The position numbers and the translations under genes are program-made. The notes beneath the pieces were generated by a model, which saw only the letters and a program-made list of their open reading frames with translations, was not told where the DNA came from and searched no databases. Below, in pieces: positions 1 to 64,000 of a stretch of DNA of 64,000 nucleotides. How positions within the stretch are numbered: position 1 is the first letter of the stretch; each line of letters opens with the position of its first letter. This DNA comes from Cyanophora paradoxa CCMP329 (taxonomy: Eukaryota > Plantae > Glaucophyta), in the NCBI GenBank assembly GCA_004431415.1, contig QPMI01000062.1:248001-312000 (forward strand). Reading direction: 5' to 3'.

Positions 1-657
1 GTCTTTCTCTAGGTCTCCTCTCCACCCCGGACCCCTCCGTGTATCGTTAGAGCCCCGTGTTTCGAACTAGCCTTGTACAACTGAGATTGTTGCCGATATC
101 GATATCGATAATTCTGATCAAACGAAAATCCTGCGACTAAAATTATGCGATGTTCAAGAGCCACGGTTTTCAACGGGTTGGACCGCGTGCGTGGGATGCC
201 ATGACTCAGCGATGCATGCACTGCCGCGGGCCGCACGGCTGGAGACTCTCGGACATGGCTCTGACTCTCAGTGAGACTGCGCGTACTACAACTTGCCAAG
301 TTGGCAAGGCTACCGTACGGTAGTTGGTTCATGGTGCCCGGCGGCCAGTTGACCAATGTGACACTGACAGCCAGTCGGAACAGCTGGGAAAGAAAGTTAG
401 AAAACTCGGAAGGACTATAGCTAAAGCTCAGCCCTGGCAGGGCCTACTGCCAGGCTGGTAGTGGCTTCGAATTCCGAAGCCCTTGAAGCTCGGAATTTCG
501 AAGCTTCCAAGTTCGAGAAATTGACTCAGTGACTCTCTAAACACGAAATGTACACGCTGCACTTGCAGCTGCCGCAGTGCCACGGTGCCGTAACTTGAAA
601 AGCAAATGATGGTGCACTGGGCTACGCCCCGCGGACTGCTTACAAAGCTTGGAAGCC

Positions 658-709
658 CTACCCGAACCTATATCTAGGCCTTACTACCCGAACCTATATC
701 TAGGCCTTA
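658..709. repeat. Perfect 26-bp tandem direct repeat (ctacccgaacctatatctaggcctta x2)
   Basis: Copies at 658-683 and 684-709 in the lower-GC intergenic start of the window. Confidence 0.9.
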
Positions 710-1599
710 ATTAATAATTGCTATACATTGCAAGGGGGGGTACCCCCTCCCTTGCTCCCCTGGTGAGTTGGTGCGGCGTACTTTCTGTGTTAGCAATTTT
801 TGTAAGATGCGATTCTTTGCATGCGCTCTCGTATAGGTGTGATCGCATCGTAGCCGCTGCGAGCGGCGAAAAACAATGCAAGGGCGGGGCTGCGCAAACA
901 TGTCGAAGCCGCTCCTCACCTGCTATTGCTATATGCGCCGGACCACGTGCTCCTGAATGCTCTCAATGCGCTCTACAAACTCTGTCATACATGCCTGGGC
1001 TCGAGAAGCGGCGTGTGGCGCGCTAGGCCGCCTCAAGTACCTGTTGTACCGGGCGCCGGAAAAAAGTGCTCCTGAGAGTTTCAGGCGATTGCTGGGTACA
1101 CATGCCAGAGCCCGGCCCAGAGGTCGAGGTCGCGGGGCCGAGCATCCGCATGCGGAGCGCGCGCCGGAGCGGCGCGCCCGCAACGTCGCGTTCCGGTGCG
1201 CTTCCGGCTGCGGCCTCGGCGGCGACACCTGCACCGTGCGGGAACAGCCGCGGATGCGCTCCTGGTGGCGAATGCGGGCACAGCCGCTCCTGGTGGCGGA
1301 GAGCGCCGCGAGAGTGCAGGAAGAAGGCGCCCGAGACGCCGCGACGCCGGCTGTGTGCGCGCCCGCGGCCGCGGCGTTTTGCCAACGCTCTCGGTTTCTG
1401 ATGGACTCCGATTCATGATCGAGCAGACTCCAGCTCGATGTTGTCAAGCTCTTCAAGCGCGGTTCAAGCACGGGGCGGGTCGCCACTTGCACGCCTCGGC
1501 CCACGTATGCGTGGCTTGAACCGCGGCCGGCGTTCCGTAGCAGAGTGTGGCGGCCGCGGCGTCGCAGCATTCGCAGCTGCTCCTAGTACGTCGCGTCGG

Positions 1600-2110
1600 G
1601 CTAGGCCCCGCCCCTGCGCCGCGGCTGTCCGGGGCGAGCTGACGCCTCGGCCCTGCGCAGGCTATGCGCAGGGCCGGCGCCACCTGCCCCTCCGCCCGCT
1701 TCCCCGCCCGCCGCCCTGCCGGCTGCCTCAGCGTCATCGACTCCAGGTTCGCTCCGCCGCTGCTGCCGCGCACCTGGCCCGGCCGCCCCCGCTGGGCCCC
1801 GCCCCCGCACGGCCGCTGTCCGGGGCGAGCTGACGCCTCAGCTCTGCGTATGTGCAGGCTATGCGCAGGGCCGGCGCCACTTGCCCTCCGCCCGCTTCCT
1901 CGCCCGCCGCCTCGCCGGCTGCTTCAGCGTCGTCGACTCCAGGTTCGCCCGCCGCTGCTGCCGCGCACCTGGCCGGCCGCCCCGCTGGGCCCCGCCCCGC
2001 ACGGCTGCTGTCCGGGGCGAGCTGACGCCTCAGCTCTGCGTATGTGCAGGCTATGCGCAAGGCCCGGCGCCACCTGCCCCTCCGCCCGCTTCCCCGCCCG
2101 CCGCCGCCTT
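1600..2110 (+). repeat. ~191-bp tandem repeat, ~2.5 copies; each unit resembles an intron plus an ~85-nt exon
   Basis: tgtccggggcgagctgacgcctc recurs at ~1626, ~1817 and ~2009; units contain a ctgac branch site, a cag acceptor and an ag|gttcgc donor. Confidence 0.8.
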
Positions 2111-2214
2111 CGCCTGCCTGCCTGCCTGATGCCGCCGCCCGCGACGCCACCCCACCTGCCCGCCTCGCGACCCCGCCCGCCTCGCCCGGCCGCCCGCCTT
2201 GCCTCTCTGCCCCC

Positions 2215-2252
<38 letters not shown>

Positions 2253-2546
2253 CCCTCCCACACACACACACCCTAAGTACCCTGCAATGTGTACCAGTAC
2301 CCCCCCTTGCACCTCCGCGCGCGGCCCGCACTTGCCGATCTTGCACAGGGCTGGGCGCGCGCGGTCTGCTAGTACAAGTGCCGCAGTGCCCAGTGGCAGT
2401 GCTGCCGTTTTGCGTAGCTGACATGCAAGATCTCTATACACTGATCATGATCGGGTCGCCCGGCGGCCTTGCAGGTCCAGGCTCCGGCGACCGTCGGACC
2501 TCGAGGTCCGAGGCGCCGACGATCTTGTCAAGGGGCGCCGGGGCGG

Positions 2547-5270
2547 CTACTGCGCGTGCGAGTGCGCGCCGGCTCCGTCGCCAGCCTCCGCATCGACGGC
2601 GTACTTGGCCGCCGCCCCCGCCGCCCCCGGCGTGGCCCCTGCGGGGCCCCCCACGCTCACGCCCGCTCAGGCGAGGCGAGGGGCCGGGGCGCGCTGGCGT
2701 CGGGGGGCCCGTTGATGGGGACGACGACGGCGTTGCCGCTGAGGCGGCGGTCGGGGGCGGCGGGGGCGACGAGGAGGCCGCCGTGGGTGGAGCCCTCGCG
2801 GTCGGCCTCGGCCTTCTCGAGGATCTCCTGGAACTGCTCGCTGAGCCCCCCGTGCTTGCTCCGGTCCATCCCCTCGCTCTCCATCCACGGGGGCACGCGG
2901 ATCGCCAGCGTGCACTTGGCCGCCAGGAAGACGGCCGCCGTGTTGCACAAGGCCCAAGCCGCGATCACCACCACGCCCAGGAACTGACCCGCAGGCGCCC
3001 CGCGCAGTCAGACCGCGCCCCGCCGAGGCTCGAGACCGCTGATTCAGCAGGATAGGCTGACCTGGACGCCGACCATGGCGCTGCCGCCGTAGAAGATGCC
3101 CTTGTGGCCGTCCAGGGCCGCGCCGTAGACCTCGACGACGTGCTCGGGCTTGGCGAACCAGGCGACAGTGACGAGGGCGAGCATGCCGCTGCACCCGTGC
3201 ACCGCGAACGCGTCCACCACCTGGCGGGGCGCTCGGCCGGGGCGGGGCGGGAGGGCCGGGGCGGGGCGGGGCGGACGTCGTCGACTTTGGCGCGGAGGAC
3301 GAGCTTGGAGGCGCCGAAGTAGGCCCACGAGGCGACGAATCCGGCCACGATGCCAGCCCACGGCTCGATCACCGCGCACCCCGACGTCGACACCTGCACC
3401 CGGGCCCCGCCCGCTCGCCTACCCCCGGGGGGCGAGGCGGGGGCTGGGGCGGGGGCGGGGCGGGGCGGGGCGGACGACGAGGCCGGCGAGGATGCAGTTG
3501 TTCATCTGCGGCGGGGGCGGTGAGGCGGGGTCGGGCGGGGGTCTCGGGGGGCCGCCCCGCGCCGCAGCGCGCGCACCGTGCCGAGGTCCCACACCTTCAT
3601 GAAGAGTTTGCTGCGCCCGCCCCTCAGCCCGAGGCGGAGGGGGCGAGGCGGCGGCGCGCGGCGGGGCGGGCCGGCCGGCACCTGATGAGGAGGCCCGTGC
3701 AGGCGCCCGTGCCGGCGGCGAGGGTCGTCTGGGGAGCCCCCGGCGTCACGGGCGTCACGGGCGGGGCGGGGCGGGGCGGGACGGACGACGACGGCGACGC
3801 GGCCGGCGACGACTGTGATGCGCGACGTCGCGTCGGCGCCGTGCAGCAGCAGCGTCGACCCGCAGTTGAACGCTGCGGCGGCGCCCCGCCCCGTCAGCTC
3901 CAGGGCGGGGCGGGGCGGGGCGGGGCGGGGCGGGGCGGGGCGGGGCGGGGCGGGGCGGGACCGTAGAAGCCGGTCCAGAGGATGAAGACGCCCGTCGTCT
4001 GCCACATCGCCGAGTACCTGCCCGAACGAGGCGCCCCGTCGGGGGCCGAGCCGCGGGAGGGAGGGAGGGACGACGGAGGGGGGGGCAGGGCCGCCCGCAC
4101 TGGGGGACGGCGTTGGGGCGGCGCGTCTGCGGGTCGAAGCGGCCGAGGCGAGGCCCCACGAGGATCGCCGCGGCGAGCGCCGAGAAGCCCCCGACCATGT
4201 GCACCACGCCCCCGCCGGCGAAGTCGAGCAGGCCCGAGCCGCCCAGCTTGGCCAGGTTGGCGGGGCGGAACGCGCTCAGCCAGCTGCCGCCGGCCTGCTG
4301 CTAAGCCGCGGCGGGGGACGGGAGGGGAGAAGGCGCCGGCGCGCGCGGGCACCCGGTGGGGCTCCAGACCCAGTGGACGACGACGGGGTACACCCACGCC
4401 GAGGAGAGGAAGCTGTACACGAGGTAGGCCTGCAGCCCGAGGGTCAGGGGCGCGCGCCAGGCGCAGGGCCGGGGCGGGGGCGGGGCGGGCCTCGAAGCTG
4501 ATGCGCTCGGCGACGGCGCCGGAGACGATGGTGGCGCAGGTCGCCGAGAAGGCCCACTGGAAGAACCAGAAGGCGTACGAGTCGCCCCCGCCGAACGACG
4601 TCCCCCCCGCCGCGCTGATCGCGTAGTCCCCCACGCCGCTGCCGCGGGCGAGCGCCGTCAGCCGGGCGGCGGCCGGCTCCGGGGGGGAAAGGGGCGTACA
4701 CGAAGGCGTTGCCGGCGTCCGCGGAGCCGCCGTAGGCGATGCCGTACCCCACCAGGTACCACGCGATGGAGCCCAGGGCCGCTGGGGGGAGCGTGAGGGG
4801 CTTCAACAACGCGTGGCGCATTCCCGACGCCGCAGGAGGGGCGAGGGGGCGGGGCGGGGCGCGGGGGCACCGTCGATGACGTTCTTCATGAGGACGTTGC
4901 GCAGGTTCTTGGCCCTGCCGCACGCCGTCAGGCCGCGACCGGCCGCCCGCCCCGCGGCCCCCGCGCGGCGCTTCGCCCGGAAGCTTGCGCGCGCGTGCTC
5001 ACCGCACGCAGCCGGCGGTGAGTGCCTGCAGGCCAGGGCCGGCGGTCGGTGAGGGGGCCGAGGAATCGCAGGGGAGAGCTGGGCGGGCGGGCGCGCACGC
5101 AGAATCCGGCCTGGAGGAAGAAGACGAGCATCCCGTTGAGGAGGAGCCACGCGTGGTCATCCTCCACCTCGAACCTCCCCTTCGCCGACGCCGCCGTCTG
5201 CGCCGCCGAGGCCGCCGCCTCCACCGCACTCAGCCGCTCCTCCAGGATCGAGCTCAGACACGAGATCTGG
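2547..5270 (-). CDS. AMT: Ammonium transporter (Amt/MEP family), multi-exon; start codon uncertain
   Basis: Exon peptides [79 protein letters not shown]. Confidence 0.93.
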
Positions 5271-6094
5271 CCATGGCGCGCCCAAGAGCCCCATCAGTAC
5301 CGAGCAGCGGGGAGAAGCGAACCTACGCTTAAAGCGGCGCGCGGTCGGCCACGGCTATCAAGAGCTTCCGGCGCGCGCGTTTGTTTGGGACGATCTAGAT
5401 CTAAATTGGCTGCAGCTGCTGTGGCGCCGCTCCAGTGACGATGTAACTTAGCACAGTTCCCTGCGCGCGCGCGCGCTGCAGTTGAGGCCCCCGCGTGCCC
5501 GTGCGACCAGCCTGCTCCGACCAGCGCCCTGTAGCTCAATGCGAATATATATACTGCGCACCCGCGCATCGATTGTCGGCAGCGCCGCGGCAGCGGCGAG
5601 CGTCGCCGGGCAGGACATCTAAACCAGATTTCGCTGCTGCTCGGCTGAGAGAGGTGGCGCGGCTTCTTTGCAGCAGCTCTCCCAGAGTATAACTTGCGGA
5701 GGGAGAGGCCCGGAGAGCGTAGCCTCTGCTGTCGGCTGCAGATCGGCGCACGCGCGTAACGAGCCAGCAGCAACGTTTCGCATATATAGCATCCATCGAT
5801 GCTCTGGGCATCCAGAGCATCGATGCGCAATTATCGACACGAATGGGCGGCGGCTCTCCCGCTTTTTTTCGACGCCGGGACGAGTACAGCATCATTGTCG
5901 CGGCGAGCCTTCACCTGTAGCTGACGCTCAGCTACCAGTAGCAGTGTGCTCGTATTCGCTCGGCCCAGCGCTCGTTCGTACGGCTCAAGCTCTTTCAGCT
6001 GCGGCCGAGGCATCACCTGCACCTGAGCGGCTGCATAGGGGCACCTGGCCGCACGCACCCTCCGCAGCAGCGGCCGGATCTTTCATCAGAAACC

Positions 6095-8095
6095 ATGAGC
6101 TGTGATAACACGGCGGCCGCCGAGCCCCCGAGCCCGCTGTTGGATGAGCTGCTGGTTCTCGTCTTCCAGAGCGAGCCGCTCGCGTCGGAGCCCGTGGAAA
6201 CGCGGGTTGACCTCGTTTGCAAGCAGTGGCGCCGTGTTAGACAAGAGCGGTGCGCTGCGGCCTGCAAACTCCGTCGCCCACTGGGACCTGAGTCGGACCT
6301 CGGCTGGGCACCTCTGCGCAGGTGCACGCTGAGGCTGGACGTGGCGTTGAACTCCGCACGGTTCGCTTCCGTGCACTGGTGCTTCGGCTGCCCTCCGCCG
6401 ATGGGTTCACTCAAGCTCGGCGCGGGGCGCGTGTCCGCGTGCAGCGGGGCGAGCGACGGGGATTGGCGGCGCTTCGCCGAAGACTTGGGCCTCGACGACG
6501 CCGACGCGGCGGAGCTCAGGGGCCGCGCACGCGCCGCCCTCGCGCCGGAGGCCGCCGCGGGGAGGCTCGGGGAGAGCAGCAGCGCGGGGGCGCACCGCGT
6601 GCAGCTCGTCGTGTACGGCCTCGGCTCCGAGCGGGACCTCGCCGAGCTCGCCTCGGTGCTGCGCGCCGCCCCGCCGGCCCTCACCCGCCTCCGCCTCTGG
6701 GCGCCCCTCATCGCGGCCGGCGCGCCCGAGCGCTGCGACCTGCAGCGGCTGCTCGCGCCGGCCCTCGCGGGGCCCGGGTGGACCCGCGCCTCGCCGAGCT
6801 CCACGTCTCGTGCGCCGCCGGCGCCCTCGCCCCGCGTTCCCCCACTCCGTGCGCCCGCCGCGCGCCCCGCCCGCCCAGCCGGAGCCCTCTCACGCCGAGG
6901 CCGCAGGCCCCCCTCTTCCCGGGGCTCGCCGTGCTGGGGGCGCGCCTGACGGCGCTGGAGGGCGCCGGGGCGGACCTGGAGCGGATGGCGGGCGCGCCGG
7001 CCCTGCGCGCCATCGGCGAGCTCGACCTCTTCAGCTTCGGGGGGCGCGCGGCGGACGTCGAGGGCGCCCTCCAGCACCTCGCCTCCCGCCGCCTCGCCTG
7101 CCGCTCCCTCACCCTCCCTTACATCGCCGCCTGCGACGAGCCGCTCGCGGAGCGCCTGCGGGGCGCCCTCGCGGCGGTCTTCCGCCCGCTCTGCTGCGGG
7201 GCGGGGCCGGCGCGCCTCGCCCTCGTCCCCTCGGGCCTCACCGCCCTCCCCGACTTCTGGAACGCCGTCCGCTTCGAGGGGCTCCAGGAGTGAGCGCCCC
7301 GCCCCGCCCCCCCGCCCCCCGCCGCCCCGCCGCCTCTGCCGGGCCCCGAGCCGCGCTCCGGGCGCGCGCGTGGGCAGGCTGCGGCTCGGGGTGCACGAGC
7401 TGCGGGTGCTGCGCAAGCAGCCGTCGGGCGAGGTCGTCGACCACTGCGCCGGCTCGAGCTGCGCGGCGACCCTCGCCAGCACCCTGCCCCTCCTCCGCCG
7501 CGTCGCCGGTGCCCCTTTCTTTCCCCCTCATCCGCCGCCCTGACTCGGCGGCGCGCGCGGCAGAGGAGGCGGCGGCGACGCTGCGGCGGCTCGCCATCCA
7601 CGAGCTCGACCTCGTCCGCTCCGACGCCCCCGCCGAGTCAGGCGAGGCCGCCCCGGCCCCCGCCCCCCGCCCCCCGCGTGCGAGACGAGGCGGGGCGCAG
7701 CGGAGGCGGCGGTGGAGGAGCTCGTGGCGGTGCTGAGGCGGCTCCCCGCGCTGGGCGAGCTCGAGCTCGTGCTGTGCGTCAGGGACCGCCCCCGCTGGCC
7801 CGGCCCCGCCCTCGCCCGCCTCTTCCACGAGATCGCCGGCGACGCCCGCCTGCTCCGCGCCGCCCGCCTCCGCGAGGTCCACCTCCTCAACTACCGGTAC
7901 GGCACGCCCGAGCGGCGCGCCGTCGAGGCGGCCGCCGCGCTGCTGCGCGCCCGCGAGGCCGAGGCCGACGAGGAGGCGGAGCGGGAGGCGACGGCCGGCG
8001 CCGCGGCAGCCGCCCCGGCCGCTGCCGGCCCCGGCGCCCTCGGCGATCGCCAAGGCCGGCTGCAGGCAGAGGCCCATGACCCCATGGCCCACTAG
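6095..8095 (+). CDS. F-box-like / leucine-rich hypothetical protein, multi-exon
   Basis: N-terminal LLDELLVLVF...VDLVCKQWRRV resembles an F-box; downstream Leu-rich LRR-like exons such as LRRLPALGELELVL. Confidence 0.6.
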
Positions 8096-8327
8096 TTGCG
8101 AAGTTAGAACGTCAAGGAATTCGAAGTGCACATGTACGAGCCTACTACGAGGTATTTGAAAAAGAACATCTGAAAAAGACAGTTGTACATGTATGTACAG
8201 GCCCGGCCTACGGCACAGGTGGCGAATGAAAGAAAAGCTGAAAGCAAAGAAGCCCTAGGGGGACGAGGGCGCCGGGAGGGGCCGGCGAGGGCCCGCCCTT
8301 CTCCCCGGGGCGGGTCGGGGCGCGGGC

Positions 8328-9734
8328 TCAGAGGCAGCCGCCGAAGTGGGCGATGAGCCTGGGGGCCGTCTTGCGGCGGGCGCCCGAGGCCATGAAGAGG
8401 TCGAGGGCGGAGAGGCCCCCGCCCCCGTCGGAGCAGCCCGAGTCCGAGTCCGACCCGGAGCCGAAGTCCCGCGTCCGCAGCTCCTTCGGCCCGCAGAAGC
8501 TGCCCGCAGGCCCAGGGGTCAGCTAGGCGCGGCGCGGCGACGCGGGGCGGGCGCGGGCGGGCGGGCACCGGCGGTCGATGCAGCGGCGCATCTTGTACTT
8601 CCTCGCGCGGCTCTTCAGCTGCTCGTGGCGCCCGCTCTCGACCAGGCCCGCCAGCCGCCTGTGGCCCGCCTCGCCGCCGGGGATCTGCGCGTGCGACGCG
8701 TCAGGCGCCCTCGAGCTCGAGGCGGCCCCGGGCCGCCGCCCGTCAGACCTTGGCGCCCTCCTCGGCGCTGTGGTTCTCGTCCATCGCCAGGTCGGAGACG
8801 GCGCAGTAGCCCGAGGCGTCGCGCAGGTGGCGCAGCAGCTGCTCGTCCGGCACGCGGTCGCCTGCGGCGCGGCCCGCGTGCGGGCCGTCGGCGGCGGCAG
8901 CTGCGCGCGGGAGGCGATCGATGCGCACCAGCCCCGGCGGCGGAGCGAAGCAGGACGCGCCAGGCCCACGCGATCGCGGGCCCCGGCTCACAGAACGTCA
9001 TGCTGTAGCTCCCTTCGACCTGCTTCCACTCGATCTTGACGGGCTCGCTCTCTGCGCGCGTACGCGGAGGACCCACGTCAATGCCTCGTGCATTCGCGCT
9101 TGCAAGCGGTTGCGGCGCACGTTTGTAGGTCTCAGAAAGATCGCATCGGAAAGGAATCGCCTGCGCATGGAACACATGCGCGCCTGCCCCGGTGAGCGAC
9201 TGACGGGGTTCCGCGGCGGTGGCGCCGAGAGGGAACGACCTTCATGTCTTCAGCAGCGTCGGCGAGGACGAACAGCGCCTCGTTGGCGCGCTCGTACGCG
9301 CCCGCGGGCACGCCAGATGCGCGGGAGAGCTCCAGAACCTGGATCCCGAAAAGCAACTTAGTCGGGCGCCGTGCGCGCGATCGATATCGCTTACAGCTGT
9401 AATAATTGGCTTGAACTTTTTGAAGAAGCAAACGACAGCCTCGCCCTGCTCCTCATAACCTGCGCATGCCGCGCGTCGCATGAGATGCTCTGCGCGGCCG
9501 GCCGGCCGCTGGCGCCGCGCTGTCGTACGTGCCGTCGTGCCAATCCGCGTCTACTAAGCCGGCGACTTCCTTTACTTGGCCTTTCAGGTCCTTCTTCAGC
9601 GCCTTGACGTCGGAAAGCGCCGTCCAGCACCCGTCCGACACGCCGACGACCTTCTTCGGCGCGCGGGGCTTTGATGCCGCACGCGGCCGCTTCTTGCCGG
9701 CCACAGGGACGGCGCTGGGGGCGCTGGAAGCCAT
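8328..9734 (-). CDS. Hypothetical protein, multi-exon
   Basis: ATG at 9734 (MASSAPSAVP...DADWHD), spliced exons GYEEQGE, YERANEALFVLAD, KYKMRRCIDRR, FCGPKELRTRDF; canonical introns. Confidence 0.65.
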
Positions 9735-9825
9735 CGCGCCGGTTTTTGTCAACTTTTTGTCAAGTTTTTGAATCGAGCGGGGTACAGCAGCCCGCTTGCC
9801 AATCGAGCGGCAGCTGCAGCTGCAG

Positions 9826-12444
9826 ATGCAGGGCGGCAGCGCTAGCGAGAAGCGCGGCTGGCCTGATGAATCGAGCGCAGCAGAGAGCGACCAGGCCGTC
9901 CACAAGCGCCAGCGCGCAGCCGCGCTTGCAGGGCAGCAGCCGGGGGCCGCCGAGGACCTAGGCCTGTCCGCGCTCGAGCGGCTGCCAGACGATCTGCTTA
10001 AGAGCGTCGTCGGCTTCCTGGGCGTGCGCGACGCGTGGGCTTGTCGCCTCCCGCTCGTGAGCCGGCGGCTGCGCGAGGTGCTCGCGGCCACAGAGTTCGG
10101 TGCACTCGTCGTCCGGAGAGAGCGCATCGGGTCCCATCGATTTCGCGATGTGGAGGAGGAGGAGCTGCGGGCCTGGGCGCTGCGCCTGCAGTCGGGCGCT
10201 CTCCGCCTCGCCAGCCTCGAGTTCGACCTGTGGCGCTCCGCAGTGTTCCTACAGCTGTGCGCGCTACGCCCCCTTCTTTTGTGCGGCCGCCCCTGAGTGC
10301 ACCCCTGCAGGTCCCTTCCCGGTTGGATCCACCCCTCCCTGTTGAACCCGCAGCCTGCGAAGCCCTTCTTCTCGTTCGCCTCTTCCATCCAGGGGCTTCG
10401 ACGCTTCGTCGTCTGGCACGGGTGGCCGCCTCCCCCCCCCCTCCCCCCCCCTCCCCCCCTCTCCTCCCCCCTCCCCCCTCCCGCGCTCAGCGGTACCCCC
10501 GCAGGGACGTAGTCTCCGCTGGCGAGGCGGGCCAGTCGGCGAGTGCGGCGAGTGCGGCGCGGCACGGGTACGTCGGGGCGTTGCTGGAGGCCCTGGCGCC
10601 GGTGGCGGGCACCCTCGAGGAGCTCAGCGTCCGCCTCCAGACAAGAAACCCCTGCGACCGTGACCGGCTGCCCGGTCTGCACCCCCTCCCCTCCCCCTGC
10701 CCCATGCACGCTGCCCCCTTAAGCTTTCCTGCAGAGGGGGAGGCCCGCGGGGCGATCGTGGCGGGGCTGGGGCGGCTGACGGCCCTCCGGAGCCTCGACC
10801 TCGCCGACTGCATCGGCGTCTCCGCCGAGCTCCTGAAAGAGGTTTGCGGGTTCGGCTCCCGGCGATGGCCGCCGCTCACGGGGGGCGGGTGGTGCAGCTC
10901 TGGCCGGCGCTCCGCGGGCTTCGGTCCCTCCGCATCGCGCACGCCGGGAGAGAGGAGGAGCACAGTGAAGACTACTATTACTCGGCGTCTGCCCTCGCCT
11001 CTGCCGTCGAGCGCCTGTACCCCGTCCTCGAGGTCCGCGGGACCGTCCACCCCGCCCCGAGCCCGACACCCGTTCAACTGACCCCCCCCCCTCCCCCCCC
11101 CCTCCCCTCCCTCCCCCCCGCCTCCCCTTTCGCCTCTCTTTCCAGGAGCTCCACGTGACGTTCCGCCTCTCGTACGACAATCCGGAGTACCCCCTGAGTG
11201 CGCCATCCCTGGCGGCGATCGGCCGCATGCGCGCCCTCCGCGCGCTGTCGCTCAAGGCCACTCTCGTCTCGTTCCCCGAGGCGCGCCCTCCCCGCCGCGG
11301 CCTCCTCCCGCCCTCACCCCGCCGCCAGGTCGCCTCGCCACAGTTGGAGAGCCTCGCGCTCGACTCCTGGAACCGCCGCAACGTTTACTACGGCGGCTGC
11401 ACCCTCTTCCACGACCTCTCCCGGCTCGTGCGCAACCCCCTGTACCCCCCTGAACCCTACCCCCTGTACCCCCTGAATCCCCCGTACCCCTCTCCCCCAC
11501 GGCCCCCTCCGACCGGCGCGGCAGGAGGGCCTGCGCGCCCTGACTCTCGCCGGGGACTTTCAGGACTGGGAGAACTTCGTACCCCCGGCGAAGGTGGCCT
11601 TTGCCCTCTGCGTTCGCCCGGCACCCCCTGAGGCCCCCCCTCCCGCCCCCGCGCAGCTCCGGTCCTTGACCCTCTGCCCGTGCGCCGCCCGGCTACGCCT
11701 CTCGCCTGCCCGCCACATACCCGCCGCGCCGCGCCCGGCGCTGAGGCGGGCGCTCCCGGCAGGTCTGGAGACCACACGGGCTTCGTGGACGGCGAGTACT
11801 TGCCCCCTGCCGAGGTCGCCTGCCTGCTGCCCCGCCTCGCCGCCCTCGAGCGCCTCTCCCTCCACTTCCGCTGCGACCCGCCCGCCTCCGGGGCACCCCA
11901 CCTCGAGCTCGCCGACTCGCTCGAGGCCTTCGCGGCGGCGCTGCCCTCGGCCCCCGCCCTCCGCTCCCTCTCCGTGGCCGTCTCCAACGCCTCCCCCTAT
12001 TCACGACCCCCGCCCGAGCCGCAGCCGGCCGTCTCCGCCGCTGCCGCCGCCCTCCTCACTGCCGCCAGGGTGCACTCCCCCTCCCCCTCCCGGGTCTCCT
12101 CCCCTCCCTCGCTGCGACATCCGACCGCGGCACCCCAGGACACTCTGGAGGAGTACGACCGGGAGCTGCTGTACCCCAGCGAGGAGGAGAGCGCGGCGCT
12201 GGCGGCCTGCACGCGCCTGCGGCGCGCGCTGCTGACCCTCGCGGTGCCGGCGGCGACGGCGGCCGCGGAGGGGCTCGCAGCGCTGGCCCCCCTCGCCTCC
12301 ATGGCGGCGCGCCCGGCGCCGGGCCCGGGCTCCCTCGTGCTCCTCCAGTCCTTAGGCCTAGGCCTCGAGGGCCTCCCTGTGCGGGGCAGTCTGGACTGGG
12401 GCCCCCTGCGCCCCCTCCTCGCCCCCCGCTGGCGCCTCCATTAG
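9826..12444 (+). CDS. F-box/LRR protein, copy A
   Basis: F-box LERLPDDLLKSVVGFLGVRDAWACRLPLVSRRLR followed by LRR exons (LTALRSLDLADC, MRALRALSL, LAALERLSL). Confidence 0.8.
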
Positions 12445-12539
12445 GGCCGCCCCCTCGTACCTGTCTAAACAAAATAAACTAGTACTAGACCGAACTGAAC
12501 CGAAGTCTCAGAACTGCATGTGCACGTGGCTCAGTTCGA

Positions 12540-12770
12540 CAGCAAACGACAGCCTCGCCCTGCAGCGCTAGCATGCTAGCTATAGCGCTTACGCTTCTCG
12601 TAACCTGCGCATGTGGCCAGTGCCGCGTGCGGCCTCGTAACCTGCGCATGCGCATACATGTGCACATGCGGCTGCCAGGCTGGTCGGCCAGAGGGACGCC
12701 GCTGAGGGCAATGGAAGCCGTCGCGCCTGTTTCCGAACCGAGCGGGGTACAGGAGCCCGCCAGCCAATCG
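12540..12770 (-). pseudogene. Degenerate duplicated 5' remnant of the 8328-9734 hypothetical gene
   Basis: agcaaacgacagcctcgccctgc and taacctgcgcatg match ~9427-9470; gggacg..gctg..gggc..tggaagcc and gagcggggtacag match ~9706-9790, with deletions. Confidence 0.7.
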
Positions 12771-12778
12771 AGGGGCAG

Positions 12779-15309
12779 ATGCAGGGCGGCAGCGCTAGCG
12801 AGAAGCGCGGCTGGCCTGATGAATCGAGCGCAGCAGAGAGCGACCAGGCCGTCCACAAGCGCCAGCGCGCAGCCGCGCTTGCAGGGCAGCAGCCGGGGGC
12901 CGCCGAGGACCTAGGCCTGTCCGCGCTCGAGCGGCTGCCAGACGATCTGCTTAAGAGCGTCGTCGGCTTCCTGGGCGTGCGCGACGCGTGGGCTTGTCGC
13001 CTCCCGCTCGTGAGCCGGCGGCTGCGCGAGGTGCTCGCGGCCACAGAGTTCGGTGCACTCGTCGTCCGGAGAGAGCGCATCGGGTCCCATCGATTTCGCG
13101 ATGTGGAGGAGGAGGAGCTGCGGGCCTGGGCGCTGCGCCTGCAGTCGGGCGCTCTCCGCCTCGCCCCCGGCAGCAGCCTGGAAATCGACATGTGGCGTCA
13201 GCCAGTGTTTTGGTGCACGCCACGCGCCTTATTCATCCGGGCGCCCCTCAGTGAACCGCTTCAGCTCTGGATCTTATGTCGATTCGATAAGCCCCTCGCT
13301 CTGGAGCCCGCCGCCGTCAAAGCCTTTCGTCTCTTTCGTCTCCTCCATTCAGGGGCTTCGACGCTTCGTAATCTGGCATGGGTGACCCCCTGCACCCCTC
13401 TGTCCCCCCCCTCCGACTCCCCCCTCCCGCGCTGAGCGGTACCCCCGCAGGGACGTGGTCTCCGCTGGCGAGGCGGGCCAGTCGGCGAGTGCGGCGGGTG
13501 CGGCGCGGCACGCCTACGTCGGGGCGTTGCTGGAGGCCCTGGCGCCGGTGGCGGGCACCCTCGAGGAGCTCAGCATCCGCCTCCAGACAAGAGACGCCCG
13601 CGACCGTGACCGGCTGCCCCGTTCGCGCCCCGCCCCCCGCCTTCCTCCGCGCTACTTCCCTAAGCTTTCCTGCAGATGGGGAGGCCCGCGGGGCGATCGT
13701 GGCGGGGCTGCGGCGGCTGACGGCCCTCCGGAGCCTCGACCTCGGCGACTGCATCGGCGTCTCCGCCGAGCTCCTGAAGGAGGTCCGCCGGTTCGGCTCC
13801 CGGCGATGGCCGCCGCCGCTCACGGGGGGCGGGTGGTGCAGCTCTGGCCGGCGCTCCGGGGGCTTCGGTCCCTCCGCATCTCGCACAACGGGAGGGCAGA
13901 CGACCCGGAAGAGTACGTCTCGTCAGTGACTGCCCTCGCCTCTGCCGTCGAGCGCCTGCACCCCGTCCTCGAGGTCCGTGCGACCGCCGGCCGCTCCCAG
14001 GGCCCCGCCCCCCGCGCCCCGAACCCCCGTTCACCCCTTCCTTCCCCCCTGACTCCCAGGAGCTCCACGTGACGTTCAGCCGCTCGTTCGACGCGACCGA
14101 GTACACCCTCAGCGGCCGATGCCTGGCGGCGATCGGCCGTATGCGCGCCCTCCGCGCGCTCTCGCTCAAGGCCAGATTCTTCTGCTTCCCCGAGGTGCGC
14201 GGGGGCCGCGGGGGCCGCGGGGCCGGCCTCCCCCCCTCCGGGGTTCACCCCGCCGCCAGGTCGCCTCCTCGAGCCTGGAGAGCCTCGCGCTGGATTCCTG
14301 GAACCCCAGCAGCACCCTCTTCCTGGTGATGGACGAGTCCGGCTCCGTCGCCCCTTCCTCCCTTTTCAAGGGCATCTCCCGCATCGTGAGCAACCCTCCC
14401 CCCTCTCTCCCTACCCTCCTTCCCGCCCTTCTGACGGGCCCGCAGGAGAACCTGCAAACGCTGACTCTCGCCGGGGACTTCAAGAACAGGAAGGACCTCG
14501 AATCCCTCGCAAAGGTGCCCCCCCTTGTTTTCGTCTTTTCATCTGCGCTTCCTCAGGCCCCTCCGCGCGCCCCCGCGCAGCTCCGGTCCTTGACCCTCTG
14601 CCCGTGCGCCGCCCGGCTACGCCTCTCGCCTGCCCGCCCCATCCCGCTCCGCGCTGAGGCGCGCGCCCACCGGGCAGGCCTCGCAAGGACACGGGCTTCT
14701 TGGAGCGGCAGTACCTTCCCGGCTGCGTGGCCGCCGACCTCCTGCCCCGCCTCCCGGCCCTCGAGCGCCTCTCCCTCCACTTCAGCTGGGACCCGCGCCG
14801 CTCCGAGGCCGCGAGGCTGGCGGCTTCCCTCGAGGCCCTGGCGGCGGCCCTGCCTTCGGCCCCCGCCCTCCGCTCCCTCTCCGTGGCCGTGTGCTGCGCC
14901 TCCCCCGAGGAGCTCCCCCAGCCCGAGCTCCTCGCCGACCTCTCCCCCGCCGCCGCCGCCCTCCTCAACGCCGCCAGGGTGCCCTCTACCCCCCTCATCT
15001 CAGAGCCGCTCTCTCTGACCGCGGCGACCCCAGGACACTCTGGAGGAGTACGACCGGGAGCTGCTGTACCCCAGCGTGGAGGAGAGCGCGGCGCTGGCGG
15101 CCTGCACGCGCCTGCGGCGCGCGCTGCTGACCCTCGCGGTGCCGGCGGCGACGGCGGCCGCGGAGGGGCTCGCGGCGCTGGCCCCCCTCGCCTCCATGGC
15201 GGCGCGCCCGGCCCCGGGCCCGGGCTCCCTCGTGCTCGATCAGCTCTTCGAGTCGGACTGGGGAGCCCTCAGCGCCCTCCTCGAGCCCCTCTGGCGCCTC
15301 GAGGACTAG
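12779..15309 (+). CDS. F-box/LRR protein, copy B (tandem paralog of copy A)
   Basis: First ~390 bp match 9826-10212 (offset 2953); same exon structure; divergent LRR exons. Confidence 0.8.
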
Positions 15310-15670
15310 CAGGTCCGACGGTCCACCCCTTGTATACGTACCTGTTAAAATACACTATACCGAGTTCGAACTGAACCGAAGTCTCAGAACTAAATGCGGC
15401 ACAGTTCGGCGGCCTGCATTGCTTCGTTACGATGGTCCATGATTGTCCCACTTCAATGAACAACATGAGAAAAGATAGGCTTGAAATACAGGGTATGCAA
15501 ATGAGAAATCGCTGCCGACGCCTGCGGAGGGTACTTACAGGGGGCGTGCGGACGAACGACCGAATCACTGAACGGTATAAACTGCACAGGGTCCTGAACC
15601 GGAAACTACGGGTCTGCTTAAAGCCGGACGGGGCCGGGGCCGGGGCCGGGCGCGGGCGCGGGGCCGGCGC

Positions 15671-18247
15671 CTAGGCCTGGCACGGGGAGACGCAGGGGGG
15701 CTTGGGGGCGGCGCGGTTGTGCTGCATGTGGGCGCGGACGAGGTGGCCGGCGGCGAGGGCGCTCATGAGGGAGAGCTCGCCGGCGAGCACGGCCCCCGCC
15801 ACGATCCGCGCCAGCCGCTCGGCGTTGGCGCCCGGGCGCTCGGCGTTGGAGCCGCGGACGCCGAGGATGTCGAGGCAGGCGGCCTGGCCGGGGAGGTGCG
15901 TGCCGCCGCCGACGGTGCCGACCTCGACCGAGGGCATGGTGACGGAGACGTGGAGGTCGCGGCCCTCGTTGATGCGCTCGAAGAGGGTCATGCACGTCGA
16001 GGACTCGACGTTCTGCGCCGGGTCCTGCCCCGTCGCGATGTACACCGCCGTCACGATGTTCGCCGCGTGCGCGTTGAAGCCGCCCACGGAGCCGGCGAGC
16101 GCCGAGCCGATGAGGTTCTTCTGCGTGTTGAGGTCGACAAGGGCCTCGACGGTCGTCTTGAGGACCTTCTCGACGACGCGGCCGGAGACGACGGCCTCGG
16201 CGACGACGGACTTGCCGCGCCCCTCGATCCAGTTGATCGCGCTCGGCTTCTTGTCCACGCAGTAGTTGCCCGAGATGGCGATTACGTCCATGTCGGGGAA
16301 CTGGCCCTTGAGGAGGTCGAGGACGCAGTTGCAGCCCTTGGAGACCATGTTCATCCCCATCGCGTCCCCGCTGCTGCACCGGAACCGGATGTACACCGAC
16401 CGCCCCGCCAGCGCCACCTTGCACTGCACGCCCCCGCCCCCCGTCAGCTCCGAGAAATTGACTGGGGACGCGTGGGGCCGAGATGGATGGCGGGGAAGAA
16501 AGGGGGCGCTAGGGGGGATGTCCGCTGGGCCCTTCAATATCGCGCGCCACGGGTCTAGCGGCGACGTACACAACCGCAGCGTGTTCCTCTCGCATTCGCA
16601 TGTACGGGCCTGCCACGGGCCCCGGAGGGCGGCAGCACCCGCTTTTACTGAATGCGGCCCAAAGAGCCCCGTGCACTTGTGTAGCCCCGAAAGAGAGCAG
16701 GGACAGGGCGCACCTCCTGGAGGCGAGCGAAGCGGGAGGTGCTGTTGAAAGCGTCGCACACGGCAGCGTAGTTCGCCTCATCCTCGATCCACGCCTGCCC
16801 GCCGCGCGTCGGCCCGCATTCCGGCAGGGCGGGCGGGCGCGGAGCGAACCTTGAGCTCGGCAGCGCGGACGGCCGAGGGCATGCGGACGCAGGGCGCGCG
16901 GGTGATGCCAGACTTCAGGAGGACGGTCTGCACGCCGCCGGACTCGCTCAGCGCCTTCGCGCCGCGGTTCGTGCTCGCGACGAGGCAGCCTGCGCGCCGC
17001 ATTTGACTTGGGAACTGTGGCGATGCGCGCGGAGCGTCGCACCCTCGGTGGTCGCCATCGGGATGTGAACGAGCTCGCCGTCGAGCAGGAGCGGGCCGGC
17101 GATGCCGACGGGGATCGGGACGTAGCTGCATCTCTCGCTCAGTCGGGAGCGGGCGGCGAGGCAGCTTGCAGGGGAGCGAGGGGCGGACCCGATGACCATC
17201 TCGCAGCACTGGCCGAGCACATCCTTGTAGTCGTAGTGCTGGAAAGGAAGGCGCTCGAACTCCCGACCCACCTTCGAAGCTGCAGGAGCGCGCGTCAATG
17301 CGGGAAGGAAAGATTAGATGCACAGTTCGATGACGCCATCGCGCACAGATGAAACGGCGGCGCAGCTCAACCGCGCGGTTGCAGTCGCCCAGCTCCTTCT
17401 CGAGGCTGTAGTGAGGAACCTTGCCGGACTGGACGAGGCTCAGAATCTCCTCATCGGTGTTCTCCGCGAGCTGCTCCTTCGCGACCACCGAGCAGGCCGG
17501 CTGCGAGTCCTGCTGCTCGCTTGCGACGGCAACCGGCTTCGAAGAAGAAGACGCGACGGGCGCCGGCGCTGCTGCGCGTGTCGCGGTGCGGGCGGGGCGG
17601 GCGGTATCGGTCGGCTCATCCTCGTCATCGGAGAGTCGGCGAGCGGTCGCGGCCGTCGAGTAGTTGTGCTTCAGAACGAACTGGATCAAGAAGAAGCTGA
17701 AGAAGCCAAGCAGGTACACCTGCGGCGTCGGTCGTGAGCGCAACCGCCGGTTGGACGGCAAGCACGCCGGCGGACCAACGACGCTGACAGTCCCATGATA
17801 GCGAACCCTGCCGCACGACCAGAGCCGGATCAGACGCGAGCAGCATGACGTGACGACGCTGCAGCCGGGACTGGCGGGCGGGCAAAAATGGCTCCCGCCA
17901 AGCAAACTGACAGCGCGGGGGACGGTCGCGGCGGGGTCTAGATCGCAGATTCAAGCAAACCCGGTGTTTTGAAACCATCTCCGACGTCGAACTAGGACAA
18001 CGGGCAGCGGGGACAAGCGCGCACCATCCGTGAAGTTGGGCACGAAGCGCGATACGCTGACAAGCTTATCACGGTGCCGCCAGATCCAGAGGTACGCGGA
18101 GCACCCAAAGAACAGGGCCCAGGCGACCACACTCGCCGACAGGAATGACGGGAGAGCCAGCCGGCCAAGGGAGAACCCCGTCTCCGGGACCGCCTTGCCC
18201 TTTCCTGAGCGCTTCGGGGCGGTGGCTGCCGCCTTCTCGCTGGCCAT
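15671..18247 (-). CDS. HMGR: HMG-CoA reductase, class I, with N-terminal membrane anchor
   Basis: [100 protein letters not shown]. Confidence 0.97.
16516..16657 (-). ncRNA. Intronic H/ACA snoRNA, SNORA70/U70-like
   Basis: Lies in an unusually long (~290 nt) HMGR intron: hairpin cgcattc...gaatgcg, H box AGAGGA, hairpin cgctg...cagcg, ACA followed by 3 nt; pocket tgtgta/aagggc pairs with 18S GCCCUU(U)GUACACA. Confidence 0.8.
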
Positions 18248-18360
18248 CCGGACCTGAACCAGGCGAGTGCTCGTATCCCCCTCCAGCTCGCCCCCGGGTC
18301 CTGTGAATTCGCGCCACTAGCGTAGACCAGCTAGCCATAGGCGACGACCGACTAGCGCAG

Positions 18361-20254
18361 ATGAAGCGCCCGTCGAAGCGGAGGCGAGTGGTTGCCGATG
18401 CAGCAGGCGAGCCAGAGCAGCAGGCGCCGGCGAGCCCAATCGAGCTTCTCTCCGACGAGCTGCTGGGAGAGATCTTCTCGCATTTGCAGATGGAAGAGGC
18501 GTGGCGCCTTCGGTCGTGCGCATCCTCCTGCCCCGCGCGGGCCGCTCGTGCGTGGCCGCTCGCTGAACTCGGATCTGCTCGCGCAGGGTGTGCAAAGCAT
18601 GGGACCAGATCATTCGCAGCACGGCGTACAGAAAGCTGTTCCTATGTTGTCGCAAACCACAGCCGCTGTCTGCTCTCGCCAACCTGCTGAAAGAATCCAC
18701 GACCACAGTCCAGCCGCAGCTTGAAGGCGTATCTCTCTTTCTCAAGCCGAGCGGGCTGTCGGAGGAGGACTCGCGCGAGATGTGGAGCAACGCCCTGGCG
18801 GTGCTCTCGGTGGTCGCGAACGAGCACGCGGGCCGTGTCCGAAGGCAGTCGACCTTTTCTGCAGCCCCGAGTCGAACTCTGCGTGGACCGACGTCATCCC
18901 CCTTGACTCGCTCATCCTAGCCCCGCTGCTGGCGCTCAGGCCACCGCGCAAGGACGGACTCGACGTCCCAGCGGCTCTGGAGGAGCTCGAGCTGGGAGTA
19001 GGACACGGCCGTCCATACCCCGACCACACGCCTCGGATTCCCGTTTCCACCCTGCGCTCGGCTCTCGCCCCATTCTCCAATCTTCGATGCCTTCACCTCC
19101 GTGCGTACGCGTGCAAGGCGCGCGAGGCCACTCGCTTTAATTTCCTGAATCGAGAATGCCACAGGCTCCTCGATACCCGACTGGGTTCCGCTCGGAGAGG
19201 CGCAGGCGGCGGTGCTGGCGGAGTGCTGCCCATGCCTCACGTCGCTCTTGATCACCCCAATCAACACCGACGCTGTCAGACGCCTTGCGCCCCTTCGGCT
19301 AGAGAGCCTAGAGATATTTGGCCCCTCGCTTGCGGGTTCGTTATCTGTCCTCTCGGAGGGCGAAGCTGGCAAAACTCTGAAGGAACTACGTTGCGCTTGG
19401 TGCGACACGTAACCCAAAGCCTCCTTACAACCAGTGTTCTCTAAAATGATGATGCGTACAGGCCATATCACTTCACACAAATCAACGGGGATGACCTCCG
19501 AAGCGTGGCACGTTTCCCGCAGCTTCAGCTCTTGAGAAACTTCTGCGTGAGTCGATTGACGCTCAAGCTTCTGGTCCCTTTCTAACATTATTGCTCAGAT
19601 TGGCAGCGACGTCACTATCGCGGACGCGGCGGCACTGGGGGCGGCCCCGAACCTCAAGAAAGTCAGAATCTGTCACACGGCCGACAAAGATCCGGCGTCA
19701 TTCCTGTCCGGCCTCACCGCTGCCGTGCGGTCATCGCGCTCCCTCAAAAGCCTGGGGCTCATGCTTGGAGGTCCATGATCTTGCCCGTCCTCTCCCACCC
19801 ACCCTCCAGCGACCTCTAATCCGCAGCCGTAGCTCCCGCAGAGACAAACCCGGCGGCCGTCGCTGGCTTCATCACGGCCGCTTCCCCTGCCCTGCAGGAG
19901 CTCCGGATGCGACTGTGGCGGCCGCTCGTGGCAGAGGAGGTCGCTGCCTTGGCGAGCCGCCAAGACCTCGAGGGAGCTGTTGAAAGCTTTGTCAACGGCA
20001 TGGATGATCTGCTCGCCCTCGAGGTCAGAACGTCAAAACATCATCCCCCCTCCCTCGTGAGCCGCTTCCTGCAGGTCTTCCGAGAGTCCGACTTGGACTT
20101 CCGCATCCGCGTGGGCACGGACGACCCCGCCCTGTACAGCGTGGCGGAGGGCGTCTTCCGCGGCTGGTGCAGCCGCCATTATGGCGAGGAGTTCACGGCG
20201 TATTACCCGAAGAGCAGCCTAACAAGACATTGGGAAGATTTGTTGGAGTGGTAG
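18361..20254 (+). CDS. F-box/LRR protein, copy C (apparent 1-nt frameshift near 18838)
   Basis: IELLSDELLGEIFSHLQMEEAWRLR|VCKAWDQI F-box, then LRRs (FSNLRCLHL, CPCLTSLLI, LRLESLEI). Confidence 0.75.
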
Positions 20255-20355
20255 CAATACGTATACACCATACAGCTAGCTCGCAGGCCTTAAAGCAAAT
20301 TGGGGACAGAACATCGGGTCTAGCTTTGGAAACGACGGGCACTCATGAGCGGGCA

Positions 20356-21737
20356 CTACCGCCTCGCTGGGGCCCCCGATGAGCCCGCAGCGGGGCCCGG
20401 CGCGCCCGCCGCGGCTGCCGGGGCCGGGGCGCGCAGGGGGCCGGCGGCGGCTGCGGCGGGGGCGGCGCTGGAGCCGGCGCGGGCGGGCGCGGGGCGGTGG
20501 CCGGGGCGGGCCGGGCGGGGACCTGCCGGCGGCGGCGCGCTGGCGCTCGCTGGCGAGCTCCGCGCGCCGCTTGGCGAAGGCCTCCTCGATGAGCTGCATG
20601 AGGGTCTTGCCCTGCCGCTGGGCGCTCGCCGCGACGCGCATGGCGGAGCGGAGCCAGAGGAGGCGCCCGACGGTCATGGGCGGCTCCCCCCGCACCTCCC
20701 CCAGCAGCCGCGCCAGCCCCGGGTTGTTCTCCGGCCCCAGCGGCGCCGCCCCGAAGCGGAAGGAGCGGGTCGACTGGGGGGCCCCCGCGGCGGCCCCCGA
20801 GCGCTCGCGGGCCTGGCGGACGGCGGCGGCGAGGCCGACGACCCACGTCGCCAGCGTCCGCTCGTCCCACGCCGACAGGTCCTGCGCCCCCGCCCCCGCC
20901 CCCGTCAGGGGCGGCAAGGCGGGGGGAGCCGGGGCCGGGGCCGGGGCCCCCGCACCAGGGTCCGCTGCGGCGTGACGACGGAGAAGCAGAGCCACGGCTC
21001 GTCCTGCGGCGGGGTCTCGGCCCGGCCCGGGCGCCGCGGGCGGGGCGGGGCGGGGCGGGGCGGCGGGCCTCGATCTTGGAGCGGCGGGTGAATACGTCGG
21101 AGCGGGGCCCGAAGCAGACCCCGACGACGTCCTTCAGCGCGATGCTGCTCTTCGTCTTCCGCGCCTTCGCGTCGCCCCAGCCTGCCCCCCGCCCCGCTCA
21201 GCCGCTTGCGGGTCGGCGGCGGCGGGACGCGAGCGGGGCGGACCGAGGGAGAGGCCGTCGCCGGAGAGCTGGAGCCAGCGGGGCTTGCGGGCGCCGCCGG
21301 CCTTGAAGTCGTGCTTGATGAGCTCGGCGCCCTGCCGCAGCGCCGCCAGCCGCTCGGCCTCGCGGTCCTTGGCCGTCAGCGCGTGCCGCAGGTCCGCCAG
21401 CTGCTTCCGCCACCGCGACGCCTCCGCGTCCTTCTCCCGCAGCTGCCCGCCCGCGCCCCTCAGCGGCGCCGCCTCGTGCAGGGCCGGAGCGGGGCGGGGC
21501 GAGCCTTGGCGGCGTGGAAGGCGCGGTCGGAGGCGATGCGGGAGGCGAGGCCCTCGACGCGCCCCTCCAGCGCCGCCGCCTCCGTCGCCCGCTGCCTCGC
21601 CGCCCCCGCCTAGCCACCACACTCGCCGACAGGAAGGACGGGAGAACCAGCTGGCCAAGGAAGATCCCCGTCTCCGGGGTGGCCTTGCCCTTCCCAGAGC
21701 GCTTCGGGGCGGTGGCTGCCGCCTTCTTGCTGGCCAT
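20356..21737 (-). pseudogene. Duplication-junction chimera: HMGR promoter and first 42 codons fused to the 3' (PH-domain) part of the coiled-coil gene
   Basis: 21613-21860 is homologous to 18126-18360 ([18 protein letters not shown] vs [18 protein letters not shown]); 20320-21611 is nearly identical to ~23920-25208. Confidence 0.8.
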
Positions 21738-21857
21738 CCGGACCTGAACCAGGCGAGTGCTCGTATCCCCCTCCAGCTTGCCCCCGGGTCCAGTAAAGTT
21801 CGCGCCACCATCTAGCGTAGACTGTAGCTAGCCATAGGCGACGACCGGCTAGCGCAG

Positions 21858-23807
21858 ATGAAGCGCCCGTCTAAGCGGAGACGAGTGGCTGCCGACGCAG
21901 CAGGCGAGCCAGAGCAGCAGGCGCCGGCGAGCCCAATCGAGCGACTGTCCGACGAGCTCCTGGGAGAGATCTTCTCGCATTTGCAGATGGAAGAGGCGTG
22001 GCGCCTCCGGTCGTGCGCATCGTCCTGCACCGCGCGGGCCGCTCGTGCGTGGCCGCGCGCTCGCTGCAGCTGAACTCAGAGCTGCTCGCGCAGAGTGTGC
22101 AAAGCATGGGACCAGATCATTCGCAGCACGACGTACAGAAAGCTCTACCTGTGTTGTAGCGAACCAGAGCAGCTGTCAGCTCTCATCCAACTGCTCAAAC
22201 AAGCCATGGCCACAGACCAGCTTGAAGAGGTATCTCTCGCGCTCGAACCGAGCGGGCTGTCGGAGGAGGACTCGCGCGAGATGTGGAGCAACGCGCTCGC
22301 GGTGCTCTCGGTGGTCGCCAACGAGCACGCGGGCCGTGGGCCGCGGCATATCAGCTTCACCTACTACCCCAAGCCAAACTTCGCGTGGACCGACGTGGTC
22401 CCCGTTGACTCGCTCGTCCTTGCCCCGCTGTTGGCGCTCAGGCCACCGCCCAAGGACGGGCTCGACGCCCCATCGGCTCTCGAGGAGATTCATCTGGCAG
22501 TACGATACGGCGTTGCAAATCCCGACCACACGCCTCAGATTCCCATCGCCGCCCTGCGCTCGACTCTCGCCCCCTTCTCCAATCTTCGGCACTTCGATCT
22601 CCGTTCGTGCAAACTGCACTTCGCCGCTATCTGCTGACTGATGAGTTCCTTTTTGCAGGCTATTTTACACATGACTGGCCTGCCCTCGGAGAGGCGCAGG
22701 CAGCCGTGCTTGCGGAGTGTTGCCCGCAACTCACGTCGCTCTCCATCACCCCCGTCAACGCCGATGCAGTCCGACGCCTTGCGCCGCTGCGGCTAGAGAA
22801 GCTAGCACTATCTGGTCCCCTCCACGCCGGTTCCTTCTCCGCGCTGGCGGAGGGCGAGGCCGGCAAAACGCTAAAGGATCTACGTTGCACTTGGTGCGAA
22901 ACATAATGATCATGATCAGCCGCTGCCTGCAGCTGCTTCCACCCAGCATCCTCTGATGATTCGTGTACGCGCAGGGACGACAGCTTCACACAAATCAACG
23001 GAGAGGACCTCCGCAGCGTGGCGCGGTTTCCGCAGCTTCAGCTCTTGACAAATTTCTGCGTGCGTCAATTGACGCCCAAGCTTCTGGCTTTCGAGCTCGA
23101 GCTTTAATTTGTCGCATTATCGCAGATTGGCAGCGACGTCATGTACGCGGACGTGGCAGCACTGAGGGCGGCCCCGAACCTCAAGAAGGTCAGAATCAGT
23201 CACAGGGCCGACAGGGACCCGGTGCCATTGCTATGTGGTCTCACCACTGCCGTGCGGTCATCGCGCTCCCTCGAAAGCCTGGGACTTATGCTCGAGGGTC
23301 CGTGATTTTGCTCGTCCCCTCCCGCCCAACCTCCTGCGACCCCTCATCCGCTGCCGTAGCTCCTGCTGACACAAACTCTGCGACCGTCGCTGGCTTCATC
23401 ACGGCTGCTAGTACTTCTCGTGTCCTGCAGGAACTCGAGTTTCGGATGCGACTATGGCGGCCGCTCACGGCAGAAGAAGTCGCAGCCCTGAGAGGCTGTG
23501 ATGAACTCGGAGGGACTTTCACCGTTGAATGTTTTCTCGACAGCCCCAGTGATCTGCTCGCGCTCGAGGTCCGTACTCCTTTTATTTGCGAGGCGCGCGT
23601 TGGCGCCCTGTGAGTAATTGTATGCAGGCTGTCCGTGGCATGAATAACATCTGCAAGATCCATATCAGCGTGGCCACTGACGATCCTGCCCTGTTCAGCG
23701 TCGCGAAGGGCGTCCTCTGCGGCTGGTGCAACCCCGTTGAAGGGCGCGAGTTCTCGGCGTACCACCCGAAGAGCAACCTCACAGAGCTTTGGTCCGACGA
23801 CTGGTAG
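21858..23807 (+). CDS. F-box/LRR protein, copy D (paralog of copy C)
   Basis: MKRPSKRRRVAADAAGEPEQQAPASPIERLSDELLGEIFSHL; same exon layout as copy C. Confidence 0.78.
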
Positions 23808-23966
23808 CAAAAGCACTAGAACTCTCTTAGAAGCAAGTCTCGAAGATGTCCCTTCCTGAATACCTGAATATTAAACCGTTGAACCTCGGATGTTGGAACA
23901 CCTACAAGCTCAAGGGACAGATCATCGGGTCTAGCTTTGGAAACGACGGGCACTCATGAGCGGGCA

Positions 23967-26900
23967 CTACCGCCTCGCTGGGGCCCCCGATGAGCCCGCA
24001 GCGGGGCCCGGCGCGCCCGCCGCGGCTGCCGGGGCCGGGGCGCGCAGGGGGCCGGCGGCGGCTGCGGCGGGGCGGCGCTGGAGCCGGCGCGGGCGGGCGC
24101 GGGGGCGGTGGCCGGGCGGCCGGGCGGGGGACCTGCCGGCGGCGGCGCGCTGGCGCTCGCTGGCGAGCTCCGCGCGCCGCTTGGCGAAGGCCTCCTCGAT
24201 GAGCTGCATGAGGGTCTTGCCCTGCCGCTGGGCGCTCGCCGCGACGCGCATGGCGAGCGGAGCCAGAGGAGGCGCCGACGGTCATGGCGGCTCCCCCCGC
24301 ACCTCCCCCAGCAGCCGCGCCAGCCCCGGGTTGTTCTCCGGCCCCAGCGGCGCCGCCCCGAAGCGGAAGGAGCGGGTCGACTGGGGGCCCCGCGGCGGCC
24401 CCGAGCGCTCGCGGGCCTGGCGGACGGCGGCGGCGAGGCCGACGACCCACGTCGCCAGCGTCCGCTCGTCCCGCGCCGACAGGTCCTGCGCCCCCGCCCC
24501 GCCCCCGTCAGGGCGGCAAGGCGGGGGAGCCGGGCCGGGCCGGGGCCCCGCACCAGGGTCCGCTGCGGCGTGACGACGGAGAAGCAGAGCCACGGCTCGT
24601 CCTGCGGCGGGGGCTCGGCTCGGCCCGGGCGCCGCGGGCGGGGCGGGGCGGGGCGGGGCGGCGGGCCTCGATCTTGGAGCGGCGGTGAATACGTCGGAGC
24701 GGGGCCCGAAGCAGACCCCGACGACGTCCTTCAGCGCGATGCTGCTCTTCGTCTTCCGCGCCTTCGCGTCGCCCCAGCCTGCCCCCGCCCCGCTCAGCCG
24801 CTTGCGGGTCGGCGGCGGCGGGACGCGAGCGGGGCGGACCGAGGGAGAGGCCGTCGCCGGAGAGCTGGAGCCAGCGGGGCTTGCGGGCGCCGCCGGCCTT
24901 GAAGTCGTGCTTGATGAGCTCGGCGCCCTGCCGCAGCGCCGCCAGCCGCTCGGCCTCGCGGTCCTTGGCCGTCAGCGCGTGCCGCAGGTCCGCCAGCTGC
25001 TTCCGCCACCGCGACGCCTCCGCGTCCTTCTCCCGCAGCTGCCCGCCCGCGCCCCTCAGCGGCGCCGCCTCGTGCAGGGCCGGAGCGGGGCGGGGCGAGC
25101 CTTGGCGGCGTGGAAGGCGCGGTCGGAGGCGATGCGGGAGGCGAGGCCCTCGACGCGCCCCTCCAGCGCCGCCGTCTCCGCCGCCCGCTGCCTCGCCGCC
25201 CCCGCCGCCTTCCCCGCCTCCCCCCGCTGCCAGCCCTGTCAGAGGCGCCAATCCGACGGAAAGGGCGGGCGGGGCGGACGGCGCGCTCGGCCTCCTCCTG
25301 GGCGGTGTCGAGGGCGGCCTGGAGCTCGCGGGCCTCGGCGGCGAGCTTCGCGAGGCGCCCCTCGAGCTCCTCGCTGCGGTCCGCCCGCTCCTCCAGCGAG
25401 GCCCGCTCGACCTCCCAGAGCCGCTCCTGTGCCTCCAGCCGCCGCTCGGCCGCCTCCGCGCGCTCCACGGCCTCCCGCGAGAGCCGCTCGAGCTCCGCCG
25501 CCGACTCCGCGCTCTGCAGCGCCGCCGCCTCCGCCGTCCGCGCCGCCTCCCGCGCCTCCTCCAGCGCCGCCTGCGCCCACCCGCCCCGCGTCAGCCGCGG
25601 GGAGCGCGCGGGGCCGGGGCCGGCGGGGCGCGCCGGCTCCTCGAGCTTCTCGCGGGCCTCCTCGAGCTCCTCCCGCAGCTTCTCCGCCTCCTCCTTGCCT
25701 GCCGCCGCCTCCTCGCGGGCCTTCTCGGCCTCCTCGCGGGCGGCGGCGAGCTCGGCCTGCGCCGCCTCGAGCTCGGCCTCCTTGGCGTCGAACTCCTGCT
25801 TGGCGCCCTCGAACCACTGCGCCTTCTCCTGCTCCGCGATCTCGATCTGCGCCCGCAGCTCCTCGTTCTCCTTGGCCAGCGCCTCGCGCGCCTCGTCGGC
25901 CTTGGCGGCGGCGGCGCGCAGCTCGGCCGCCTCGGCCTCGCGCTCGGCGAGGAGCGCGGCGCCCTCCTCGAGCGTCGCGTGCGCCGCCTGCAGGTCGGCC
26001 CGCGCCCGCTCCAGCTCGGCGCCGGCCTCGGGCCCGCCGCTCCGCAGCGCCTCCTCGACGCCGGCCAGCGCCGCGTCGCGCCCTCGCCCTCGCCGTCGCT
26101 GTCCGCCTCCTCCTCCTCCTCCAGGCTCTGCGGGCGCCCTCGAAATAAGGCCCGGCGGCATGGGAGGCCGCTCCGGAAGGGAGCGCACGGCGAGGACCTC
26201 CTCGAGGGCCGCCCGTAGACGAGGGCGAGCACCCGCGCGAACCGCATCCGCGCCGCCTGCGCCCGCGTCGGCGGCGCGGCGCGGGGCGGGGCGGGGCGGG
26301 GCGCGCACGGCGATGGCGCGCTGCTTCTCGCGGAGGTCGGCGCCCATAACGCGGAGCTCGCCCTCGCGCTCCTTGGCGACGGCGTGCAGCCGCTCCACCT
26401 CGCCTCGCAGCCGCAGCACCTCCCCTCCGGCCGCCTCCGCCTCCCGCCCGCCCCGCTGCGCCGCCTCCGCCTCGTGCAGCGCCTTGCGCAGCTCCGCCTC
26501 GCGGCTCTCCAGCTGGAAGGCGAGCCGCTCGCCCTCCTTGCGCGCCGCCGCGAGCTCCCCCGCCACACCCTCGCCTCCACCTCCACCGCGTCCCGCGCCC
26601 CCCGCGCCTCCTCCGCCGCCGCCCGCGCCTCGCGCTCGGCGCGGCGCGAGGCCTCGAGGTCGGCCCGGAGCGCCGCGAGCTCGGCCCCGCGCTCGGCGAA
26701 CTCGGCCGCCGTCGCCCGCAGCTGCTCCTCCAGCCGCTCGAGCGCCTCCTCCTCCTCCTCGTCGTCGCCGGCGCCGAGCTCGCCCCCGGGGGCCGCGCCC
26801 CGCGCCTCCCGCACGACCTCCTCCTCCTCCTCCTCCTCCTCCTCGTCCTCGTCCGAGAGGGCCTCGCCCTGCTTCTTGCGGGCGATGCGGAGGCGCGCGT

Positions 26901-29900
26901 GCAGCTCGTCGATCACCGGCTCGTACGCCGTCTCCAGCTCGCTCTTCTTCTTGCTCAGCGACGCGCTCCGCGGCAGCCCGCCCGCCCCGGAGCCCTCCGG
27001 CGACTTGGGCGAGCGCCCCGTCGACCCCGGCGACGGGCCCAGCGGGGCCGAGCCCTTGCGCAGCCCCGCCGGGGACGCGAACGGGTTGAAGGGCGCCGCG
27101 CCCGAGAGGGAGGAGGTCGCGCCGGCGGAGGGCGCCGACTGGAGGGGCCCCACGGACGAGCGGCGGCGGGCGGAGCGGGTCTTGAGCTCCTCGAGCGCCC
27201 GCACGCTCTCCTGCAGGCAGTCCGGCAGCTCCGCGCCGGCCGCCGGCCCCTCCCCGAAGCCGCGCGCCCGCGCGGCGGCCACCATCTGGCCGCCCACCTG
27301 GGCCATCGGGCTGCGGGGCGTCAGGCGGGCCCGGGCGGGGCGGGCGGGGGCCGGGGCGCCTGATGGGGGCGCCCGCCCGGCAGCGGAGAGCTCGCGCATG
27401 CGGTCCTTCAGGGTCCCCTTCGCCGCCCGCTCGAGCTCCGCCTGGCGCGCCGGTAAGCAGGGAGGGATCGGGAGCGGGGGAGGGGCGGGCGGGGCGGACG
27501 ATGCGGGCGCGGGAGGCGTCGAGCTCGCGCTGGTAGCCCTCGAGCTGGCGCCCGCGGGCGACGGCCTCGGCCTCCAGCGCGTTGTTGCGGGCCGTGAGCG
27601 TCGCCACCTGCACCTGCGCCGCCTCCAGCTCCGCCGCCATCGCCCCCGCCGACGACCGCGGCGACTCCGCCGGCTGCCCCCCGCCCGTCGGCCGCCGCCG
27701 CGGGGCGGGAGCAGGCGGCACGCGGAGCGGGCGCACCGACTTCTGCTCGGCGGCGGCGAGGCGGGCGTGGAGCTTCTCGACCTCCTCCCTCAACGCCGCC
27801 GCGTCGGCCTCCTCCTGGACGCGGGAGCCAAGTCAGCGCGGCGGCGGGGCGGCGCGGGGGGCGGCCGGGGCGCGCGCCTTGGCGGCGGCCTCGTAGACGG
27901 TGACGAGCTCGCGCTGCGCCTCGTCCAGCTGCGCCCGCGCCGCCGCCAGCTCCCCCGCAGCCGCCCCGCCTCCTCCGCCGCCCCCGCCGCCCCCGCCGCC
28001 GCCTCCTCCGCCGCCGTCAGCCGCCCGTGCAGCGCGTCCAGCTCGTCCTGCATCGCGAAGGCCTGCCGCGGTGCACGTCAAAAAGCCGCCGGGCGGCTGG
28101 GCGAGGCGGGCGGGCGGCGGGCCTTCTGCTTGGCGGCGGCGGCCTCGGCGCGGGCGGCGGAGAGGGCCGAGTCGGCGAGGAAGCTGCGCGGCTGCTCGCC
28201 CTCGGCCGCCGGCTCCTGGTGCCACTCAAAGCTCGCCGGCCGGCGCGCCCCGCGGGCCTCCGCCAGCGCGCCCTGCACCAGCACCTGCCGCCGCGCCGCC
28301 GCCTCCTCGTCGCTCTCCTCGTCGCCCGCCGCCGGGTCCTCCCCGCCGGCCGCCTCGAGGGCGGCGTGGACGCCCTCGCTTCGGGCCCGCCGGGCCTCGG
28401 TGAGGGCCTCGAGGCACGCGGAGCGGCGGCGGGACTCGCGCAGCTCGTCCTCCAGCGCCGCGTTGCGCTCCTGCAGGTCGGCGATCATCTGCTCCTGCTC
28501 CTCCGTCGTCCCCGTCAGCTCCGCAACCGACCGCCTGCGCCGCCGTCAGGCCCGCCTCGCCCCCGCGCCCCGCGCCGCCCCCGCCGCACCGGAGCTCGGC
28601 GAGCTGGGAGTGGGAGGCGCGGTGGCCGCCCGAGCCGGCCTCGGACTCGGTGCCGCTCTCCTCCTCCTCCTCCTCGTCGTCCCCGGCGCGCTTGCGGGCG
28701 GCGGCGGCGCGCTCGAGGGCCTCGAGGCGCTCGTCGGCCTCGTCCAGCAGCGCGTCCCGCTCCGCCACCTTCGCCTCCAGCTCCGCCACCCGCTTCCCCA
28801 GCGCCTCCGCCCGCGCCTCCGCCTCCGCCGCCCGCCGCTCCAGCTCCCCGCCCCCGCCCCCGGCGCCGGCGCCGCCGCCGCCGGCGTCGGGCTCTGCGCG
28901 CCCCGCCCCAGTCAGCGGGGTCCGGGGCGGGGCGGGCGGGCGGCGGGGCTCTGGGCCCGGACCTTGCGCGAGAAGGACATGTTGAACTGCGCGCGGATGT
29001 TCTCCAGGGCGTCCTCCGCCGCCCCGTCCGCCTCCGCCACGCCGCGCGCCTGCGCCGCCGCCGCCGCCGCAGCTGCTGCCTCCGACGCATCCGCGCGCTT
29101 CTGCGCCTGCTGCCGCAGGCTCTCGACCTAAGGCACCGTCAGCTGCGCCGCAAGAAGGACTTCAAGCGGTGCCGCGCCTCCTTCTCGCGCTCTGCCAGCG
29201 CGCGCTCGAGCAGCTGCACGCGGTCGCGCAGCACCTCCGCCTCCTCCATCGCCCGGTGCGCCGCCCTGCCGTGCGCGCGTGAGCACGCGCGCGCCTCTGC
29301 GCGAGAATGCAGGGGGGCGCACAGCCCCTCGCGCAGGCCCTCGATCTCGTGCTGCAGCGCCGAGCGGGTCCCCGCCAGGTCGCGGGCCGACTCCAGCTCC
29401 AGCCGCATCGACGCCTCTGACTGCTGCGACCGCTGCAGCGCCTGCCGCCGCGCTCAGCGCCGGCTCTGCGGGCCCAGGCGGGCGTCGTTTGGCGCACCGC
29501 TTTGAGCTCAGCGACCTCCGCGATGTGCTGTGCCGCGGACGCCGCCGGAGCGGCCGCACGCTGCGCCTGCTGCAGCTTGCGGTTCTCCACTTCCAAACGC
29601 CGGCATTTCTCCGACAGTAGCTCTAACTCCTCGACCTGCGGGCCCCACATGAGTGCGAAAAGTGGTCGAGACGAGGCGCTCCGGCGCGCCACGTCTTCCT
29701 CACGCACCTTCACTGACGTTTCGGTCTGCGCATTCGAGAGGAGCTCGGTGACGAGTTTGATCTGCAATTCCGAACGCAAGCGTCGGATGACAGAGCGGCG
29801 GCGGAACGCGTGTGTGCAGCTCAAGCACGGAGGCGGGGGGCGTCACAAACACTAGAACCACTTCTTATGCATAGCTAATGTGCGGATCAGCCGCCGAACG

Positions 29901-30081
29901 GAGCCAACCTGCTCTTCCTTGGCGGCAAGCTGGTCCTGCGGGCGTTGTCAGCGTCTGCGCCCGAGCGTTTCAACGGGAAATGAAGTACCTCTTGGGACTT
30001 GAGCGTCGCCTTGAGTCGGGCCTTCTCCTCCTGCTCAATGTCGAGGAGTTCTCTGGATTTCGTCCTGGCGTGCCCAAACAT
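23967..30081 (-). CDS. Long coiled-coil protein with a C-terminal PH domain (several apparent 1-2 nt frameshifts)
   Basis: Extensive E/A/R-rich heptads; C-terminus ALRQGAELIKHDFK..PRWLQLSGDGLSL|GWG..IALKDVVGVCFGPRSDVF..|PWLCFSVVTPQRTL|DLSA..LATWVVGL is PH-like (PLC/Mcp5/PRAF type). Confidence 0.75.
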
Positions 30082-30230
30082 AGCTATGTGCTCGCGTATT
30101 CGCGTACAAAGCGAGCTGTGGTGTCCGAGCCAGCACCCCAAGCGGGGATCTCGAGCCGACGATGCTGCTGCAGGCACTGGCCCCCGCCGGAGTCGAACCT
30201 GCGAAGGCAGGGGGTATAGCAGTTAGACGC

Positions 30231-32964
30231 ATGGGCGCCGAGCGGCGGCCGGGCTGGGCGGCCCGCGCGGCGGCGCTGCTGGTGCTCGCCGCTACGGCGA
30301 CAGCGCTCACGCCGATCATCTATCGATGGGACGCGCGAATCCGGCTCAGCGAGGTCGAAGGGACCCGCGCGGCGCAGCTCGTGGCCATCCAGCAGGCGCG
30401 TTTGTAGGCGTCGCGTTCTTTGAGATGCCATGCTGAGGAGCGCGCCTCAGGTCGGCATCGGTGTGGGCCATGTGAAGCGCGAAACTCCGCATGTCGCGTC
30501 GCACATATCGGAGACGCAGCTGCGCAGGCTACGCTCGCACGGTATTTGCGGACGTGGATGCCTCGTTCGCAAGTCGCAGCCGACCACGCGCCGCGGTACA
30601 GGGCTGCAGGTCGACGTATTGAACGACCCGAGCCCCGCGAACGCGCGGGAGGCCATGCGGCGCTCGCTGAAGGAGGCTCCGGGAGAGTACGATCACTTCC
30701 ACAACTACAACGTGGGCCGGTCCGCCCGCCCGCATCGCACGGACTGAGCACGCGCCCCGCAGGAGCTCACAACGAAGCTCCAGTCGCTCGCCGCCGCGTA
30801 CCCGAACCTGGCGACGCTCTCCTCTATCGGAAAGAGCGTGCAGAACCGCGAGCTGTGGGTCATGCGCATCACCGACAACCCGCGTGCGCGGCGCGGCGCG
30901 GCGCAGGCGGCGCTTCGGCCGGGGCTCACGCCCCGCGCGCGCGCAGACGACCAGGAGCCCGAGCCGGAGTTCAAGTACGTTGGGAACATGCACGGCGATG
31001 AGTCCGTTGGCCGCGAGATCCTCATCCGTCTCATCCAGGCGAACCGTGCCCCGCCGCCCCGCGCCCCGCCGGGCCCCTGACGCCCGGGCGCCTGCAGTAC
31101 TTGCTGGAGAACTACGGGAAGGACCCCGCGGTGACGGCGCTGGTGAACAGCACCGACATCTACATCCTTCCCTCTATGAACCCCGACGGCCCGCCCCGCC
31201 CCGCCAGGCCCCGCCCCGCCAGGCCAGGCCAGGCCAGGCCCCGCGTGACGCCCGGCCCCCGCAGGCTTCGAGCGGCGGACGCGCGAGAACGTGCACGGCG
31301 TCGACCTGAACCGCAACTTCCCCGGTACCCCCGCGGCCGCTGCGCTCTCCTCCGGGAGGGGCTGAGGCGGGGTGGGGCAGACCAGTTCCGGTCGCCGGCG
31401 AACACGCTGGAGGGGCGGGAGCCGGAGGTGCAGGCGCTGATGCGCTGGTCCATGTCCCGCCACTTCGTCCTCTCCGCCAACATGCACGGTGCACCGCGCC
31501 CCCGCGCCCGCACCCGCACTCTCTTTCCCGAGCCCGGGCCCGGGGCGCGCAGGCGGGGCCGTGGTGGCGAACTACCCGTGGGACGGCAACGCGGAGGGCG
31601 CCAGCGGCAAATACGCCGCGACGCCCGACGACGCCCTCTTCCGGTACCCCCCGCGCGCTCGCCCCCCGGGAACCCCCCTCACGCCCCGGCAGCTCCCTGG
31701 CGTCGACGTACGCCCAGGCGCACCCGACCATGAAGAACAGGCGCCCCCGGCCCCTCGCTCTCGGTTCCTCCTTGCGCGCGCTCTGACCCGCCGCCCAGCC
31801 CGGAGTTCCCGGGGGGCATCACGAACGGGGCCCAGTGGTACGTCCTCTACGGCGGCATGCAGGACGTGCGTACCCCCCCTCCATCCAACGCCCTCTTCCG
31901 TCCTCCGACGCCACTGCAGTGGAACTACATCTGGACGGGCGCCGTCGAGGTCCGGGGGGGGCCTCGCGCCGGCGCCGGTCCGGCCGGATCGGACGGGGGC
32001 GTGACCGCGCCGGCAGCTGACGATGGAGGTGAGCGAGATCAAGTTCCCGAGCAAGGAGACGCTGGAGGGGTTCTGGCGGGACAACCTGCCCCCCATGCTC
32101 GCCTACATGCGCCGCGTCCACACAGGCGTCCGCGGCATCGTCCGCGACGCCGTCACCGGTCCCCTCCCCTCCGCCCCCCCTCCACCACGCGTGGAGCGTG
32201 CGCTGAGCGTGGTCTGGTGGCGGGGCGCAGGGAAGCCGGTGGCGGCGAACGTGTCGGTGGTGGGGATCGACAAGACGGTGGCGAGCGACCCCGCCCGCGG
32301 TGACTACTACCGCCTCCTCGGTCCGCCCCTCCTGCCCGGCCCGCGGCTCAGCGGCTCAGCGGCCTCGGCGCGGCTGAGGCGTGCGCGGCAGTGCCGGGCG
32401 ACTACGAGCTGATCGTGGACGTGCCCGGGTACCGCGAGCAGCGCAAGCTCGTGCGGCCTACCCGACCGACGCCCGCCCCTCCCTCCCCGACCTCGACCCG
32501 ACGGCGGCCCCCGCGCAGGCGACGGTGCGGGAGATCGACGAGTCGCTGCCGCTCTCCGAGTGGGCGACGGTCGTGCACTTCAACCTCCACCCGCTCTCCG
32601 AGGGCGACGCCGCCCGCAAGGACCGCTCCAAGGACGCCCTCGCACTGTGGACCGTCTTCGGCCTCCTCCTCCTCGGCCCGCCAGCTCCCCCTCCTTCCCC
32701 TCCTCCTCCTCCTCCCCGCCTCCTAACGCGACCGCAGGGATGGTGTGCGGGCTGGTGTACCTGTGGGGCAAGCGGCGCGGGTGGGACTTCGTCTTCTGGC
32801 GGAAGGACGCGCAGGCGGGGCGGTACGCGGCGGTGGAGACGGAGCTCGAGGAGGGCCGCCCCGACGAGGAGGCCCTCTTCTACGCCGACGAGGAGGAGCA
32901 GCGCGCCGGCGCCGGGCCATCCCCGCCCGGCGGCGGCGGGCGCCGCACCCCCTCCCGCCGATAG
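30231..32964 (+). CDS. Metallocarboxypeptidase M14B (carboxypeptidase D/N/E-like), signal peptide and C-terminal TM
   Basis: IGKSVQNRELWV, EPEFKYVGNMHGDESVGRE, PSMNPDG, DLNRNFP, LSANMHGGAVVANYPWD, NGAQWYVLYGGMQDWNY. Confidence 0.95.
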
Positions 32965-33279
32965 CCCGCCCCTCCAGCGCGCCCCTTTGAGCTCCAAGCA
33001 GTCCCCTTAGTGCATCTTTCTGTACACGTATCCATTCTTCTCTTTCAAACCACCTCACAGTTCGGATCTACTTCCGAGTTTTTAGGCTCAGAAGAGCTTT
33101 GGCAATTCAGATTACACAACAGGTCATTGTGCTTACGAGGCACAAGGCAGAAGAGTGCTGTACAGGCGCGCGCGGGCCGGTATCGGCCGTGCTACAAAAA
33201 GCGCGCAAGAGTGGTGGTGCTACAAGTACAGGCCGCGGGGGCCCGCGAAGAAGGCCCCGGGCGAAAAGAACCCCCGAGG

Positions 33280-35190
33280 CTACAACTCGGCGACGGCGAC
33301 GGCAGCGGCAGCGGCGTCGGGGGCCGGGGCGGGGCCCGGTGCGGAGGCGAGGGCCTCGAGGGTGGCGGCGGGGACGGCGTAGGGCCCCGAGAGGAAGGCG
33401 TTCTTGTTGTCCTCGCACCCGAAGGCGACGACGAGGCCGGCCGCCTCCACCGCCACCGCCGCCTCCGCGAGGAGCGAGTGCAGGGGCGCCCCCGGGAGCG
33501 CCGCCCGCCGCCACACCCCCGTCTCCAGGTTCAGCAGGAAGCCGTCGCCCCGCCCGTCCGCGTAGGGCGCCGCCCCCATCACCAGCAGCGCCCGCCGCCC
33601 CACCCGCAGGCCCACGTGGTTCGTCCGCGCCCCCGGCGCCTCCCCCGTCGCCTGCGCCGGCCGCGTCAGGCCGCTGCGGTTCGGGTGTGCTCGGGGGGCG
33701 GTTCAAGGGAACGATCGCGCTCAGGTCCCAGGGTGTCCGCAACGCGGCCGGGGCCGCGGCTCGGAAGGATCCATTGGTAAAGTTTTGCGTTTCATCCTAT
33801 GCGCGGGGGCGGCGTGCGGGGCGCGGGGGCGCGGGGGCGCACGGAGACGAGGGCCCAGGCGTCGAGGGGCACGCTGTAGAGGTAGAGGTCGGCCCGCCAG
33901 CCGTCCCGGTCCGTCGTCCCTGCCCCCGCCCCCGCGCGTCGGCCGGCCGGCCGGGCTGGAGGAGGGCGAGCGGAGGGCGGGCCGGGGCGCACCGCCGAAG
34001 AGGAGGAGCTGGTCGCCGAAGGCGACGGCAGTGTGGCCGTGGCGCGGGGCGAGGAAGGAGCCCGTCGGGCTCCGCTGCTCCCACTCGCACCTCCGCGTCT
34101 GCCGCCCCGCCCCGCGTCGGCGGCCCGGCGGGGCGGGGCGGGGAGGGCGGGGGCACGGGCGCGCACGTCGAAGACGAAGACGTCGTTGCGGTGGATGCAG
34201 TTGACGTACCCCCCGATGACGAAGATGAGGTCCCCCACGGCCGTCATCGAGTGCCCGTTCCGCGGCGCCGGCACCTTGCCCGTCGCCTCCACCCGCGCCC
34301 ACTCACCCGTCTCCACGTCCTGCCAAGGCGTCAGCGGCCGGGGCGGCGGCGCCTGGTAGGGCGCGGCGGCGGCGCACGAGGCGGTAGAGGTCGTTGAGCC
34401 GCTCGTCGCGCCGCCCGTCGACCTTCGGCTCCTTGCGCCCGTAGAAGCCGTAGCTCCCCTGCAGCCGCTGGTGCTTCGCGCTCGCCTCCTCCGCCTTCGT
34501 CGGCGTCCGACCTGCGACCGATCCCAGTCGGCCCCGCGCCGCGCGCGACGCGCCGCGGGAAGCACACCCTCCCAGACGCCTCCGAATATGTACACGTGCT
34601 TTCCAATGGCTACGGCCTGCCGAGAGTTTTGCCGATCAGCCCCAGCCCGGGTTGCCCCGGGCGGCACTGAACCGACCGTATGCGAGCGTCTCGGGGTGGG
34701 GATGTCGCCGAACGCGTCCAGCTTTCGCCACGTTCCGCAAACTAGGGAGACTTCGCGATCAGGGATCGCGACTGAGGCGCAGCGCCGGCACACGCGCCTT
34801 GATCGTGGAGTTCCAGAATCCAGACATCGCTACTGAACTTGGTGTACGTCTCGCTGCCTCCGAAGACAACGACATAGCGATCGCAGGCTGTTGCCGATGC
34901 CCCGAACCGCCTGCGCCCGGGTGAGCGGCGGCCTGGGCTGGAAGATCGCGGCCGCACGGTGTCGGGCCCTGGCCCTCGGTCCGGACGTGCTTCCAAACCC
35001 TTCGCCAGTCTGCCAGGTGCGCATTAGGCAACGCAGACACGCAGGGAGACACGCGAGACGCACCAGCCTCGGAACCGAGGCGCGCGAACCGCGACGAGAT
35101 CTTGCGCGCCTGGCAAAGCTCCTCGGGGCTCAGATGCGAGAGAATCCCCACCAGGAGCTCGTCTGGTAGGTCCAGGAGCCCGCGATCCAT
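33280..35190 (-). CDS. F-box/kelch-repeat protein
   Basis: LLDLPDELLVGILSHLSPEEL F-box; kelch repeats PTPRRSHT, VYIFGG, PAPRNGHSMTAVGDLIFVIGG, APRHGHTAVAFGDQLLLFGG. Confidence 0.9.
33716..33805 (-). ncRNA. Intronic C/D box snoRNA, SNORD62/snR41-like (copy 1)
   Basis: Box C AGGATGA (33792-33798), guide ccaatggatcct plus D' CCGA, C'-like TGCGGA, box D CTGA (33721-33724), short terminal stem; inside an enlarged intron of the F-box/kelch gene. Confidence 0.82.
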
Positions 35191-35269
35191 CGCGGCAGCA
35201 CCGCGATCCTCGCCGCAACCAGACTTGACCGCGATACCCCTCCGAGCCTACCGAAAAAAACCAAAGCGC

Positions 35270-36046
35270 ATGCGCCTCGGCCTACGGCGGCTTGCGGCTG
35301 CATCGAACCTTCTTTCTAGGCGCTCCGCAAACTCGTTCGCCTTGCCGCGAGCCCTCCACACGATGTCGCAGCCCGAGGTCCGCTTCCGCGCCCCGGCGCG
35401 CTCGCCGCGCCAACGACACGTGCGCAGCATGTCATCGCGTACGTAACGGTGCCGTCTACCGAGGTCGCCGCCGAGGTCCGCGCCGCACTGCGGCAGCGCT
35501 CTCCTAGCGCGCGCCCGATGCCGGCCGACGCGCCTGAGCTGCGCGCACATGCTCGGCAGATGTCGAAGAAGATCGTCGAGAACAAGCTCGCAGCAGTGCG
35601 TCGCCGCAGCTGCCAGGCTGGAGCGCCGGCCGCGATGCGCATGCGGCTCTAGCTGGAGACGCTTCGCACGCAGTGCGTGACGTACAGCGGGACGACGAGC
35701 GTATACACGTGGGAGGGCAAGGTCGAGACCTCCTCCGAGCAGCTCATGATGATCAAGACGCGCGCCTCCCTCGCCCCCGGTGCGCCTCGGCCGCGGCGCC
35801 GCGGGCCCGGCCCTGGACCGTGCGGGGCTCACGCCGCCCCCGCCAGAACTCACCACCTTCATCAAGGGCATCCACCCCTACGTGCGCTCGGACGGGACTC
35901 CTCCCCTCCCGCCCCCTCCCCTCCTGACCCCGGGCCGGCCGGCGCCCCGGCAGAGTGTCCCGGAGGTGATCTTCACGCCGATTTTGTACGGCAACCCCGA
36001 CTACCTCGCCTGGATCGCCTCCTCCACCAAGGAGGGCGCGAAGTGA
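35270..36046 (+). CDS. cutA: CutA1 divalent-cation tolerance family protein with an Arg/Ser/Ala-rich organellar targeting-like N-terminus
   Basis: YVTVPSTE|MSKKIVENKLAA|CVTYSGTTSVYTWEGKVETSSEQLMMIKT..HPY|ECPEVIFTPILYGNPDYLAWI. Confidence 0.93.
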
Positions 36047-36136
36047 GCTCGAATTGACCGTCCGAGTGAACGAGCAAGGGGCAGGGCCAGGGGGAGGGGA
36101 GCGAGGGGGGTACGGGTCTCGGGAGAATGGGGTACG

Positions 36137-39100
36137 CTACTTGATCTCGGAGAGGGTCGCGCGCGGGGGCGGGATCTCGGCGCCCAGGCGCTCCAGGTCC
36201 GCCTCCCCCAACAGGATCCGCCCGATCTGTGCGAGCGCGTACCCCCCGGGGTCAGGGCGGGGCGGGGGCGGGGGCGGGAGGGGACGGCCCCGGGGGGCGC
36301 ACGGCGTCCTCGCGGCGCAGCGGTTGCGCCATCGCCCGCAGAAAGTCGCGCGACGTCGCCAGCGCCTGCGAACGAAGGGCGTTGGAGCGGGGAGGAGGAG
36401 GGCGGGGCACGGGCGCGCCATCTCCACGGAGAGGTCGCTGTTCGCGTCCAGCAGCTGGTCCGTGATCCACCTGCCGGCAGAGCTCAAGATAGAAGAGCTG
36501 AGAGGGGGGCGGGGGGGGGCGGGCTCGCGGGCCTGGGGAGCTTGGAGCGCTTGTCCTGGCGGTTGTACCGCTTGTCGGCGAAGATCATGAGGCCGTAGTC
36601 GGTCTTGCTGCGGATGACGCGCCCCACGCACTGCGCCGCCTGCCGCATCTGCGCGCGGGTGAGGCGGCGGCCGGGCCGAGGCGGGGCGGGGCGGGGCGGA
36701 CGGCGTCGAAGGTGAGGAAGTCGCCCTCGCGGATCTGGAAGTTGTCGCGGAGGAACTCGAGGCGGGCGCGGAGGATGCGGGAGAGGGTGTACTGGAAGGG
36801 GACCCCGAAGAGCACCACGGCCCGCCCGTAGTGGTTGTCGAAGTCGATCCCCTCCGCCACCTGCCCGAGGGGCGTGAGGCGGGGCTCCAAGCGAGCGAGC
36901 AGGGCGGCGGGGGGCGGGGGGCGGGCCTTGCCGCGGGCGACGGAGAGGAAGACGGCGCCGCGGCCGCGGTCGCAGGCCTTGCGGAAGTTGGCGAGGGCGA
37001 GGGTCGTCTCCACCACGTCCGTCGTCTCCAGGAAGATGAGCTTGTGCTCCATCACCTGCTTGAGGACGCCCATGTCGTTCCACCCGCTCACGATCTCCTC
37101 CATGTAGAGGTACGACGGGAAGAAGCAGACCATCCCGTCCGGCACCGTCGCCGCCAGCTCCACCTGCCCCGGGGTCAGCGGGGAGGGAGCGGGGGAGGGG
37201 TAGGGCGCACGAGGAGGTTGCCGTAGTTGCGGACGACGGAGGGGTCGTTCCTGAGGTCGAACTTGGTGCTGATCGCCTGCTGGTCGCTCCCCCGCGTCAC
37301 CACGATCGGGCAGATGCAGTTCCGGTGCAGGCTCTGCCCGCAGTTCAGGGGCGGGGCGTGGCGGGGCGCGGGGGCGCGGGGGCGGGTGCGGGCCATGGGG
37401 AAGGAGCGGATGGTGACGGGGCGGAAGTCGAGGATGCGGGGGTAGAGGTCGAGGGGGGAGAGGGTGCCGGAGGTGATGACGACGGACTGGAACTTGGCGA
37501 AGACGGGCTTCACCGCGAGGCTCGCGTCCAGGCACGAGAGCTGCAGCACCGGGTCGTGGAACTGCGGCGTCCGGTCGTCGAACGGCTCGATGATGATCGC
37601 GAAGCCCTGCGCGCGCACACACAAACGGGTTCGAGCCCGGCTGGGAGGGTTCGGGGACAAGGGGAGGGACCTTGTTGTAGGTGGCGACGAGAGTGGCAAA
37701 GTGGCAGAGCTGCGCCCCCGGCGTCAGCGGCGCCGGGCCGCCGGCGGCGGAGGCGGGGCGGGGCGGGGCGGGCCTGGTTGAGGGGAGTGAACTCGTCCGT
37801 GTCCCCAACTGAGGGCGGGCGGGCGGCGGGCGTGAGGCGGGGGCGGCAGGGCGCCGGGGGCCGGGGCGGGGCGGGGGCGGGCGGGCGGACTCTGGAGGGT
37901 GCGGAGGAGGGAGGCGAGGCGGTCGTAGCAGAACTTCATCGGCTTCGCCTCGATCGTCGTCGCCTGGTGCAGCTGCGCCCCGGCCCCGCGTCGGCCAGGC
38001 GGGCGGGGCGCGGGGGCGCGGGGCGCACGCGGAGGAGGAAGGCGGTGGGCGTCTCGGTCTCGACGTGTTGGACGCCCAGGCGCTGCCGCACGTACTCGAG
38101 CAGCCGCCGCAGGAACGCGATGAAGTGCTCCGCCTTGCGGATGTTCCCCGGCACCGCCTCCGTCACCACGTCCCGCGGCAGCACCGCGTTCGCCAGCGTC
38201 CCCTCCGGCAGGTTCACCCCTGCTCGGCGCCGGCGGCGCTTCAGAGGGGCGGCGCCCGGCTCGGGAGGGGGCGGAGGGCGAGACGGCACCGGGGCGGGAG
38301 GCGATGCCCTGGAGGAGGCGGCGGTACTCCTCCTGGAGCTTGGCGGCGTCCACCTGCTTCGCCCGCGTGACCGCGTTCGAGAGCTTCGTCACGTTCGCTT
38401 GCGCCGCGTCCAGCGACCGCCGCGTCAGGTTCACGCTCAGCGCCTCGATGCACACGTTGTCTGCCCCCGCGCCCCGCCCCGCCGGCGGGTCGGAAGAAGC
38501 GGGGTGCGGGGGCGGGGGCGGGCGGGGCGGACCGATGTTGTGGGCCTCGTCGAAGACGACGATGCACTGCGGCTCGAGCTCGCTGGAGACGAGGCTCGCG
38601 ATCTTGGGGTCCAGCAGGTACTGGTAGCTGTACACGACGACGTCCGCCATCCGAATCGTGTGCCGCGCCAGGAAGTACGGGCACCACTTCTTCCTGCGCC
38701 CCCGTCCCCGAGCCACTCCGGTCGGGCCCGGCGCGGCGCGGGGCGGCGCGGGGCGGGTCGCGCGGCGCGGCGGGGCGCACTCCTTGGCGAACTCGCGCAT
38801 GTCCTCGAGCGTGTAGATGCCCTTCCGCATCAGCGCGTCCTGCCCCGTCTTCTCGAACTCCTGCGCGCGCGCGCGCGCCGGCGTCGGCGGGCCCTCAGCT
38901 CCGGCGGGGGCGCGCGGGGCGGCGCGGGGCGGGGCGGCGCGCGCCTCGAAGTACTCGCAGAGCTCGGTGCCGGGGTTCTCCTGGGCGGCCAGCCGCACCC
39001 AGGAGGCCGTCAGCTGGTTGCACTTCGCGTCCACCGACTCCCGGTGCGTCGTCTCGCTCACCTGCCCCGCCCCCGCGCCTCGCCCGGCCGCCCGGAGGGG

Positions 39101-39728
39101 CGCGGCGGCGCGCGAGGGAGCCGGCACGCACCCGCGGGTGCACGCACAGGTTCTTGCGCGAGGAGAGCCCGATCGCAAGGACCTGCGCACCCAGGCGCTC
39201 GCTCGCGGCAGGTGCGGCGCGCGCCGGGGGGGCGAACCTGCGCCCCCGCCTCCCCGATCTGCTGTTTCCTGTATCGGATGACCCCTCGAAGCTCTTCCAG
39301 GACCTTCCGGCGCCGGCGTCGGTGAGCTGCAGGCGGCGGCGCGCTGGGGCGGAACGAACCTTCTCCATCTCCGGCACCGTGCGCGTGCAGTAGATGAGCT
39401 TCCCGACCTCTTTGTGCGCGAGCTGGTACGACGTGATGAGCGACAAGAGCGTGACCGTCTTCCCCGTCCCCGTAGGCATCTCCAGCACGCAGTGGCCCTG
39501 CGCAAGCACCGCGTCACACGCGCGCCGAGGACGGCGTCCACGCGCGGAGTGCGTTCGCACCCGCGCGTCGAGTGCGCGCTTGAGCTCCAGCATGTAGTTG
39601 TACTGCTCCGGGTAGACATAGTCGTACGGAAAGTACACCGTGAGCCCTTCGAGGTTGAAACTGCGCGCTTCCGGTCACGGCATGCGCTGCGGCGGCGCCC
39701 GGCGGCGCTCGGTCCGTACGCACATCAT
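36137..39728 (-). CDS. XPD: TFIIH/NER DNA helicase XPD (ERCC2/Rad3), ~21 exons
   Basis: [105 protein letters not shown]. Confidence 0.98.
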
Positions 39729-40008
39729 CGCGGCCGCCGCACCGCGCCGGGCGCGAGCCCGAGCGCTCTACCTCGATACCCCAATCGAAGGCAGCCCGAT
39801 CGTGATAAGGAAAGCAGCGCTACGTGGCGGGGCTTCGCGTTCCAAGCTGCGAGTATGACGGTACCCCTTAGCTGTACGAGGGGTACAGTACCCTCGATCT
39901 CGGTAGCCTGGGTGAGCTCCGCCGCCTGGCCCGTCGCGAGGCGCGCCTGGTTGTCTTCGTAATCGTCCCTCACTCTGCCGCCGGCGCAGTCGCGTCGAAA
40001 CAGTAGCC

Positions 40009-41164
40009 ATGCCGCGCGACGCTTTCGCCCCCGGCGGCCGCAAGTATGGTGCGCGGATGTGCAGGGAGTCGCATTGAGCCCCGCGGGATGTGTCGGGACG
40101 CTTGCGGTTGCGTCCGCTCACTGCACTCTGCAGAGAAGAGCAAGAGCCAGAGCCACCGACGCGGCGGCGGTCGGCACTTCTCAAAGATGGAGGAGGAGGT
40201 TCCGGGAGAGGATGCGGAGAAGTGGCGCGCCCGCAGCAAGCACGATGAGGCGAGCCACGGACAATGCAGCGCGCGGCGGGGGCGATTCGCTCTCAGTCCT
40301 CGCTCATCAGGGCCCCGCCGTCCCTGCGCAGGATGACAGTGAAGAGGACAGCAGCGATGGGAGCGGGTCGGGCTCTGAGAAGTCGGGATCGGGCAAGGAG
40401 GGCGAGAAGGGCGAGAAGGGCGAGAAGGCCGAGAAGAAGAAGGCCGAGAAGCCCAAGGACAAGGGCAAGGTCGGCGCGGCATGCCGCTCCGCGTCGCGAT
40501 TACGTACGCATGCGCTTGACCGCATGCGCAGGCCCCCGCGAAGAAGGGCGACGCCGACTCGGACTCGTCGGAGGAGGAGCCCGCCGTGCGCTCGAGTCGG
40601 CGCCGCCGCGCAGCGTCTCGCGCAGCTCATCGCCCGTTCAGGCGCCGGCGGGGTCGAACCCGAATCGGGCAGGGCCGCAGCGCAACCTGAAGGTGTCGCA
40701 GCTCGACACAGCCGTCCCTGAGAAGCGCGAGTTGACTCGCCGGGAGCGGTGCGCGCTCGCGGGTGCGCCGTCCGCTCTGCCACGCCTCAGACCGGTGCGG
40801 CAGCGAGGAGCTGGAGAAGCAGCGCGCGAAGGAGGCCTACATGAAGAAGCATCTCGCGGGGCAGACCGAGGAGGTGCCCCGCGCCCGCGCCCGCGGTTCT
40901 CGCAGGGCGGCGATGACGCGGGACGGCTCGCAGGCGAAGAAGGATCTCGAGCGGCTCGCTCTCATCCGGAAGCAGCGCGAGGAGGCGGCGCGGAAGCGCG
41001 ACGAAGAGATCAAGGGTGCGCGGGCATTCGATTCAAGCTATTGCATCCTGCACACCTGGAATTTTTCTAGAGCATCACTGTACGGCATTTCCACCACGCC
41101 CCTTCTGACTCTCCGATTTCGCTACGCAGCGCGCGAGCAGAAGAAGGTTGAAGCCCGCAAGTAG
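40009..41164 (+). CDS. PDAP1: 28 kDa heat- and acid-stable phosphoprotein (PP28/PDAP1 family)
   Basis: NPNR...ELTRRER|[23 protein letters not shown]|[22 protein letters not shown]. Confidence 0.92.
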
Positions 41165-41746
41165 GAGAGGGCACGCGGCTCTTGCTGTAGGCTTCATAGC
41201 GTCTTGCTTTTAGATGACACAGTCGATACCGCCGCTCCCAGAGCAGCATCCCGTCCCTCGCCGTGGCTCCGCCCGGCCCCGCGGCCGGCGCTGGCTCCGC
41301 CCAACCCCGCAGCCGGCGCCGCGCGGCGGCCGCGCGTAGCTCGACAGATCTCGCGCGCGCGATCGACTCCGCCGTGTCGAGCAGGAGCATGCGAGCTAGC
41401 CGCCGCGACGCTGTACGCAGCGATACGCGAACACCTACCGGACTGCGCTTCTGTCACACCACGACAACGTACCCCAGCTTCGCGATCGGCTTACCGATCC
41501 GACCGCCGTCTCGCCGAGCCGGATTGAGCAGTACCAATCAACCAATACGCCAGCAACGACCGCACCATGGAGCGCTAGACGTCGAGGTGCGTCGTATACC
41601 TGAGGACGTTCAAATGAGTGCCCGGGAAGATACGGATATCTGTGACCTTAAGAGTCTTCTGGGACGCCGCCTTATCCGTTTCCTCTTCTTTGCTCGCATT
41701 GGAAGGGATCCGCCGGCGTCCCGCGCCTGACGCCGGCTCGTAGACG

Positions 41747-44272
41747 ATGCAGAGCACACGGGGTCGACGGAGGTCCCACACGGGCCAAACAGCACATCAT
41801 ACGGGTTATGGCAACTTGTAAGTCACCTTTTAACACGTTTCTCCCCTCTAGCTAAAGCCCTTCCCACTCCTGGCACGCGCCACGCGTCTGACAGCTTGGG
41901 AGGCACCCCGCTGACCGTGCGTACGTTTCGCTCCTCAGGATATCATCAGAAATGGACATCGGGCGAGAGGAAGTCACGGTTCCCGAGGAGGCCTCGTTTC
42001 TGAGGGCGAGGAGGTTCGTTCCGAGCCGCGCTGCGAGGCGCGCTGTGACGCCGCGCGGCCGATCGTCAGAGATTCTCGCGGGATGTCTACCCGCATCGTC
42101 TCTTCTGCCGTGCGTGCGGCGCTTGGCGACGGGCTGGCCAAAATTCAGCGCGCCAAGCCGCAACCGCGACCCAGTGTACGTGTCTCGGTGTCCGCGTCGC
42201 CACGAATGCTCATGCTTTTTGTCTCAGAGCACACAGAAACTGGTGCAGCATGCGGAGGAGGGGCTGCTGCGGCCGCTATCGGTCGACGACGCGGCCAGTC
42301 GCACCTCGAGCGAGGACGCGTGCCCGCCGTCCCCAGGAGGCCGCTCCAGCGACGAGTGCGTGATGGGGCACGCGCACAAGCTCCCGCCGATGTCGCCCGC
42401 ATCCGTCGACGTGTCGTCGGAGTCCCCGATCGAATCGTGCCCCAGCGACTGCGAGCTCGAGCCCGACGAGGGCGGCACGCCGCAGAAGTCAGCAGCATGC
42501 GCGCTGCCAGAAACGCCGCCGCTGCGCACCCGATCGTTCTCCTTCGGGGTATCCCCGTCGGTGGCGGCTGCGATAGCGTACGGTGCGCGACGAGGAGGCG
42601 CAGCGCTTATTCCTCCGCTGAGGCGCGAGCAGGTCCGTCGGCGGCGCGGCACCCGCACCTGGAGGACTACGCGTGGGCGTGGCGGCGGCCGAGCGCGCCG
42701 GAGCCGGCGGCGGACGACGCCGCAGACGCCGTCGCGCGCGCGCAGCTGGCGGCCCTCGACGCCGAGCTGTGGGAGGAGGCGCGCCGCGCCGGCCCCGAGC
42801 CGGCTGCCCTCGCCGTCTACCGCCGCTGCATCCTCGCCTTCCTGACCCGCTCGCCATGGCCGTGCGCCCGCGCCGCCCGCCCCGCCCGCGCCCCCGCACG
42901 CCCGCCGACGCTGCGCAGGTTTGCCCGGGCTGCCGCCTGGAGCTGGTCGGCTCGTGCGCCTCGGGCTCCGCCACCGTGCGCCGCGCCCGCCACCGGCCGC
43001 GCCGCCGCCGGCCGAGCGCGCCGGCAGAGCGAGAGCGACATCGACGTGGTGATCCTGACGTGCGCGCCGCCGGCCGGCCGCGGCCGCGCCATCTCCCTCC
43101 TGAACAAGTTCGCCGAGCTCCTCACCGCCAAACACGTGCGCGCGCGCCCTCGCCGCCCGCCCCGGCCGCGCCGCGCCTCACGTAGCGCCGCAGGGGGGCG
43201 ACCGTGACGCCGCGGCGGCCGTGCGGGACGCGCGCTTCGACACGGTCCGCCCGCCCCCGCACCGGCGCCCGGAGCACGCCTGCGGCGTCCAACGGGGCGG
43301 GCGGGGGCGGGGCGCAGAAAATCCGGAGCGTGCAGGTGGTCTCGAACGCCCGCGTCCCCGTGCTGCGCTTCGAGGAGCCCCACATCGGCGCGCCCCGCCC
43401 GCCCGCCCGCCCCGCCGCCCCGTCCCGCCGCTGAGGCGGGGCGCGCAGAGGTGCGGTGCGACGTGACGGTGGACCAGGTGCTCTCGGTGCACAACACGGC
43501 GCTGCTGCGCGCGTACCTCGCCGCCGACGACCGCGTCCGCGCCCTCGTCCTCCTCGTCAAGAAGTGGGCGGGGGCGCGCGGCCTGCGCGACGCCTCCCGC
43601 GGCTCCCTCTCCGCCTACGCCTGGTCCCTCCTCGTCATCAACTTCGCCCAGGCCCGCCCCGCCCCGCCCCGCCCCGCTCTGTTTTGCTCGCCCGCCCGCC
43701 CGCCCGCCCGCGCTGACGATCGCGGCCGCAGTGCGTGCCGCGGCCGCCGCTGCTGCCGTGCCTGCAGTCGGCGGCGGCGGTGGACCCCGCGCGCCCCGCC
43801 GGCGCCACCCGCGAGACCGTCTACAGCGCCGCGGGGGCGTACAAGGTCCGCCCCGCCCCGCCCCCGCCCCCGCCCCGGGGCCCGCGCCTGAGGCCGGCGT
43901 CAGGTGGAGTACGGGCGGGGGTGCGAGGGCCTGCTGCGGGGCGGGGAGCCGGGGGCGTGCCTGGCGGAGCTGCTGGTGGAGTTCTTCCGCTTCTACGGCT
44001 TCGACTTCCGCTACGGCGCCGAGGCCGTCTCCGTCCGCTCGGGGCACATCGCGCCGCTCGGGGCGGGGGCCCTCCCCGCGTGGCCCAAGCTGGTGGTGGA
44101 GGACCCCTTCGAGACGGACTTCGACTGCGCGCGGACGCTGAGCAAGGAGCAGCAGGCCGTGCTCGTCGAGGAGCTGCGCGACGCCTACTACGACCTCCTC
44201 CAGGGCCGCCCCTTCCGCGACATCTGCGCCGCCCCCCGCAGCGCCCGCCGCCGGCCCCCGGAGGCCCTCTAG
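41747..44272 (+). CDS. Cid1/TUTase-like terminal RNA nucleotidyltransferase (non-canonical poly(A)/poly(U) polymerase); 5' end uncertain
   Basis: VGSCASGSAT|SESDIDVVI, SNARVPVLRF, CDVTV..HNTALLRAY, LVKKWAGARGLRDASRGSLSAYAWSLLVINFAQ, LLVEFFRFY, LVVEDPFE. Confidence 0.9.
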
Positions 44273-45369
44273 GCCCCCGGGGCCCCCGCGAGCCAGGGAC
44301 CGAGCCACGCGCCCCTTTCCTCTCTTCTCTCCATCTCCATGTAACTTGTGCAGTCTTCATAGCTCGTAGGGAACCAATTTTGCAGACCGGTAGTGGATAA
44401 TTGTGCTTGGTTTTGATTCGTGTTGCAGCTCTCAGTCGCATCGGCATCATGTCCAGTCCTGTTATCCATCTGCCTCTATACAGTGTAGCTATAGCTGTTC
44501 CTCATTCAAACCTCGCGCCGCTTGATGCGCTTCCCGAATAGGAAGCAGCTCTCACTTTAGTTTGAGTGCAGCAACCACCTCGTTCTTTCATTATTGCGTA
44601 GCGCAGCTTTTTAGGTAGTGTATACGTAACTTTCAAGGCAGCTCAAGGCACGAGTTTGTATTATATTTGACAAGAACCGTTACGTCCGGAGCTCGAGGGG
44701 GGACCGGGGGGCGTACTATAGCGGGGAGCGGGGGGGGAGTGCTCTTATTATAAATTATTTTAGCGGGCCACTGGCATGGGGACGCGCGGGGGGGGGGGGG
44801 GGGGGGGGGAGGGGGGGGAGATAGAGGGGCGGGGGGTGGGGGCAGCATTCCCGGAGTCCGCTCTATCAGAGTATTCAATCAACTTCGGAACGGAACAGGG
44901 ACACTGCTGTCGCAGAGGCCCTGTTGGAGGGGAAGGACCTCTTAATTATATAAGCTCTGAGCAGGAAAGGGGGTCCTGTGGAGTCTTGAGACTCTGAGAT
45001 CGGATAGCTGATAGGAGATCGGAGCTTGTGGGATCCGGAGGTGAAGCACTAGCCGCTGAGCGTTTGAAAAGAGAAGCGGGGCCTGCCGCAGTGCGAAGGC
45101 AGAACAGGTCAGATCTGCCAGAGTGCCTAGCTAGAGGCGCGGGATCCCGACTGCACCTTGGTGCTTTTTCCAGCACGCTGGAGCCCAAGCTCTAGCTGCT
45201 TGAAAACGAAGTGTGGACTGCGAACGCCAGGTTCCGTTGGCTTGAGCTCCTGAATCAGGCCTGCAGCAGCGCTCAAAAACAATAAGTTAGCAAGGAGAAA
45301 CGAGCAGCCGAGACGAGCAGAGCTGAGCGCGCGCATGCGCACTCATAGAAAAAGTTACGATGATGCCTC

Positions 45370-45880
45370 TCAGGCGCGAAGCGCGGTGTTGCGGCTCGTG
45401 GGAAGTGAGAAGCCAGCGAGTGCCGAGGCCAGGAGGCCGATGTGGTCGAACCTGGTGCGGCCGGAGGCAGACCGTTCTATGCGCACTGTGAGCATGGCGT
45501 ACTGAGGCACTAGATTGCCGATGGCAGCGCGGCGGCCGTCGCGCGAGCAAGAGCGCATCAGAGCCGTCGGCTTCTGTGCGCGCCCGGCGCGGGATTGCCG
45601 GGCGGCGCGCGAGCTCACCTTTCACCTCGCAAGAAAGCGGCATGGTTGAAGAGATCGCAGTCGCCGAGCTCGGATCTGCGGGCGGCAGGTGCGGGGCAGT
45701 CAGAACCATCGGCGCGCACTTGGCCAAGCGGCGCGCACCGGAACGCGGCGTCGCGGGCGCCTTCTTCTTGCACTGCCCGACGTGCTCATGAACATACAAG
45801 TGCGAGCACAGGAGCGCTGCGAGGTTGCACCGCCGCGGCGCGACGCCGCCCAGGTACCGGTACAAGCGCCATGCTGTAGG
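45370..45880 (-). CDS. Possible small spliced hypothetical gene or relic, divergent from the STAND gene
   Basis: One convincing gt...ctgac...cag intron (~45676-45738) and an ag|gtgagc donor; no recognisable protein. Confidence 0.25.
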
Positions 45881-46000
45881 CTGTTTTGTTTTTCGGCGCA
45901 AGCCGTTCAACTTGATAAGGACGCATCAGCGGCATCCAAAGCAGCCGAACCGCGACAGAGGGCGCCATTATCACGCGCTCATTGCACCAGCTGATCGCAA

Positions 46001-49000
46001 ATGGGCTGCTGCCAGTCGAAACTGAATTCGAATGCAAGCGCTCGCAGCGCAGTGCCAACGGCAACGAGAACCGCGAAGCTCGAGGAAGTGACTGTAGTGG
46101 TTTCGGACCGTCCGCCGACCCCAGCGACCCGCCCACCGGACCCTTCCGCGCAGCCTAGACCTGCAGCCACACCTGCGCCTGCATCGACGACCCAGGCGTC
46201 GGCAGCTCGTCAAGATGGGGCACCCCAGCAGCTCACTGTGCACGGCGTGCCGGTAGAATGGCCAGCCGCTGCGGTCCGGGCTCCTTCGACGGCCCCGCGG
46301 CCGGCTGCGGCTCCCTCGGCCGCGCTCCGGGACGGTCTGCTGGCCCAGAAGCGCGTCGTGCGCATCTTCGTCTCCTCGACCTTCCGTGCGCGCGATTGGG
46401 ATCCTTCTAGGCCAGCGCAGGCCGCGGCCGCCCGTTCCTTTCTGACCTGTGGCCGCGCCCGCAGAGGACATGCAGGCGGAGCGGGACGCCATTCGCAGCT
46501 TCGTGAACCCGACGCTGAAGGCGATGTGCGTGGAGCGCGGGCTCTTCTTCCACTGCGTCGACCTCAGGCCCGGCCCGCCTGCGATTCAATCTGGCCTCCC
46601 CCGGACTGAGGCCGCGCGCCGCAGGTGGGGCATCAACGAGGAGGCGTGCCAGGCGGGCGAGGTGACGCTCCTGTGCCTGCGAGAGGTCTTCCGCAGCACG
46701 CACTTCGTCGGCCTGCTCAAGGTGCCGCCCTTCCTGCGCGACGCCCGGGGCCGGGGCCGGGGGGCCCGCCGACGGAGCGCGGCGCGACGCAGGCTCGCTA
46801 CGGGTGGCACCTGCGGCCCGACGCGCCCGCCAGCGACACGGGCAACGGCCTCTTCCGCCTGTGCGCACCATTCCGGGAGCCCGTCCCCTCCGAGGAGCCG
46901 CCAGTGACCGGAGGCGCTGGGCAGGAACCTGGATCGCGCCGCGGAGGAGTTCCCCTGGGTGCGCGAGTGGGAGGACCGCAGCGTGACCGAGATCGGTGCA
47001 TGCGCGAGCGGGCTCCGGGCCGCGGCCGCCCTCTTAAGCGGCCGCGCGCAGAGATCCGCGCGTGTGTGCTCGGCGGCGCGGCGCGGACCGCAGGGGCGGG
47101 GCCCCCAGCCCCGCGCCTCGAGGTGCGGCCCCGCCCACAACGGCCGACTTTTGGTGCCGTTGGCTCACGGTCCTCCCTCAGGCGATGCGCGGGAAGAGCT
47201 TGTTTTACGTGGCCGGGCCGGGCCTGATGCGGGACGCGGTCGCCGCCGGCGGGGCCGGGGAGGGCCCCTACGCCGAGCAGCGCCTGGAGGCGCTGAAGGG
47301 CGAGATCCGCGCTGCCGGCCTGCCCGTCGTTGAGTACCCCGACGCCCAGCGGCTCGCCCTCGCCATGCGCGACGCCCTCCAGGCAGTGCGCGCGTACCCC
47401 GGCGCCGATCGCCCGCGCGCCCCCTGACCACGGCCGCAGAGGCTCGAGCAGGAGTTCCCGCTCCAGAGGGAGCGGCCGTGGCTAGAGGCGGAGCGGGCGC
47501 AGCACGAGGCGTTCGCGGCGTCGCGACAGCGCGTCTTCGTGCGCAACCCGGAGGACATAGACGCGCTGAGCGCCTACGCGGCGGCCTCGGGCCCCGAGGT
47601 CCTCGTCCTCCACGGCGAGGGCGGCTGCGGCAAGAGTGGTGCGCGTGCGGCCATCGGGCGCGTGTGCGTAGTCCCGTTGCTGACGGTGGGCGGCCGGGCA
47701 GCGCTGCTTGCGAACTGGGCACGGGAGTGGGCCGCATCGTACCCCGACGACCTGGTGGTCGTGCACTTCATCGGCGGATCCCAGAGCAGCTCGCTGCTCG
47801 CGTCGGTCGCCCGGTTCGCGTACCCCACCGCGCCTCGTCCTCCACGCGTCCCGCCAATTCCGGGCTGCCTGGCAGACGCATCAGCGAGGAGGTCTGCAGC
47901 CGATGGCCCGGGGCCGAGGACATCGACGTTTGTGGCACGGACGCCGAGGTGGCGGCCCACCTGAGCGCCTTCCTCGCTGCAAACTCCGGCTGGCCTTTCC
48001 GCGCTGTCCTCATCCTAGACGGACTGGACCAGCTGCGGGGTGACCCCGCTGCGCGCAACCTCGCATGGCTCCCGCCCTCCGCCGGCCTCTGCCTCCGCAT
48101 CTTCGTCTCGAGCCTGCGCGGTGCGGCTCCCGCTGCGGCTGAGCCTTGGCGCCCCATCAACGCGGCCCGGTAGGCCCGACGCTGGACGCCGCGATGGCGA
48201 GGGCGCACATCGCCCGCAAGGTCGTGCCCCTCACGGAGCCCCGGCGCCGGAGGCTGGTCGAGAGCGTGCTGAAGGAGCAGGGGCGCGCCCTGTCCGACGA
48301 GCGCCTCGAGCGGATCGTGCACGCCGACGCTTGCCGCAACGCGCTCTTCCTGACCGTCCTCCTCGACGAGCTCTCGAACGTCTCTGTTCACGCAAATCTC
48401 GACTCCGACATTGACGCCTTCCTTGGCTGCGGGGACGAGCCACGGGACCTCTTCCGGCTCGTCCTGCGCCGCCTCGGCTCGCGCCACGGGGCGACCCTCG
48501 TGCGGGACATTGCGTCGGCCATCGCCTGTGCGCGGCACGGGATGGCGGAGGACGAGCTCAGGGCCTTCGTAAGCGTGGATGCGACCGGCGGGCCGCGGGA
48601 GGTCGACTGGAGCCTCTTCTGGCACGACTTCCTGGGGCTCGTCGTCTGCCGTGACGGGCCATACACCTTCTTCCACCGATGCACAGCGGAGGCGGCGGAG
48701 CTCGAGTTCGGCCTTGCGGGCGAGCAGTCAGCGAAGCAGCGGGCGGCCGTCCACGCGCGGCTGGGCGAGTTCTTTGCCTCGCAGCCGGCCTCGCAGCGGC
48801 GCGCGGAGGAGGGCCCGTGGGCGCTGGCACGGGGCGGGTCCGACTGGGGCGAGCATCTGGCGGGGATCCTGTGCGATGCCGACGTCCTTGCGCGCCTGGA
48901 CGGCTACGAGCTGGTGGAGCTCTGGCTCGCGAGCGGGCGGTCCGACGAGGCCGCAGGGCGCTACGCAAAGGCGCTCCGGTTGGGGGGAGAGGAGGCGGAC

Positions 49001-51077
49001 CCTGGCCAGCTGAGCAGTGCTGGCCTCTTGCTGAGGAGGATGGGACGAGCCAGTGAAGGCATCCGGTTCTTGCAGGTGAGGCGGTGCTTTCTTGGCCATT
49101 CAGGTATACTGTGGGAATGCTTAAATTGCCGCGTAGTTAAATTGCCAAGTTCGACCAAAATCAGAATTGCCGTGACGATAGATTGCCGAGACTCTGGATT
49201 TCTTCTATGGCGCCACACAAAAGCAGCCGTTTAGCCCTACCCCCTGAGAATTGCCATGGCTCAAAATTGCCGAATTCGGCCTCTCGGCAATAAACGGCAA
49301 TTTAAAACATCGGCTAAAAAAGCACTCCTACAGTATATGGCCTGCTCGCTCAACTCCCCCGCCCCTCGCAGGAGGCACTAAGGCTGCGCAAGAAGGAGCT
49401 GGGGCTGGAGCATCCGGACGTTGCGTCGACGATGCAGAACCTGGCCATCATGCTGAATGCCCAAGGCGACTACGCGGCGGCGCGGCGCATGTATGAGGTG
49501 TGGCGCACGTCTCCCTGGATCGTTGTGGCCCTGCTCCTTCGAGGCACCCACCTGGCCCGCATCGCGCAGGAGGCACTAATGCTGCGCAAGAAGGCGTTGG
49601 GGCCGGAGCACCCGGACGTTGCGATGACAATGCAGAACCTGGCCGTCGTGCTGAATGCCCAAGGTGACTACGCGGCGGCACGGCCCATGTACGAGGTGTG
49701 GCGCTCGTCTCCCTAGATCGTTGTGGCCGTCCTTCTTCCTCCGTGCTCCCAACACGGCTGCCCCTCACAGGAGGCTCTGCGAGTGCGCAAGAAGGCGTTG
49801 GGGCCGGAGCACCCGGCCGTCGCGTCGACGATGCAGAACCTGGCCGTCGTGCTGAAGGCCCAGGGCGACTACGCGGCAGCGCGGCCCATGTACGAGGTGC
49901 AGCACACATCCCTTTGGATCGTTGTGGCCCTGCTCCTTCGAGGCACCCACCTGGCCCGCATCGCGCAGGAGGCACTGAGGCTGCGCAAGAAGGCGTTGGG
50001 GCCGGAGCACCCAGACGTCGCAATGACAATGCAGAACCTGGCCATCGTGCTGAAGGCCCAAGGCGACTATGAGGCGGCACGGCCCATGTACGAGGTGTGG
50101 CGCTCGTCTCCCTAGATCGTTGCGGCCGTCCTTCTTCCTCCGTGCTCCCAACACGGCTGCCCCTAACAGGAGGCTCTGCGAGTGCGCAAGAAGGCGTTGG
50201 GGCCGGAGCACCCGGACGTTGCGTCGACGATGCAGAACCTGGCCAACGTGCTGAAGGCCCAGGGCGACTACGAGGCGGCGCGGCCCATGTACGAGGTGCA
50301 GCACACACCCCTTTGGATCGTTGTGGCCCTGCTCCTTCGAGGCACCCACCTGGCCCGCATCGTGCAGGAGGCACTAATGCTGCGCAAGAAGGCGCTGGGG
50401 CCAGAGCACCCGGACGTCGCGATGACAATGCAGAACCTGGCCAATGTGCTAACGGACCTGGACGACTACGAGGCAGCGAGGCCCATGTATGAGGTGCGGC
50501 GCGCGTGCCCCTGGATTGATGTGCCCTGCTCCTTTCTCGGAGTCCCCAATCCAGGCTGCCCCTTGCAGGAGGCTCTGCGGGTGCGCAAGAAGGCGCTGGG
50601 GCCAGAGCACCCGGCCGTCGCGTCGACGATGCAGAACCTGGCTTCCCTGCTGGAGGACCAGGGCGACTACGAGGCGGCACGGCCCATGTACGAGGTATGG
50701 CGCGTCCCCCTGGATCGTTGTGGCCATGCTCCTGCCTCCCGAGGTCCCGACCCAGGCCGTCCCTTGCAGGAGGCGCTGCGGATGCGCAAGAAGGCGCTGG
50801 GTCCAGAGCACCCGGACACGGCGTGGTCAATGTATGGCCTCGGGGACCTCCTCTTGAAGATGGGGACGAGTGCGGCGCTCTCTGAGGCCGTACTGCTCTT
50901 CGAGGTGCGCGCACGGTTGTGGCCCTGGGTTCTGCCGGCGCGGCCCGTCTGATGGCTGCCCGCGCCGCCTCCAAATCGCAGGCCGCGCTCCCAGCGCTCG
51001 AGAAGGCCCTGGGGCCTCAGCACGCGAAGACGTCGCAGGTTCGGCGAGCACTGAAAGACGTCAGGAAAAAGTCATAA
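46001..51077 (+). CDS. DUF4062-NACHT/STAND NTPase-TPR protein (NPHP3/TEP1-like, NLR-like), predicted N-acylated
   Basis: MGCCQS start; VRIFVSSTF|EDMQAERD..VDLR|WG (DUF4062); Walker A VLVLHGEGGCGKS; Walker B VLILDGLDQL; 42-aa kinesin-light-chain-type TPRs (LGPEHPDVASTMQNLA); stop TAA at 51075-51077. Confidence 0.9.
49105..49337. mobile_element. MITE-like non-autonomous DNA transposon in an intron
   Basis: TIRs tatactgtgggaatgct / agcactcctacagtata (15/17, TA at both outer ends), inner IR ttaaattgccg/cggcaatttaa, repeated aattgcc motifs; removal restores a typical ~65-nt intron. Confidence 0.8.
49372..50904 (+). repeat. Exon-intron tandem array: seven 126-nt TPR exons plus one 135-nt variant, separated by 72/75-nt introns
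   Basis: Exons 49372-49497, 49570-49695, 49771-49896, 49969-50094, 50170-50295, 50368-50493, 50569-50694, 50770-50904, all cag|GAG...GAG|gt. Confidence 0.93.
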
Positions 51078-51596
51078 CATCACTGACAGAAGAGTTCAAA
51101 ATGGATTCAAATGCATATGGATTCAAATTCAAAATGGATTCAAATTCGCAACAGGATATATGTATTCAAAACAAGCGAGTTCCTGCGCATGCAAGTTCGA
51201 ATTCCGCTCTTTGCTTGAAAATTAAACGGGGCCCGGCCCGCAACCGCGCGCGGTTACTGTTGAGAGGATCGACTACGCCGCCTAGTAGCTTCGAATTATA
51301 GCTTGGTCTAGCTATCACAGTATAGCTTCTAGATCTACGTACAGCAACGCTATCAGGGACCGTCTAGCTATATATAGCTATAGCGCAGGAACACTAGAGC
51401 GCATTCTGTCAGAAAATAAAATTAACTTGTTGGGGAATTCGAAGGACCGTCGGACCCCCTTCCGAGGCCCTGATCATGAGCCTCGGAGCTCCGGAGGCCT
51501 GATCATTAGGGGGGCAGCGCGCTAGGCGACAATTGCAAACTTGAAAATGCATAGATAATTAATATTATTGCGGGACCGGACACTGATCGATATCCC

Positions 51597-51764
51597 GGCA
51601 TCTGCGTGATCCTGTTCACCCGCGACCTGCCGGACGGGAACTACCGCGACCTTGAGAAGAAGGGCCTCAAGCCCAAGGTGGATACGAAGGCGGCGGTCAA
51701 GATCGCGCTGTCGGACTACCGCACCTACATCTTCGCCCTCAACTACGCCGTCTGCTTCGGATGA
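51597..51764 (+). pseudogene. NRT2: Orphan fragment of an NRT2-type high-affinity nitrate transporter
   Basis: GICVILFTRDLPDGNYRDLEKKGLKPKVDTKAAVKIALSDYRTYIFALNYAVCFG*, matching the NRT2 DLPDGN...YRTWIF..Y...G region, with strong GC3 bias inside low-GC non-coding DNA. Confidence 0.78.
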
Positions 51765-52428
51765 TCCGATGATCAGGATACAATATGAATAATACGCCGC
51801 GTCTATATAGCTAGCCCCGTTACTAAGTTAATTACCATCCGATGATCGATTTTCGACCACTGCAGCCTGGCAGCTACACGTGAATTGAATACTAATATAC
51901 TATGATATAGCACTCGTGTACTACGGTAGCTTAGTAGCCGCTGAGCTGTTCGAATTCAATTGCAAGGCCCGAGGACTTCAGGCTTGCTTTACTAGTTAAG
52001 CTTGAAGCTTGCAATTGATCATGAGGCCCGCGGCCCTGACATCCGATCATGAGGTGCCGCCGGCGCGCCCGGGGCCGTGGGGCCTGGGGCATGCGCACAG
52101 CCTGCAGCTGGCACGCCTGACTCAGTGATCCGATGCCATGATGATCATGAGGTGGCCCGAACTTCGGAACTTGGAAGCCTTGAATATTAATTCGAAGCTG
52201 TAGGGCTTTGGGTCCCAGGGCCCACTGGCCCAGCCTAGCTGGCCCCAACCCGCCTGGGGGCCAGGGGGCGGGGCCGGGCGCCCGGCCACTGACCCCGACC
52301 ACTGGCCCCGCAGTGAGGCCCCGGCTCCCTATTAGAAAAAATAATCAATTACAGAATATGTATGCGAGTCAGAAGGATGCGACGCAAAAAGTTACAGGGG
52401 GCGGGCGCTGATCATGAGCGGGCGCAGG

Positions 52429-53549
52429 CTAGCGGGGCGTAGGGAAGAGGGGACTGGAGGGGTTGTGGTAGATGGACTGAGGGGCGTCGAAGGAGTCGTA
52501 GGGGGTCGGATCGGGGAGGGAGGAGGGCCGGGAGGCGCGCGGGGGGCGGCCGGAGCCGTAGCCAGCGCCGGGCGTGCTCCCGAGGCTGCTCCTGGCGACC
52601 ATGTCGTACCTCGGCTCCATGCCCTCCAGCTCCCGCACGGGGCTCTCCGTGTGCATCCGCGGCAGCAGCGCTGGCCGGATCCCCGGCGTTTCTGTCGGCC
52701 CCTCCAGCGCCGCCCTCGCCGGCGGGTCCGGCGACGGCGTCACCAGCGATCTGCTCGCCGCCGTCAGGGGCGGGCTGGGCGGAACAGAATGGCGGCGCGA
52801 CGAGGCGGACCGGAAGAGGTTCAAGATACGCTCGCCGAAGGGAGTGGAGTTGACGAACGAGCCGCAGGTAACCTCCTGTAACGGCGATCAGCAGGGCGCG
52901 GTCCAGCGAGCGGGAGCGCAGCGGACCGGCGGATCTTCCCGCTTGACGAGCTCCCGTGACTTCATTTCCTCAACCTTCCTTCTCAGGTCCTCAATGTACG
53001 CGTTCTTCTTGTCGATCTGCTTCTGGAACTGCTTCTTCAGGATAGCTAGCTGCGCCTTGTTTACGTTCTTCATGGTCTCCATGTCCTCCGCCATCTTTTT
53101 TAGGTTCTCTTCTGCGGTCTGCAAGACGCAGTCTGTTAAGGGAGTCCCGGCGCCCAGCGGCGGCGGGCCGACCTTCAGTGCGTTGAGGGCGCGGTTCTTC
53201 CGCTTCTGCTCCTCCCGCAGCAGCAACTCCACTTCCTGGTATCTCCGAAGGGGCACTGCGATAAACGAACCAGCTCAGGGCGAGCGCGGAGGGTGCGGCA
53301 GCTCAAGGGCGAGCGCACCCATAGGCTCCCCTGCGAGCTTGTTCCGGGGGCTAAGCTGCGATTCGCCGCCCGTCCCTGCTCCTTCAGGTGCTCCGGGGTC
53401 CATCCCGATCCCGTTGTGTGCGTTCTCGTCTGGTGGAGGGCGGTCGGAGCCAGTGAGCGTGGTGGGCGGCGTTGAGGCGTAACGGGGGCCTTGGCGAGCC
53501 TAAGCCGGTCGACCAGAGGCCGCTTACCTGTGCCGAAGGGCGAGGGCAT
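52429..53549 (-). CDS. Hypothetical coiled-coil protein with a Pro/Ser-rich tail
   Basis: MPSPFGT|g gtaagc intron; YQEVELLLREEQKRKNRALNALK|TAEENLKKMAEDMETMKNVNKAQLAILKKQFQKQIDKK. Confidence 0.7.
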
Positions 53550-53733
53550 CGGTCTCCGCAGAGAAGCGCTCACGGCCTCTGGCGCACGGCGGAGGTCTCG
53601 GAATTGGTCTGGGCGCACGGCGGACAACTGCTGCGACGCTACAGCTAGCTCCCAGCTGCAGAACGCTTCGACAGGGCGCGAGTCCGCACACAACGCTTTC
53701 TGGCAAGTCCCGATCCGCGTACCCCCTCACAGC

Positions 53734-53763
53734 AGTCAGGCTGAGTCAGCCTGAGTCAGGCTG
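53734..53763. promoter_or_regulatory. Three 10-bp repeats containing TGAGTCA (bZIP AP-1/GCN4-type core) in a bidirectional promoter
   Basis: agtcaggctg agtcagcctg agtcaggctg, immediately upstream of the dephospho-CoA kinase ATG. Confidence 0.35.
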
Positions 53764-53777
53764 TCGCCGGCGCTACG

Positions 53778-54968
53778 ATGCTGCTCGTCGGGCTCACCGG
53801 CGGCATAGCCACCGGCAAGTCGAGGTGCTCGCGCTCCCGCACGTTCGTCGCCGTGTAGTCCGACCGTACCGCAGCGTGTCGACCTACTTCAAGGAGCGTG
53901 GCGTGCCGGTTGTTGACGCAGATTACATCGCAAGGTTCGTGTGCCGATATGAAACGCAGTCCTTGTCTTCCGCTGACACCTGCCCGCGCAGGGAGGTGGT
54001 CAAAGCCGGGTCCCCAGCGCTGCAGGAGATCGAGCAGGAGTTCGGACACGGCGTCATACTATCAAATGGAGAGTTAAACAGGGAGGCTCTGGGCAAAATT
54101 ATCTTTGGCGACAGCGCGAAGAAGAGGTGTGTGGTGCGCGTGCGGGAAACGTTTGCCTTTGACCCGCAGCCTGCAGACGCCTCGAGCACATCACGCACCC
54201 GCGCATCCAGCGCGGGATACTGCAGCGCATCTTCCAGTACTACTGGGCGGGGTGCGCCGCGAGCTCCTGCGCCGCCGCAAGCCGAGCGCCGAGCGCGTCT
54301 CCGCAGCTGCCCCGTCGTCGTGCTGGACGTTCCGCTGCTGCTGACCTCTCCGCTCCGGCACCTGGTCAAAGTGATCGTCGTTGTCGATGTAGACGAGGAG
54401 ACGCAGCGCAAGCGCTTGCTGGCTCGCGACGGGGCGCGCATAGGCAAGGTCCGTACGCTGTTCGCCTTGGCCGAAGCACTGAGCAGCGGGCGCTGAGCCG
54501 AGAGATGCTGCAGACGCCGGAGGAGGCGGAGGAGGAGGCGAGGAAGCGCATCGCCTCGCAGGTGCCGCGGGATCAGCGGCTCCGCGCGGCCGACGTTGTC
54601 ATCGGTGCGGGCCGCCTTGAACCCCCGCCTCGGGCCCCATGCCGAGCGCGACACGGCGCCGCAGACAACAGCGGAAGCCTGGAAGACACGCGCGCGGCAG
54701 CGCGGCGATGGCTGGACGCCGCGACCGGCTCGGACGGCCCGTGCAGGGCGGAGATGAGCGCCGCCCTGTGGCCCTTCCGCGCCGTCCGCGCCCGCAGGTC
54801 CACCCCTGCTCGCAATCGTGCCGAGCGCGCTCCTGACGCAGGCGCAGCTGGTGGCTCTCGGCGGCGCTGTGGCTCGCCTTCGCCGCGTGCGCCCCGCTGC
54901 GCCTCTTCCTCGGGACGCCGGAGGACGTCGCCGCGCACTTCGCCGCCAGCCACAGGCCCAAGCCCTAG
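53778..54968 (+). CDS. coaE: Dephospho-CoA kinase with a C-terminal hydrophobic extension (DCAKD-like)
   Basis: MLLVGLTGGIATGKS, VVDADYIAR, LNREALGKIIF, LEHITHPRI, VVLDVPLL, ADVVIDNSGS. Confidence 0.95.
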
Positions 54969-55058
54969 GCCGCCGCCGCGTCCGCCGAGCTGGAACTGGG
55001 ATCCTTTCCTGAGAGGCACTAGAGGCGTATGCTACCTGTCTGGCCTACCCTAGCTTCC

Positions 55059-56339
55059 CTAGCTGGACGCCCGCGAGGAGGCGAGGAGGGAGGCGAGGAC
55101 CGCGATCAGGCCGGCGAGGAGGGCGAGGAGGAGGGCGGGGCGGCTCCCGGCTGCCCTAGCCGGCGCTGGCTTCGGCCCAGTCAGGCGCGCCCCGGCGGCG
55201 CGGGGCGGGGGGCGGGGGGCGGGCGGACCCTCGGAGTCGTTGGCGGAGGCGGCGCCGTCGGAGACGGGCGAGGCGGGCTTCGCGGAGGAGGAGGAGCTGG
55301 AGGAGGCGCCGGGGTTCTTCTTGGCGAGCTCCGCGTCCCGCAGCTTCACCGCGTCCTCCAGGAAGAGCTCCCTGAAGAGCGTGTCCCGCTTGTTGTACTC
55401 CAGCGAATCCTGCGCGAACTTGCGCTGCCCCCCGCCGCGCTCGGTTAGAGGCCGGGGCGGGGGCGGGGGCGGAGGGGGCGCGCGGGCGCACCCGCTCCTC
55501 GGGAGTCCCGTCCACGGAGCCCGTCGTCTTCGTCTGCGCCCGTCGTCAGGGGCCGGGCGGCGCGGGGGCGGGGTGCGGGCGGCCGCGCCTCCTCGAGCAT
55601 GAAGGAGAGGAGGCTTTTTCGGCCCAGTCAGGCGCGCCCCGGCGGGGGGCGGCGCGGGGCGGGGGGGCGGGCGGACCCGGCGAGGATGGAGGAGACCGAC
55701 CTGCGGCGGCGGCGCGTTGGCGGCGGCGCGGCTTCGGCGGCACGTCGTCGGCGCGGCGCGCGGGGGGCGCGGGGCGGCGCCTACCACATCGGATTCCACG
55801 TCTCGGGGTGGAAGTCCGACATGGAGAGGCAGATGCGCTTGTTCACCTCGAAGCGCCCGGAGGGCGTCATCATCAGGATGCTCGGCGGCTTGAACGGGTA
55901 CTCTGTCGTGAACCGCACTTTTCCGTGGTACACGCCCCCTGCGGCGCGCCGGCGCCAATCGATAAGCGGGGGAGCGGGGGATTGGGAGGGAGGGACAGGC
56001 GAGCGAGCACTAACCCTCGTAGGGAGAGCCAACCGGCCCTATGATGCAATAATGCCAGTCGAGGATGTTCTGCACACCACAGGCCGCGGGTCAGCGTTGG
56101 CGCTGGCAGGCGCAGCGGCCGCGGATCGGCGTTGATTCGGGCAAGAGCCGCGCCGCGCGCAGTCACTTAGCACCAAACTCAACGCACCTTCGGGTCTGGA
56201 AAGGCGCGCACATTTGGCAGCGGATCCTGGCGCCAAGACTTGAGCGCGCGAGAGAAGAGCGCTGGAGCAAGGCGGCGCGGGGCACCTTCAGTAAAGCTGC
56301 CAACTCCTTTTTAAGCCTGGCGGCATACTGTTTTGACAT
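55059..56339 (-). CDS. UBC6: Tail-anchored ubiquitin-conjugating enzyme Ubc6/UBE2J
   Basis: [52 protein letters not shown]|SVSSILAG|LLSFM; C-terminal [20 protein letters not shown]. Confidence 0.95.
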
Positions 56340-57347
56340 CGTCTCCCCTCCGCCTGCAGGCCGCTCTGAGCATGGGGGCGGACGGGCGCGCATGCGCAAC
56401 GCACCGAAGGTGAGATTGATGCACGCGCAATGTCAAAATGGCCTGCGCATTTGCACGGCGCGGGAATGAATCAATGGCGGTTCCTCGAGAATGCACTTCA
56501 CACTCCGCACCTTGGCCGCCGCTGACAATACACTTGGGTGCGTGGAGCACACAGAGAACGATGTGGCCCCGACAGCGCTACTCCTGCGAACTTCGGCCCA
56601 GCAAGCCGCCCAGCTGCAGGGGGGGGGGGAAGGGGGGGGGTAAGTGTTCGAGAGGCCTAGGACCTGCTTGACACGCTGCCGCAGCACTCAGCGGCTAGCG
56701 CTATCATAGTATTAGGTTTCAGCGCAAGTCGCGATCGAGCGCACATGCCGGCGCCCGGCCAGCGAAAACCCGGTGCTCACCGTGCAAGTTTATTGCCAAA
56801 AGTTGTACGGTGCAACCGCGGCCGGCCGGGCGCCAGCCGTGAGCGGGCTGGCGCGCCGCCGCCGCGCTCGCCGAGTCGAGCTTCAATCCGATCCAGCGCC
56901 AGCTGGCGCTGCGCCCCCACGTGCACGGCGGACGGCCCCCTGCTGCAACAGACGTGTTCGAAGCCTTAAAGGACTCGTACTTGAATTTGAATGAAACGTT
57001 AAGAAGGCGGTTCTGATCGATATCGCTGCACATCGCAGCAAAATGATACTTGTACATGAAATCAGGAGGGCCCCTGACTGCTGTGCAGAGGGAGCGGGGA
57101 GAAGATTCGTGGAGGGCCCGAGAGAAGGGAGGGTGTAAGGGACCGAGGCTCATGAAAAAGGCAGGCCGGGGGCCGGCAGACTGCGGAAAAGGGGTGGGTG
57201 CTGTACAGGGAGGTGCGGGCGGTCGGTCCGAAGGCGCGGGGCCGGGCCGGGGCGGGGGGGGGGGGGGGGGGGGGGCTGGGCGAGACTGGCGCGGAAGAAC
57301 GGGCCGGGCCACGGGATGAGGCGCCGGGGGGCGGGGCGGGGCGGGGC

Positions 57348-59868
57348 TCAGGCGCTGCCGTGGAGGGCGATGCGGGCGATGCGCTTGGGGCTGGTGGCGC
57401 CGGCGTGGAAAGCGGGGGCCTCGGGGGGCGGGTTGGAGAGGGAGGTGAGGTCTGTGAGGGAGGAGCCGCGCGACTTGGGCGTCGCGATGCCGGACGAGTC
57501 CGCCCGGATGTTGATCTTCGGTTCCGCCGGCGACGGCGGGAAGAGCGGGCACGCCGGCGCCGCCGGCCCCGGCGCCTCCTGCGCCTCTCCGCCCAGCGAT
57601 ACGGCGAGGAGGCTGGCGCCGAGCTGCACGACGCTCGCCCCGCCGCCCCCGGCGGGCGGCGGGGCCGGGGAGGGCGCCGGCGCGTGTGCGGGGGCGTTGA
57701 GCGGGGTGTGGCCGAGGGGGTTGCCCGCGGAGAGGCGGGGGCCGTGGTGGTGCCCGTGGTGGCTGTGGTGGTGGACGGGCACGTGCTGCGGGCTCCCCGA
57801 AAGGAGGCCGTTCTCCAGGATCGGCGTGGGCAGCGGCGTGCGCTCCGGGCGGGGCGAGGGCCCCTCGCGGGAGCGGCGGGGGAGGCCGGAGAGGGGGTGG
57901 ATGGGCCCGTGCGCGTGCTCGGCGGGGGCGGCGGGGGCGTGGGTCGGGGAGGCGGAGGCCGGGGGGGAGGGGGAGGGGGAGGTGCGGGGGGCGACGTCCG
58001 GGGCGGTGAGGTAGACGACGACGACCGTGATGTTGTCCCGCTTGAAGCTCCCGTCCAGCTGGTCCAGCGCCTTCTGCGTCAGCGCCTCGCTCGCCTGCTG
58101 CGGGTCCGTGAACCTGCGAGGCGGCGGGCGCCGCCACCGTCAGGGGGCACGGGCAGGGCAGGAGGCGGCGGGGCGGCCGGGGGGCGGCGGGGCGCACTTG
58201 GCGACGACCTCGACGGCCTCCTCGTTGGACATCGCGCCCCACACGCCGTCCGACGAGAGGATCACGAACTGCCGCCGGCCACCGTCAGGCCGGCGAGGGG
58301 GGCCAGGGGAGGCAAGGAGGGGCCCGGGGCGCGTCGAAATCAGGTCCCAGAGTGTCCTCAAAGCGGCCGGAGCCGGGTTCGGAAGGATCCATTGGTATTA
58401 ATTTCTTTTCATCCTTTTCGACGCGGAGCGGCCAATGCAGGGCCCGCCCTAGCCCGCCCCAGGCGCCCGGGCGGCGGGCCGCACCTTGTCGGCGGGGTCG
58501 AGGCGCCTGTGGAGCACGTCCGGCTCGGCGGAGACGCCCAGCGTCTTCGCGAACTTGTCGCCCATCGCGCGCGTCACCGCCAGGCCGGGGAACCGGATCT
58601 CTGCGACCCCGCGTGAGGCCCCCGGCCGCGCCGGCTCGCACGCGGACAACACGCGAACCGCTGTGGTACACGCGCGGCGGCCCGATGCCCTCTCCGTTCC
58701 GGTTCGTCTTCTGCGAGGGGAGTGAGCGGGCGGGTGGCCGCGCTGTAAGCGCCGCAGTGACTGCGGACCTGGATAATGCGCCCGCCACTGGCCTCGATGC
58801 GCTTCTTTTCCTCGGGCACCTCGCCGCTGTGATCCTCCGTGAGCGCAATCGCCTCCATCGCCCCGTCCGGCCCTTGCCGCCCCAGAACAACGCTGCGGCG
58901 AGGACTCAGCGCGACGTCGAGCGAGCGCATTCTGCAGGCTCTTACCGCGAGTCACCGACGTGAGCTACATAAAGATCTATGCCGCGGATGATCGCGACTG
59001 TAGCTGTGCAGCCGGATAGCTCCGTGTCTATGTTGCTCCGGTCGGCGTCCAACAGCTCCTCGTCCGCTTTCACAAAAGCTTCGATCAACGACTCGCTTAC
59101 GGATCGCCACTGCGCGTGAGAGGGCTTAAGAGGCTGCGGTGCCGCGACGGGGCGCGGTTGCGCACTTCTTTGGCGTCATCCGTGCGGGGGTAGGTAAAGG
59201 AGAAAACTGGTTGCTGCTGCACGTGGAAAGGAAGCATCTCCCGGATCCACTTGCTGACCTCCCCGCCGAAAGAACCGTGGCCGTCAAACACGCCGAAGCT
59301 GCGGATCGCGTGAGAAGGCGCATGAGGGGCAACCCCCCGGCTCTTATACCCTAGTGCGCGTACAGAGACTTCTATTTCCAAGCAAAAGCAAAAGGCACGC
59401 ACAGGAACTGCGACGCATCCGAGCAGAAGTTCTCGATCGAGATGTACTCGTCCTGGTTTTCGTTCATACGGCCCACATCGCTGAAGCTACCCACTCCAGA
59501 CACCGAGTTCGATCGCCGCATGAGCCTGCGCGGCCGATTCCCCGACCGACGCGAGTCGCACGAAGGGGCGTGCAAGCGGGAGGACGCGCGCACCCTTCAT
59601 CGGTGAGCACCGGCGAGAAGGACGATGGTTTCGAATCGCCTTTCCCAAGCAGGTTCAGCCGATTCCGAAAGCTAATGCCGAAGCGGATCACGGAAGAGGA
59701 GGACGCCACTGTCCGCTTGTACAGCTCCTTGAGGGACGATCCGGCCCCGCTAGAGTCATCTTTCGACGCTTCAGCGGGCCTGGGCGCGCTGCGCGGTGAT
59801 GACGAGGCTGAGGCGCTCGCGTCGCTAGAGCTGTTGCCCTTGCTCCCGAGCTTCAGCCATGAAAGCAT
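57348..59868 (-). CDS. Protein phosphatase 2C (PPM family) with a Pro-rich C-terminal tail
   Basis: GRMNENQD, FGVFDGHG, SGCTATVA..YVAHVGDS, LTEDH, GLAVTRAMGD, FVILSSDGVW, DNITVVVV. Confidence 0.95.
58330..58425 (-). ncRNA. Intronic C/D box snoRNA, SNORD62/snR41-like (copy 2)
   Basis: 10-bp terminal stem cgcgtcgaaa/tttcgacgcg, C box AGGATGA, guide ccaatggatcct plus D' CCGA, C' TGAGGA, D CTGA; in a ~210-nt PP2C intron. Confidence 0.87.
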
Positions 59869-60111
59869 CGCTTCCTGCGGCGAAGCTGAGCTAGCGCCCG
59901 CTGCGGCTTGCCGTTTGCTGCTGCCCGATGTCTTGGCTGCCGAAGACGCGTACCCTGACGGCAGGGGGGTACTTGCTCATTGGCCAGGCTGCCTGCGGCT
60001 GGCGACAAGCTAGTAGCAGCTCAACCGCATCCCTATCGCGTTGCGCGTTCGTGTTGATAATCCGAAGCGGCCAGCCGGGCAAGGACCCGCGCTAGGACCC
60101 AGCTAGACGCC

Positions 60112-63100
60112 ATGGCGTTCTACATGAAGCGCTCGTCGGCGGAGTCAGAGGAGGACCGTATGCAAAGACTGCGCGTGGCCGTCGAGCTCGGCAAGAAAGC
60201 CGCTTCGCGCCTCCGGGACATCCGCCGCTACGACCAGGATACGAACCCTGACCGGCATAGTGAGACACTCGAGGGCCGGAACAAGGCGGCAGATCTCGAG
60301 TTCAAGGCGAGCCGCCCGCTCGCGGGCCTCGGAGCCACGCTGATGTCCGTTTGAGCAGGACGACTACAGCCCGAAGATAACGTGGGACTACTGCTTCGCT
60401 TTCCCGCGGTTACCAAAGGATGTTACGCCCGAAAACATCGAACAGCACAAGAACAGGCGCAGGATCATCACCGCGTTGAAGTGCGCCTGGCCCTGCGCCA
60501 CCCAAGGCGCTCCTCACGTTGCCCCCAGGAACGCGCGGCTGAAGCTGAAGAAGACGAACACGGACAAGGAGATATTTGTTAAAGTTAGCGCACCGCAGGG
60601 CGTGCTCGAGGAGCTGGTGCGCAGCCAGGCCCGCGCTCCCGCGCCCCAGATCTGACCCGTGCCTCGCGCAGGCGGAACGCATGGAGCTGCAGATGCTTCT
60701 GAAGGTGAGCAGCGGCGCTCTGCGAGCGCCAGTACGCCTCGCGGCGCTGACGGAGCGGGCCGCAGGAGCAATACGGAGGCGGCTTCGACAAGTTCACGCG
60801 GATCACGAAGCACCGCTTCGAGGGCGCCGGCTCGCGCTTCTTCAAGTCGGGCGAGCGCATCCAGATCGTCAAGTTCGCCATCGAGGCCGAGCGCCGCTAC
60901 GGCGGCGCCGAGCTGCACGGTGCGGCCCGCCCCGCGCCGCCCCCACGCCGCACTGGGCTGAAGGACGCGGGGCGGTGCCGCAGACCTGTCGGACATGCTG
61001 CAGAAAGGGGAGCTGCTCGGCGTCTTTCCGCTGCACGAGAAGCGCTCGCAGCAGTGGCTCATCCAGAACTGGGCCCTCGCCTTCTTCAAGCCGCAGCCTT
61101 TGGACAAAGTCGAGGAGGTGCCGCGCCCCTTGCCCCTCCCCTCGCCGCCCCGCCCCGCGCGCCGCTGGGCCCGAGCGGCGGGGGCGCGGGCAGTACTTCG
61201 GGGCGCGCATCGCGATGTACTTCGCGTTCCTGGGGGCGTACTGCAAGTGGCTCACCTACGTAACCGTGCTCGGCATCATCGCCGCCGGCTTCGTCTACAC
61301 GGACCGCGCCCCGCCCGCCCGCGTCGTCACCCTCGACGGCGACGAGCAGATCGTGCGCCCCGCCGCCCGCCGCCGCCCTCGCCCGCGCGGCCGGGCCCGA
61401 CGCGGGCGGGGCAGGTGCGGCCGCTCTCGTACGACGGGCCGGCGACGCTCTTCTACAACCTCGTGCTGGCGGTCGGCGTGACGCTCTTCATCGAGCTCTG
61501 GGGCCGCCAAGAGGCCGTCTGCTGCTACACCTGGAACCAGCAGGACTACGTCTCCAAGGAGCGCACCCGCCCCGAGTACATCGGCAAGGTCCCGCCCCGC
61601 CCCGCCACGCCCCGCCCCGCCGGCCGTCCGGCCCCGCCCGAGGCCCCGGCGCGCAGCTCAAGAAGGGCTTCTGGTCGGAGGAGAACGACTGGGTCTCCCT
61701 CGACAACATCGACGCCGAGTGCGGCCGGCCGCCCCGCCCCGCCCGCACGGGGCCGCAGCGGGGCCCCGCTGACCCCCGCCCCCGCAGGGCGCACGGGTAC
61801 CCGGAGATCAGCGTGACGGACAAGTACTCGCAGCACTCGAGGGGCAAGGCGGCGGCCGTCTGGTCCTTCATCGCCACCCTCGTGCGCCCCGGCGGCGCCC
61901 CGCCAGGCCCGGCCCGCCCGCGCCCGCGCCCCCTCTCACTCGCCCCCGCCAGATGGTCATGGTCGTCGCCACGGCCGTCTCCCTCCTCACCTTCCGCGCC
62001 TACATGCGGCGGGCGCGCCCGAGCCCCCGCCCGCCCATCCCGCCGCCTCGGCGCCGGGGCTGACGGGGCGGGGCGTGGGAGACAGACGGCGGGGGAGCAG
62101 ATCGCGGGGATCGTGGGCGGGCTGGCGTTCGCGGTGACGATCAACGTGTACGGCTTCCTCTACATCAAGATCGCGCGCTTCCTGAACGACCGGGAGAACT
62201 TCCGCACCGACTCGCTCTACGAGGACTCGCTCATCGCCAAAGTCTACCTCTTCCAGTTCGTCAACAACTACGTCTCCTTCTTCTGGATCGCCTTCGTCAA
62301 GAACGCCGAGGTCGAGCTCTTCGGCCGCAAGGCGCGCGCTGCTCTTCCGCCCTCTCGGGGCTCCCCCCGCGCCGCGTCGGCCGCTCACGCTCACGCGCGC
62401 AGGAAGTCTGCATGTCGACGGTCCCGGGGAACCCCGGGTCGCCCCCGAACTGCATGCAGGAGCTCAACCGGCAGCTCGGCTCCGTCTTCATCTCGCAGAT
62501 CTTCATCGGCAACATCATCGAGGTCGTCATCCCGTGCGCCCGCCCCTCCCCCCCGCCCCAGCGCCGCGGCCGGCCCCCCCTGACGCCCCCGGAGGTACCT
62601 GAAGCGGCAGTTCAAGAAGTTCCAGGCGATGCGGCGGCAGGCGATGCTCGGCGACGCCGACGTGCGCCGCACCACCCGCGTCGAGCAGGTCCCGCCCCCG
62701 CCCCCGCCCCGCCGGCGGCCTCCCATCCATCGCCCCCAGTCTTATCCCATTCTCAGGAGTTCCACCTGGTGGAGTACGAGTCGCCGTTCGACGACTACTG
62801 CGAGCTCGTCATCCAGTTCGGCTTCATCTCCATCTTCGCCGCCGCCTTCCCCGTGCGCCCCGCCCCGCCCCGCCCCCGCACCGCCCCGCCGGCCTTTCAG
62901 CCGTCTTCCGCTCCACGCCCGCGAGCGCTGAGCCTCCCCGCTGCGCAGCTGGCGCCGCTCTTCGCGCTGATCAACAACCTGGTGGAGATCCGCTCCGACG
63001 CCTACAAGATCCTCACTTCGTACCGCCGCCCCGAGTTCCTCGGCGCCCAGGGCATCGGTCCGCGCCGCCGGCCATCTCGTTCCGCCCGGCGCCCCGTTCC

Positions 63101-63653
63101 GAACCTCTCCGCGCCCCGCAGGGACGTGGAAGGCGATCATGGAGATCGTGTCGGTGGTCTCCGTCGTGACGAACATGATGATCCTCTGCTTCACGTCGAC
63201 CTTCCTCGACCGCTGGGTCGAGCGGAACGAGTTCAAGCACCCCATCTTCGCCAAGTTCATGCTCTGCGTGGTCGTCGAGCACGGCATCTTCTTCGTCAAG
63301 TGGCTCATGTCGACGCTCATCCCGGACGTCCCCAAGAGCATCCGCCGCAAGGTCGCCCGCCAGGACAAGCTCCTCGAGCTCGCCGTGCGGCCCCGCCCCT
63401 CCCCGCCCCCTCGCTCCGCTCCTCGCGGCGCGGCCTCGCGTCTGATCCCCGCGCAGGAGGAGCGCGAGCGGATGATCAACCTCGTCAGCAGCAACAACGA
63501 CGAGCTGCAGCCCGGCGACGCTGAGCTCGGCCTCGGGTGCGCCCCGCCCCGCCCCACCCCACCCCGCCCCGCCCCGCGCCTCCCGGCGAGCCGGGGCGCC
63601 CGCGCAGGTACGTGACGGAGAAGACGGAGGACGAGAGCGATTACGGCGAGTAG
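60112..63653 (+). CDS. Anoctamin/TMEM16 family channel or scramblase
   Basis: [13 protein letters not shown]|[70 protein letters not shown]|[25 protein letters not shown]. Confidence 0.96.
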
Positions 63654-63868
63654 CCGCGCAGTCCCTGACGCTCGCCCGAGCATCCTTCCCCTCCCGCCTT
63701 CCCCGCTTCCCGGCCCCTCCACGCTCACATGTAGTATGTAGTGTGTCGTGCAAGAACCTAGATTTATGCAAGATTGCTCATTCGTAAGGTGTTCGACGTT
63801 CATGTACAGGCGAAGGTTAGCTGCCAGGCTGCGGAACGGTCCGACGGGTACGGCACGAATTCGATGGC

Positions 63869-64000
63869 TTAGCTAGCGAGCAAGGCGATGCTCCTCTGCA
63901 CGACCCGGTACGACAGGGAGCAGCCCTCGTCGATCGGGCTCTCCAGGACCGGCGAGCGCCTCGCCCTCGGGTTGTGCGTTCCGCCGAGCGGTTCCGCCCC
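63869..64000 (-). CDS. Probable 3' end of a gene continuing beyond the window
   Basis: Open frame ...RSPVLESPIDEGCSLSYRVVQRSIALLAS* converging on the anoctamin 3' end. Confidence 0.35.
   Translation of the reverse strand, partial: GAEPLGGTHNPRARRSPVLESPIDEGCSLSYRVVQRSIALLAS

Follow-up and report, generated by a model that had tools for sequence, protein, structure and literature searches.

A predicted NLR-like NIR-NACHT-TPR receptor with one repeat unit per exon, from a lineage-specific family of the glaucophyte Cyanophora paradoxa

We analyzed a window of 64,000 nucleotides (the whole stretch of DNA under study, contig QPMI01000062.1) from C. paradoxa and observed an intact gene at positions 46001-51077 (+), tig00000241_g20969, with one reading frame of 1189 amino acids across 20 exons. 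Its features are the following:

46001-51077, + strand: whole gene, tig00000241_g20969.t1 (EukProt EP00741 P021725), 20 exons, 1189 aa
46001-46021, + strand: N-terminal MGCCQSK, predicted lipidation motif
46022-46351, + strand: Pro/Ala-rich linker, taken as coding; the EukProt model removes 46110-46265 as an intron
46352-47448, + strand: DUF4062/NIR TIR-like domain, exons 1-8, aa ~118-336, assigned by Pfam, profile and fold
46995-47053, + strand: putative catalytic Glu242, second Glu of SVTEIE, aligned with TEP1 E1008
47599-48266, + strand: NACHT NTPase (PF05729), Walker A at 47614-47637, Walker B at 48009-48032
48267-49075, + strand: helical and winged-helix region and lead-in to the first TPR, FFHR motif at 48668-48682
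49105-49337, no strand assigned: MITE-like element within intron 11, GC 0.45, with terminal inverted repeats of 42 nt and a TA at each end
49372-50694, + strand: seven 126-nt phase-0 TPR exons, starting at 49372, 49570, 49771, 49969, 50170, 50368 and 50569
49498-50769, + strand: seven homologous introns of 72, 75, 72, 75, 72, 75 and 75 nt, alternating between types A and B
49570-50367, + strand: latest duplication, two 399-nt blocks, each of two exons and two introns, with 20 differences (95% identical)
50770-51077, + strand: divergent capping repeat followed by a terminal helix, encoded by exons 50770-50904 (135 nt) and 50982-51077 (96 nt), kept in close paralogs

The splicing of this gene is predicted from sequence, with introns 7 and 9 set from P0001 and from paralogs. 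The introns comprise 18 GT-AG and one GC-AG, and measure 53-79 nt with a single exception of 296 nt. P0001, an independent EukProt model, agrees on the TPR exons. The linker was taken as coding because paralogs encode a similar stretch. Without the MITE-like element, intron 11 would be about 65 nt long; a EukProt splice running through this element was rejected, the paralogs going straight from FLQ to the first repeat. A sequence-only reading of this DNA had placed the gene in a low-GC setting with transposon traces. The MITE-like element and the low GC of the flanks (0.59 upstream, 0.53 downstream) agree with this, but low GC is limited to the flanks, the NIR-NACHT part reaching 0.72 against 0.70 for the window.

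The three domains named in that reading were recovered, each above its Pfam cut-off: DUF4062 (PF13271) at 42.4 bits (cut-off 24.7), NACHT (PF05729) at 35.1 bits (cut-off 26.7) with intact Walker motifs, and TPR_10/TPR_12. The Pfam search gave no match to NB-ARC (PF00931), and the structure search gave no solved relative for the helical exon. The tripartite order of effector, NTPase and sensor (DUF4062-NACHT-TPR) supports an NLR-like STAND architecture of the NACHT class, for which ligand-triggered oligomerisation and a defence output are predicted. No PADLOC model matched the core of the gene; NF040586 scored 239, below its cut-off of 300, with the score coming from the repeats. The gene thus does not match the curated Avs or FxSxx-COOH TPR models.

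DUF4062 corresponds to NIR, a TIR-like NADase family described recently that serves as an anti-phage effector and also occurs in STAND-TPR Avs proteins; the activity of the present domain is predicted by homology. The NADase domain of TEP1 (11gz_A) was matched with an E-value of 8e-17 for the single sequence and 7.7e-50 for the profile, with the catalytic Glu in register. Residue Glu242, whose codon is interrupted by intron 5 (46995 / 47052-47053), was invariant across 113 aligned sequences and kept in all 25 Cyanophora paralogs spanning that position. The equivalent of TEP1 R976 is retained; that of R908, which supports NADase activity in TEP1, is a Gln here and an Arg or Lys in some paralogs. 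Using the predicted NIR model, TIR/NDT folds were the top matches in a VIA-align search (Z 10.9, rmsd 3.0, 135 residues), and Foldseek returned no clear match. NIR domains of bacterial defence systems and of human TEP1 have been shown to act as NADases, and such activity was absent in vitro for human NWD1, NWD2 and NPHP3 (bioRxiv 10.64898/2026.05.01.722283; 10.64898/2026.09.04.749371), so that a kept Glu is no proof of activity.

The protein had also been described as membrane-anchored; tethering may occur through the predicted lipidation motif MGCCQSK, but no transmembrane segment was seen in the protein. With Gly2 and Ser6, it would fit the consensus for myristoylation, and its two adjoining Cys are candidates for palmitoylation. 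An MG-C/S start is present in 9 of the 28 Cyanophora paralog models. A Pelomyxa homolog likewise begins MGC.

Instead of a single-copy NPHP3 ortholog, the paralog search proposed by the earlier reading found at least 28 related Cyanophora gene models, located on 26 contigs. Of these, 26 could be placed in a tree, where they group in a single clade with an SH-like support of 100; it is long-stemmed and its sister group is unsupported, and for this reason we do not claim a horizontal transfer from bacteria. Repeat number varies among the members. The paralogs share only 40-60% identity yet keep the catalytic Glu and Walker motifs, and some models are truncated or have a degenerate Walker A. These comparisons support a multigene family that is specific to the lineage and whose members differ in repeat number. 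Outside Cyanophora, the best matches were mostly prokaryotic or metagenomic, and prokaryotic and amoebozoan DUF4062-NACHT-TPR homologs, with the same three-domain order, showed 30-37% identity over the core. Two of the three prokaryotic homolog loci inspected carry several DUF4062-STAND genes with differing sensors.

A non-immune scaffold or signalling role, in the manner of NPHP3 or TTC41, would make these genes lipidated STAND-TPR proteins that serve flagellar or membrane trafficking, their NIR domain being catalytically inactive and their repeats having expanded with no role in recognition. We consider this unlikely, even if the domain order is that of NPHP3, the MGC start is shared with Pelomyxa, weak matches to three NPHP3 Pfam models exist, and no NADase activity was seen in vitro for NPHP3, NWD1 or NWD2. 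Those three non-TPR models all stayed under their cut-offs (PF25022, 20.1 against 33; PF24884, 21.9 against 27.9; PF24883, 21.7 against 24.8), only the TPR model passing, and no match named animal NPHP3 was among those listed in the homolog searches. Moreover, 28 paralogs within a single lineage-specific clade and the retention of catalytic Glu and Walker motifs across them argue against such a role.

The seven TPR exons share a mean amino acid identity of 84% and a Psim of 0.89 (calculated with our own implementation of the index, for which the threshold of high internal conservation, HIC, is 0.7), and five close paralogs ranged from 0.73 to 0.87. One 42-aa TPR per 126-nt phase-0 exon had been proposed; seven such exons are present, but the exon edge cuts helix B behind TPR position 25, which makes each exon a permuted repeat and not one canonical TPR. 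The exon register is independent of that in the homologs tested from amoebozoans and molluscs.

We observed recombination among the repeats (PHI-like p 0.0001), the clustering alone being significant since the share of incompatible sites was reached by 12% of simulations without recombination. The signal persisted in exons only (PHI-like p 0.012), indicating crossovers inside exons too, and at least one crossover is intronic; the intron at 49498-49569 is an A/B mosaic. Among repeats, 63% had their nearest neighbour in another gene, but near-consensus repeats behaved as hubs, so that this share does not demonstrate exchange between loci. Because introns were duplicated together with exons and crossovers fall within both, these results favour unequal crossing-over or conversion at the DNA level over splicing-based exon shuffling.

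Diversification of the repeat exons by splicing or exon shuffling, the mechanism first put forward for this array, therefore did not stand up, and we regard it as quite improbable. Every repeat exon is symmetric, so that skipping would preserve the frame, and splice variants of this kind are known in brown-algal ROCO genes; the lengths of the seven array introns are all divisible by 3, five of these introns are stop-free, and the crossover within an intron is also compatible with shuffling. However, tandem copying of an intron-holding repeat yields symmetric exons automatically, so that they need no special explanation, and the 3n intron lengths are not independent evidence because all derive from one ancestral intron. 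The crossovers internal to exons argue further against it, as do introns of just 72-75 nt and the low level of exon skipping outside bilaterian animals. In addition, a six-frame scan recovered coding exons only, with no spare, inactivated, inverted or orphan repeat exons, unlike in Ectocarpus.

Variation after the NLA motif had been listed residue by residue in the earlier reading, and these residues are exact, but exon codons 4, 5, 16, 19 and 35 vary too. Over 58 repeats, entropy was highest at TPR positions 2, 9 and 12, which are known ligand-contact positions; positions 2, 5, 9, 12 and 13 are variable in TPRs generally. We found a pN of 0.28 in the groove compared to 0.06 elsewhere (permutation p 0.002), which supports a concentration of variation on the predicted ligand-binding face. 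Changes are thus focused on the groove, but positive selection was not borne out: the groove pN/pS of 1.12 (0.36-2.09) is consistent with relaxed constraint, the scaffold being at 0.22, and a value of 1.69 (1.06-2.72) was reached solely when four sites were picked post hoc. Alternatively, the array might have no adaptive meaning and reflect neutral instability of repeats in a gene family that is redundant or decaying, within a repeat-rich genome. This would fit the lack of demonstrated positive selection, the MITE inside the gene and the several truncated or Walker A-degenerate models, and is nevertheless highly doubtful given the intact reading frame, the constrained scaffold, the concentration of changes on the groove and the motifs conserved across such divergent paralogs.

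From these sequence features, we lean, with a little better than even confidence, toward an NLR-like sensor that is tethered to a membrane and sets off NAD+ depletion; by analogy, we infer an immune function of the family. Lipidation would hold the receptor at the membrane, and the TPR solenoid would lock the NACHT domain in a closed state, to be released once a ligand, most probably a foreign protein, occupies the concave groove of the solenoid. The NACHT domains would then exchange nucleotide and oligomerise, clustering the NIR domains; NAD+ would be hydrolysed, and the infected cell would be arrested or killed. New specificities would come from unequal crossing-over and conversion in the genome, acting among repeats in the same register, and from the birth and death of genes. 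The layout of one exon per repeat would be a by-product of amplifying an already intron-bearing repeat. A far bolder extension, which we hold to be a long shot, is a genome-wide combinatorial repertoire in which dozens of acylated NIR-NACHT receptors would have their intron-bearing TPR units swapped between loci or cells by recombination or splicing, coupling heritable or clonal variation in recognition to an NAD-depleting death switch in a unicellular archaeplastid.

Compared with known systems, the Ectocarpus NB-ARC-TPR genes (PMC3341825) share a STAND NTPase, a 42-aa TPR per 126-nt exon, a multigene organisation and a proposed receptor role. The present gene differs by a NACHT instead of an NB-ARC, a NIR effector, a predicted acylation motif, and homologous introns of 72-75 nt without inactivated intronic exons. 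The motif used for searching in Ectocarpus spans GKY to Q (PMC3341825), whereas the present exon spans EAL to YE, and the two may differ in register. With the HIC NLRs, Podospora HNWD and TPR NLRs (PMC13449251), the present gene shares near-identical repeats (Psim above the 0.7 threshold), surface sites that are hypervariable, gains and losses of repeats ascribed to unequal crossing-over, and a transposon association; it differs by a co-copied intron in each repeat and a NIR effector, and is known here from one assembly. High internal conservation is enriched among NLR-like proteins. TEP1, NWD1, NWD2, TTC41, NPHP3 and bacterial NIR-Avs2, Swarozyc, Vulcan and Vesta likewise combine an N-terminal NIR with Glu, a STAND NTPase and a repeat sensor (bioRxiv 10.64898/2026.05.01.722283; 10.64898/2026.09.04.749371), from which Cyanophora is set apart by its expansion to at least 28 genes, its hypervariable TPR sensor and, in the present gene, the Gln at the TEP1 R908 position. 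In the Pelomyxa gene, TPR introns are scattered, whereas the present gene has one per repeat. NIR is rare in Archaeplastida (9% of genomes), and our literature search found no description of a glaucophyte NACHT-TPR and no myristoylated protist NLR. These comparisons suggest that the Cyanophora family differs from fungal HIC NLRs, brown-algal NB-ARC-TPR and other NIR-NACHT proteins by its combination of features. As to the independently evolved, diversifying immune locus proposed at the outset, its own exon register and the lineage-specific family are in agreement with it, but the immune part is by analogy and positive selection did not follow.

This would be a second lineage, besides brown algae, with one sensor repeat per exon, and its co-duplicated introns preserve a recombination history that is invisible in the intron-less fungal arrays. 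A recently diversifying family of at least 28 members in a culturable alga would allow testing whether eukaryotic NIR-NACHT proteins are immune receptors. The family bears on how glaucophytes recognise non-self, and suggests that this unicellular relative of plants may maintain an innate-immune repertoire that diversifies.

We predicted tig00000241_g20969 (46001-51077, forward strand) as a gene of 20 exons and 1189 aa without internal stops, in a window with a GC of 70% and short introns; the C. paradoxa genome paper describes a PacBio assembly, probably haploid, whose genes average 9.2 introns with a mean length of 86 bp. The sole database protein 100% identical to the largest exon was P0001, the EukProt model of Cyanophora paradoxa tig00000241_g20969.t1. 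Unlike P0001, our model has 46110-46265 as coding and a 296-nt intron spliced out whole, both favoured by the paralogs, and the exon that EukProt made from part of a MITE-like element was wrong. The upstream neighbour is a Cid1-type poly(A) polymerase; on the other side lie a coiled-coil gene and then a dephospho-CoA kinase. Of the low-GC, gene-poor pocket with TE traces noted in the sequence-only reading, the low GC was recovered in the flanks: these intergenic stretches measure 1.7 and 1.4 kb (GC 0.59 and 0.53, respectively) against a genome-wide mean gene spacing of 770 bp (C. paradoxa genome paper), and the MITE-like element, found in one copy within the 64-kb window, directly precedes the first repeat exon.

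49105-49337, MITE-like element: TA at both ends, terminal inverted repeats of 42 nt, AATTGCC repeats inside

An AT-rich tandem repeat (16-17-nt unit, 51095-51147) lies directly 3' of the stop codon, and no Pfam domain matched a short ORF (51606-51764) of the GC-poor flank downstream. Two inverted matches (28-31 nt, ~93%) between the upstream flank (45733-45774) and the window start (1174-1343) are possibly a common promoter-like or repeat element. Elsewhere, common translated stretches in two ORF pairs (9772-10293 with 12641-13432; 19495-19980 with 22960-23610) suggest that F-box-like and other genes underwent two local segmental duplications.

DUF4062 is a TIR-like NADase (NIR) that has recently been shown to work in anti-phage systems, STAND-TPR Avs proteins among them, and in human TEP1 (bioRxiv 10.64898/2026.05.01.722283; 10.64898/2026.09.04.749371). 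The DUF4062 alignment profile matched the TEP1 structure 11gz_A (E 7.7e-50), and the best matches of the predicted domain (pLDDT 93.5) were TIR and nucleoside deoxyribosyltransferase folds. By residue counting along the chain, TEP1 E1008 corresponds to Glu242, the second Glu of SVTEIE, a position invariant among 113 sequences and kept in 25/25 paralogs covering it. The equivalent of TEP1 R908 is a Gln, and no activity was found for NWD1, NWD2 and NPHP3 in the same two preprints; with Glu242 so conserved, we regard a scaffold role for the protein as unlikely. These preprints report NIR in just 9% of Archaeplastida genomes, and their main texts do not mention Cyanophora. This gene and most paralogs have intact Walker A, Walker B and winged-helix motifs. 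The proposed membrane anchor stands as a predicted lipidation motif, MGCCQSK, which fits the myristoylation consensus and bears palmitoylatable cysteines; an MG-C/S start occurs in 9 of the 28 Cyanophora models and in the Pelomyxa protein.

Our searches recovered these 28 family models on 26 contigs, seven of them assigned by contig-style name only. With this copy number, and with the non-TPR NPHP3 Pfam models scoring below cut-off, the gene does not hold up as a single-copy NPHP3 ortholog. In a FastTree tree, the 26 models of sufficient length formed one clade with four unlabelled sequences (SH-like support 100, long stem) and no supported sister group, with composition bias flagged. The nearest paralogs show 76-86% core identity and 4 to 11 repeats, and three of four have the same capping repeat. 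Two of three prokaryotic homolog loci carry several adjacent DUF4062-STAND genes whose sensors are WD40 or TPR repeats, an arrangement that would be expected of conflict systems. One of them, L002, additionally bears an AAA_5 ATPase gene and a Band_7 gene and is a candidate unlisted defence cluster. Since the Pelomyxa schiedti protein starts MGC, acylated NIR receptors may also be present in Amoebozoa.

Prokaryotic loci L001 (1-11081) and L002 (1-15459), 2-3 tandem STAND genes, DUF4062 in most, with WD40, TPR or unknown sensors
Pelomyxa schiedti locus L004, 1001-6531, DUF4062-NACHT-TPR gene, protein start MGC
Mytilus trossulus locus L006, 1001-35052, FBA-DUF4062-NACHT-TPR gene; animal relative carrying an extra lectin-like domain

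The DUF4062-NACHT-TPR gene with one-exon repeats is a real feature: as had been claimed, seven exons of exactly 126 nt each encode one TPR unit between phase-0 introns (72 or 75 nt), with two capping exons behind them and the exon boundary inside helix B after TPR position 25. Six paralog models run off or bear inserts exactly at the exon junction, which points indirectly to a family-wide intron register; the run-off or inserted stretch begins with Val or Ala, as read-through of a GT or GC donor would give. As controls, the intron-rich Pelomyxa homolog has scattered TPR introns and the Mytilus homolog lacks a 126-nt exon series. The array introns are mutually homologous, two types alternating (97% identity for 3 vs 5 and for 2 vs 4), Tandem Repeats Finder gave 201 and 399 as periods, and 20 differences separate the two central 399-nt blocks. 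Therefore, the amplified unit is exon plus intron, in the latest round as a pair. Because such duplication always gives symmetric exons, symmetry is no evidence of selection for shuffling. All seven array introns (49498-50769) have lengths that are multiples of 3 and five lack an in-frame stop, so retention would add 24-25 residues in helix B without a frameshift. Exon skipping is infrequent outside bilaterian animals, and we consider splice-based shuffling improbable.

The first array intron differs from type B by 2 changes over the first 22 columns and from type A by 0-1 over the 3' part, and the repeat exons keep an odd/even pattern in the 5' half that is absent from the 3' half. Incompatible sites lay in clusters (PHI-like p: 0.0001 with exon and intron together, 0.012 with exons only), their overall share being matched in 12% of no-recombination simulations. 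Taken together, these results place crossover or conversion points within exons and within introns. A six-frame scan of the 64-kb window found no spare, inactivated or inverted repeat exons, in contrast to Ectocarpus, where they are a hallmark (PMC3341825). For 37% of repeats the nearest match was a repeat of the same gene, where chance would give 14%. Psim reached 0.89 in this gene and 0.73-0.87 in near paralogs, exceeding the 0.7 used to define high-internal-conservation NLRs (PMC13449251).

At the a-priori ligand-contact TPR positions (groove; 2, 5, 6, 9, 12, 13; PMC1261162), pN within the gene was 0.28 compared to 0.06 elsewhere (permutation p 0.002), with a pS of 0.25. Since pN/pS was 0.22 in the repeat scaffold and 1.1 (0.4-2.1) in the groove, the scaffold is under constraint and the groove under either relaxed or positive selection; neutral drift of the array appears improbable. 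Across 58 repeats from seven genes, the most variable columns were TPR 2, 9 and 12 (3.2-3.3 bits; 12-14 residues each). Because TPRs in general vary at these positions, the pattern indicates a sensor that binds ligands rather than immunity in particular.

Every component has a known counterpart, and neither the combination nor the lineage seems to have been described in the searchable literature. Overall, we consider it on balance probable that the gene encodes an NLR-like sensor, in which sensing would lead to NAD+ depletion and DNA recombination would be the source of diversity.
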